47,347 bases of DNA from a virus (Duplodnaviria > Heunggongvirae > Uroviricota > Caudoviricetes), in the IMG/VR virus record IMGVR_UViG_2737471835_000007; one strand, given 5' to 3'. The stretch's first letter is position 1. Each line of letters starts with the position of its first letter. Below, in pieces: positions 1-47,347 of this stretch. The translations under genes were made by a program, and so were the position numbers. Under the pieces are notes generated by a model. The model saw only the letters and a list, made by a program, of their open reading frames with translations, was not told the DNA's origin and searched no databases.

Positions 1-175
1 CTACGATAACCCACTCTTTTGTTGCCCCATTTTTGCCCCTTTTGCAGCGTTTTGCCCCATTTTTGCCACCGAAAAATGCGAGAATTTCTCAATCTGTAGC
101 CTGCAAATTGCGCCCATGAATTCTTTCCAAGAGAATCAGTTTCGGCTGGAAATCATTCAATACTCACACTAAAAC

Positions 176-210
176 AAAAAGCCCGCTTATGGTGGACTGC
201 AGGCTTTTAG
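176..210 (-). terminator. putative rho-independent terminator 3' of the adhesin gene
   Basis: On the minus strand a GC stem (GCCUGC / GCGGGC, one G-U pair) is followed by UUUUUGUUUU immediately downstream of the stop at 247. Confidence 0.45.
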
Positions 211-246
211 ATTCCGTGATTTAAAAACAATAGTTATAGAAACAAA

Positions 247-1611
247 TTACCAGCCTACAGCAATACCCCCTCCGATTACTGCTCCATCAGTATTATTCCA
301 TGAAGACGATGCACGAATATTGGTGTTTTCATTAAGTTTGTATTGAACACCAACAGCTACTGCATTACCGTTTCTATAGTTACCAACCCCAACGCCGGCA
401 CTAAATGTCTGGTTATTCACATACGGGATATTGGTCATTGCTGCTACGGAAGCAATACCTGCATTAGCTTTTTTAGCATTAGCTTCTATCTTATCATTCA
501 GCTGCTTAAATGTTGAATTTATCTTCCCATTAATTTGGTTAAATTTTGTATCAGTATATGCGAATGATTCTTGTTTTGCTGATTGTATGTTTTTATTAAT
601 AACACCGTTATTTTTCGTAACTTCCTGATCAGTGTATGCCATTGATTCGCTTTTGGCATTATTAATATTCTGATTTATCACAGCATTATTTTTGGTAACC
701 TGCTGATCTGTATATGCCAGTGATTCATTCTTAGCATTATTAATATTCTGATTTATCACAGCATTATTTTTGGTAACCTGCTGATCTGTATATGCCAGTG
801 ATTCATTCTTGGCATTATTAATATTCTGATTTATCACAGCATTATTTTTGGTAACCTGCTGATCTGTATATGCCAGTGATTCATTCTTGGCATTATTGAT
901 GTTTTGATTAATTACGGTATTATTTTTAGCTATCTCATTCCCAGTATAATCTTTCAGTTGCTTAACGTTAACACCATCAGTATCCTCAGTACCTGCGGCA
1001 ACATGGGTCAATTGTCGATTAGTATTACCCGTCCCAAAAGATACACTATACTCTCTGTCAGTTGTACTTCCCCCGCCGATGGCAACACTATTATTATGTT
1101 CAGCCACACTCTGTGAGCCTAGTGAGATGGCATTTTCTGCATTAGATGTAGCCCCTACACCAATAGCTAATGTATCTCCTGCAGTCGCCTGGGCGGAGGA
1201 ACCAAATGCAACACTGTTTTCCCCGGTTGCTTTAGACGCAGCACCTACACTTGTAGAATTAGCGACTGCCTCACTACCCGCACCATTTGCTATAGCTGAA
1301 TCACCGTTTACTTTACTAAATGAACCAATGGCTACCGAGTTATTTCCAACAACATTTGCATTTGCGCCAATAGCTGACGATGAGTTACCTTGAGATGAAG
1401 AATATGAACCAATTGCAGTATTATAGGCTCCTTCGGTTTTTGAAACAGCGCCAATTGTTGTAGAAGAAGAACCTGAAGCATTTGCATATGCACCAATAGC
1501 TGTCGCATTACTATCAGTTGCCTGGCTATTATCACCGGCATTATAAGAATTATATGCATAAGAATTTGCTGAAACTGTAAATATAACAGAGGCTACAAAT
1601 AGTTTTTTCAT
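247..1611 (-). CDS. trimeric autotransporter adhesin (YadA-like; possibly Eib-like prophage-borne adhesin)
   Basis: Signal peptide MKKLFVASVIFTVSANSYA; NSVAIG/SVAFG head repeats; neck-like RQLTHVAAG...GVNVKQL; four 26-aa stalk repeats; C-terminal YadA-type anchor ending ...GGGIAVGW. Start chosen at MKKLF (ORF extends to 1653). Confidence 0.8.
   Translation of the reverse strand: MKKLFVASVIFTVSANSYAYNSYNAGDNSQATDSNATAIGAYANASGSSSTTIGAVSKTEGAYNTAIGSYSSSQGNSSSAIGANANVVGNNSVAIGSFSKVNGDSAIANGAGSEAVANSTSVGAASKATGENSVAFGSSAQATAGDTLAIGVGATSNAENAISLGSQSVAEHNNSVAIGGGSTTDREYSVSFGTGNTNRQLTHVAAGTEDTDGVNVKQLKDYTGNEIAKNNTVINQNINNAKNESLAYTDQQVTKNNAVINQNINNAKNESLAYTDQQVTKNNAVINQNINNAKNESLAYTDQQVTKNNAVINQNINNAKSESMAYTDQEVTKNNGVINKNIQSAKQESFAYTDTKFNQINGKINSTFKQLNDKIEANAKKANAGIASVAAMTNIPYVNNQTFSAGVGVGNYRNGNAVAVGVQYKLNENTNIRASSSWNNTDGAVIGGGIAVGW
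607..918. repeat. 78-bp in-frame tandem repeat, about 4 copies, in adhesin stalk
   Basis: Near-identical 78-nt units at 685-762, 763-840, 841-918 with a diverged copy upstream; encode repeated NNAVINQNINNAKNESLAYTDQQVTK. Confidence 0.85.
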
Positions 1612-2407
1612 AGAAATGACGTATGTTAAATAGATTGAAAAGATAAGATTCAAATCAATTAAATGACGCTTTAAAAATAAGCGGCAGGATTTTATTCATC
1701 TGATAAAAATAGCGCAAGAGTTGTCTTATATGGAATATTCAGATAAGTCTTATTGAAAAAAACGGTATAACAAATACATAACATTACAGCCATTATAAAT
1801 ACATTATAAAAATTACAGAGATATTTAATTAAATCCAAAGCATTTTTTCAATATGGATTTCGAAGAACTTGTTATAGTACATTAATCAATCAATTATTGG
1901 TATTTCGCTCACTGTTCATATAGTTTTAATACATCAATGCATAAGAACATTTTCTCATTCATAAAAGCGATAAAAACTGTTGTACCTTATATTGTTAATG
2001 TTTGGTAACAAAGACAAATCCAACAAGGCATTGATCATCCCCTATGATACCCATAGAAAGAATTATCTGAAATATAATAACGATATAAAGTATATTATTG
2101 CTAATGAAACTATATGATAGCTTCACATTCAGCAATACCTGCTCAACCTTATCTCTGGAAATGAACATTGCTAACTTTCCTACTCCTTAATCGTTCTCCC
2201 AGAGCGCATCATCCACACCGACAATCCCCTCAGGCATCAGCCAGGTGACATTTTCCGCTAATGGGCTGGTTCAGAGATAAATAGTGCGTCCCCGGAAGCC
2301 AAGTCAAAGAGCATTTTTCCCCTGTGACCTTCAACGGCTACTTACTGTTTAAAAACAGCTACGATGCCAGCATAGATACTCTTGAATACGATGTACTACG
2401 TTTTTTC

Positions 2408-3138
2408 TTATTCTGGACTGAACTCCCTAACCGGCTTCAAATCCAGGAGATTGCTCAGTTCCTCTTTCATTTCACGCTGATGACGATAAATCTCATTATT
2501 GCGATCAACCTGCGCCATAGCTGCAGCCAGCTCCTCCAGTTCCGTCATCGACAGTTTCACCTGCTGATTATCAGCATCACTCCATGTCATAACGTCCCAC
2601 TGCCCTGAGTTAGCCCCTGCAGCCATTACCACCGGGTAAAGGCGGGCCAGCGAGTCGGGGCCGCCATTCCAGGTGTGTCCGTTCCATTCGAATGTGAACG
2701 GCTGCGCTTCCTGTTCTGTGCGCCACACCTCGATTTCCCGCTTTCTGGCATCCTTTCCCACGGCGATAAGTTCTGGCGTGACGGTGAACGCAGGGCTGTC
2801 CAGTGGCGCTTTTGTTTTCGTCTCGTCCATGACGGTTTTGACAGCCTTTGGCGTGGCTGCCAGTACTTCGCTGTCGTTGTCTGTATCACTACAGAGTTGC
2901 GCCAGACCTTTTTTGTCGTGGAAGCATTGCTTCCCTTCAGATCATCAACTATCCATTGCGCCTCGTCCCTGTGCTGTTTCGCGCTCTGCTGCGCCTGCAC
3001 CACAGTTTCCTGTCACCACGTCGGCAACTGTGCGCATCACACCTCTGAGGTGTTTACCCGGGATTTCAGAGTTATGTGGCATCCGTACATGGGGATGCCT
3101 GCGCCATCAATCAGCGCACCTGATATCACTACAGACAT
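2408..3138 (-). pseudogene. side tail fibre (Stf)-like remnant disrupted by frameshifts
   Basis: ATG at 3138 gives MSVVISGALIDGAGIPMYGCHITLKSRVNTSEV then a stop; the reading continues in two other frames (VVQAQQSAKQHRDEAQWIVDDLKGSNASTTKK, then after the T6 run at 2908-2913, GLAQLCSDTDNDSEVLAATPKAVKTVMDETKTKAPLDSPA...). N-terminus and the LAATPKAVK.VMDET..KAPLDSPA motif resemble lambdoid Stf as recalled. Confidence 0.5.
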
Positions 3139-3161
3139 AGTTTTTCTCGCGATAAATTAAA

Positions 3162-3707
3162 TCAGGAAGAGGCTTCCAGAGAGACGGGCCATTCAATGGC
3201 GTTGTATGAGGATTTATCAGTGATGGTGCTGAAATCCATCGCCTGCAGCGATTTCGCGTAAATGCGGTACGCTTTCAGCTTCTCCCTGTCGTCGTCACTG
3301 ATTAATCCCAGCAGCAGGTCTTTTTCCCATTCGCTGGTCATGATGCTGACCCGTTGTAACAGGGCATCGCGCTCATCTTCCGCTTTAAGTTTGTAGTCGA
3401 AGACAAATTTATCGTCGCGGTAAAACCAGTAACCAGGCACGGTAATACGGCGGTTAGCGGTAATATCAGGAACTTCAATAACACTGGCGTTACGGGGTTC
3501 AATGCCTGTCACATCCTTACCGACCCATACCACGCGCCCGTCTCCGGTGTAAACCATTTTTATGGTGTCACTGGCAAAATTTTTCAGCTCTTCATACCAG
3601 TTTTGGTCATCTTCCGAAAAAAGCCAGGTGATACCATGTTGTTTTGTCATCTGATATTGTTCTGCGGTTTTCGGATTGCCTGCAGTAATATTTTTTAAAT
3701 GCAACAT
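3162..3707 (-). CDS. tfa: tail fibre assembly protein (Tfa chaperone)
   Basis: 181 aa directly after the fibre gene; C-terminal ...KLKAYRIYAKSLQAMDFST...IEWPVS typical of Tfa. Confidence 0.8.
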   Translation of the reverse strand: MLHLKNITAGNPKTAEQYQMTKQHGITWLFSEDDQNWYEELKNFASDTIKMVYTGDGRVVWVGKDVTGIEPRNASVIEVPDITANRRITVPGYWFYRDDKFVFDYKLKAEDERDALLQRVSIMTSEWEKDLLLGLISDDDREKLKAYRIYAKSLQAMDFSTITDKSSYNAIEWPVSLEASS

Positions 3708-3709
3708 TG

Positions 3710-5263
3710 TTAAACACTCGCCACGTTATACCAGGTGCCGTTAATCAGTTTCTGAAGCGGTCGGTAATACACGCCGTTGACGTTATCCGCTGAATTTTTA
3801 CCAGTATCCGATATCGATATCCCTGACAATCCGTGTCCCGCAGGAGCGTGATATGTCCAAGAGATTACATTGCTGCCAGGTTTGTAATACATTTCGGAAC
3901 CATAGCGCACATCCTGCACGCCGCCATTTCGCTGCTGATAACGGGCATCGAAATTTCCATAGTTTGATGGGGTCATCTGTCCGTTTACAGCGAATGTGAT
4001 ACTGCCATCGGTATTTCTCTGGCTGTAAAAATGCCAGCCGGAATCATCACCAAGCTCTGCAACTACAGGTCGGGATGAATTACCCCATAAATTAAACGTT
4101 GCGTTTTTCGTGGAGTTGTTGGCGCTGGATAACGTGAATTTTTTAGCATTTCCGGCCTGAATATTTTTTAACGCTATCGCCACACCATTCTGGAAACGAA
4201 ATACATGCTGTCCATTCGCATAAACATCCAGAATGCCGTCGCCGTTTTGTTTTATACCTGTATCGTTATCCCCGAAAGCAATTGAGTTTCCGCCCAGCGC
4301 GTTCTGAACGCCGATACCCAGTGCACCATTGACCTGAGAACCACCGCCAACAGACACTTTATGCGACATGGATATCTCTCCTGTCCGCAAATTAATGGTG
4401 AGCGGACGCAGGGGACCAATATCTCCATTCTCGCCCTGACCTTCACTAGTAGGGATAAGGTGCAGGCACTCTTCAGAACGGCGAAAAATAAGGCCAAAAG
4501 CCTCGTTAAAAATCCTCAATGCATTAACACCACGTATTTTCAGCTCCCCGGTCATCAAATCACCAGATTTTTTTACATATCGCAGATCAAAATCTGAATA
4601 GATATTGCCGGGGTTTATCACACTGAAATAGCTTTTCTCGCTATCAAGAAGGCAAATCAAAGGAATACCCTTAATGATATCATTCGCTACCAGCTCGGAC
4701 TTGTTCCCCTTATAAAGTGGGAACGTACCAAGAACCTTTCCGCCTAGTGTTAGTTGAAGTGTCGCCGCGTTGGTATTGTTCTGAACGGGGAAAACTATAA
4801 TCGGGGTTCGTAGCGTCCAATCTGTACCTCCATTAACAAAAAACGTCGAGGGAAGTTCCAGCGTCAGTGCGTTTGCAGTGCCACCAGTAACACCCGCAAT
4901 ATAATGACCGCTCTGAAGCTGCGCTATCTGTACGAAATAGTTTTCCGAACCACGCGTGGCAAAGTTAGCCACAACATCATTAAGGGACCAACCTTTCGCG
5001 GTTGTTCCTTCCTGCCCACGAATGACTTTCAACACATCACCGCTTACCGATACCAAGTGACAAATCTCAAATGCAGACTCTTTATTATCGGTAAGCGTAA
5101 TTTTTGCATAGACGCGTTGCCCGTTCGATTTATTTTCAAAATCGGCAGAAAGCAATTTTGCAAATTTAGCCCCTGTACCGGGCATTACCGGAATATCAGT
5201 CTGAATCGTGGTGATATCACCAGCCAGTGCTGAAACAACGTTATTGCCGAACCCAAGAATCAT
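3710..5263 (-). CDS. tail fibre protein
   Basis: 517-aa Gly/Asn/Ser-rich protein upstream of tfa and downstream of baseplate genes. Confidence 0.7.
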   Translation of the reverse strand: MILGFGNNVVSALAGDITTIQTDIPVMPGTGAKFAKLLSADFENKSNGQRVYAKITLTDNKESAFEICHLVSVSGDVLKVIRGQEGTTAKGWSLNDVVANFATRGSENYFVQIAQLQSGHYIAGVTGGTANALTLELPSTFFVNGGTDWTLRTPIIVFPVQNNTNAATLQLTLGGKVLGTFPLYKGNKSELVANDIIKGIPLICLLDSEKSYFSVINPGNIYSDFDLRYVKKSGDLMTGELKIRGVNALRIFNEAFGLIFRRSEECLHLIPTSEGQGENGDIGPLRPLTINLRTGEISMSHKVSVGGGSQVNGALGIGVQNALGGNSIAFGDNDTGIKQNGDGILDVYANGQHVFRFQNGVAIALKNIQAGNAKKFTLSSANNSTKNATFNLWGNSSRPVVAELGDDSGWHFYSQRNTDGSITFAVNGQMTPSNYGNFDARYQQRNGGVQDVRYGSEMYYKPGSNVISWTYHAPAGHGLSGISISDTGKNSADNVNGVYYRPLQKLINGTWYNVASV

Positions 5264-5886
5264 TTTTGAATCACCGTTGTTGCATAAGAATAAATAAAAG
5301 GGAGTTTTACATATTTCTGGTCAATGGCATCTTTCAGAAAATAGCCTATACCATCACCATATTCTGGTATATGAATAGAAAAAACACTGTCCGACACAGT
5401 CACGCTCACATCAAAAGTGTGCTGCAACGGCGGGTCTATTCCGTTTTTCCCATGAATGAACCGTGCCACACGGCGCTTTAACCAGTCAATGCAGAAATGC
5501 GAACCGTCAGCCTTATAAAAATTCCAAGTTAATATTCGCTTGAAATAATCATCCGGAACATACGATGCCTGCCCCGGAACATAATTCCGCATTGCCGCAT
5601 AAGGGATTGTATTGTATTCAATGGTATCGTATGCGCCGCGTGCAATAGCCTCCTCGGAAACCTGTAGTAAAGGCCTTTCAACGCCATAAATCCCGAGAGC
5701 AATCCAGTCCAGCAATTGCCCGGTTATTGATTCCGATGTCCAGCATGGCAATGCCAGATTGTTGAGTGAATCGAGGTATTCCTGAGCAATTTCATTGTAT
5801 GCATCAAAGAACGCAACAACATTCGGATCATCTCTGTACTGCACAAACGGATAAGCAGGGAGAATTTTTTCAGTCAGATATTGCAT
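5260..5886 (-). CDS. tail/baseplate protein (gpI-like position)
   Basis: ORF in the tail operon between the J-like gene and the fibre gene; start placed at MQYLTEKILP. Confidence 0.5.
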   Translation of the reverse strand: MQYLTEKILPAYPFVQYRDDPNVVAFFDAYNEIAQEYLDSLNNLALPCWTSESITGQLLDWIALGIYGVERPLLQVSEEAIARGAYDTIEYNTIPYAAMRNYVPGQASYVPDDYFKRILTWNFYKADGSHFCIDWLKRRVARFIHGKNGIDPPLQHTFDVSVTVSDSVFSIHIPEYGDGIGYFLKDAIDQKYVKLPFIYSYATTVIQK

Positions 5887-7096
5887 ACTTGTTAACTTGA
5901 ACCTGTGATGCCACTGTCGAAAAATAGGAATAGGTATCGCCATAAACCAGGCTTGTGTCTTTTGCCGGAAGAACAATATGACCATTAATGCCAATGCTCA
6001 CACTGATTGTTGAGATCAACGTCGCATCAACCAGCAACCTGACAGAACTGGTAAAAATATCCTGGATACGCAGAAGATTTATCGGGTGTCCGACTTCAAT
6101 TGAATTGATGTAATCAGCAACGTTTTGCTGCACAGCCATAGCAATACCCGCCGGATCAACATAATCATCAGACACCGTGTTCCAGGTGATTAGCACCATG
6201 ACGTTTTGTGATGACGGGATAACGAACGGCACCTGATAAACGTCCGGCGAAACGGTTATTGAAACCGTGCGTTTTTCCACTGCCGCACCGGATGGATTGC
6301 TTACATCGTTGGTCAGTTTCGAAATATCCGGTACAGATTTGTAAATCGCATAAGCCACATCATACGGATCACCGCCACCAACAACCGCAACCCATTTCCC
6401 CAGCGACGACTGCCGGAAAGAAATCAGGTTTTCTCGCACACCGCTTACTGATTTGAGCATCGCTTTATAGCAATCCGGTGTTCCCTGCACACCAAACATA
6501 CCGGACTCCATGACTTCGGCGCGGTAAGATGCCCACGTCTGCGCCTCCTGACCTGGCATCCCTGCGGTAAGGTTCGTGCATTTTACAGGCTGGTCTTTTG
6601 GTACTGAGGTAATAACCTGCGTCACAGTCCCTTCCGGTACAGCCCATGAGCCTGACGTTGTGGCCACACAGTAGACTGGTTCAGTCTGCCCACTTTCCGG
6701 CACCACCGTATCGCGGGAAACTGCATACTGGTAGTTGCCATCACCGACAACAAATCCTTTAGGGATACCAAACCCCGGCAACGCCTCAAATACCACGTAT
6801 ACCGCCGTATTTGTACTTAATCCCTTCTGTGCTCCATAAATGTTTCCGAGTTGCATCAGTAACGGAATATTTGCGCCGTATGGGCTTACGGAGTTAATAA
6901 GGTCCACCCGCGCCTGGTCTATTAATGCCAGCGCCCCGACTGCCGTGCTGGCAAGGTCAGTAATAAGCCCCGCCGGAAGGTTGGCTGTATATCCAGGTAC
7001 TTTTTCAGCAACTCTGATGATAAGATTTGCAAGCAAATCATTGGGTGGCGTAGGCTGCGCCCCCGCACTGGTCATAGTAATTGGTATTTCTGACAT
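5870..7096 (-). CDS. baseplate J-like protein
   Basis: 408 aa, size and position typical of baseplate J/gp47-like proteins; GGAG ribosome-binding site before the ATG at 7096. Confidence 0.6.
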   Translation of the reverse strand: MSEIPITMTSAGAQPTPPNDLLANLIIRVAEKVPGYTANLPAGLITDLASTAVGALALIDQARVDLINSVSPYGANIPLLMQLGNIYGAQKGLSTNTAVYVVFEALPGFGIPKGFVVGDGNYQYAVSRDTVVPESGQTEPVYCVATTSGSWAVPEGTVTQVITSVPKDQPVKCTNLTAGMPGQEAQTWASYRAEVMESGMFGVQGTPDCYKAMLKSVSGVRENLISFRQSSLGKWVAVVGGGDPYDVAYAIYKSVPDISKLTNDVSNPSGAAVEKRTVSITVSPDVYQVPFVIPSSQNVMVLITWNTVSDDYVDPAGIAMAVQQNVADYINSIEVGHPINLLRIQDIFTSSVRLLVDATLISTISVSIGINGHIVLPAKDTSLVYGDTYSYFSTVASQVQVNKYAISD

Positions 7097-7108
7097 ATTT
7101 ACTCCATT

Positions 7109-7134
7109 AAAAAACCCGCTTTCGCGGGTTTTTT
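7109..7134. terminator. bidirectional intrinsic terminator
   Basis: AAAAACCCGC-TTTC-GCGGGTTTTTT: perfect 6-bp GC stem flanked by A-run and T-run, 3 nt downstream of the moron stop and just upstream of the J-like start. Confidence 0.7.
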
Positions 7135-7136
7135 AC

Positions 7137-8297
7137 TTATTCAACCTCTTCTAAACTGCTCACTCTGGACCCTCGGCGGAAATTATCATCATTTTTAACA
7201 TACTCGTATGAATCCAGAATCAAACCAGATATGCGAAGTATATCTTCCGGATTAGTTATATGTATCCTTTTACCATCCGTATCAAGTCGAGCTCGTCTTA
7301 TTTCATTCAACTGAACTTCACTAAGCGAAATAGGTAAAGTTATAAATGAAGATTTTTTATCATAAAATCTTAACAGCCATCTATTAGTTTTACCATTCAA
7401 TAGCACACCAAAATATGACTCAGTATCTTTATATTCTATATTATCTTCTGTTTGTATGATTTGTTTTACCCTTTCAAATAGCTCCAATTCTTTGGCTGTG
7501 GTTATTATGTTGGGGTTTTCTTCATCAACAATGGCGTTATTAACTTGTGTATCCGTTGCATCATTTTCTTTAGTTTGCTCTACCGGTTGTGTAGATAGCC
7601 CGGAAACCACCATTGCGCTAACAGCGCGCTCAACGGCCTGTTTAACTAATGGAGTCACGAACTCAAGAAATCTCTGATTAAGTTGTCTCTCAATATTTGA
7701 ACGACTAGCAACATATCGAACAAACTCCAGATCAACTTCACGAAGACTAGAACTGATTGTTTTAGTAAATGAATTCAAATAAACACTTTCTTCAGCCAGT
7801 GTCCGTAAAGCCTCTGGTTTGAATTTATCATAACGAAAACGAAATAATTGTGTAATATCGGAGTGAGTTAGAGAATCCATTCTTATTTTTAAAAACGGCG
7901 TTGAATCCATTATGTTTTTTTGTTTCAAATCCGTAAAAAAACGCCATTCAACACCATTTGTAATGGCTGATATAGTAACTTCCGGTGTTGAATTAAAATA
8001 TCTTGATAGCTGTGGGCAGTGATTATCAATTTGTTCTGAAAACGATTTCGCCTCAATGAACATCACAGGAACATCATGACAAAATAAAGCGTAATCAACC
8101 CGTTCATTAGCCTTAACCCCGGGGAAGTCAGCACTATACTCAGCTTTGACTTTTCTTGGATCATACGGAGTAAAACCAAGAATATCTAGTAATGGCATAA
8201 TGAGTGCTTGTTTTGTCGTTTCTTCAGTTGTACAAAACACCCCCATTTTTGCAACATGCTCTGTGTGTATTTTTAACTTATTTGCAAAATTTTCCAT
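7137..8297 (-). CDS. PD-(D/E)xK nuclease-domain protein (type I restriction enzyme HsdR N-terminal-like), moron in tail module
   Basis: 386 aa from MENFANK (GGAGGAG ribosome-binding site). N-terminal ...ERVDYALFCHDVPVMFIEAKS...NGVEWRFFTD matches the D...(D/E)xK core of HsdR-N-like nucleases; C-terminal ~200 aa unassigned. Locally AT-rich, with its own upstream region and terminator. Confidence 0.7.
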   Translation of the reverse strand: MENFANKLKIHTEHVAKMGVFCTTEETTKQALIMPLLDILGFTPYDPRKVKAEYSADFPGVKANERVDYALFCHDVPVMFIEAKSFSEQIDNHCPQLSRYFNSTPEVTISAITNGVEWRFFTDLKQKNIMDSTPFLKIRMDSLTHSDITQLFRFRYDKFKPEALRTLAEESVYLNSFTKTISSSLREVDLEFVRYVASRSNIERQLNQRFLEFVTPLVKQAVERAVSAMVVSGLSTQPVEQTKENDATDTQVNNAIVDEENPNIITTAKELELFERVKQIIQTEDNIEYKDTESYFGVLLNGKTNRWLLRFYDKKSSFITLPISLSEVQLNEIRRARLDTDGKRIHITNPEDILRISGLILDSYEYVKNDDNFRRGSRVSSLEEVE

Positions 8298-8312
8298 GCT
8301 TGTCTCCTCCAT

Positions 8313-8446
8313 GGTAACAATATGTATTTTGCAAATCCGAAATAATATATGTCAATATGCTCCAGCTTAGAAAATTACTCGCCCCCCTAAAATATCTCTC
8401 TACAGCACTCCAAACCAAGGTAAAAGTTTTATCATAAAACTGTGAT
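8313..8446 (-). promoter_or_regulatory. AT-rich upstream region of the moron gene, putative promoter
   Basis: 134-bp AT-rich spacer; consensus TTGACA hexamer on the minus strand at 8355-8350; no convincing -10 identified. Confidence 0.35.
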
Positions 8447-8794
8447 TCATACCGGCACCTGCGTCCGGTAACTGGTCCCATTAAAAAACACAACATCGAT
8501 GTTATAGGTGGGGTTATCTGCTCCATCTACCTTTGAAATTGCCAGTGATGCAAAATACCCAGCAAACTGTTGCTGAACCATGTTCACATAGTAGTCTGGG
8601 TAAATCTGCTGCACGATGCACTGCTGTGCAGGAATACCGTAATTCGCGTAAAACGGCGACTCCCCCAATCCCAGCTTTAACGTCTGAATGAGCGTCGTCA
8701 GCCAGCCGTAGGAGAAATCACCGTTGGCGTCAGATTCTACTGCAACCCATTTTTTGTTGCCGTTCGCGTCGGTGACGCGGCCCCATGTTCTCAT
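8447..8794 (-). CDS. putative baseplate protein (gpW/gp25-like position)
   Basis: 115-aa ORF between the spike-like and J-like genes; assignment by size and position only. Confidence 0.45.
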   Translation of the reverse strand: MRTWGRVTDANGNKKWVAVESDANGDFSYGWLTTLIQTLKLGLGESPFYANYGIPAQQCIVQQIYPDYYVNMVQQQFAGYFASLAISKVDGADNPTYNIDVVFFNGTSYRTQVPV

Positions 8795-8994
8795 CGTGCC
8801 CCCATCACTTTAACTAACTCTGTCAGTACTGGTGAAAAGGCAAATGCTAAAGCTACGAGTGCAGCGGTGTAATACATGCGTCGTAAGGTATTGCTTTTTG
8901 CCACTAATTTTAAGGCTTTCACAATCCAGTCTCCTCCGCTAAAATTAATCACGGAAGACCTCCAAACATACGTAATCATCCCTTGCGTATTCAA
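8791..8994 (-). CDS. small hypothetical protein with C-terminal hydrophobic segment
   Basis: 67-aa ORF whose stop overlaps the next start (ATGA coupling); segment YYTAALVALAFAFSPVL; true start uncertain. Confidence 0.3.
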   Translation of the reverse strand: MNTQGMITYVWRSSVINFSGGDWIVKALKLVAKSNTLRRMYYTAALVALAFAFSPVLTELVKVMGAR

Positions 8995-9003
8995 GGTGAG
9001 AAA

Positions 9004-9043
9004 CAGAAAACCCCGACTGGGCCAACAGTCGGGGTTTTCGTTT
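9004..9043. terminator. bidirectional intrinsic terminator downstream of spike gene
   Basis: CCCCGACTG-GGCCAA-CAGTCGGGG followed by TTTTCGTTTT; A-rich on the other side. Confidence 0.65.
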
Positions 9044-9076
9044 TATGGTCAGAATTTAAAGTGAAATGAACCGGTA

Positions 9077-9790
9077 TTAACCAGGATTTGGTTTCTTCGA
9101 CGTAATCGTGCTGCTGCCGCTTTGAACACCAGTCACATCGTGGCTGTGGCCGCTGACGCTCACGCCGTTGATAACTGCATCCATCTCGACATTAAGAGGA
9201 CCAATCAGCGAAGCGGTTGTATCCTTCATCTGGGCTTTGTCCTGGACGATCGGTCCATTGAGGTGAATTTTCCCGTTCAGGAAAATATCTTCGGCCTCGA
9301 GGTAAACAGCTTTCGACTTTTGCCTGATTTCTTCCAGAGCCACCATTACCGAGCTACTGCCGTCCTCTGTTTTGAGGATCGCGCCATCCGGACCGTACAA
9401 AACGATTTTTTGCGGATCTTCGTCGGACCACTCCTTGTTTGCCAATGGCACGAAAAACAGGGGAGTGAGCGACATCGAGTAAGAAAGCGTTGCCATACCG
9501 GTTCCCAATCCGGACACACCGCGCAGTGATACATCAGCGGCAATTGTTACTCCTCGATCGCCCGGCTGTATCGGGTAACGGATATACGGGAATGTGGCGA
9601 CAGGGATTGTTATCTGCGGGAAGTTGATCCCCTCCGGCAGCATATCAAACTGAACTGTCACTATTTGCCCGCAGATATCGACAACATGGCAGGGCAATTC
9701 GCGGCCTTTAAGCTCGGCTTGCTGGTTACCAGAACTGGTCATCATCTCCGACAGTGTTCGGAGAAACGGTAATTTTTGAGCGTTTGACAT
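9077..9790 (-). CDS. baseplate central spike protein (gpV-like)
   Basis: 237 aa; C-terminal VSGHSHDVTG HxH-type motif as in spike apex domains; position after hub-like gene. Confidence 0.55.
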   Translation of the reverse strand: MSNAQKLPFLRTLSEMMTSSGNQQAELKGRELPCHVVDICGQIVTVQFDMLPEGINFPQITIPVATFPYIRYPIQPGDRGVTIAADVSLRGVSGLGTGMATLSYSMSLTPLFFVPLANKEWSDEDPQKIVLYGPDGAILKTEDGSSSVMVALEEIRQKSKAVYLEAEDIFLNGKIHLNGPIVQDKAQMKDTTASLIGPLNVEMDAVINGVSVSGHSHDVTGVQSGSSTITSKKPNPG

Positions 9791-10797
9791 TACACCCTCG
9801 CCCAGTTCTCAGCATATGCCTCAAATACCGTCACCCAGGCATCGCCATCGGCTGTCAGATACGAACCAATGTGTCTGACTGATTTCACAAGAAATTTCCC
9901 GGTGAACGTGGTCGAATTTTTTGCGATAACGCTGGGTACCGTTGTATTAGCCATCACAATCGACGCAGCGCCAGAATATAGCCCCTCCGGCAGTTTAACC
10001 ACATCACCACATCTGATATCGCCTCTCATAGGGCATTTGAAACTGACGGTAAACGGCGCTATCCATGTCGGCTGCCCGACCAGTTCATGGGCATGAATTG
10101 TTTTTGGCTCACCCCACTTTGCCGATGCGTTATCGTAGATTCGTATTCTGTCGGAAAGAATACTGATGGCGATTCCGCTATACCTTTCATTACGCATCAT
10201 CGCAATAGAGGCGTTTTTTACGACCATAGCCAGCGAACCAATCTCCGTATATTTGCCCGTCCACGGCTCTGGCAAAACCAGGTTGTCGCTGACTGTGCAA
10301 TCAATAAGTTTATTGGGATATGCTTTTTGCAAAGCGCGGACTAAAACATCGCCCACCCTTTCCCCTGCTTCCCCCTGCCCCTCAATTGAAAAAGGTTTAC
10401 CGTCATCGGTTTTGCGTATGCTTGGATTTATTACCAGGTTTAAAGTCTGGTTCGTGCCGATCCAGTTGGCATAGGCCAGATAAATTTCACCATAGATTAC
10501 CTCCCCCTGTTGATCCTTATTTGCCAGTGGTAACCCCTGAACAAAGCCTGCTTTCATACGTACCAGACAACCCTGCAAACTTACGCTTTGCTTCAGCATG
10601 TCAATTGGTAATCCATAGATCGTCAGCATCGTACCCGAACAGACTACATCCAGGCCGGTTACTTCAAAGTCAAATTCAACATGCAACCCACATCCTGGTG
10701 TTTCATTGGTATCAAAAGGTCCAATGGGTTTTCCATTGCTATCCACTGGCGGCTTGCCTGTTTTAGGATTAATAATTTCCAGTCGGTAATAACGCAT
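9790..10797 (-). CDS. putative baseplate hub / tail protein
   Basis: 335-aa ORF in tail operon; start overlaps upstream stop. Confidence 0.5.
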   Translation of the reverse strand: MRYYRLEIINPKTGKPPVDSNGKPIGPFDTNETPGCGLHVEFDFEVTGLDVVCSGTMLTIYGLPIDMLKQSVSLQGCLVRMKAGFVQGLPLANKDQQGEVIYGEIYLAYANWIGTNQTLNLVINPSIRKTDDGKPFSIEGQGEAGERVGDVLVRALQKAYPNKLIDCTVSDNLVLPEPWTGKYTEIGSLAMVVKNASIAMMRNERYSGIAISILSDRIRIYDNASAKWGEPKTIHAHELVGQPTWIAPFTVSFKCPMRGDIRCGDVVKLPEGLYSGAASIVMANTTVPSVIAKNSTTFTGKFLVKSVRHIGSYLTADGDAWVTVFEAYAENWARV

Positions 10798-11063
10798 TAC
10801 GAAACCTCAAACTGATTCGTACTTTCGCGAAAAACAAGTTTCCCCGGAGAGCAAGGCAGCGCCAGATTGATGTCGTAACTGTCAGGTGACGCGATCAAAG
10901 GCATGTATACAATCACGTCGCCTGAACTGTCTTTCAGTTCCAGGTAGTAACGATTTGCATACAGATTAAACGGAACGCGGGCGAATGTTTCATATTCTCC
11001 GATTCTGGCAGTGAACTGAAATGGTCCTCGCCCGTCAGGTTTGAAAGGAATTAACGTTGTCAT
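10797..11063 (-). CDS. small tail protein
   Basis: 88-aa ORF translationally coupled within tail operon. Confidence 0.45.
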   Translation of the reverse strand: MTTLIPFKPDGRGPFQFTARIGEYETFARVPFNLYANRYYLELKDSSGDVIVYMPLIASPDSYDINLALPCSPGKLVFRESTNQFEVS

Positions 11064-11728
11064 AAGCCAAAACCAAACTCCTGCACGACCTGGTTCTTAA
11101 TACCTGACCACGATAGCGCCCCGTCTGACGGCATCCCTTTATCAAATTTATCCAGAACGCTCGCCAGCGTTTTTACCGTTTGTTCGACAGACGACAATGG
11201 TTGCTCAAACTCAATCTGCCAGGTGTGCTGAACCTGCTTGTTCTGCTCAGAGAAACCGGATGTATCGATAAACGACCGCATCAGACAGCGCGTGTAGATG
11301 AAAGATGGCGTCATTACGGTGTAACAACCGCCATACTGGTTATGCATATCGAGCGCCATTTTCAGCGCCGTGAATGTCATCCCCTTAGTGATGTAGCCAC
11401 CGTCCTCCGTTGATGCCGGACGGATCATCTGCATGACTACCCGGTTAGGCTTCTTGACGGTCGCATTCGCTGCCGTTACCTGGTTATAGAAATTCAGGTT
11501 GCAAATATCCTGCTGAACCAACGTTGTCCCCGCCATCGGGGTAAATGCCGCCATCGAGCGTGTACGAATCTCGCCATGCAGCAGACCGTTCACAATGCTT
11601 AGGCCTTCGGTCAAAACAGCAATCGGCATCACCCCGCCGGGAATTTTCGACGCTATGCCATCAACTAAAAGAATGGGCGATACTTCAAACGCCAGTTTGA
11701 AAGCTTGTCCAAAGTAATTAAGTGACAT
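11060..11728 (-). CDS. tail protein (post-tape-measure)
   Basis: 222-aa ORF immediately downstream of tape measure. Confidence 0.5.
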   Translation of the reverse strand: MSLNYFGQAFKLAFEVSPILLVDGIASKIPGGVMPIAVLTEGLSIVNGLLHGEIRTRSMAAFTPMAGTTLVQQDICNLNFYNQVTAANATVKKPNRVVMQMIRPASTEDGGYITKGMTFTALKMALDMHNQYGGCYTVMTPSFIYTRCLMRSFIDTSGFSEQNKQVQHTWQIEFEQPLSSVEQTVKTLASVLDKFDKGMPSDGALSWSGIKNQVVQEFGFGL

Positions 11729-11731
11729 GGT

Positions 11732-13810
11732 TTACCCCGGTATTTGTTGCATTCCGGCGAGTTGTGCCAGTATGTCGGAACCTGGTTTTTGTTGAACGTC
11801 GAGCCTGATTACCTGAGAAGTATTATTTGGTGAATATACGTTTCCCCGGTTCATTGCCAGCGCCCGCATCACATCATCGCCACTTACTGCACGAGCGGCG
11901 TCCCCATTTTCATGGTTAATAATGCCCTGAATTAGCTTTCTCATTATCTCAAAATTAGAACCATCGATTTTCTCCTTAACACCTAATCCGGTGTACTGAG
12001 AGAGATAGCTTTTATAGGACGATGTGTTATTTCCATCAGATGAAGGGGCATAAATATCAATAATCTGATCAATCGTATTTTTGCCGCGTTTCAGGTATAG
12101 CATTACCTGCCGATCTAAGGCAGCAATGCCTTCCAGCATCGTCGGGAAGCTGGCAAAACGGGCATTTGGCCCCGATTCCAAGGTAGCCCCTTTTTGTCCT
12201 GCGAAATTAAGATTTCCGGGATTGTTATTCCTGATCCCTCTGGATAAATATGCAGATCTGTTTACTTGATTTGAAAATCCCTGCAATCCTCCAGGCCAGA
12301 CCTTACCCGGATTGTTTTTTTGCCACTCCTGCACTTCGTTAAAATAATCAAAGTTGAAACGCCCCTCCAGCCCTTTCATTTCCTCACTGGTGGTTGGTGT
12401 GTCATTTGTAGGAATAGCCAATCCAGCTACTGTTCCGGCTGTAGCCCCAAGAAGACTTCCACCAACAACACGGGCGGCAACTCCGGTCGTTGTGGCTGCC
12501 ACAGCACCAACTCTCGATGGTCCAGCAAGTACTGCGGCCCCAAAAAGCCAGGGATGTTCAACCGCAAAACCAACAAACCCGCTAAGTGCCTTAACAACCT
12601 TTGCAACATTTTCGGCAAAATTATTCAGGTCGTTATTAAAATCCGGGCCATTTACATACTTACCAAGTTTATCCAGACCTGTTTCAACATCAGTCAAAAT
12701 TCTTTTAAAGTTCTCACCGTTAAGGAAATTTAGACCAGCATTCTTTACACCATTAGATATTCTAATTAGCTGTACAGAGTTACCCGACATTGCCCCCTGA
12801 AATCCGCTGGTAAGTTGATCCCAGTTATTTTCTAAGTTACTGGTAAGATTCTGATACTGGCTTGTATGTCCAGAGGTGAGCAACGAGTCATTCTGAGAAG
12901 CTCGCGATAAAAACTCTTTGTTGAGTTCAGGTATTTTGTCCTGATATTTGACTAACTGGTTAGCAATACCAAAATTTACCCATCCAAGGCCACGACCTCT
13001 GAGCATGCTCTGAGTAAGTCCGGTTCCCTCATACTCCTTTGCAAGAGCAGCAACTCTTTCTAACAATACAGGAAGATTTTCTGCTGCCCCTTTTTTAGGA
13101 TTTATCCCTAATCCAATTAGCCCGTTGTAAGCAGGATGCTGAGTGTCATTTTGCGCGGCTGCCAGTGTATTGAGCAAATTACCAACACCGGAAAAATAAG
13201 GCGAATAAGTGCTTTCTGCCGCCTTTAACTCTCCTGGAGTTGCCTGCAATTCATCAGCATTTTTCTGTTTCTCTACAACATTACGAGCCATCATGCCAAA
13301 GCCAAACGGCCCGGTAACGCCCATAACCGCAAGTTTTGTCCCCCACGATACGGTGGTTTTAAACAGGTTGTTTAATCTCGAAGTGGTCGTCCGTAGCGTA
13401 GAATTGATCTGCTTGTAAGTTTTCAGCGTCTGTTTGGCGTTTTTCCCCAGCCCGCTGAGGTACTTATCAAACATCGTTTCGCCGCGACCTTTATAGTTGC
13501 TCACCAGCGAATCAGGTGTTTTCCCGCTGCCAACAAAGCGCCATTTTTCATCCCTTAAACGTCCATCAGTGGAAGCAGCCAGAACTGGCGCGGGTGAAGA
13601 TGGTTTCCTGGGAGCCTGATTGGCTTCTCCGCCTGTGGTTGTCTGCCAAGAGCCACCTCCCGGACCGGTATTTGAAGGTATTTTAAGCGGCGTACCGGCA
13701 GGGCCAATCATCAGTCCGTTGCGATACTTTTCAAATATCGCCTCAAGCCGCCTGAGGTGTTCTTCATTAACATCCAGCGTCAGAACTGGCATCTGGTTAC
13801 CAGCCATCAC
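11732..13810 (-). CDS. tail tape measure protein
   Basis: 692 aa, Gly/Ala-rich central segments, located after the chaperone pair and before baseplate genes. Confidence 0.7.
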   Translation of the reverse strand: MMAGNQMPVLTLDVNEEHLRRLEAIFEKYRNGLMIGPAGTPLKIPSNTGPGGGSWQTTTGGEANQAPRKPSSPAPVLAASTDGRLRDEKWRFVGSGKTPDSLVSNYKGRGETMFDKYLSGLGKNAKQTLKTYKQINSTLRTTTSRLNNLFKTTVSWGTKLAVMGVTGPFGFGMMARNVVEKQKNADELQATPGELKAAESTYSPYFSGVGNLLNTLAAAQNDTQHPAYNGLIGLGINPKKGAAENLPVLLERVAALAKEYEGTGLTQSMLRGRGLGWVNFGIANQLVKYQDKIPELNKEFLSRASQNDSLLTSGHTSQYQNLTSNLENNWDQLTSGFQGAMSGNSVQLIRISNGVKNAGLNFLNGENFKRILTDVETGLDKLGKYVNGPDFNNDLNNFAENVAKVVKALSGFVGFAVEHPWLFGAAVLAGPSRVGAVAATTTGVAARVVGGSLLGATAGTVAGLAIPTNDTPTTSEEMKGLEGRFNFDYFNEVQEWQKNNPGKVWPGGLQGFSNQVNRSAYLSRGIRNNNPGNLNFAGQKGATLESGPNARFASFPTMLEGIAALDRQVMLYLKRGKNTIDQIIDIYAPSSDGNNTSSYKSYLSQYTGLGVKEKIDGSNFEIMRKLIQGIINHENGDAARAVSGDDVMRALAMNRGNVYSPNNTSQVIRLDVQQKPGSDILAQLAGMQQIPG

Positions 13811-14100
13811 AATACTCCTGCGGGATTTTTGAATTTGAGCAGCTCACGAAACTGAGCTGCTGTTTTTACATTTAGGCCGGAATCTGCACAGATGTCTCTG
13901 AATCCGGCTCCGGCTGAGTAGTCGAGGATGTCGCTGATGACGTGTTCGCCGTCGCGCCAGAACTGGCGGCTGATTTCAATGTCGGCAATGAAGCGATCCA
14001 TTCCGTAAGATTCAATAACGAGCATTGAGTGCTCCATACTCCATTGACCACATCCATAGTCCCCTTCGCCTGCTCCGGTGAATTTATCGACGAGACGCAT
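13807..14100 (-). CDS. -1 frame ORF overlapping chaperone, probable frameshift extension (GT-like)
   Basis: Alternative frame opens at the T8 run and ends 3 nt before the tape measure start. Confidence 0.4.
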   Translation of the reverse strand: MRLVDKFTGAGEGDYGCGQWSMEHSMLVIESYGMDRFIADIEISRQFWRDGEHVISDILDYSAGAGFRDICADSGLNVKTAAQFRELLKFKNPAGVL

Positions 14101-14501
14101 GTAAAAAAAATGAGCTCACCCGCCACTTCATCCAAATCAATGATTTCACGCTCCAGCGCCATATCGAGAGGGATTGTGTCGTAGCCTTTACCCTCCACTG
14201 AGTAAACAAGGTTTGCCAGGCGAATGACCTCATTAACAAGTGTATTACGGACCCCTTTATCACCTTCCCAGATATTAGAATCACGCGAGATCCGCTCCAG
14301 CATCAAAAAAGCAATACGCGGACCCGCAACGACGCCAAGACCTTCTGAAAAAATGGCAGAAAAAGTTTTACTCAGAATGAAGAAATGCTCTTTAAACACC
14401 TCTTTGCTGATCGGCGTGGCATGGATCCAGCCATTACCCTTTTCTGTCCGGACAGGAATAATCAGGTTTAAATTTCGCGCGATTTTCATACCAGATCCCA
14501 C
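13872..14501 (-). CDS. tail assembly chaperone (G-like)
   Basis: 209-aa ORF between tube and tape measure; contains slippery U UUU UUU at 14103-14110. Confidence 0.55.
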   Translation of the reverse strand: MGSGMKIARNLNLIIPVRTEKGNGWIHATPISKEVFKEHFFILSKTFSAIFSEGLGVVAGPRIAFLMLERISRDSNIWEGDKGVRNTLVNEVIRLANLVYSVEGKGYDTIPLDMALEREIIDLDEVAGELIFFTCVSSINSPEQAKGTMDVVNGVWSTQCSLLNLTEWIASLPTLKSAASSGATANTSSATSSTTQPEPDSETSVQIPA

Positions 14502-14929
14502 ATTTCAGAGTTGATGTAATACGTACCAGTAATGGTGATGGCCACACCCGGCTCGCCCCCGGCGAAGGTCATATCCTGCACGTTGGTGATCGCCGTGTTA
14601 TAGATATCGAAGTCACCGAACACCGTGCTGTCGCTATACACTTTTGCGTCGCCGATCGTGGCATTCTTTTCCCATTGCGCCTTGAATTGTTTTCCCAGCG
14701 CCTGGCTACGCAGCAGATGAACACGCGCCTGTAAAATCATGTATGGCTGCGGCGACTGCACGGCTCCCGTCATAGCGGGTAAAAACTCCGTGATATTGCC
14801 CTGAAAGGACAATTCGACGCCTTCTTTTGCCAGAAATGAGGCGGACACATTCAGTTCAGAATGGGAGGTGAATTTAACGCTGGCGCGAACCCGGTTAAGG
14901 GTGCCAACGGGGATCATTGGATTAGGCAC
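14486..14929 (-). CDS. tail tube protein
   Basis: 147 aa directly downstream of sheath-like gene. Confidence 0.55.
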   Translation of the reverse strand: MPNPMIPVGTLNRVRASVKFTSHSELNVSASFLAKEGVELSFQGNITEFLPAMTGAVQSPQPYMILQARVHLLRSQALGKQFKAQWEKNATIGDAKVYSDSTVFGDFDIYNTAITNVQDMTFAGGEPGVAITITGTYYINSEMWDLV

Positions 14930-14940
14930 GGTTCAGTCCC

Positions 14941-16278
14941 TCACGAAAGCTGCATTGTCACATTGATGTTAAAAATGATTTCGACAAATCCGCGCATCGG
15001 CGTATAGGAGGCCGAAAGGCCTGCATAACGCCCGATACCGTAATCATTGGGATTAGTGTTGATATACTGGCGGAAAGGCACTGCATCGACGACAGGCTGA
15101 CCGTTGACCAGGCCGTAAGATACGCCCGTATTGAACACCGCCTGTGCGACCTGCTGTAGACGGTCGATCCCGTCCTGGTTGTAGTAAAGCGGGTTAATTG
15201 AGTTATTGCTGCCGTTGATCACCGTGTTGGCGAGCTGCATATCGACATTAATCTGCACCCAGTCCACGGAATACCAGTACGTCATATCGTTACCGTCACT
15301 GGTAACGCCTTTCACCAGAATCGTGTTGGAAATTCCCCCCTCAGCCCCCGTGTCGACGTAGTTAATATTCTGCTTCGTCATCGTGACCAGAATTGAATTT
15401 TTGCCCGTGTGGGCGTTTACCGCCTGTAGATAGCGAAATGCCATCGGCGGCACCTTGTTGATTTCTGAAGGTGATGCGGAAACATAGTTCCACATTACGG
15501 CTGCTGCCGCGTTTGTCGCCGGGTACGTATCATCCGCCGTTGCAATAACCGACTTAATACCGGCATAAGGCGAAACGTAATTCGTGTCGTCCGGCGTTTT
15601 CGTCAGCACGAAGAAATACTGCATCGCTTCGTTGGCGGTGTGGAGTTTTGCCAGACTGATAAACTCTGCGTCACCATCCCACGGCTGCGGCACCAGATAC
15701 GCATAAAAACGCAGGAGCGGATCTTCCATATAAGCTTTCAGTGCAGCGATTTCCTTACTGACTCCACCTTTCTGTACTCCCAGCTCCAGCAGGTAAATCC
15801 CAACTGAATTTCCCTGGGCAAAAAACGTGTTTACTGCCGTCACCAGATTTTCACTGCCAACAATGGAAAACTGCCCCAGTGTCACTGGCGAACCGGAAAG
15901 CTGAGAATCAGCAATCGTCCAAGTCAGTGTTTTTTCATCCGTGACGGTAGCAGTATATTCGCCATTCCACGCGTCGGGCGAACACCCGGAAACAACAATT
16001 TTCACCTCAGAACTGTTTTCGCGTCGGATGTTGCTCCCTTCCGGAAGCGTCATCGTAACGGTGACGTTTGCCGCAGATTTTCCTGCAGCAGCCGCCGACA
16101 ACGCAGCAATCGGATTTCTTACCAGATCGTTAATATCCTGATTACGGGTGAGTAATACAGGCTTTCCCGGCTCATGAGTCGTGGAGCCAAACGAGAGAAC
16201 AGCGGACATCTGCTGCGAATTCGAGGGAATGGCCCCGATGGTCTGGGACACATTCACCGTGACGATATTAAACCCCAT
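14941..16278 (-). CDS. tail sheath protein
   Basis: 445 aa, position before tube and chaperone; consistent with a contractile tail. Confidence 0.6.
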   Translation of the reverse strand: MGFNIVTVNVSQTIGAIPSNSQQMSAVLSFGSTTHEPGKPVLLTRNQDINDLVRNPIAALSAAAAGKSAANVTVTMTLPEGSNIRRENSSEVKIVVSGCSPDAWNGEYTATVTDEKTLTWTIADSQLSGSPVTLGQFSIVGSENLVTAVNTFFAQGNSVGIYLLELGVQKGGVSKEIAALKAYMEDPLLRFYAYLVPQPWDGDAEFISLAKLHTANEAMQYFFVLTKTPDDTNYVSPYAGIKSVIATADDTYPATNAAAAVMWNYVSASPSEINKVPPMAFRYLQAVNAHTGKNSILVTMTKQNINYVDTGAEGGISNTILVKGVTSDGNDMTYWYSVDWVQINVDMQLANTVINGSNNSINPLYYNQDGIDRLQQVAQAVFNTGVSYGLVNGQPVVDAVPFRQYINTNPNDYGIGRYAGLSASYTPMRGFVEIIFNINVTMQLS

Positions 16279-17222
16279 TATTTAACCTCATATTTACAAA
16301 TGACTTTTTCAATCAACTGCCGGGATATTTCCCGGGCGGTGCTCTGGTAGTAATTCACGTCAAAATCGACAATCTTTTTCTTCGCCAGAGCGTTGATTTC
16401 AACCTGTCCCGACTTTGCGTCCTGAACCACCGGAATATTGGTTACACCAAACTTTTCCTCCTCCAGCGCCCTGTTCACCACCGAGTCGACAAGATCCAGC
16501 GCCATTTTATTGCTGAATCCGTAAAGCGTCAGGCGAACCGAATCCTGGACGAGCTGGAATCGCTCACCACCGAAAACAACGGGAGCCACCTGCAACGGAA
16601 TACTGTTGCGAACATCCACCGCGATATACGGAGGGCGAAGGTTCTGCGGTACCAAGTAAGACGGATACACGGTCGCGGCATCTTTCATTTGCAGCCAGAT
16701 CGGGATGCTGTTGGATATGATCTGCTCGTCGCTGATATCCTCCTCGCAGTCGATAATCTGGGAACGCATGGTTGGCAAAATCGCCATGCCGCGATAATGA
16801 AAAATACCCGACTGCTGATAGCGGCTCTCCATTCGAGAAAAAGCGAACTGGACGCCGCCGTACTCACCGAGATAGATCGCATCGGGATTTTCCACATTAA
16901 AATCATCAACCTGCTGAACAGGCGTGAAAATAATGTTGTTCACATCCTTCGAGACAGACTCGTCCTGAATCGCAATAACCTGACGATGCAGGCTGCCTTT
17001 GATTTTCAGACGAGTTGGTGACTCAATATTCAGACGACACAGTTCATCGCAACTGATGATTTCCGCATTAACCCAATAGACAAAGCCATCCAGCGGCAGA
17101 ACCTGCCGGACATAGAGCCTGAACGTGATTTCCTGGTCTGACGAGATGGTTTCAACTGCTGATTTAAGAACGGACGAGAGCTGCGAACTGTGCTGTTCGG
17201 CTAATTCTTCAAGACTCGGCAT
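16278..17222 (-). CDS. structural protein (head-tail joining region)
   Basis: 314-aa ORF between capsid and sheath genes. Confidence 0.5.
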   Translation of the reverse strand: MPSLEELAEQHSSQLSSVLKSAVETISSDQEITFRLYVRQVLPLDGFVYWVNAEIISCDELCRLNIESPTRLKIKGSLHRQVIAIQDESVSKDVNNIIFTPVQQVDDFNVENPDAIYLGEYGGVQFAFSRMESRYQQSGIFHYRGMAILPTMRSQIIDCEEDISDEQIISNSIPIWLQMKDAATVYPSYLVPQNLRPPYIAVDVRNSIPLQVAPVVFGGERFQLVQDSVRLTLYGFSNKMALDLVDSVVNRALEEEKFGVTNIPVVQDAKSGQVEINALAKKKIVDFDVNYYQSTAREISRQLIEKVICKYEVK

Positions 17223-17664
17223 TGTTATCTATCCACGCTATAAAGCTGCCCTTAAACAGGCCGCCATCTATGAATGACGGGCGCCGCTCCCCGGTATATT
17301 TGTCCTTAAGCCTTGAGTTAACACCCTGTAACGCAGCCTGGGTTGGGACCTGATTTCCGTTGATCGTCATTCCGGCCATTTCTTCGGTTTCAAGAAATAT
17401 ATGGAAAATCTTCCCGGTCCCTTCCAGAAAATGCTCGCCAGGTAGCGGAGCCTTATACTTGAAGTGATTGACCAACTGGTACGCCAGTTCAGTACCTGCC
17501 TCCTGGATAATCTCGTCCTTATGCAATTCCCAGAAGTGCGTAAAAATTTCGTATCGCTCCTCGAGGTCACAGGCCACGTCAAACGTGGTTTTTCCCAGTT
17601 CGTCGCCGTAGTCATACGGCTGGTCGATAACCCCAAAACAAAGTTTCATGGCGTGTAACCCCAT
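17209..17664 (-). CDS. structural protein (head-tail joining region)
   Basis: 151-aa ORF, overlapping starts and stops in operon. Confidence 0.5.
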   Translation of the reverse strand: MGLHAMKLCFGVIDQPYDYGDELGKTTFDVACDLEERYEIFTHFWELHKDEIIQEAGTELAYQLVNHFKYKAPLPGEHFLEGTGKIFHIFLETEEMAGMTINGNQVPTQAALQGVNSRLKDKYTGERRPSFIDGGLFKGSFIAWIDNNAES

Positions 17665-18086
17665 ACCGTGCCCATCTGCATCAGCACCGCAACAACCTGT
17701 CGTCCATACGGATCCTGTAACATCTGCAAATCCAGCAAAGACAGATTACTCAGCGCGTCGCTGATGGTGATCGAACCAGATGTCCCCTGGTCTGCTGCCG
17801 CGCTGACAAGCCCGGTAGCCAGTTTCCCAAGGTTGAGTTTTTTTCTCAGGTCGGCAAACCACGAGCCGGGAGCGAAATTCAGGAGAAATGAGGCGGCAGC
17901 GTTATAAACCGTTCGCACATAGATGATGGGTAAACGCTCCAGCCCCTGATCATGAGGGATTAGCTCCATCGCAGACTGAAAGCAACATTCCAGCGTCGGA
18001 TCATCGTCAGCAATAGCATGAACCGGTACTTTCATGTCGTCACGAACAAAGCGAATAAATCCCTCCAGTGACGGACGCAAGGTCAT
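17646..18086 (-). CDS. structural protein (head completion/connector region)
   Basis: 146-aa ORF. Confidence 0.5.
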   Translation of the reverse strand: MTLRPSLEGFIRFVRDDMKVPVHAIADDDPTLECCFQSAMELIPHDQGLERLPIIYVRTVYNAAASFLLNFAPGSWFADLRKKLNLGKLATGLVSAAADQGTSGSITISDALSNLSLLDLQMLQDPYGRQVVAVLMQMGTVWGYTP

Positions 18087-18556
18087 TATTTTTTAACCTT
18101 AATATTTCGCTTTGTGCTGGGCGGATTTTCCTGTTCAGTGTTAATCGCTTCCCCGGTGATTTCCATTTCAATACCACCCGGTTGAGGTTTTTCGCCACTC
18201 TGAATCACTGCCTGATCCACTGCGTTATTCAGCGATACGGCGCTGGCTGCGAGAATTTCTTCTGACAGGGATTCCAGATTTTCCGTTTTCTGCTCCGCGC
18301 AATCCTCAATGCGACCGACGCTCACAGGTTTATCGATGGAATAGCAGATACCGGAAAAATTCTTGTCCACCTTGTCACAACGCTGGAATCCGTAAGGCTC
18401 ATGCTGTCGGATGATGTGGTCGATAATATCGGACTGATTTTCGATCATATGCTGACGTCCGGACGGAATTGTCACACCGAACGACTGCGTTTTTTCGGGG
18501 AGTTTGTAGTTGAACGTGTGCGGCTGACGTGAGCAGTTAGCGATGTAGAGCTTCAT
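18086..18556 (-). CDS. hypothetical head-associated protein
   Basis: Start set at MKLYIANCSR, 157 aa. Confidence 0.45.
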   Translation of the reverse strand: MKLYIANCSRQPHTFNYKLPEKTQSFGVTIPSGRQHMIENQSDIIDHIIRQHEPYGFQRCDKVDKNFSGICYSIDKPVSVGRIEDCAEQKTENLESLSEEILAASAVSLNNAVDQAVIQSGEKPQPGGIEMEITGEAINTEQENPPSTKRNIKVKK

Positions 18557-18613
18557 AAATTTTTCCCACAAAAAAGGGGAGCATTTAGCTCCCCGCATTA
18601 TCAGATTGAACGT

Positions 18614-19642
18614 TTATGCGTATTTGGCAGACAATAGGGTGATCCCCTCAGGGCGGAAGTTCCAGCCCGGCGTCGCGCGCATCGTATACAACGTGGTCAG
18701 GCCGCCATCCGGCATAGGGGACGGAATTTCCGTCGGCGCTGCCATATCACAGAACATCACGTTGACGGCCTGCTGGTTAGGTACCAGCGTGGAGAAAATA
18801 TTGGTGTTAATGGTGTGACGCGCTTCCGGAACCTCAATCGTCGGGTTCGTAACGATGATCAGGTCATTACCACCAGCGCCTTTACCGATCAGCGTGTCAT
18901 CCTGGCAGAAAATGATGTCGTCGCCTGTCGCCTTATCGGCGACGTCTTTAACCATCGTTCCCACCGTTCCGGTACCACCACCAGGACGCTGGTAACTGGT
19001 CAGCTCAACAATTCCTGTCCACTCCAGCGCCTTCATGAATCGCTGTGGGCTCAGAATAACAGTCGTTAATGGCTGCCCCAGCAGCAACATGCGGGTTTTC
19101 TGGTCAGCAATCAGGCCAAGCATAAATTTAGCCATCTCACCGGAATCCCAAGTGGTATATGAATCATTCCCTTTGCTGTCGTTGCCCAGATTCAGCGTCA
19201 CTGCGTTCGGGGAGTTGGTGATCCCCTCGTTATTAGCTGCATTCACGCCATACAGCAGCATATTACGCAACATTTGAGCGTGTCCCTGACGGTTAGCCAG
19301 GCGCAGGCCTTCAATCAGAGAATAGCCCCAGCGATCTGCTGCATCAGTATCGAGATAGCTGTATTGCGAGCGGGAAGAAATTCGGTAAGTCATCATTCCG
19401 TCATAGCCGCCAGAGATACTGGAAGACGGTAACTGACCCGGCAGAGACTGGCTGACCTGCGCCTGCGAGGTCATGCGCAGATATTTCTGATAGACCATCA
19501 AATCACTGGAACTGATTTTTACCGCTGGAGCACCACCAGCCAGGACTTCAAACGCCCCGGAAGCCATGCTCTGTTGCACGATCATTTCCGGCAGCACCAT
19601 TGACGGCGACACAATAGTAGTCGCAGGAGTAAATGCGCTCAT
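18614..19642 (-). CDS. major capsid protein
   Basis: 342 aa, downstream of scaffold-like gene in a portal/scaffold/capsid module. Confidence 0.7.
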   Translation of the reverse strand: MSAFTPATTIVSPSMVLPEMIVQQSMASGAFEVLAGGAPAVKISSSDLMVYQKYLRMTSQAQVSQSLPGQLPSSSISGGYDGMMTYRISSRSQYSYLDTDAADRWGYSLIEGLRLANRQGHAQMLRNMLLYGVNAANNEGITNSPNAVTLNLGNDSKGNDSYTTWDSGEMAKFMLGLIADQKTRMLLLGQPLTTVILSPQRFMKALEWTGIVELTSYQRPGGGTGTVGTMVKDVADKATGDDIIFCQDDTLIGKGAGGNDLIIVTNPTIEVPEARHTINTNIFSTLVPNQQAVNVMFCDMAAPTEIPSPMPDGGLTTLYTMRATPGWNFRPEGITLLSAKYA

Positions 19643-19656
19643 TAATTAATATCCCC

Positions 19657-20274
19657 TTAAATTAAAAACAGGCCGCACGGTTTGCCGATTTCCCAGACAA
19701 CGTTACCGCCATCCTCTTTTTTCACCGTCAGGTTTCCGTCAACTGAAACCATCAGCAGCTTAATATCCACTTTCGGATTAGCGCCGGGTGATCCCGAATA
19801 AACATCAACCATGTTTTTCGTCAGATCCCACACAAAACCACTGGCAGCAACGGTGTTATTTCCATCAGCCAGCGCAACAACTTCTGCACTGACAGGGAGA
19901 GGAATGCGGGCACCTGAGCCAACGCGGTAATAGTGAACAAAGCCACCCGCGAGATATAACGGCACCGGATTATCCGGCGTGGTAATGCCATGAAATGCCT
20001 GATTAAAGACAGTAAAGGCGTTACAGGCGTCCTTCGTGGCTTGTTTAATTACCGCGCCGTTAACGCTGTCTTTCGCGGGAGCAATGCACTCCATAACTCC
20101 AACGCCACCCCATACCGGTTCAGTGATTTTGCTGTCCAGTCGACCGGAGCAAAGTTGCAGACGAATTGCCGGATCATCCTGCGCATCCCCCTGCATCAGC
20201 CCACGGGATTCGACGTTAAAAAGGCCACCAAATGCTCCACGGTTTTTAAACGGATGAAAGTTAATATCAGCCAT
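19657..20274 (-). CDS. head protein (decoration/structural)
   Basis: 205-aa ORF between scaffold and capsid genes. Confidence 0.5.
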   Translation of the reverse strand: MADINFHPFKNRGAFGGLFNVESRGLMQGDAQDDPAIRLQLCSGRLDSKITEPVWGGVGVMECIAPAKDSVNGAVIKQATKDACNAFTVFNQAFHGITTPDNPVPLYLAGGFVHYYRVGSGARIPLPVSAEVVALADGNNTVAASGFVWDLTKNMVDVYSGSPGANPKVDIKLLMVSVDGNLTVKKEDGGNVVWEIGKPCGLFLI

Positions 20275-21589
20275 TGTTCAGGCTCCCTTGAGTGTTAATT
20301 TTTGCCAGACGACGCCCCGGAATTTTGAAAGCACTCAGCCAGACGTTCGGATCGCCCTGATATTCAGTAATGCGACGTCCGGCTTCATCGTTGCGGATAC
20401 GTTTATGCAGTTGCCCCTGCGTACTCATCATTTCTTTTTCGATGGACTGACGGGCGGCACTGAAAATTGCGTCCTCAAGCACAGCCAGCGTTGCAGAATC
20501 CGCAATCGCGCGAATATTGACGTCCTTATGTGCCGGAGAGTGTTTCTGCATAGCGATTAGCGCACGCTTGCGGTAGTCCAGCGCATTTTCACCAGAAAAC
20601 GGTGCTGGCGCGTTTTTACCGCAGGCACTGAATGCGGAGTCGGCTTTTGCCTGTGCTTCTGCCAGGGCTGAGTCATTGCGTTCTTTTTCTGCCTCCTCGG
20701 CAGCCTTACGCTGTTCTTCCGCTTCGGAATCAGCCTTTGCTTTCTCCTCAGCGTCTTTAGCTGCCGCCTCGTCAGCTTTGGCTTTTTCTTCCGCCTCCTT
20801 TGCCGCAGCTTCATCAGCTTTACGTTGTTCCTCTGCGGCTTCATCGGCTTTGGCCTTTTCTTCGGCCTCTTTTTTCGCCTGTTCTTCGGCATCCGCCCGC
20901 GCTTTGTCCCGCTGCTCCAGTGAGTCCATGCGCGTAACGACACCATCGATTTTCTGATTAATGCCTTGCAGGGCATCGCTCACAACCCCCTGTAACAGGG
21001 CCTGGAGTTCTTCTTTTTCCATCTCGATTTCACCTGTGTTTGTCACTTCAACCCCTGCGGGGATCCGGTCTTTATCCCACACACCCAGCGAGCCGTGGGC
21101 TTTCGTCACCAGGGCGATGTGATCAACCAGGAAAGGAACGCCCTCGATTAAAAAATTGGTGTCACCTTCCTGTACTTCCACATTTCCTGATGTGCTGTTG
21201 AACACCACCGACGGACTTGTCGAAACATCCCCCTCAGTGATTTCTTCAACAATGCTCTGGAGGTAAACGCGGCACACCGCCCATACCTCATCACCCCGGA
21301 TATACGGCAGCATGACGCTACCGACGATCCGCGATTTAAAATCCTCCTCCGTCAGAACTGCGTCGTCAGGATGGTTTGTGATAACCGGAAGGCCATTGCA
21401 TCGCCTTAAAAACTCCTCGTTCAGATAGAGCTTTGGATCACGCCAGACGTGCTCTTTCAGCCCGGCGCGATAGGCAAGCCCGGTTCCGGTTATGCGCAAA
21501 TTCACCAACCACATGTTGGAGAATTTCACCGGAGACGGTACGGTTCCGTCCCTGATGCGTTCTGCCACTTCAAGCTCGGTTAAACTCAC
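20267..21589 (-). CDS. scaffolding-like protein (DUF2213-type)
   Basis: 440 aa with central low-complexity EEKAKADEAAAK repeats; position after head morphogenesis gene. Confidence 0.6.
   Translation of the reverse strand: MSLTELEVAERIRDGTVPSPVKFSNMWLVNLRITGTGLAYRAGLKEHVWRDPKLYLNEEFLRRCNGLPVITNHPDDAVLTEEDFKSRIVGSVMLPYIRGDEVWAVCRVYLQSIVEEITEGDVSTSPSVVFNSTSGNVEVQEGDTNFLIEGVPFLVDHIALVTKAHGSLGVWDKDRIPAGVEVTNTGEIEMEKEELQALLQGVVSDALQGINQKIDGVVTRMDSLEQRDKARADAEEQAKKEAEEKAKADEAAEEQRKADEAAAKEAEEKAKADEAAAKDAEEKAKADSEAEEQRKAAEEAEKERNDSALAEAQAKADSAFSACGKNAPAPFSGENALDYRKRALIAMQKHSPAHKDVNIRAIADSATLAVLEDAIFSAARQSIEKEMMSTQGQLHKRIRNDEAGRRITEYQGDPNVWLSAFKIPGRRLAKINTQGSLNNG
20690..20910. repeat. imperfect tandem codon repeats in scaffold gene
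   Basis: Repeated GCC TTT GCT TTC TCC TCA GC-like units encoding A/E/K-rich coiled-coil. Confidence 0.6.
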
Positions 21590-22403
21590 GTTTGCCCTTC
21601 TCCGTTAAAAATTCGTCGGGTAGTTTCTGAGGGGCGTAGATCGGCAGAGCATCGCAACTGCAATAAACCTCCTCCCCGGCAGCAGTGATTTCGTCATAAA
21701 AACCATATACGGGCTTAATAAGCCCCTGCTCCAGCGCCCACGAATCGCGGAGGAGATAAATTTTCTCGTCGCGCTCTTTGTGGTCCTGTCGGTATTTGTA
21801 GCCCGGACGCCGCCAGTTAGAATGCCAGCGCAGAGCAATCGCACCACTCTGAACAGCCAGCAGATACTTAACGTTGCTCGCCAGCTTATGTCCCTGGTCA
21901 ATTGCCACCCGGCGACTGATAAAATCCATATCCTTCACGGACTTCTGAAAACCGGACTTCACTTCCCGGCGATCAATTTCGCTCACCCCGTCAGGCGGAA
22001 TGGACGTAACCCATCCCTGAAAACGCTGTATGGTTTTCTCGATAGCCTGTTCGCGGTTGAGTTTTATCAGGTTGGCACTGGCGAAAATTCGCCTGTCGAG
22101 TTCCTTGCGAAACTCAGGTTTCAGTTTTTCAACAGTGATTTTTTTAGGGCCGTCAGGAGGCTGATCCCGTAATGCCCCGCCGTCGATGACAAGACGGCTG
22201 TAGATAGCGGTGAGATGTTTTCTGGCTACGGTATCATCAGGGGTTTCTCGCTGAGCGGCTACACGGAGTTTCCGGCACCATTCGAGCAATGATTTTTCGC
22301 TATCCCACCCGTGATTTACGTAGTAGTTAACGGCATCCGTCAGAACCTCATACAGCGTCCTGATCCGTTTCTTCTTCCTCCCCGCCCGGCTGGAAATTGC
22401 CAT
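21570..22403 (-). CDS. head morphogenesis / minor head protein
   Basis: ORF following portal; start set at MAISSRAG with AGGAG ribosome-binding site; overlaps portal 3' end. Confidence 0.5.
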   Translation of the reverse strand: MAISSRAGRKKKRIRTLYEVLTDAVNYYVNHGWDSEKSLLEWCRKLRVAAQRETPDDTVARKHLTAIYSRLVIDGGALRDQPPDGPKKITVEKLKPEFRKELDRRIFASANLIKLNREQAIEKTIQRFQGWVTSIPPDGVSEIDRREVKSGFQKSVKDMDFISRRVAIDQGHKLASNVKYLLAVQSGAIALRWHSNWRRPGYKYRQDHKERDEKIYLLRDSWALEQGLIKPVYGFYDEITAAGEEVYCSCDALPIYAPQKLPDEFLTEKGKREFNRA

Positions 22404-23787
22404 CAGGCGTCTCCTGCTTCGGTGGTTCATAATTCGCCAGGGCGTCCACATCAATGATGAGTGGAGCTTCGCCATAGGTCTGCGTGGCATTAACAAGGCT
22501 TGCCAGCCATTCAGTGACGGCGGCACGGTTTTCAGGATCAACCTGTAGCGACACGGCAGAGAAAAGTGCTATCGCCTGTTGAATCACTTTACTGTCGCTT
22601 TCCCGGCGTTTGTCCGGCGACTCCTCCACCAGCTCCTGCCACGTCGCGGTAAACTCGCGCCGCCACTGGTAAAACGTGGTTTTATAGTCCTCGGTTATGA
22701 TGTCCGGGTAATCATTTTTCAGCGACTGATAAAATTCCTCGTTCCAGGCGATGTACTGCACCAGGCGTTCGAAATAATCCATCACAGGTTCAATCTGCTG
22801 GCGTACACCATCGATATACTGGCTGATGGCTTTCGAGTCCTCGGTTCCTTCACCGAAACCATTCGAGAAAGCCTCCTCCTTGATGAGAATCGCGGGAACA
22901 TCGCTACCTGATGCAATATCGGAAATAATGTTGTCGCGGGCGGCATTTAGCGCGCCATCGATGTTTTGTAAATTCAGCGAGGTAACGTCCTCATCCTTCC
23001 CGATACTAAGCACACCTTTATTTTTTGCCTCTTTGACATTTTCCCTTTTTCGTCCCGTGGCGGCAGCCATGATCCCGTCAAGTTTCGAACCATACTGCAC
23101 AACTTTAGCCACCAGCACGCCAGCCTTCTGGCTGACGAGATCATTCGCCTCCATCGTATTGATATAGGATTTCAGGGAATAAAGAACGCGCTGAAACACG
23201 CTTCGCCCGGTGAATCCGAACGATGAACTCTGAAACTCCAGATAAATCGGTGTGCCATTGAAAATTTTCAGTGTGCGTGACGGATGCCAGTCTTTTCCGC
23301 CAATCTTCAGCTTTTTATTGGCTTCCTGGAAAAACGGGCTGTTTGGGTTCTGGTCAGTCACCATCGAACCAGAAGCGTTCAACGGGTCCCACGCGTTGAT
23401 ATACACATCATCTTCTGTCAGTCCGAATGTCGGAAGCGGCTCACGACATGGAACACTGTCGGTGCCCACGCCGATCGCTGCGGCACCGTAGCAACGAGAC
23501 AGAAAAAACAGATTTTTAATCTTCTCGTTAACCTTCATACGTTCCCATACCTCCTGGAAACGCCGCACAACCCGCTCGTCAGGGTCTGTCTCCACGTTGT
23601 ACTGACGCGGCTTACACATCGCCATAAGTATGGGTTTTTCGACAAGTTTTCCGCCCAGAGGATGGAATTGCCACAGCTGCTTACACAATTCATAGCCAAT
23701 GTCGGTTCCCGGCTGAATTTCTTCAGCCTCAAGAATATGCATCAGTGCTGAACCGAGGCCGCCAGTAATCTCGATCTCTGCCATCAA
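22348..23787 (-). CDS. portal protein
   Basis: 479 aa directly after terminase large subunit, acidic C-terminus. Confidence 0.75.
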   Translation of the reverse strand: MMAEIEITGGLGSALMHILEAEEIQPGTDIGYELCKQLWQFHPLGGKLVEKPILMAMCKPRQYNVETDPDERVVRRFQEVWERMKVNEKIKNLFFLSRCYGAAAIGVGTDSVPCREPLPTFGLTEDDVYINAWDPLNASGSMVTDQNPNSPFFQEANKKLKIGGKDWHPSRTLKIFNGTPIYLEFQSSSFGFTGRSVFQRVLYSLKSYINTMEANDLVSQKAGVLVAKVVQYGSKLDGIMAAATGRKRENVKEAKNKGVLSIGKDEDVTSLNLQNIDGALNAARDNIISDIASGSDVPAILIKEEAFSNGFGEGTEDSKAISQYIDGVRQQIEPVMDYFERLVQYIAWNEEFYQSLKNDYPDIITEDYKTTFYQWRREFTATWQELVEESPDKRRESDSKVIQQAIALFSAVSLQVDPENRAAVTEWLASLVNATQTYGEAPLIIDVDALANYEPPKQETPDGNFQPGGEEEETDQDAV

Positions 23788-23801
23788 AAATATCCTGATT
23801 T

Positions 23802-25130
23802 TTACAACTCCGCGTAATTACCGTGCGCGATGATCAATCCATAGGTGTAACAATCGAAAAGGTCATCAGCACGTTTATGCGCGTCTTTATCCGCCAGGTG
23901 GAATCCGGCGATTTGTTTTATGAGGTGGTTTGCGGTGGTGCGCTTGAATGAAACGGTCTTGTCGTAAGCCTCCCGGACGATTTTGCACATCCCCTGATAG
24001 TGGTAGCTGGATGCCATCACCGCCCGTTCGTCTTTGCCCTTGCTGGTTAGTGCCGATTTAATCGGCGTCATATCCCAGCCTTCGGTTTCCGCCTTCTGGT
24101 TGAGGATTGCCCCCATCGCGGCGTCTTCCATAAAAATTCCCTGGCTGCCCAGACGCGGACGGCATAATTTCGCGAGGCGCTCAAGGTTGTCATAAACGCC
24201 GGGGATATATTCAGGAAGCAATGACGCTTTAATTTGCGTAACATCCCAGTCAATAATCGTCAGTTTTGGCTCTTCCGAATACGTTGACTCATAAGCGAAA
24301 TACAACACGCCAGTACCATCATTTTCGGTCCCGCCTTTCAGCGCCGTATCCATCACTGCGAAAATCATGTCGCAGTACGGCGGCATCTCAATCGGCTGAC
24401 CGTCCACCAGCAGCTTATCGACATCGAGTAACGCGTCTTTGGACCAGTCCACGAACTCGGCAAGATATTCCTGCTGCCAGACGCGCGGATCGGATTTCTT
24501 CTCCGTTTCCTCCAGTTCTTCTTTCGGAATATACGGATTCGATGAAGTTGGCGCATGGTGCATGACAAATCCCAGGGATTCATCGTGGCATATCGCGTAG
24601 AAAAAATTGCTCTCGTCGATACCGTTTGGTGTGGAAAATACCCACGCACAGCCGCGGTAATCGACAAGCGTCGGGCGTATAGCTCGGGGCCAGATTTCCT
24701 CGAGCATTTCCGGCGATTTAGTGAATGCTGCCTCATCAATCAGCACAGCGTGATATTTACGCCCACGCCCGGCCAGTTTGTTATTGTCCGTTACCCAAAA
24801 GTCGATGCGCCCCCCATTACGGAGAATAATGCGCTTTTCATTTTTTGACTGGCTGAGGATCAGCGGTTGCAGAACGGCGCTAATTTCATCCCAGATTTCC
24901 TGGTACTGGCGGTATTGTGCGGTAAAAATCCCCACCCTACCCGCGATAAGTTGCCCGGTGGTAGGAACGGCAAATTTCCGCGTAGCGAAACTGGTAGCGA
25001 TGTTTACCAGCATCACCGTTTTACCCCAGCGACGACCACAGCATACCGCGTGGAAGCGTTCCTCTATTGCCGCCGTCCATGCAGCTATTTGCCCCTCATG
25101 AGGTTTTGGGAGGTAGATTTCAATCGACAT
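23802..25130 (-). CDS. terminase large subunit
   Basis: Walker A-like CCGRRWGKT and Walker B-like AVLIDEAAF; 442 aa. Confidence 0.85.
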   Translation of the reverse strand: MSIEIYLPKPHEGQIAAWTAAIEERFHAVCCGRRWGKTVMLVNIATSFATRKFAVPTTGQLIAGRVGIFTAQYRQYQEIWDEISAVLQPLILSQSKNEKRIILRNGGRIDFWVTDNNKLAGRGRKYHAVLIDEAAFTKSPEMLEEIWPRAIRPTLVDYRGCAWVFSTPNGIDESNFFYAICHDESLGFVMHHAPTSSNPYIPKEELEETEKKSDPRVWQQEYLAEFVDWSKDALLDVDKLLVDGQPIEMPPYCDMIFAVMDTALKGGTENDGTGVLYFAYESTYSEEPKLTIIDWDVTQIKASLLPEYIPGVYDNLERLAKLCRPRLGSQGIFMEDAAMGAILNQKAETEGWDMTPIKSALTSKGKDERAVMASSYHYQGMCKIVREAYDKTVSFKRTTANHLIKQIAGFHLADKDAHKRADDLFDCYTYGLIIAHGNYAEL

Positions 25131-26211
25131 TATCCACTCCCGGCATCGGCAGAGAGTTGTGGATAATTATTTCGTTATTCTCACCACCCACGCCTTTTTT
25201 GAGGTTTTCAATCTCAGTGCGCAGCTTTTCGTTGCGAAGCCTCAGTCCTTCAAGCTCCAGATCATTGCGACTGTCAGTTGCACCACCAGCAGAACTTCCT
25301 TTCGTCGCCATTATCAGCTTGATAAGTTCGCGCCGGGCGGCAGCCTTATCCTCCAGCAGGATCTCAACACCAAATTTCCCGAGCTTTGCCCCTGCATATA
25401 ATTGTCGCGCATCCCCATCAAGCAGAGTGGTATCAGCCATATAAAGCTGTCCCGTTCCCTCACCGCAGCACTTCGGACAATCCGGATTGGGTATGGCGTT
25501 ATCAACAAAGCCGAGGCCTCCATATTCCGGCTCGGGTTTGCCATCTCTGGAGGCCTGTGCCGCTGCCTTATCGAATTCTGCAATATCACGCCACTGGTAG
25601 AGATGATTCTCGCCCCAGCAATAACGGCAGTTAACACGGCGAAATTGTGCCAACTGATTGGGGTCGGCCTGGACAATAGCCATCAACTGACTCACCAGTA
25701 AATCCAGGTCTGCGGTATAGCGTTTCTGATACTGATTGCGGAAGTAGCTGATAGCACGATAAACCCTGGCATTTCTAAGCATACGGCTGGCGTTGCTGTT
25801 AGCTGTCGCACCTTGCCCCTCATAACCAGCCAGTCGGTATGCCTCTGTCGGCTTTTTCCCCTGAGCAACAAGCATCGCAAACTTAGCCTGCTGGTCAGAA
25901 ATGCCGAATTCATCGGGGCAGAACGAAAATTCCTCCGCGTCGCCCTCATTCAGGCACGCATCGGATACTGGCTTTTTTTTCTGAGATTTTCCGTTCCGCT
26001 TTTGCGCAGTCTGCGCAGATTTTTTCTGCGCACTTTGTTGCGCAGTTTTGCGCATTTCTGTCTGCGCATTTTTCGGAGGTTTTTTGATGTAACGACGGGC
26101 TGTTGCGTAATTCAGTCCCCTTGCCTCACACCATGCCACCGGAGATACACCGGAGCGGGTGTATTCAGCAATATATTCCTGCTGCAACGCCCCCCAGTCC
26201 GGTCTGCTCAT
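25120..26211 (-). CDS. terminase small subunit
   Basis: N-terminal HTH; MLVAQGKKPTEAYRLAGYEG...SRMLRN motif of small terminase family; Cys-rich zinc-ribbon-like segment. Confidence 0.6.
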   Translation of the reverse strand: MSRPDWGALQQEYIAEYTRSGVSPVAWCEARGLNYATARRYIKKPPKNAQTEMRKTAQQSAQKKSAQTAQKRNGKSQKKKPVSDACLNEGDAEEFSFCPDEFGISDQQAKFAMLVAQGKKPTEAYRLAGYEGQGATANSNASRMLRNARVYRAISYFRNQYQKRYTADLDLLVSQLMAIVQADPNQLAQFRRVNCRYCWGENHLYQWRDIAEFDKAAAQASRDGKPEPEYGGLGFVDNAIPNPDCPKCCGEGTGQLYMADTTLLDGDARQLYAGAKLGKFGVEILLEDKAAARRELIKLIMATKGSSAGGATDSRNDLELEGLRLRNEKLRTEIENLKKGVGGENNEIIIHNSLPMPGVDNVD

Positions 26212-26214
26212 TAG

Positions 26215-26424
26215 TTAGTCCTGATTTTTATCCACCCTGAGTAGTTCACGCAGGGCAAAGGCATCCCCTTTTCTGGCAAGCTTAAACAATGCCGCCCGTA
26301 GTTCGGCTTCACCTTTCGCTCTGCCCTTACGGATGGATGCGTAAAAATCTGTCATTGCTTCCCGATTTTCTTTCAGTCGGTTCAGATCAACATCCAGAAC
26401 GTCAGCGATTTGTTGTGCAGTCAT
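26215..26424 (-). CDS. small putative DNA-binding protein
   Basis: About 70-83 aa ORF between DxD enzyme gene and small terminase; start uncertain. Confidence 0.4.
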   Translation of the reverse strand: MTAQQIADVLDVDLNRLKENREAMTDFYASIRKGRAKGEAELRAALFKLARKGDAFALRELLRVDKNQD

Positions 26425-27334
26425 CCGGCACGCTGCCAGAGACTCGACTTTCGAATACGGAATCATTTGTCACCCCCATTGATATGCAGGGTGTCTTCTT
26501 CCTGTATTTTTCGTGAAGGATTTTTACTGCAGCGTTGTTCCAAGTGACCTGATGGTGAATGCGTTTATGGCTGGCCCCCATCAGTGAGATTTTTACGCAC
26601 GAGGGCGCATACATGACGGAGTAAAAACTTTTAACGTAGGTTCCGGAATCCAGATACAGCTCGGTCATTCCGCCGCTGTTTTTCTGCGTCTGTTTCTGCC
26701 CTAACTGGACAGCACCGATCGTCATAAACAATTCACCACAGCGACCGAGATTCGTGTACGTATTCACATCCTCGTTAATGCGCCCCATGAATGAGAACGG
26801 TCGATCAACCGAACAGATAAAGCTGTTCATTGCCTTGCGTTTCACCCACGAAGCATGGCCGCCATTGTCACCAAGAAAATCCCCGCCCTGCGACATAGCG
26901 ATGGAAAGCGCAGGTATTGATTCGTAGTACGCCAGCATTTCAGAAAGGATCGCATCCAGTTTTCTTATCGGGAAATAGGCCTGGTCATAGTTGCGATCCA
27001 CCCGAAACTGGAACTCGTGATAATCATCATCGAGCTGAATGAAGTATTTACACCCGACCAGTTTTGCCAGGTCGAAACAGGCATTACGGGCGTAAAAAAT
27101 TGAGCGGCGATCACCGAAATTATCGGCTTCGTCAAAACGACTGGCTATATCGGCTTTGGAAAACACCAGCACCTGTTCACCAAATTCAACTATGTACTGA
27201 TGCCGTGTCTTATCTTCATCATCAACAACGATAAAAATTTTCCCGGTATAGCCAGCACGACGCAACGTCCGGTAAGTCAGAACTTTGTCCGGTCGCCCGT
27301 GAGTCAGAATAAAGGCGCAAAAATCATCACGCAT
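26402..27334 (-). CDS. hypothetical enzyme with DxD-like motif (possible nucleotide-sugar transferase fold)
   Basis: Start at MRDDFCAF with GGAGGAGG ribosome-binding site; motif FIQLDDDYHEF; translationally coupled to the ParB-like gene. Confidence 0.55.
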   Translation of the reverse strand: MRDDFCAFILTHGRPDKVLTYRTLRRAGYTGKIFIVVDDEDKTRHQYIVEFGEQVLVFSKADIASRFDEADNFGDRRSIFYARNACFDLAKLVGCKYFIQLDDDYHEFQFRVDRNYDQAYFPIRKLDAILSEMLAYYESIPALSIAMSQGGDFLGDNGGHASWVKRKAMNSFICSVDRPFSFMGRINEDVNTYTNLGRCGELFMTIGAVQLGQKQTQKNSGGMTELYLDSGTYVKSFYSVMYAPSCVKISLMGASHKRIHHQVTWNNAAVKILHEKYRKKTPCISMGVTNDSVFESRVSGSVPDDCTTNR

Positions 27335-28115
27335 ATTCCTCCTCCCCGCCATGCATGATCTCCACCATGTGCTGCGTCATCCGGACAAATCCATTTTCAA
27401 TAGCCTGCTGATAATCAATGATCACCAGCGCCGACTCCTCAAAAAGGCGCTGAATTTCAGCGGGGGCGTGAGCGTAATAATCCGCAATTCTGCTGAAATT
27501 AAACACCGTGTGGCGTTCTGCCGCGCACAGGAGGAATTTTTCGATATCAGGCTCAAGGGACGCCGAACGTATCCGGCTGATCAGCTCCTGAGTTTTCGTA
27601 TCGTCGTACAGTTCACTGATATCCGGTTTATCGCCCGACGGCTCATAAACAGGCGTATCAATTTTCGTCGTATACTGCTCCTCCTCATTTCCGGTACCTG
27701 GCAAAACTTCCATCAACAGTTCATCAATTTCTGTTGGGCTGAATCCTGTCAGGGAGATATCAAAATCAGCATTGATTAGCTCCGACAGTTCCACCCGTAA
27801 CAGTTCTTCATCCCAGCCAGCGTTGAGCGGCAGGCGATTATCTGCCAGGCGGTACGCCTTTTTCTGATCATCCGTCAGGCCAGACAGAACAATGACCGGA
27901 ACAGAATCCATTTTGAGCACCTCAGCCGCCATCACGCGACCGTGACCAGCAATAATTTCGCCCTTTTCGTCAATCAGCACCGGATTGGTCCAGCCGAATT
28001 GCTTAATGCTTTCTACCAGTTGTGCCACCTGCTCAGGGCTGTGTGTCCTGGCGTTGTGCGCATACGGAGACAGTTTTTGCAACGGGCGATAGACGATCTT
28101 CAATTTCTCGCTCAT
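27327..28115 (-). CDS. ParB-like nuclease domain protein
   Basis: N-terminal ...LSPYAHNARTHSPEQVAQLVESIKQFGWTNPVLIDE...IIAGHGR matches ParB/Srx-type N-terminal domain. Confidence 0.75.
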   Translation of the reverse strand: MSEKLKIVYRPLQKLSPYAHNARTHSPEQVAQLVESIKQFGWTNPVLIDEKGEIIAGHGRVMAAEVLKMDSVPVIVLSGLTDDQKKAYRLADNRLPLNAGWDEELLRVELSELINADFDISLTGFSPTEIDELLMEVLPGTGNEEEQYTTKIDTPVYEPSGDKPDISELYDDTKTQELISRIRSASLEPDIEKFLLCAAERHTVFNFSRIADYYAHAPAEIQRLFEESALVIIDYQQAIENGFVRMTQHMVEIMHGGEEEYA

Positions 28116-28238
28116 ACAGCCTCGCTTTATGAATAAAAAAGCCCGCTATCGGCCAGTGCGCTGGGTGCGCGGCGGGTGCTGATAACGAGCTTTGACATTA
28201 TCGCAGCCCCTCACACTGAAGGGCTGCTGTAATGCCTG

Positions 28239-28538
28239 TTACTCAGTAACAACTGCGCCTTCCGGTAATTTCATACCGGCAAATACCGGACAACCAGGAT
28301 GACAATCATCTTCTGTTGCTTCCAGCATTGACTCACCAAACCACTCCGTCGTGGCGCGACCATCAGCTGCTTTGTAGTGGATCAAGTACTGGTTTTCGCC
28401 ATCCGCATACTGCGCGCGGGCTTTAACCTCCCCCCATTCATCACTGATGCGCATCTCCACCAGTTGAGACAACTCAAACTTAAACGGAGCAGCATCAGCA
28501 CCAATTACAATCGGTTTGTTTTTTGTTTTTTCCATCAT
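28239..28538 (-). CDS. hypothetical protein
   Basis: 99-aa ORF with AGGAG ribosome-binding site; start MMEKTKNKP. Confidence 0.5.
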   Translation of the reverse strand: MMEKTKNKPIVIGADAAPFKFELSQLVEMRISDEWGEVKARAQYADGENQYLIHYKAADGRATTEWFGESMLEATEDDCHPGCPVFAGMKLPEGAVVTE

Positions 28539-28673
28539 CGTCTCCTGATATCGAAGCCCGCCGCCGCACCGGGCGCTGATCAACATTTGAGTATTCGCAG
28601 CGAAAGAAAGAATTTATTTTATTGAGTAGCCACAAACACAGAATTTCGTGCTTTCCAGACGATGGCGCATCCT

Positions 28674-28844
28674 TCATTTTTCAGCAAAATATTCTGCTCT
28701 TACAGGCGATAAGTTCTGCAGACACTGCCGAACACCGTCAACAATTTCGCAGACCTGAGAAGCCGTATCGAAAAGCTGGCGCGCCTTATCCAGGCTAACG
28801 CATCCCACCAGGAAAAAGGCACCAGTATCGCTACCAGTGCCCAT
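28674..28844 (-). CDS. small Cys-containing ORF embedded in another frame (possible o-spanin-like)
   Basis: Overlaps 28700-28891 in a different frame; contains LVGC lipobox-like motif but no convincing signal peptide. Confidence 0.2.
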   Translation of the reverse strand: MGTGSDTGAFFLVGCVSLDKARQLFDTASQVCEIVDGVRQCLQNLSPVRAEYFAEK

Positions 28845-28891
28845 TTCGCCGCCGTTCGCGGCATTCTGTGTGTCCAGTGTTTTCTGCTCAT
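28700..28891 (-). CDS. small membrane protein (possible i-spanin-like)
   Basis: 63 aa, ATG with AGGTG ribosome-binding site 7 nt after endolysin stop; N-terminal TM segment AAKWALVAILVPFSWW. Confidence 0.3.
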   Translation of the reverse strand: MSRKHWTHRMPRTAAKWALVAILVPFSWWDALAWIRRASFSIRLLRSAKLLTVFGSVCRTYRL

Positions 28892-28905
28892 AACACACCT
28901 GGTTA

Positions 28906-29289
28906 TCAGCGTTTCAACTGAAAGTGAGGCCCGTCTTTCAGTGTTTTCCAGTCCCCGCCCCATTCGATGGCAGTTCCCAGCTCTGCGGCAGCCTTCTTAA
29001 ATGCCTGCGCGATTTTCTCGTACAGAGGCCAGTCCCATGACACCTGGCTGCCAACCCAGGCAACAACATCCACCGCATCACCGGTCAGGTGGCGGCTGTT
29101 CATGGTCTGGCTTTTCCCTTCCGCGACCAGCTGTTTCTGGCGTTCTTTCGTGCGCAGCCCTTCCGTAATACCGAAATCAACCTCCGTCAGCTCCAGCGCA
29201 CGGCGAACGACAGCAACCAGCTGTGGTTTAACGCCCTCCAGATTTTTTTCACTGCGACGGCTGAATCTGAATTTACCCGACATATTCAC
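28906..29289 (-). CDS. endolysin (L-alanyl-D-glutamate peptidase, M15-like)
   Basis: 127 aa with ...SRHLTGDAVDVVAW...GGDW...GPHFQL typical of small M15 peptidase endolysins. Confidence 0.8.
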   Translation of the reverse strand: MNMSGKFRFSRRSEKNLEGVKPQLVAVVRRALELTEVDFGITEGLRTKERQKQLVAEGKSQTMNSRHLTGDAVDVVAWVGSQVSWDWPLYEKIAQAFKKAAAELGTAIEWGGDWKTLKDGPHFQLKR

Positions 29290-29561
29290 CTCAACAATGG
29301 AAAGATTTTTGTGACGTTCCCGCGTGCGCGTATCACCAGCACGCAGAACAGCAGGTTAAAAAACACTTCCAGCCAGCCCGTTGCTAACGGGCGACCACAC
29401 AGATAGCTGAGGGGCGCAAAGGCATACAGCAGCATCAGCAGCCACGCCAGCCATGACATCAGCGGTTTATGTCTGGAATCACGGCGACGATAAAAAAAGA
29501 GCGTCAGCACGATAACCGTGCATAACGCTACATTCAGCAATCCGGGAAGGTTACTTAACAT
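29286..29561 (-). CDS. holin-like membrane protein
   Basis: About 91 aa, multiple TM segments, coupled to endolysin. Confidence 0.55.
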   Translation of the reverse strand: MLSNLPGLLNVALCTVIVLTLFFYRRRDSRHKPLMSWLAWLLMLLYAFAPLSYLCGRPLATGWLEVFFNLLFCVLVIRARGNVTKIFPLLR

Positions 29562-29943
29562 TGCCGCCTCCTCCACCCCGCAGACGGGAGAACAGGCCGG
29601 ACACCAGTGATGCAATATCCTGCTGGTGGATGAACGAGAGAATCTTCACCGACACCACTGACACCAGCACTGCACACAGTGCGTCGACAGGCGCACCGTC
29701 AAACCCTGTATGCTTTACCAGCCAGGATGCCAGAACCTCTGCGCCCAGCACGCCGATAATGAACGACACCAGAAAATGCGCCGCCACACGCCAGGCTGAA
29801 AGCGCCTGCGGCATCGTTGCCACAAATAACGCCCCGGCGAACGCACCAAACACAATCCCGAAATCCGTTCCGGTAAACAGCCCGAATACCGTCGCCCCGC
29901 CGAGCGCCACAGCCGTACCGGAACCGGATAAGGGTTCAGACAT
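29551..29943 (-). CDS. holin-like membrane protein
   Basis: About 130 aa from MSEPLSGSG with GGGAGG ribosome-binding site; Gly/Ala-rich TM segments. Confidence 0.55.
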   Translation of the reverse strand: MSEPLSGSGTAVALGGATVFGLFTGTDFGIVFGAFAGALFVATMPQALSAWRVAAHFLVSFIIGVLGAEVLASWLVKHTGFDGAPVDALCAVLVSVVSVKILSFIHQQDIASLVSGLFSRLRGGGGGNVK

Positions 29944-30118
29944 GCTTTTTCCTCCCACAAATAAAAAAGGGCCTCCAGCGGCCCGTAAAAACACCCTGTC
30001 AAAGGCACCCGCAGATGCCTTTTGTGTGGTGTTATCTGATGTGATGTGCGCCGGGCGCGGCGCGGATATGAAAAAGGCCCGCCGCAGCGAGCCTGTTTTC
30101 AATGAGTGCAAAATTCAA

Positions 30119-30862
30119 TTATTCTTGAGTAACACTTAAACTCATCTCATTGAATGCAGCCATCCTGTAACCTGCCGGTGTAACACCAAAATAACTCCTG
30201 AATACGCTGATAAAATAAGATGTAAAATTATAGCCGCACTGAGCAGCGATTCTGTTGATGGCGCAACGAGATTGATTCAACAGCATTGCTGCCATTCTCA
30301 TTCTCTCTGTAAGCAACAACTCACTGAAACAGGTGCCTTCTTCTTTCAGTCTTTTTTTTAACAAACTTTCACTGATACATAACCGCGAAGACACATCTCT
30401 CAGAGTCCAGTTTGCTGCAATGTCCGTACGAAACAATGCACTAAGCCTGTCACTAATATTGCTAATACACGCGGTCAGAAACGACGAAAACATCTTCTCT
30501 GATGAGAAAAACGCCAGACACGAAAAGGAAAGCATTTCCGCTAAATTGTCCGTATGAATCTTTTCCTCACAAAGATAATCAATCAGGATGCCCATCAATT
30601 CTGCCTTCGGAAAACTCACGCAAAGATATCGTGGTATTTGCCGGACTAAAACTACATCCTGTTTTTCGTCTCCACACAACAGGTAACGGCTAATTGTCGA
30701 TTCACTGAGACTTATTCGCCGAAAACATTCCGAAAAGGGCAATAACGATCCAGCTCCCCCCCTGACAAGAAGTGCACTACCACTTTCAAGAGAGAGCTCT
30801 TTTCCTTCAAAGAGCACAACAAACGGGGAATGAACAAAAACAACAGAACAGGCTTCATTCAT
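30119..30862 (-). CDS. AraC-family transcriptional regulator, AppY-like
   Basis: 247 aa from MNEACSVVF; C-terminal AraC HTH ...WTLRDVSSRLCISESLLKKRLKEEGTCFSELLLTERMRMAAMLL...QCGYNFTSYFISVFRSYFGVTP resembles AppY as recalled. Confidence 0.8.
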   Translation of the reverse strand: MNEACSVVFVHSPFVVLFEGKELSLESGSALLVRGGAGSLLPFSECFRRISLSESTISRYLLCGDEKQDVVLVRQIPRYLCVSFPKAELMGILIDYLCEEKIHTDNLAEMLSFSCLAFFSSEKMFSSFLTACISNISDRLSALFRTDIAANWTLRDVSSRLCISESLLKKRLKEEGTCFSELLLTERMRMAAMLLNQSRCAINRIAAQCGYNFTSYFISVFRSYFGVTPAGYRMAAFNEMSLSVTQE

Positions 30863-30982
30863 ATCAATTGCCCTGACATTACTGGTCACAAGATAAGTAT
30901 ATATCGATTTACAAAAATACAAGCCGAAAGACCAGTATTCGCAACCACCAGCACGTTTTATGTTCTCTGCCGTTTTTCGGAC

Positions 30983-31008
30983 ATAAAAAACCCGCTCAAT
31001 GGCGGGTT
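30983..31008 (-). terminator. tR'-like intrinsic terminator downstream of Q
   Basis: Minus strand AACCCGC-CATTGA-GCGGGTT followed by TTTTTAT, between Q-like gene and the AppY-like gene. Confidence 0.6.
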
Positions 31009-31091
31009 GTATCAAAGTTCATGCGCTTGGTTCACCTCGCGATACAGCTTTGCGAAGCTTAGCAAAATTGAAGCGGTTTATGCGTAAAAAA

Positions 31092-31634
31092 TCAAGCCGT
31101 TTTTTGAGCGAATGATTCTCGCATAGGAATGTATAGCGCATACTCAGCAACGGCCAACCAATTAGCAATTCGCTTTTCGCATGTGCTAAAACACCACTCT
31201 GGGTGTGCATCATTTAGCAATTCAGCCATTTTGCGTTTGGTCATCCCCCGCCCCTCATACCGTTGACGAAGGACGCTAATCAATCCTGGATGCTCTGCCA
31301 GCACCTCACTTATGACCCGATCAATACATAACGCCTCTGCATCAGTACAATGCGCCAGCCAGCTCTTTTGCTTACCGTTAATCATATCCCGCAAAAAAGC
31401 CTCAAGTTCAGACTTGTTCAGACCTGCTTTTTTCATCCTCCGGAGCGCCTCGTTAATTGCCGTTTTTGTCAGCTTTTTAGAGGCCAACAACTGGTTGAAC
31501 ATATTCCCCGTCTTACCGCCGCCAATATACGACCAGCGCCCCCACATGCGCAGTTTTCCCTGAATCCAGACACTTTCCAGCGTGGTGAGACGAAGGTGTT
31601 CCCCGCTTTTGCCTGTATTTGTTGGGTAAATCAT
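31092..31634 (-). CDS. putative late antiterminator Q
   Basis: About 180 aa from MIYPTNTG; position at end of nin-like cluster and upstream of terminator and lysis genes. Confidence 0.5.
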   Translation of the reverse strand: MIYPTNTGKSGEHLRLTTLESVWIQGKLRMWGRWSYIGGGKTGNMFNQLLASKKLTKTAINEALRRMKKAGLNKSELEAFLRDMINGKQKSWLAHCTDAEALCIDRVISEVLAEHPGLISVLRQRYEGRGMTKRKMAELLNDAHPEWCFSTCEKRIANWLAVAEYALYIPMRESFAQKTA

Positions 31635-31921
31635 AAATAACCTTCCTTTCTCCAGATTTCTTGCGTGCGAAAAACACCTTCTGCATGCATCAGGCGTAAT
31701 TCTTCTTTGGTGTAATCGCTTGTTTTTACCCGCCCGTCGATTAAATCGTGGCACGAGCTACAGGCAATCGCTGCCTGCATATCGTGTGGCTTTATCGCCG
31801 TTCCGCACGTTCCCGCCAACCTGTAATGCGCCAGCACAGAAGTTTCGGGATTGTGATTGCAGTAGCCAGGGATTCTGACCTGGCACATCTGGCCCCGCGC
31901 CGCTTTACGTAAATCCACCAT
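31631..31921 (-). CDS. DUF1364-like protein (YbcO-like)
   Basis: 96 aa, Cys/His-rich (CQVRIPGYCNHNPETSVLAHYR...CSSCHD); typical nin-region gene. Confidence 0.55.
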   Translation of the reverse strand: MVDLRKAARGQMCQVRIPGYCNHNPETSVLAHYRLAGTCGTAIKPHDMQAAIACSSCHDLIDGRVKTSDYTKEELRLMHAEGVFRTQEIWRKEGYL

Positions 31922-32520
31922 TACGCAAACTCCAGTAGCTGCGCGGCCACATTTTCGACTTGTTCCGGAGAGGAAAATTTACGGAACAGAATCCAGTTCC
32001 ACAGCACATTCAGTACAGATTTATAAACCTGCTGAAACTCGGTTTCGTCCATATTCGCAAACGCGATGGATTTCGCCCGACGCCCACGACTACCGTCCGG
32101 ATAAATATGCTCGGTGTAAAATCCGGCCTGAATGGTTACCCACTCGCGGAAAGCCTCAAACGACTTTAGCAATGCCGTATCACGGGTTCTGTGTGTCGCA
32201 ACTGTATTCAGATATTGCTCTGCGGCTTCGCTCAGAGCTGGCGTATGTTCCCGGCCTACTGATTCACACAGGTAATCAACGAAACCGGACACCAGTTTTC
32301 GTTCGCGAGGCGTGATCGCCCCACCGACCGGAGTCCAGTAATCGAAACCCAGTTGCAGGAGTTTGAAAAAACGCTTGTGGAATGCGTAGTTACGCACACG
32401 CTTAAAGTCTGCGTGTATCCACTCACCTATTTTGATTTGATGCAGAAAATCGCAACTCTCCGGCGTCGCCGGGAGAAGTAAACCAGAAGAAGTTTGTTTG
32501 ACCAGTTGTATAAGCGCCAT
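31921..32520 (-). CDS. nin-region protein (DUF1367-like)
   Basis: 199-aa ORF upstream of the YbcO-like gene; family assignment from memory. Confidence 0.5.
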   Translation of the reverse strand: MALIQLVKQTSSGLLLPATPESCDFLHQIKIGEWIHADFKRVRNYAFHKRFFKLLQLGFDYWTPVGGAITPRERKLVSGFVDYLCESVGREHTPALSEAAEQYLNTVATHRTRDTALLKSFEAFREWVTIQAGFYTEHIYPDGSRGRRAKSIAFANMDETEFQQVYKSVLNVLWNWILFRKFSSPEQVENVAAQLLEFA

Positions 32521-32793
32521 TTCTCAATCTCTCGATGGCGCAGTGCAGCAGATGCCAGTTGTTCAGGCTGACGAATGAAGTATAAATAAACTGGCTCCAG
32601 TGTAAAGCCCCCACATTGATGGAATAAAAACCAAACAACAGATTGCTGGGATAAAAACAACGCTTATTATTAAAAGCGGTTAAACAAATTAAATTTTAAT
32701 GTTATGCAAATCTACCAGATCACCATAATATCTCATTTGAAAACCACTGAAATAACAACCCTATCAGGATTAATCATATTAAGGTGAGTAAAT

Positions 32794-32880
32794 ATGGAAA
32801 ACAACAAATCTGCACATTACGCTCCTTTTTTATCTGTAATACTTTTTGTTTTATGCTGTGCGTGGGCATTATTTTTATAA
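32794..32880 (+). CDS. small hydrophobic peptide (28 aa)
   Basis: AAGGTGAG ribosome-binding site 7 nt before ATG; MENNKSAHYAPFLSVILFVLCCAWALFL; convergent with hok. Confidence 0.35.
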   Translation: MENNKSAHYAPFLSVILFVLCCAWALFL

Positions 32881-32986
32881 AAATATTTACAGATAAAATA
32901 AACCCGCCAAAGCTGGTTAAGTGTGGGTGCGTTGAGGATGCATAATACATCAGAGGTGGCGAGGGATTTCTCCCTCGCCCGGTCTC

Positions 32987-33142
32987 TTACTCCTCAGGTT
33001 CGTAAGCTGTGAAGACAGCGACCTCCGTCTGCCCGGTTCGGATTCGTACCTCACAGAGGTCTTTCCTCGTTACCAGTGCCGTCACTATGACGGTTAAACA
33101 GATGACGATCAGGGCGATTAACATCGCCTTTTGCTGCTTCAT
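32987..33142 (-). CDS. hokD: Hok/Gef family type I toxin (HokD/RelF-like)
   Basis: 51 aa MKQQKAMLIALIVICLTVIVTALVTRKDLCEVRIRTGQTEVAVFTAYEPEE; short upstream mok-like ORF ending in CTATGA overlap. Confidence 0.85.
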   Translation of the reverse strand: MKQQKAMLIALIVICLTVIVTALVTRKDLCEVRIRTGQTEVAVFTAYEPEE

Positions 33143-33190
33143 AGCCTGCTTCTCCTTGACCTTTCGGTCCGTAAGAGGCTAATCTCTATG

Positions 33191-33260
33191 TGTCGCATAG
33201 ATATGGCCTCAGATTAATGTTAAACGTCTTGCAGGACGCGTAATGTTAACTGGGGCTTTT
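33191..33260 (+). ncRNA. putative Sok-like antisense RNA
   Basis: Plus-strand TTGACC (33156-33161) and TAATCT (33180-33185), 18-nt spacer, directing transcription antisense to the hok leader; 3' end not defined. Confidence 0.3.
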
Positions 33261-33664
33261 CTCTATCTACCTTTGGTGATCATGCCCGAGGCAGATAGCC
33301 TCAAGCACCCACAGCAATTCTAACTATCCAATACATCACTGCCAACACTTTAAACTCTTACCCTTTAAAACAAGAACAAAATTCAACCAATCAGCATTGG
33401 GCGTATACTCATATCCTAGAGAAAACAACTCTTTCTGTACTATTTATATCCATATGATTTATAAGCATTTGCCACTTGCCATAGCCGCACAATGACAGTT
33501 TGCCATTTGATGTCAATAGATAAAAATGATCGTTTTCAATGAGTTACATACTTGCAAGGCGTTGCACATCAGGCCCGATTACGTCAGTATCAAAAGATTA
33601 CAGATGGTGCATTACTGCCACCTCGCCTTAATGTTCCAGAACTCTCCAACTTGAGGAATTTTCA

Positions 33665-34438
33665 ATGACATCCTTTCAATTATCTTTGATTTCTCGTGAA
33701 ATTGACGGCGAAATAATACATTTACGTGCCAAAGATGGTTACATAAACGCCACATCAATGTGTAGAACTGCGGGCAAACTGCTCTCTGATTACACTAGAC
33801 TCAAAACTACTCAAGAGTTTTTTGACGAATTATCACGCGATATGGGAATTCCCATATCGGAGTTAATTCAATCATTTAAAGGTGGAAGACCTGAAAACCA
33901 AGGGACATGGGTGCATCCTGACATCGCTATTAATCTAGCGCAGTGGCTATCGCCCAAATTTGCAGTCCAGGTTTCAAGATGGGTTCGTGAATGGATGTCA
34001 GGGGAAAGAACTACAGCAGAAATGCCTGTACATTTAAAACGGTACATGGTTAATCGTAGTAGAATTCCTCACACGCACTTTTCTATTCTTAATGAACTGA
34101 CATTCAACTTGGTTGCACCTCTTGAACAAGCAGGGTACACACTCCCAGAAAAAATGGTTCCTGACATTTCACAAGGAAGAGTATTTTCACAATGGTTAAG
34201 AGATAATAGAAACGTAGAACCCAAAACATTCCCTACCTATGACCATGAATATCCCGATGGTCGCGTATACCCTGCAAGGCTGTACCCAAATGAATATTTA
34301 GCAGATTTCAAAGAACATTTTAACAATATTTGGTTGCCGCAATATGCCCCGAAATACTTCGCTGACCGGGACAAAAAGGCTCTCGCCTTGATTGAAAAAA
34401 TTATGCTACCTAACCTCGATGGCAATGAACAGTTCTAA
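33665..34438 (+). CDS. KilA-N domain protein
   Basis: N-terminal ...LRAKDGYINATSMCRTAGKLLSDYTRLKTTQEFFDEL...WVHPDIAINLAQWLSPKFAVQVSRWV is a KilA-N/APSES-type domain. Confidence 0.8.
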   Translation: MTSFQLSLISREIDGEIIHLRAKDGYINATSMCRTAGKLLSDYTRLKTTQEFFDELSRDMGIPISELIQSFKGGRPENQGTWVHPDIAINLAQWLSPKFAVQVSRWVREWMSGERTTAEMPVHLKRYMVNRSRIPHTHFSILNELTFNLVAPLEQAGYTLPEKMVPDISQGRVFSQWLRDNRNVEPKTFPTYDHEYPDGRVYPARLYPNEYLADFKEHFNNIWLPQYAPKYFADRDKKALALIEKIMLPNLDGNEQF

Positions 34439-34445
34439 ATGATTA

Positions 34446-34476
34446 GCCAGCCCCATAAGGGCTGGTTATTTAGTAT
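34446..34476 (+). terminator. putative terminator after KilA-N gene
   Basis: CCAGCCC-CATAA-GGGCTGG followed by TTATTT. Confidence 0.45.
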
Positions 34477-34478
34477 TA

Positions 34479-34562
34479 TCAACCCCAGCGGCAAATCGAA
34501 TACACCACCAGCGCCACCGCCATCGCAATTCCTACCGTTGTGAATGCTTCAGACCAGGTCAT
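34479..34562 (-). CDS. small hydrophobic peptide (27 aa), translationally coupled
   Basis: ATGA overlap with upstream stop; MTWSEAFTTVGIAMAVALVVYSICRWG. Confidence 0.25.
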   Translation of the reverse strand: MTWSEAFTTVGIAMAVALVVYSICRWG

Positions 34563-35062
34563 CGTAAAACATCCTCCACGCTTATAAGTCCGCTTCGCTC
34601 CAGGTAGTCCATCACTTTATCCGGCAATTTGCAGCCCGGTTTCGCTTTCTTAAGTTGACTAACCAATTGTTTAACCAGCATTGTCAATTCGCGAACTTGT
34701 TTCCCGGGCTCCCCTTTGCCCTGAAGCAGGGCAGCGCGGCAAGCGTTCCATCCCTCAGCATATGTTTCAGTTACACCATCGAGATGGCATGTAAGCAAAT
34801 CCATTTCTTCCGGCACTACGGGCGCTGGAAAAACGGCATAGGATGGCGTCCATTTTGGCGCTTTATCTCCAGCCGAACGCTGATACCAGTCATCCGGTTT
34901 GTATTCATAAAAATCACCAACTGGCTCTGCTTCCAGAGATGCCAGAGCAATTTTGAATAATTCGCCCTCTACCCATGCCATCCCTGAATTGGGGTGGCAT
35001 TTCTCAATCGCTATTTTTAATTTAGCTTCTTCGATTAATTGCTTTTTGGTTAATTCAGTCAT
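34559..35062 (-). CDS. hypothetical protein
   Basis: 167-aa ORF. Confidence 0.55.
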   Translation of the reverse strand: MTELTKKQLIEEAKLKIAIEKCHPNSGMAWVEGELFKIALASLEAEPVGDFYEYKPDDWYQRSAGDKAPKWTPSYAVFPAPVVPEEMDLLTCHLDGVTETYAEGWNACRAALLQGKGEPGKQVRELTMLVKQLVSQLKKAKPGCKLPDKVMDYLERSGLISVEDVLR

Positions 35063-35222
35063 TTTTCATTACCGCCCTTTCGGGCCGCCTCCTAATATTT
35101 TGAGGGTGCAGCCCCCCCTCCGGTTAAGGATTAAATTTTATTTACAGTGCTAAATTTAATTATTCAGATTTGGATTATGATTTCTCTTTCAGTTCACGCA
35201 GTTCCCTGATTGTTAATTTGGC

Positions 35223-35645
35223 TCACAACAGCACATCCTGAAAATTACCCTGATAGAACGCCAGTACACGCTGCATGACTTCGCTCTTCCGGCACTCGCG
35301 ACAGATTATATTCAGACGCCTGTCATAGCGGCGTATTTCTCCGTCTGGTAATGACCAGATAAGGTCCGGATCAACTACAGCAGGTTTCTTCACCTTTGCC
35401 CTCGATAGTTTTTTGCGGGCGTTTTGCCAGTCCTTACGAGCCTGTTCAGAGGGAAATAGCCCGTAGCCGGAGTTATATACATCGCCACTGGCAACCAGCT
35501 CTCTGGCGAGAACGCTCATTAAATATCTTGTCGCACCTGTCTTAGCTTCAAGTTGTCGTAACGTCTCGCGCCCATTCTGGCGCACGAGTTCAACAACCTG
35601 CCCCTTAATTTTTTCCCGCTCTTCTTGTGTAAATACTTTTGCCAT
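35223..35645 (-). CDS. hypothetical protein
   Basis: 140 aa from MAKVFTQ with GGAGG ribosome-binding site. Confidence 0.55.
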   Translation of the reverse strand: MAKVFTQEEREKIKGQVVELVRQNGRETLRQLEAKTGATRYLMSVLARELVASGDVYNSGYGLFPSEQARKDWQNARKKLSRAKVKKPAVVDPDLIWSLPDGEIRRYDRRLNIICRECRKSEVMQRVLAFYQGNFQDVLL

Positions 35646-35660
35646 AAGCGCCTCCGGCAA

Positions 35661-36422
35661 TCACTTTTCCGATACAACACAGCGGGAAGAATCAGTAATC
35701 TGGCGAACAATATCCCGGTGCTTGTTCAACTCCCGCAGCGCGGCGCAGACACGCTCCCACTTCTGGACATGGCTTTTCGCCCGACGCAGTTTGCGGTTTG
35801 CCAGATGCAGCGATGGCAAAATCAAATCATCCGCCCGCGTTTCGGTAAACGATGGCAACGACTGCACAATGTTCGCTACAGTATCTGTTTTAATTTCTTC
35901 CTGTGTTGCAGCCTCCTGTACTGGTAACGCAACACCTGCGGGCTGAGGAAAAGCCTTACCATCAGTTTCCGCTACCGATGCTGCTTTCGGCTCTGCTGGT
36001 AAATTATCGCCCGGTATGCAGTAACGAAATTTACCGCCCTGATTTACGCGAATCAGACGACCTTTGCTGATTGCCATTGCCAGTGTTGAAGCCACTTTGC
36101 GTGATGTGGTACCAAACAATGTAGCCAGCTCATCAGCCGTTTGTGGTCCGCGTTGTTCAATCGTCGCGGTTAAATCGCACTCTGAGATTTTCGCTACTGT
36201 TGCTGTGGTGGTTTCTTCCGGCAGTTCTGCCTGCTCTGGCTGTTCCTGCTGAACGTTGTTATCAGCCACACGCCAGGTGTATACGCTTTTATCAACGAAA
36301 CCAGCCTTTTTCAGTTCCCACAGCTCGTTCAGTACCTCTTCACGACTGATATCAAGTCGCGCAGCGAGTTCTACCGACGTGGCTTTTCCCATTGCTTTCA
36401 GTGCGTCAAAAACAGTCTCCAT
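35661..36422 (-). CDS. winged-helix protein (DUF1627-like)
   Basis: 253 aa; N-terminal ...[30 protein letters not shown] winged-helix-like. Confidence 0.55.
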
Positions 36423-36455
36423 TAAAATTTGCTCCCGGTAAAATTACTTATCAAC

Positions 36456-37121
36456 TCAAACAAAACCAGCCGCTTTCCGGCGTTCATATTCCTGTTTCAG
36501 CAACTCAATTGGTGTTGGCCCCGACGGGCGTTCTGGTGCTGCCAGTTGCCGCCGTACGGGCGGAACGCTGAAGCCGTCACCAACATGCTTTGCCCATTTC
36601 GCCAGTTGCCGTTCTGCAAGTCGTTTTAACTCCCCTTCGGTCATCTGGCGCTCAATCCCCTTTGAACGCATCTCGAGGCAAATGTGATACAGCACAGGCT
36701 GAGACCACGGGTATTTATCGCTTCCGTCGTATCGCCAGGACTCGTTGCGCCAGCGTCGGTACTCCTCCATCACAGCATCCACCGTCAGACCGAATGGATT
36801 GGCCCCGCTTTCCGAAATCAGCGCCACAAACTCAGCCAGGTCCGGAGGCCATGTTTCACCCGTCCGGCAGCGGTCCATGCACTGGCGGCAGACCTGTCGG
36901 ATTTGCTGCTCAGTCATCGCACCAATCTGTGCAATCCAGAGCTTCGAAGGTGCGGCCCCGTTCTTCTGGGTCCAGCGGTTCGAATAAACCTCCCCCATGA
37001 GTTCCCACAACTTCCAGGCCGTTTCCGTCGCTGATAAATCCGTTTTCACGTTCCCACTGCTCACGTGCTGCCCGAATTTCCTGAACTGCCCGTGATGCGG
37101 TGCCACCTGGTGCTGCTGCAT
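36456..37121 (-). CDS. replication protein P-like (helicase loader)
   Basis: Central/C-terminal region aligns by eye to lambda P as recalled (MTEQQIRQV..., [23 protein letters not shown]); true start uncertain. Confidence 0.6.
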
Positions 37122-38034
37122 GGTTCACCCCCTTGCTGACTGGTTTAACCTGCGCCCTGACGTGATTTACGTGACGGGCGAATTTCTGCTCCCACTGAAC
37201 CTGCGTGAAAACTTTCCCCTCCGCTGCCCAGTAGTCCCGGAAGGCGGCAAGTTCAGCTGGTGTAAATTCCGGCTCCGGCAGAGCCACTCCCCACAGAGCT
37301 GCCCGCCGTCGAAAATCCAGCGACGGATGCCAGCCATCAGTCATCGGAAATTTCCCGATGGGTTCGTTCAGGCCTTCCAGGTAATCAGGTTCCGCTGTCT
37401 GCAACGGCACGCCATTTGCCTCACTGGCCGGAGCACTCTCGCGCACGCGCGCGTTATGTGTGGGGTTTATATATCTGTTATCTGTTATCTGGATACCGCA
37501 TGACAAAGCGTTAGCCTTATCCTTAGGCTTATCCTCAGGCAAAGGGATTGCCTTATCGAATGCCATCCCCAAAGCCTCAGAAACCCCATAGGACGCGGCT
37601 CTCAGCGATTCCCTGGCCTCCCATTTGAGAGGACAATCAGGAATTAAAGCGAATGCCTTTGCCCAGGATTTAATGACATTTATCGAGTTTGGCGGATTGT
37701 GTTTCGCAGCATTCGGGAGCCAAAAAACTCTGGCTTTGATATCTGCTTTCACCATGCCAAGATTCATGGCTTCGCCTAAGGCTAAGTCAAAGGCTTCGAT
37801 ATCCCACCCCAACTCTTCAGCCATTGCTGCCCGCCCGGCTTTAAACAACCCAGGAATAATCCCGGTAAATGGACTGGTCAGCAGATAAATAAACAAACTC
37901 TGTCCACTTGGAGGCAGAGGAGATAACGCCCTAAATTTGGGATCATCCCATATCGTTATTTTTACCTTGCGATAAGGCTCATTGTTTGCCTTAGTTTTTG
38001 GCATGGGATTTGGCATATTTTTAGCCTTAACCAT
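36910..38034 (-). CDS. replication initiation protein (O-like), ori embedded
   Basis: 375-aa ORF upstream of P-like gene containing iteron-like repeats and AT-rich tract; first ATG start at MVKAKNM. Confidence 0.5.
37460..37565. other. putative origin of replication (iterons plus AT-rich tract)
   Basis: GCCTTATCC-type motif three times at 37512-37560 and CTGTTAT direct repeats in AT-rich tract 37466-37492. Confidence 0.4.
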
Positions 38035-38113
38035 AATTGCCTCATCTGGTGTCGAACCTTCCTCCGGATATAATCTGTGATTCCCCAATCAACAGAACCA
38101 AAGGAGGTTCGAC

Positions 38114-38366
38114 ATGTCTTTTACATTTGATAATGTCTGCTCCATTCCCCCAAAAATTTTGGGTGGACAGTATTACTGGAACCGAGTCAAAAATTTTTAG
38201 CACCTCAGGAATGCTCAATCGCGGAGGAGTAAAAATACTTGCCCAGGAATTCCACACACAGGAGCTAAATTACGGGGCTTATCACAAACTAGAGTTGATA
38301 ATGGATGCAACCCAAATTGATGAACTGATCGTTGCCCTACAAAAGCTAAAAGAAAAGATGTCATAA
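38114..38366 (+). pseudogene. small gene apparently split by a frameshift at an A5T5 run
   Basis: AAAGGAGG ribosome-binding site and ATG at 38114 open a 28-codon frame that stops after the A5T5 run; the other frame continues to 38366. Confidence 0.3.
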
Positions 38367-38669
38367 TCACCCCCTAAAAATTACGTGGCGCAGCGGTTGA
38401 GCTTTGCTGTAGTCGATCTCATCGCCATACTCAATATCAAGAGCTTGTCCCTGCGCCAGTTCCATCCACCGAATGTGTTCTGCGGCTTTTTCTTTATCTT
38501 TGATATTGATGAACAACAGCGTTGACGAGGGATACCCGTTAACAAGATGGCGATGCAGAGAGAGTCGTATGGCATACCAGGCAACATTTCGGGCTATACG
38601 CTGAAGCAATGTTTCGCCTTCCAGTGTTTTAAGTCGGTATTTTTTCAGTTCATATTTTTCCATCACCAC
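38367..38669 (-). CDS. hypothetical protein
   Basis: 100-aa ORF downstream of ydaT-like gene. Confidence 0.45.
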   Translation of the reverse strand: MVMEKYELKKYRLKTLEGETLLQRIARNVAWYAIRLSLHRHLVNGYPSSTLLFINIKDKEKAAEHIRWMELAQGQALDIEYGDEIDYSKAQPLRHVIFRG

Positions 38670-38675
38670 ATCACC

Positions 38676-39098
38676 TTAATGAACAACAACAGAATCGCCG
38701 GACGAACCACCGCCGCTGAAATGCGCTTTCCGGTAAACGGCCTGGACTGCATCATCATGCGCATCAATTGCCGTACTTAACGCTTCCTGCGCCGCCAGTA
38801 ATGCACGGCGTTCCAGGGTATCGAAGATGCAGAGTCGGTGACGCAACTCGCGCGGAAGGATTGCCAGAATTGCTGGGATCAGCTTCTGAATTTTTTCTCT
38901 TTGCGTTTTCGTTTCACCTTTCAACCAACGGTGATAGATATTCTGCTGATTGTTCCAGTCCTTGCCTGGAACCAGGGGCAATTCGCCGCCCCCCTGGCGC
39001 AGATATTCTTCAGTAATTGCATTGGCTACCCATGCCTGCCCTTTTTCGGCTGCCAGGGCAAACAACACTGATTCGATGTGCTCATGCTTGATTTTCAT
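38676..39098 (-). CDS. ydaT: YdaT-like protein (Rac immunity-region toxin partner)
   Basis: 140 aa downstream of the YdaS-like gene and divergent from the RacR-like repressor, as in Rac. Confidence 0.7.
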   Translation of the reverse strand: MKIKHEHIESVLFALAAEKGQAWVANAITEEYLRQGGGELPLVPGKDWNNQQNIYHRWLKGETKTQREKIQKLIPAILAILPRELRHRLCIFDTLERRALLAAQEALSTAIDAHDDAVQAVYRKAHFSGGGSSGDSVVVH

Positions 39099-39120
39099 GA
39101 ATCATTTGCCTCTTGATGTT

Positions 39121-39417
39121 TCAGGTATGATCAAATGAGGATTTGTTACTGTCATTTAGTTGCTTCACTGACATATTCTGCGAACAACATGCCGAACGTC
39201 GTAAATATGACCAGTCAATATCAGGACGAAGCTCTTCGCACAGAACCTCACCTCTTGTTGCTCGTTCAATTGCTGGACATCTCTCGGCAGGCAATTGACG
39301 TACCCCTTTGATCCATTGATTTACGCTTGGAGGTGATACACCTAAAAGCCTAGCCATTGCTGATTGCCCACCAACAACAGCACAAGCTTGCTTGAATGAA
39401 TAGTTCTCTTTTTTCAT
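39121..39417 (-). CDS. ydaS: YdaS-like Cro/HTH protein
   Basis: 98 aa with HTH ...SAMARLLGVSPPSVNQWIKG; divergent from the repressor-like gene. Confidence 0.75.
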   Translation of the reverse strand: MKKENYSFKQACAVVGGQSAMARLLGVSPPSVNQWIKGVRQLPAERCPAIERATRGEVLCEELRPDIDWSYLRRSACCSQNMSVKQLNDSNKSSFDHT

Positions 39418-39540
39418 CGAATGAACTCCAAAAACACACAGAAATATTAGGCGACGCCTAACATAAATGTCAATAGGCTATGCCTAATGCGATAAAGGTA
39501 GGGATTGCCTAATGCAATGAGCATAGGAGAATATTAAGCA
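39418..39540. promoter_or_regulatory. divergent promoter/operator region with TTAGGC-type repeats
   Basis: Near-palindrome ATTAGGCGACGCCTAA plus further GCCTAATGC repeats between divergent genes; related TAGGCAT motifs again at about 40100-40160. Confidence 0.5.
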
Positions 39541-40017
39541 ATGCTTAGTGGTAAAGACTTAGGCCGAGCGATAGAGCAGGCCATTAACAAAAAAATCGCA
39601 TCGGGATCCGTCAAATCAAAGGCGGAGGTCGCACGCCACTTCAAAATCCAACCACCATCAATTTATGACTGGATTAAGAAAGGCTCCATAAGTAAAGATA
39701 AACTTCCAGAATTATGGCGTTTCTTTTCTGATGTTGTTGGTCCAGAGCATTGGGGGCTTAACGAATACCCCATACCAACCCCCACCAATTCAGATACAAA
39801 AAGTGAACTTTTAGATATAAACAACCTTTATCAAGCAGCCTCTGATGAAATAAGAGCGATTGTAGCTTTCCTGTTATCTGGAAATGCTACAGAACCAGAT
39901 TGGGTTGACCACGATGTTCGCGCCTACATAGCAGCGATGGAAATGAAAGTGGGTAAGTATCTGAAAGCTCTAGAATCTGAACGGAAAAGCCAGAACATCA
40001 CAAAAACTGGAACTTAA
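39541..40017 (+). CDS. racR: RacR-like prophage repressor
   Basis: 158 aa, N-terminal HTH; divergent from the ydaS/ydaT-like pair. Confidence 0.65.
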   Translation: MLSGKDLGRAIEQAINKKIASGSVKSKAEVARHFKIQPPSIYDWIKKGSISKDKLPELWRFFSDVVGPEHWGLNEYPIPTPTNSDTKSELLDINNLYQAASDEIRAIVAFLLSGNATEPDWVDHDVRAYIAAMEMKVGKYLKALESERKSQNITKTGT

Positions 40018-40324
40018 ACTTATATGGTCTGACGGAAAACTCCTGGATTCCGTTATTTAACCCCCCATCACTTTCTCCTGTCGCCATCACCTATTAGGTT
40101 ACACCCAAAACATTAGGCATAGCCTATTGACAATCAATTAGGCATTACCTATAGTTCCAGCATACCACCCACCCCGCCCCACAGAACGCCGGGCAATACT
40201 TCGAGTTACCAGGCAGTGGTAAGGGGTTAAGTAGCCAGCCCGAGGCGTATGAACATGACGGCGGGATTCAAATTTTGCAGTGCAGCAGTTAGTTCCGCCA
40301 CCCGGCGTTAAGGGGAGAGATAAG

Positions 40325-40459
40325 ATGGTGCATTACGAAGTAGTTCAGTATTTGATGGATTGTTGCGATATCACTTACAGCCAGGCTGTACAGGCTCTAC
40401 GCAGCAACGACTGGGATCTCTGGCAGGCAGAAGCCTCTATCCGCAACAACAAAATGTGA
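40325..40459 (+). CDS. small protein (YdaF-like)
   Basis: 44-aa ORF MVHYEVVQYLMDCCDITYSQAVQALRSNDWDLWQAEASIRNNKM; below the ORF-track length cutoff. Confidence 0.4.
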   Translation: MVHYEVVQYLMDCCDITYSQAVQALRSNDWDLWQAEASIRNNKM

Positions 40460-40469
40460 GGTGCGAAAA

Positions 40470-40622
40470 ATGCAAAAAATCGACCTCGGCAATAACGAAT
40501 CCCTGGTGTGCGGCGTGTTCCCCAACCAGGATGGAACGTTCACCGCCATGACGTATACCAAAAGCAAGACATTCAAAACTGAAACGGGCGCACGTCGCTG
40601 GCTTGCCAGAAATACTTGCTAA
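40470..40622 (+). CDS. small protein (YdaG-like)
   Basis: 50-aa ORF MQKIDLGNNESLVCGVFPNQDGTFTAMTYTKSKTFKTETGARRWLARNTC. Confidence 0.4.
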   Translation: MQKIDLGNNESLVCGVFPNQDGTFTAMTYTKSKTFKTETGARRWLARNTC

Positions 40623-41042
40623 TCCATTATTTGGATTAATTCAATATTCTCGCTGTAGGGGTATAGCAGAAACCACCAAAGCCCGGAGGTGGTGAAATAA
40701 AACCGGGCACAACACGAAGTCGCATTTCCGATATCCATAAAGAGTCGGTCTTGTCTGTTAAATTTAAATGGTGGGAGTGCGCCTCCGGTTGTGGATAACA
40801 ACACTGCTGTGTGTAGTCTTGGCGGCATCAGTTTTTTCTTGAAGTTCGACTGATGTCCGCCCTTTTTAAAGTGAATTTTGTGATGCGGTGAATGCGGCTA
40901 AGCGCACGCGGCACAGTTAAAAGTCATGTTAGTCCTTATTGGTTTGGGTGGGAAAGCCGACTGTAATTGTTAACTGGTTGCAGTCACCTGGAGGCACTAG
41001 GCACCGCATCAACAAAGTTCATTTGTAAAAATGGAGATAATT

Positions 41043-41264
41043 ATGATTGCACATCACTTCGGAACTGATGAAATACCACGTCAGTGTGTGACTCCTGGTG
41101 ACTATATTCTTCATGAAGGCCGGACATATATTGCCTCGGCAAACAATATTAAAAAGCGAAAACTTTATATTCGTAACCTGACTACAAAAACATGCATTAC
41201 TGACTGCATGATTAAAGTCTTCCTCGGTCGTGATGGTTTACCTGTAAAGGCGGAGTCATGGTGA
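41043..41264 (+). CDS. kilR: KilR-like cell division inhibitor
   Basis: 73 aa from [16 protein letters not shown]; position upstream of racC/recET as in Rac. Confidence 0.65.
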
Positions 41265-41434
41265 TGACTAAGAAAATAAAATGTGCTTACCACCTTTGCA
41301 ATAAAGAAATTGAAGAAAGCAAAAGTATTAAAAGACCACTTCATTTCATGCGTGGAGTTATCCCAACGACGGAAATGAAAAAATATTGTAGTGAAAGTTG
41401 TGCCGAAAAAGACCAGATGGCACACGAACTTTAA
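41264..41434 (+). CDS. zinc-ribbon small protein (YdaE-like)
   Basis: 56 aa with two Cys pairs (CAYHLC ... CSESC); start overlaps the kilR stop. Confidence 0.45.
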   Translation: MTKKIKCAYHLCNKEIEESKSIKRPLHFMRGVIPTTEMKKYCSESCAEKDQMAHEL

Positions 41435-41508
41435 TTAACTGACTATTCGAAACTGAATTTATGCCAGCAATGGCAGGGATTCGCTCAACCTTAATTAAGG
41501 AGAAAAAC

Positions 41509-41784
41509 ATGATTACCAATTATGAAGCCACTGTTGTAACTACCGATGACATTGTTCACGAGGTTAATCTGGAAGGAAAGCGTATTGGCTACGTGATTAA
41601 AACAGAAAATAAAGAAACCCCATTCACTGTGGTTGATATCGACGGTCCATCAGGCAACGTAAAAACACTTGATGAAGGTGTCACAAAAATGTGCCTGGTT
41701 CACATCGGAAAGAATCTGCCCGCAGAAAAAAAAGCCGGATTTCTGGCAACTCTGATTGCAATGAAATTAGGCGGTGAAATCTGA
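41509..41784 (+). CDS. racC: RacC-like protein
   Basis: 91 aa from MITNYEATVV with AAGGAG ribosome-binding site; immediately upstream of recE. Confidence 0.6.
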   Translation: MITNYEATVVTTDDIVHEVNLEGKRIGYVIKTENKETPFTVVDIDGPSGNVKTLDEGVTKMCLVHIGKNLPAEKKAGFLATLIAMKLGGEI

Positions 41785-41885
41785 AAGAAATAGCCTGCGC
41801 CATACGCAGGCTATGAACAGTGTGTATCCGGCAAGATCATTCACTGAACAAAACGAATTTTAATCTGAGTTGAGGTTAAAAAACA

Positions 41886-44537
41886 ATGAGCACAAAACCA
41901 CTCTTCCTGTTACGGAAAGCGAAAAAATCATCCGGTGAACCTGACGTCGTCCTGTGGGCAAGCGACGATTTTGAATCGACCTGTGCCACTCTGGACTACC
42001 TGCTCGTTAAGTCAGGTAAAAAACTGAGCAGCTATTTTAAACCTGTTGCCACGAATTTTCCTGTCGTTAATGACCTTCCCCCTGAAGGTGAGATCGATTT
42101 TACCTGGAGTGAACGCTATCAACTCAGCAAAGACTCAATGACCTGGGAACTAAAACCGGGAGCAGCGCCAGACGACGTTCACCACCAGGATAATGCTCAA
42201 GAAACCAAAGAACTGGCGGGAGGCCAGGAAGAAAACGCGCAGGCAGACGCCCACGAGGATTGCCAGGATTGCGAAGTCTCTGTAGCCACTTTGCGGTTCA
42301 CACAGCGTCTTCTGCACATTTTTACGTATGCAGCCGGGGATCGGAAATACCTGCATCATGCCACCCGTGAACAACGCAAACACATTACTGCTCTTGAGAT
42401 GGATCAGGAAAACAGCTATGTCCAGAATCTGCTGTTGGCCATACGCAGCATGGCAGAACCGACAACTCTGGATAATGCCGCCCTGCTCCGCCTGACTGAT
42501 GCAATTAAGGCAGTGTTCTCTATCACGAAAAAACATCAGCCCTATGAATTTAAGAATTTCATTTCAGCCTGGCTGGATACCGAACACATTGATCGCGATC
42601 TTCTGACAAAAGAATGGCGAAAAGGAAATCGTGTTTCACGCATCACGCGCACGGCTTCCGGCGCTAATGCTGGCGGCGGGAACCTCACCGATCGCGGCGA
42701 AGGTTTCGTTCACGATCTGACGTCACTGGCGCGCGACGTAGCCACTGGCGTACTGGCTCGTTCAATGGACGTGGACATTTATAACCTTCATCCGGCACAC
42801 GCTAAACGTGTCGAGGAAATTATCGCTGAAAATAAACCACCCTTTTCTGTTTTCCGCGACAAATTCATCACCATGCCTGGTGGGCTGGATTATTCCCGCG
42901 CCATCGTGGTTGCGTCCGTAAAAGAAGCACCAATTGGGATCGAGGTCATCCCCGCACACGTCACTGAATATCTGAACAAAGTACTGACTGAAACCGATCA
43001 TGCCAACCCTGATCCGGAAATCGTGGATATTGCCTGCGGTCGCTCCTCGGCCCCGATGCCGCAGCGAGTAACAGAAGAAGGAAAACAGGACGATGAAGAA
43101 AAACCACAACCATCTGGCGCAATGGCAGATGAACAGGCAACGGCTGAAACAGTGGAACCGAATGCAACTGAACATCATCAGAACACGCAGCCGCTGGATG
43201 CTCAGTCACAGGTAAATTCTGTTGATGCGAAATATCAGGAACTGCGGGCAGAACTCCAGGAAGCCCGGAAAAACATTCCATCAAAAAATCCTGTCGATGC
43301 CGATAAATTGCTTGCTGCATCACGTGGTGAATTTGTTGACGGAATTAGCGACCCGAACGATCCGAAATGGGTTAAGGGGATCCAGACTCGCGATTCTGTG
43401 TACCAGAACCAGCCAGAAACGGAAAAAATCAGCCCGGATGCGAAACAACCTGAGCCAGTAGTGCAACAGGAACCGGAAATAGTCTGCAATGCCTGCGGTC
43501 AGACTGGCGGGGATAACTGCCCTGACTGTGGTGCGGTGATGGGCGACGCAACATACCAGGAAACATTCGGTGAAGAGAATCAGGTTGAAGCTAAGGAAAA
43601 AGATCCGGAGGAAATGGAAGGCGCTGAACATCCGCACAATGAGAATGCTGGCAGCGATCCGCATCGCGATTGCAGTGATGAAACTGGCGAAGTCGCAGAT
43701 CCCGTAATCGTAGAAGACATAGAGCCAGGTATTTATTACGGAATTTCGAATGAGAATTACCACGCGGGTCCCGGTGTCAGTAAGTCTCAGCTCGATGACA
43801 TTGCTGATACTCCGGCACTGTATTTGTGGCGTAAAAATGCCCCCGTGGACACTACAAAGACAAAAACGCTCGATTTAGGAACCGCTTTCCACTGCCGGGT
43901 ACTTGAACCGGAAGAATTCAGTAACCGCTTTATCGTAGCACCTGAATTTAACCGCCGTACAAACGCCGGAAAAGAAGAAGAGAAAGCGTTTCTGATGGAA
44001 TGCGCAAGCACAGGAAAAACGGTTATCACTGCGGAAGAAGGCCGGAAAATTGAACTCATGTATCAAAGCGTTATGGCTTTGCCGCTGGGGCAATGGCTTG
44101 TTGAAAGCGCCGGACACGCTGAATCATCAATTTACTGGGAAGATCCGGAAACAGGAATTTTGTGTCGGTGCCGTCCGGACAAAATTATTCCTGAATTTCA
44201 CTGGATCATGGACGTGAAAACCACAGCGGATATTCAACGATTCAAAACGGCTTATTACGACTACCGCTATCACGTTCAGGATGCATTCTACAGTGACGGT
44301 TATGAAGCACAGTTTGGTGTGCAGCCAACTTTCGTTTTTCTGGTTGCCAGCACAACTGTTGAATGCGGACGTTATCCGGTTGAGATTTTCATGATGGGCG
44401 AAGAAGCAAAACTGGCAGGCCAGCAGGAATATCACCGCAATCTGCGGACCCTGGCTGACTGCCTAAATACCGATGAATGGCCAGCTATTAAGACGTTATC
44501 ACTGCCCCGCTGGGCTAAGGAGTATGCAAATGACTAA
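41886..44537 (+). CDS. recE: exonuclease VIII RecE
   Basis: 883 aa; C-terminal PD-(D/E)xK exonuclease-type region; 8-nt overlap with recT start, the canonical recET arrangement. Confidence 0.85.
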
Positions 44538-45363
44538 GCAACCACCTATCGCAAAAGCCGATCTGCAAAAAACTCAGGGAAACCGTGCACCAGCAGCAGT
44601 TAACGATAAGGATGTGCTGTGCGTGATTAACAGCCCGGCAATGAAAGCGCAACTGGCAGCAGCTCTGCCACGTCACATGACAGCGGAACGCATGATCCGC
44701 ATTGCTACAACAGAAATCCGTAAAGTACCGGAACTAAGAAACTGTGACTCGACGAGTTTTATCGGTGCCATCGTACAGTGTTCACAGCTCGGACTTGAGC
44801 CAGGTAGCGCCCTCGGTCATGCATATCTGCTACCGTTCGGCAACGGAAAAGCAAAAAACGGTAAGAAGAACGTACAGCTGATCATCGGTTATCGCGGCAT
44901 GATCGACCTTGCCCGTCGATCAGGTCAAATCATCAGTCTGTCAGCTCGTGTTGTCCGTGAATGTGATGAATTCAGCTATGAACTTGGCCTTGATGAAAAA
45001 CTGGTTCATCGTCCCGGTGAAAACGAAGATGCCCCTATAACCCATGTCTATGCTGTTGCAAAACTGAAAGACGGAGGAGTGCAGTTTGAAGTCATGACCC
45101 GCAAACAGGTAGAAAAAGTTCGCGACACACACAGCAAGGCGGCAAAAAACGCAGCGTCAAAAGGGGCGTCGTCCATCTGGGATGAACACTTTGAAGACAT
45201 GGCCAAAAAGACAGTGATACGAAAACTGTTCAAGTATCTGCCGGTATCTATTGAAATCCAGCGTGCAGTATCGATGGATGGAAAAGAGGTGGAAACAATT
45301 AATCCAGACGACATATCGGTTATAGCCGGGGAATACAGTGTAATCGATAATCCAGAAGAATAA
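44530..45363 (+). CDS. recT: recombinase RecT
   Basis: Start [13 protein letters not shown]; RecT-family motifs ...[15 protein letters not shown]...[15 protein letters not shown]... Confidence 0.9.
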
Positions 45364-45407
45364 TCCAGCCCGGCGGTGTAATGCACCGCCAACGTGAGAT
45401 AGTTTTT

Positions 45408-45614
45408 ATGACAAAAACTTTGAGATATGACGATGTTAAACCATGTCCGTTTTGTGGTTGTCCATCAGTAACGGTGAAAGACATTTCAGGATATTACCGG
45501 GCAAAATGCAACGGATGCGAATCCCGAACTGGCTATGGTGGAAGTGAAAAAGAAGCGCTCGAAAGATGGAATAAACGAACCACTGAAAATATTAATGGAG
45601 GCGTTCATGTATAA
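45408..45614 (+). CDS. ralR: restriction alleviation protein Lar/RalR-like
   Basis: 68 aa from MTKTLRYDDVKPCPFCG; Cys-rich small protein directly after recT as in Rac. Confidence 0.65.
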   Translation: MTKTLRYDDVKPCPFCGCPSVTVKDISGYYRAKCNGCESRTGYGGSEKEALERWNKRTTENINGGVHV

Positions 45615-45795
45615 AATTACCGCTACAATTGAAAAGGAAGGTGGCACTCCTACTAACTGGACAAGATATTCAAAATCTAAACTAACGAAATCAGAATGCG
45701 AAAAAATGCTCTCAGGTAAAAAAGAAGCAGGCGTTTCCAGAGAGCAGAAAGTAAAACTGATAAATTTTAATTGCGAGAAACTTCAGTCCTCGTGA
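45607..45795 (+). CDS. small hypothetical protein (YdaC-like position)
   Basis: 62 aa from MYKITATIEK with GGAGG ribosome-binding site. Confidence 0.4.
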   Translation: MYKITATIEKEGGTPTNWTRYSKSKLTKSECEKMLSGKKEAGVSREQKVKLINFNCEKLQSS

Positions 45796-45894
45796 ATTGC
45801 ATTGTATTCAAATTAAAACTTCATAGCTGATTATAAATAATCAACATCAGGCGTCAATTTCAGTCTAACATTGGCGCCTGCCAGAGGTGATGCG

Positions 45895-46110
45895 ATGGCA
45901 CAAGTAATCTTTAATGAAGAGTGGATGGTTGAATACGGCCTGATGCTTCGCACTGGTCTGGGGGCCAGACAAATTGAAGCATATCGCCAGAACTGTTGGG
46001 TGGAGGGCTTCCACTTCAAACGAGTATCTCCTTTAGGTAAGCCAGACAGCAAACGAGGGATTATCTGGTACAACTATCCAAAGATAAATCAGTTTATCAA
46101 AGACTCATGA
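45895..46110 (+). CDS. xisR: excisionase
   Basis: 71 aa from [21 protein letters not shown]; immediately upstream of integrase. Confidence 0.65.
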
Positions 46111-46111
46111 T

Positions 46112-47347
46112 ATGTCTAAATTACCAACAGGTGTCGAGATTAGAGGTAGAAACATTCGCATCTGGTTCATGTTTCGAGGAAAACGATGTCGGGAAACATT
46201 AAAAGGCTGGGAGATTACAAACAGTAATATTAAAAAGGCCGGAAATTTAAGAGCGCTGATAGTTCATGAAATAAACTCCGGTGAATTTGAGTATTTAAGA
46301 CGTTTTCCCCAGTCCAGCACTGGGGCAAAAATGGTGACAACGAGAGTCATAAAAACGTTCGGGGAGCTTTGTGATATCTGGACAAAAATTAAAGAGACAG
46401 AGTTAACAACAAACACAATGAAGAAAACGAAATCACAATTAAAAACACTCAGAATAATAATTTGTGAAAGTACCCCGATATCATATATTCGTTATAGCGA
46501 TATCTTAAACTACCGGAATGAACTGCTGCATGGAGAAACGCTTTACCTGGATAATCCAAGATCCAACAAAAAAGGAAGAACCGTGCGCACAGTTGATAAC
46601 TATATCGCCCTGCTCTGTTCGCTGTTACGTTTTGCGTATCAGTCGGGATTTATATCAACCAAACCATTTGAAGGAGTAAAAAAATTACAGCGAAACAGAA
46701 TAAAGCCTGACCCGTTATCTAAAACAGAATTCAATGCATTAATGGAAAGTGAAAAAGGACAGAGCCAAAACTTGTGGAAATTTGCCGTTTACTCCGGGCT
46801 TCGTCACGGGGAACTGGCAGCTCTGGCGTGGGAGGATGTGGATTTCGAGAAGGGAATTGTGAATGTCAGAAGAAACCTGACGATACTTGATATGTTCGGT
46901 CCCCCAAAAACAAATGCCGGGATCCGGACGGTAACATTACTGCAGCCTGCTCTTGAAGCACTGAAGGAGCAATACAAACTGACCGGGCATCATCGCAAAA
47001 GCGAAATCACCTTTTATCATCGGGAGTACGGCAGAACCGAAAAGCAAAAACTGCATTTTGTTTTCATGCCAAGGGTGTGTAACGGAAAACAGAAACCTTA
47101 TTACTCGGTAAGCAGTTTGGGGGCAAGGTGGAATGCAGCAGTAAAACGTGCTGGTATTCGCCGCCGTAATCCGTACCATACGCGGCATACTTTTGCCTGC
47201 TGGCTGTTGACGGCAGGAGCGAACCCGGCATTTATAGCCAGCCAAATGGGGCATGAAACTGCGCAGATGGTGTATGAAATTTACGGTATGTGGATTGATG
47301 ACATGAACGACGAACAGATAGCCATGTTGAATGCGCGGTTATCGTAG
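46112..47347 (+). CDS. intR: tyrosine integrase (Rac IntR-like)
   Basis: 411 aa; C-terminal catalytic region with ...HTRHTFACWLLTAG...GHETAQMVYEIY; terminal gene of the prophage. Confidence 0.9.
   Translation: MSKLPTGVEIRGRNIRIWFMFRGKRCRETLKGWEITNSNIKKAGNLRALIVHEINSGEFEYLRRFPQSSTGAKMVTTRVIKTFGELCDIWTKIKETELTTNTMKKTKSQLKTLRIIICESTPISYIRYSDILNYRNELLHGETLYLDNPRSNKKGRTVRTVDNYIALLCSLLRFAYQSGFISTKPFEGVKKLQRNRIKPDPLSKTEFNALMESEKGQSQNLWKFAVYSGLRHGELAALAWEDVDFEKGIVNVRRNLTILDMFGPPKTNAGIRTVTLLQPALEALKEQYKLTGHHRKSEITFYHREYGRTEKQKLHFVFMPRVCNGKQKPYYSVSSLGARWNAAVKRAGIRRRNPYHTRHTFACWLLTAGANPAFIASQMGHETAQMVYEIYGMWIDDMNDEQIAMLNARLS

Follow-up and report, generated by a model that had tools for sequence, protein, structure and literature searches.

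A Rac-type racR/ydaS/ydaT immunity module with a candidate OL/PL-like operator-promoter unit downstream of the repressor gene

[quoted passage not shown] In 2017 Krishnamurthi et al. reported that a 123-bp region contains three GCCTAA/TTAGGC repeats, and demonstrated RacR binding by EMSA and ChIP (PMC5700373). A DNase I footprint of RacR published in NAR in 2022 yielded the motifs ATTAGGC and (T/A)TAGGC-N3-GCCTA(T/A), and the same work mapped the ydaST promoter, PydaST (-35 TTGACA, -10 TAATAT), together with three promoters of racR, of which one gives a leaderless transcript; mutating the PydaST hexamers abolished promoter activity, and RacR repressed PydaST at the lowest concentrations while limiting its own promoters (PMC9638921). 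In 2023 the repeats were counted as four inverted repeats, RacR was found to be an octamer by size-exclusion chromatography, its C-terminal domain was modelled, and the octamer was taken to place its four dimers on the four repeats between racR and ydaS, without looping (PMC11014345); the 2023 paper called the RacR regulon, ydaFG included, uncharacterised. In 2025, footprinting defined the YdaT-box, ATGATT-N6-AATCAA, and a reverse promoter, PracR4, was also defined, which YdaT activates in K-12 from its box (PMC11879457).

Are YdaS and YdaT toxins or regulators? Both were named toxins in 2017, since racR is essential and their expression kills, and loss of RacR is lethal in K-12 (PMC5700373, PMC5700377). 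In reply, Jobling argued that the locus is a lambdoid immunity region in which YdaS and YdaT take the parts of Cro and CII, citing an earlier study that, as described there, saw no toxin-antitoxin behaviour (PMC5917428). Later work established that both proteins bind DNA and regulate promoters (PMC8630535, PMC11879457).

The locus that we analysed lies in a 47,347-nt stretch of Caudoviricetes DNA (IMG/VR record IMGVR_UViG_2737471835_000007; the whole stretch is called the window below) and is a Rac-type racR/ydaS/ydaT immunity module, near-identical to the K-12 copy. The first-pass annotation had proposed a divergent repressor-like gene and a ydaS/ydaT-like pair, and the ORFs agree with it to the nucleotide. 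The repressor gene, at 39541-40017 on the plus strand, is racR: its 158-aa product scores 245 bits against the NCBIfam equivalog model NF049929 (RacR; cut-off 200), as an orthologue does, and consists of an N-terminal HTH domain and a C-terminal domain. On the minus strand, and thus divergent from racR, lie ydaS (39121-39417, 98 aa) and ydaT (38676-39098, 140 aa), annotated as "toxin YdaS" and "toxin YdaT", respectively. We describe the first as a Cro-like HTH regulator, which matches Pfam PF15943 YdaS_toxin above cut-off (107.7 bits, 2.6e-31) and, secondarily, P22_Cro (3.4e-09), and the second as a CII-like tetrameric transcription factor, which matches PF06254 YdaT_toxin above cut-off (43.7 bits, 3.9e-11) and has relatives with solved structures (8bt1, 3c4r). 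A search of the PDB returned no sequence relative of RacR. Identity to the K-12 Rac proteins is 157/158 for RacR, 98/98 for YdaS and 138/140 for YdaT. The 2.1 kb around the module match the DNA of E. coli A17, in which racR, ydaS and ydaT are annotated, at 100% identity, while the window as a whole matches that strain at 99.6% identity for positions 1-42182 only, its recE-recT part being different; at least 80% of the 2.1-kb region is present in 523 of 5426 complete E. coli genomes. The prophage around the module is apparently of full size: it extends from integrase to tail fibres and includes genes for replication, lysis and the virion.

Pfam gave no Peptidase_S24 match in this RacR, so that the self-cleaving domain of a lambda-type switch was not found in it. 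An alternative route of induction, a LexA-controlled antirepressor, was considered and dropped, as the window holds no perfect LexA box (CTGT-N8-ACAG) despite the presence of a KilA-N gene, which lies at 33665-34438.

[quoted passage not shown] The palindrome ATTAGGCGACGCCTAA is at 39446-39461, with a perfectly palindromic core, TTAGGCG-A-CGCCTAA, and the further repeats GCCTAATGC are found as two copies, at 39482-39490 and 39507-39515. That these repeats are operators, as the first-pass annotation had assumed, is borne out by K-12, where TTAGGC-N3-GCCTAA has been shown experimentally to be the RacR operator and where the half-sites are the same as here (PMC5700373; PMC9638921). Four 15-bp sites can be recognised. 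Site 1, TTAGGCGACGCCTAA (39447-39461, no mismatches), lies between the -35 and -10 of PydaST and is the published O1, which is protected at the lowest RacR concentration (PMC9638921), and site 2, ATAGGCTATGCCTAA (39473-39487, one mismatch), abuts the -35 of the same promoter. Site 3, GTAGGGATTGCCTAA (39498-39512, two mismatches), occupies a conserved position in loci of the E. coli type, -43 relative to the racR ATG. Site 4, TTAAGCAATGCTTAG (39534-39548, three mismatches), overlaps the racR ATG at 39541, as the published O3 does (PMC9638921), and in relatives it is stronger, with one or two mismatches at -7.

The promoters of the region are likewise those of K-12. PydaST, the PR-like promoter, occupies 39444-39473 on the minus strand (-35 TTGACA, 18-nt spacer, -10 TAATAT; 10/12 in the promoter scan) and is overlapped by the repeated operators, whereas the published -10 hexamer of PracR3, GAGAAT, which is PRM-like and gives a leaderless racR mRNA, is present at 39527-39532 on the plus strand. 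Within ydaS, also on the plus strand, we predict the PRE-like reverse promoter PracR4 at 39295-39327, with the K-12 hexamers TTGACG (-35, 39295-39300) and TACGCT (-10, 39322-39327) present (PMC11879457). The YdaT-box ATGATTCATGAAAATCAA spans the ydaT start codon at 39088-39105 on the minus strand; it is an exact match to ATGATT-N6-AATCAA and the single site without mismatches in the whole window. Two terminator-like hits, at 39444-39464 and 40114-40126, were rejected as terminators, being the operator palindromes themselves. Overall the intergenic region is identical to that of K-12 at 114 of 123 positions, and because all nine differences fall in linkers or N3 spacers and none in a half-site, the K-12 experiments should carry over. 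It is on this basis, proteins and half-sites being essentially identical, that RacR binding, repression of ydaST and lethality on loss of RacR are transferred to the present locus.

The module had been described in the first-pass annotation as both a prophage switch and a conditional toxin system, and of these the switch stands while the toxin label is contested, YdaS and YdaT being DNA-binding proteins of Cro- and CII-like kind (PMC5917428, PMC11879457). If they were nevertheless true toxins, RacR would be kept only as their silencer and the prophage would be stabilised by a toxin-repressor addiction system, a reading that accommodates the failure to delete racR unless ydaS and the intergenic region are removed too and the lethality of ydaS or ydaST expression (PMC5700373, PMC5700377), and that is in keeping with the toxin labels that Pfam and RefSeq still apply. 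Such a system is difficult to reconcile with the properties of the proteins, however. RacR, YdaS and YdaT are all three DNA-binding regulators; YdaS and YdaT carry HTH domains and have mapped sites and target promoters, their genes occupy the positions of cro and cII, and the controls with a non-binding YdaT mutant suggest that the DNA-binding-dead protein is harmless. The locus lacks the co-transcribed toxin and antitoxin genes of a type II toxin-antitoxin system, in which the antitoxin neutralises the toxin by protein-protein binding: racR is divergent from ydaST, and its product works at the level of transcription instead of by capturing a toxin. Regulators are also what the wider distribution of the module suggests, because a RacR-type domain, a YdaS partner and the same operators recur in other phages alongside a classic S24 CI-type repressor, because YdaT is freely exchanged (for alleles of 35-37% identity within E. 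coli) or is missing, being undetectable in other genera, and because the module sits here in an apparently full-size prophage. Together with the argument already published by Jobling (PMC5917428), these observations make an addiction system improbable in our judgement; the evidence agrees with a lambda-type switch whose CI is RacR, whose Cro is YdaS and whose CII is YdaT.

A lambda-type switch would have a second operator cluster with an outward promoter beyond the repressor gene, and at the level of sequence that is what we found. Related motifs had been noted downstream of racR and recur there at 40113 and 40138, with a weak one at 40094. The first two, TTAGGCATAGCCTAT (40113-40127, one mismatch, OL2-like) and TTAGGCATTACCTAT (40138-40152, two mismatches, OL1-like), are candidate sites exactly 25 bp apart in a cluster located some 95 bp beyond the stop codon of racR. 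They frame a predicted PL-like promoter at 40127-40155 on the plus strand, pointing toward ydaG (-35 TTGACA at 40127-40132, 17-nt spacer, -10 TATAGT at 40150-40155), which at 11/12 was the best match of the promoter scan in 38300-40700. The last T of the OL2-like site is the first base of the -35, and the OL1-like site occupies the spacer of the promoter and runs into the -10, a placement that mirrors the layout of PydaST; moreover, the segment 39468-39489, which comprises site 2 of the intergenic region and its -35, forms a perfect 22-nt inverted repeat with 40111-40132. The third site, TTAGGTTACACCCAA (40094-40108, three mismatches), is of uncertain status as a possible OL3, having two mismatches in E. 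ruysiae and in some E. coli loci and being absent outside Escherichia. The first genes 3' of the promoter are ydaG (40325-40459) and ydaF (40470-40622), both on the plus strand, with a DUF1391 match and 39/44 and 46/50 residues, respectively, identical to K-12; Rfam returned no structured RNA in the 165-nt ydaG leader. The downstream module is identical in K-12. The motifs that the first-pass annotation had left uninterpreted thus form a complete predicted operator-promoter unit, and we infer that the cluster at 40113-40155 is probably the OL/PL counterpart of the Rac-type phages.

Could these motifs have arisen by chance? A motif search across the window, the check that had been suggested for the half-site, gave an answer that depended on the motif chosen. 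The bare hexamer TTAGGC is not enriched (15 found vs 19.5 expected), nor is the 15-mer at up to three mismatches (20 vs 16 expected in the whole window), and it is the 15-mer together with its clustering that carries the signal. With up to two mismatches there are seven sites in the window vs 1.5 expected, five of them within 700 bp, and three pairs of sites are spaced by 24-26 bp. Among 300 random 47-kb sequences from a first-order Markov model (matched in dinucleotide frequency), none reached seven sites or five within 700 bp, and none had such a pair. The two isolated sites, at 19111 and 37523, fit chance at about 1.5 expected per window, and that at 37523 belongs to another repeat family, GATAAGGC.

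The relatives of the locus were collected from GTDB genomes and IMG/VR and reduced to 33 distinct repressor proteins. The downstream module is present for 32 of these 33 RacR-type classes: in 31, the gene is followed by two sites with up to two mismatches at a spacing of exactly 25 bp, and in one further class the same module carries one extra substitution. The exception without a downstream pair is a Klebsiella locus (L009) that is also without ydaS. The distance from the repressor stop codon to the module ranges from 61 to 2738 bp with constant orientation, which shows that the repressor gene and the operator can be separated by other genes, much as rexAB lies between them in lambda. Among 25 distinct 46-nt modules the half-site cores and the TTGAC of the -35 are invariant while the N3 spacers and linker vary; conservation of the half-sites is partly built into this result, since resemblance to the consensus was how the sites were chosen, but no selection was made for TTGAC, the 25-bp spacing, the position of the -10, the orientation or the location. 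Over 257 kb of sequence from related loci, the two clusters account for 153 of the 167 sites that have up to two mismatches, and the remaining 14 compare with 8 expected by chance. The 32 classes include betaproteobacterial relatives in which an S24 peptidase domain of LexA/CI type is joined to the N-terminal domain of RacR type. The relatives in L011 and L012 match Peptidase_S24 at 1.2e-13 and 3.7e-15, respectively, and S24-type relatives keep the YdaS-type partner and both operator clusters.

It might still be argued that the motifs at 40094-40152 are a non-functional echo of the OR region, left by chance or by an old duplication, or that they are extra landing sites for RacR without a promoter, and the published models do indeed manage without the downstream stretch. 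An echo would hardly be expected, however, to retain its pair of sites, 25-bp spacing, TTGAC and -10 position across the Gamma- and Betaproteobacteria while the intervening N3 spacers and linker vary, to stay downstream of the repressor gene despite up to 2.7 kb of inserted genes, or to show a 24-26-bp pair of the kind that the random sequences lack. There is also evidence from expression. When RacR is lowered in K-12, ydaG, ydaF, kilR, ydaE and racC rise 40-70-fold, ydaG and ydaF by about 40-fold, while racR itself goes down (PMC6765115), and CRISPRi of racR raises the same left-arm genes (2026 preprint). Since the left-arm genes rise as racR falls, their induction is not explicable by read-through from the racR promoters, which a Rho-dependent terminator within racR brings to a halt in any case (PMC4150792). 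We therefore regard an echo or a promoterless set of landing sites as very improbable, and continue with the reading of the cluster as an OL/PL counterpart.

Taken together, we think it highly likely that the module is a Rac-type lambdoid immunity switch of cI-cro-cII-like design, that the downstream cluster is its OL/PL, and that the lethality of RacR loss is prophage derepression. In such a switch, RacR dimers bind the 15-bp TTAGGC-N3-GCCTAA sites, four of which fill the 123-bp gap and cover both the strong leftward promoter PydaST and the PRM-like racR promoters, so that RacR bound at OR keeps ydaS and ydaT silent and autoregulates racR; this much has been demonstrated in K-12, where the DNA has the same half-sites. 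RacR at the downstream pair would silence an early-left operon, presumably comprising ydaG, ydaF, kilR, recET, xis and int. YdaT, for its part, binds the box at its own start codon and stimulates PracR4 inside ydaS in K-12, and should do so here, the sequences concerned being identical. Were RacR lost, both outward promoters would fire, and the lethality seen in K-12 would then be that of derepression, in which YdaS and YdaT have the role of regulators, further damage comes from KilR and others, and no dedicated toxins are involved.

What purpose might an octameric repressor serve in this arrangement? The lambda repressor CI bridges OR and OL through a loop. As RacR is an octamer in solution, its four dimers could do likewise, two at OR and two at OL joined by a loop of about 650 bp, although we consider this the more speculative part of the mechanism. 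A broader proposal combines the loop with two further claims: that the OL/PL counterpart is genuine and previously undescribed, and that the RacR N-terminal domain, YdaS, OR and OL constitute a portable immunity cassette of phages from Gamma- and Betaproteobacteria with an exchangeable C-terminal domain, a self-cleaving S24 domain in one lineage and a different oligomerisation domain in Escherichia. This combined proposal we put forward tentatively, judging it slightly more apt to fail somewhere than to hold in full.

How much of this is new? The module itself adds nothing, being a near-exact copy of a much-studied cryptic-prophage locus, and the repeats between racR and ydaS have already been published as RacR operators, so that the main finding is already known. 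The downstream OL/PL part is probably novel: the text of the main RacR papers makes no mention of a PL/OL counterpart for Rac itself, and a full-text literature search with the operator sequences returned nothing relevant. Its value is modest, in that the downstream operator-promoter pair would explain why the whole Rac left arm (kilR, recET, xis, int) comes on when RacR drops, would give the octamer another reading, OL-OR bridging as against four dimers on one region, and provides laboratories that study RacR with a defined target of 60 bp. The relatives with an S24 domain may be seen as a natural experiment in which the same operators are placed under different induction signals, and if the C-terminal domain is truly exchangeable, then different signals have been mounted on the same operator logic.

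In comparison with known systems, the locus is closest to Rac of K-12, which has the same genes in the same order with the same 123-bp gap and in which the operator half-sites, the PydaST, PracR3 and PracR4 hexamers, the YdaT-box and the downstream pair of sites are identical to those of the window. The two part at a mosaic joint at the ydaT stop codon, where K-12 has ydaU/V/W and the window has DnaT-like and lambda-P-like replication genes instead; sieB is absent from the window, and K-12 Rac is a 23-kb remnant whereas the prophage in the window is near full size. The likeness to lambda is one of organisation. In both, the repressor gene is transcribed divergently from a cro-like gene and is flanked by two outward promoters, the one downstream of racR being predicted, which are overlapped by several operators of partial symmetry spaced at about 25 bp; a reverse promoter responds to a CII-like activator, the repressor mRNA is leaderless and the repressor forms an octamer. 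In contrast, there is no detectable sequence similarity to lambda beyond the HTH, the Rac sites are 15 bp of the form TTAGGC-N3-GCCTAA with four in OR, OL and OR are about 0.65 kb apart vs 2.4 kb in lambda, and YdaS is reported not to repress racR (PMC9638921). As the C-terminal domain of RacR is not an S24 peptidase, RacR is lambda-like in its layout rather than a member of the CI protein family. Prophage CP-933P of E. coli O157:H7, with its paaR2-ydaS-ydaT region, differs in its repressor, PaaR2, in its operator, which consists of GTTTAGTAA-type palindromes, and in the paaA2-parE2 toxin-antitoxin pair within the repressor operon. It nonetheless shares with our locus the YdaS/YdaT-type analogues of Cro and CII and an octameric repressor, and it is in CP-933P that a PL/OL counterpart has been both described and tested (PMC8630535).

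In several loci of the E. coli type (L023, L031, L033, L045, L093, L125, L128 and L164), racR, ydaS and the operators are near-identical to those of the window, but the ydaT allele is just 35-37% identical to the window's and ydaG is absent. Because ydaT alleles diverge in this manner beside near-identical racR, ydaS and operators, we place this CII-like gene outside the fixed immunity unit. The ydaT stop codon also coincides with a sharp mosaic joint, at window 38675/38676, and in many E. coli genomes the match begins at this joint (query positions 376-379) and extends rightwards only. To the left of it the window prophage carries a 100-aa ORF followed by DnaT-like and lambda-P-like replication genes, whereas the Rac prophage of K-12 has ydaU/V/W.

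The DnaT-like gene (36910-38088, minus strand) contains, at 37470-37560, the repeats GATAAGGC/GATAAGCC, followed by AGATAACAGATAACAGATATATAAAC, and it is these GATAAGGC/GATAAGCC repeats that account for an isolated RacR-like match at 37523. Judged by its sequence, this segment looks like a set of iterons with an AT-rich stretch and, by analogy with lambda O, may be a replication origin lying within the initiator gene.

Beyond Escherichia, a RacR-like gene whose product is 62% identical was found in Klebsiella sp. R390 (L009:3001-3477), with three upstream sites retained. This locus has neither a ydaS-like gene nor, within 2.9 kb, the downstream site pair, and could represent an immunity region that is orphaned or has decayed. 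A RacR protein 99% identical to that of E. coli is encoded on a 5.2-kb contig (L005, JARKOR010000130.1) binned as 'Candidatus Nanosynbacter'; this contig most probably comes from E. coli and was placed in that MAG by a binning error. Fusion proteins (L011, L012, L097-L108 and L123), in which an N-terminal domain of the RacR type (73-79% identical) is joined to a C-terminal region of 200-290 aa, are encoded in genomes of Betaproteobacteria (Pigmentiphaga and an Achromobacter MAG) and on about 12 IMG/VR contigs whose host is not known. In the genes at L011:3001-4098 and L012:3001-3906 the C-terminal part is Peptidase_S24 (Pfam, 1.2e-13 and 3.7e-15, respectively); in most of the IMG/VR proteins this region was examined for the G-x-S-M-x-P motif only, which had no match in the fusion protein of L123 (371 aa). 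The C-terminal domain of Escherichia RacR is different from those of the fusion proteins, and shorter.

The window (1-47347) is apparently a near full-size Rac-like prophage, with int, xis, ralR, recT, recE, kilR, immunity, replication, hokD, lysis, terminase, baseplate and tail fibre genes. One gene among the baseplate genes is annotated as 'type I restriction endonuclease', and a gene beside that for terminase as 'anti-CBASS Acb1 family'. Compared with E. coli A17, the window is 99.6% identical across 1-42182 but divergent in the recE-recT part (42183-45437).

To the right of the module, sieB, which in K-12 lies between ydaF and kilS, is absent from the window prophage (interval 40622-40648), and K-12 homology picks up again at 40648. 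Upstream of kilR are two Rfam matches on the plus strand, the first to DicF (40808-40862; 42.8 bits, slightly below the gathering score of 48) and the second to STnc100 (40864-41050; 33.9 bits). The DicF-like part aligns to the 3' part of the K-12 sRNA annotated as kilS.
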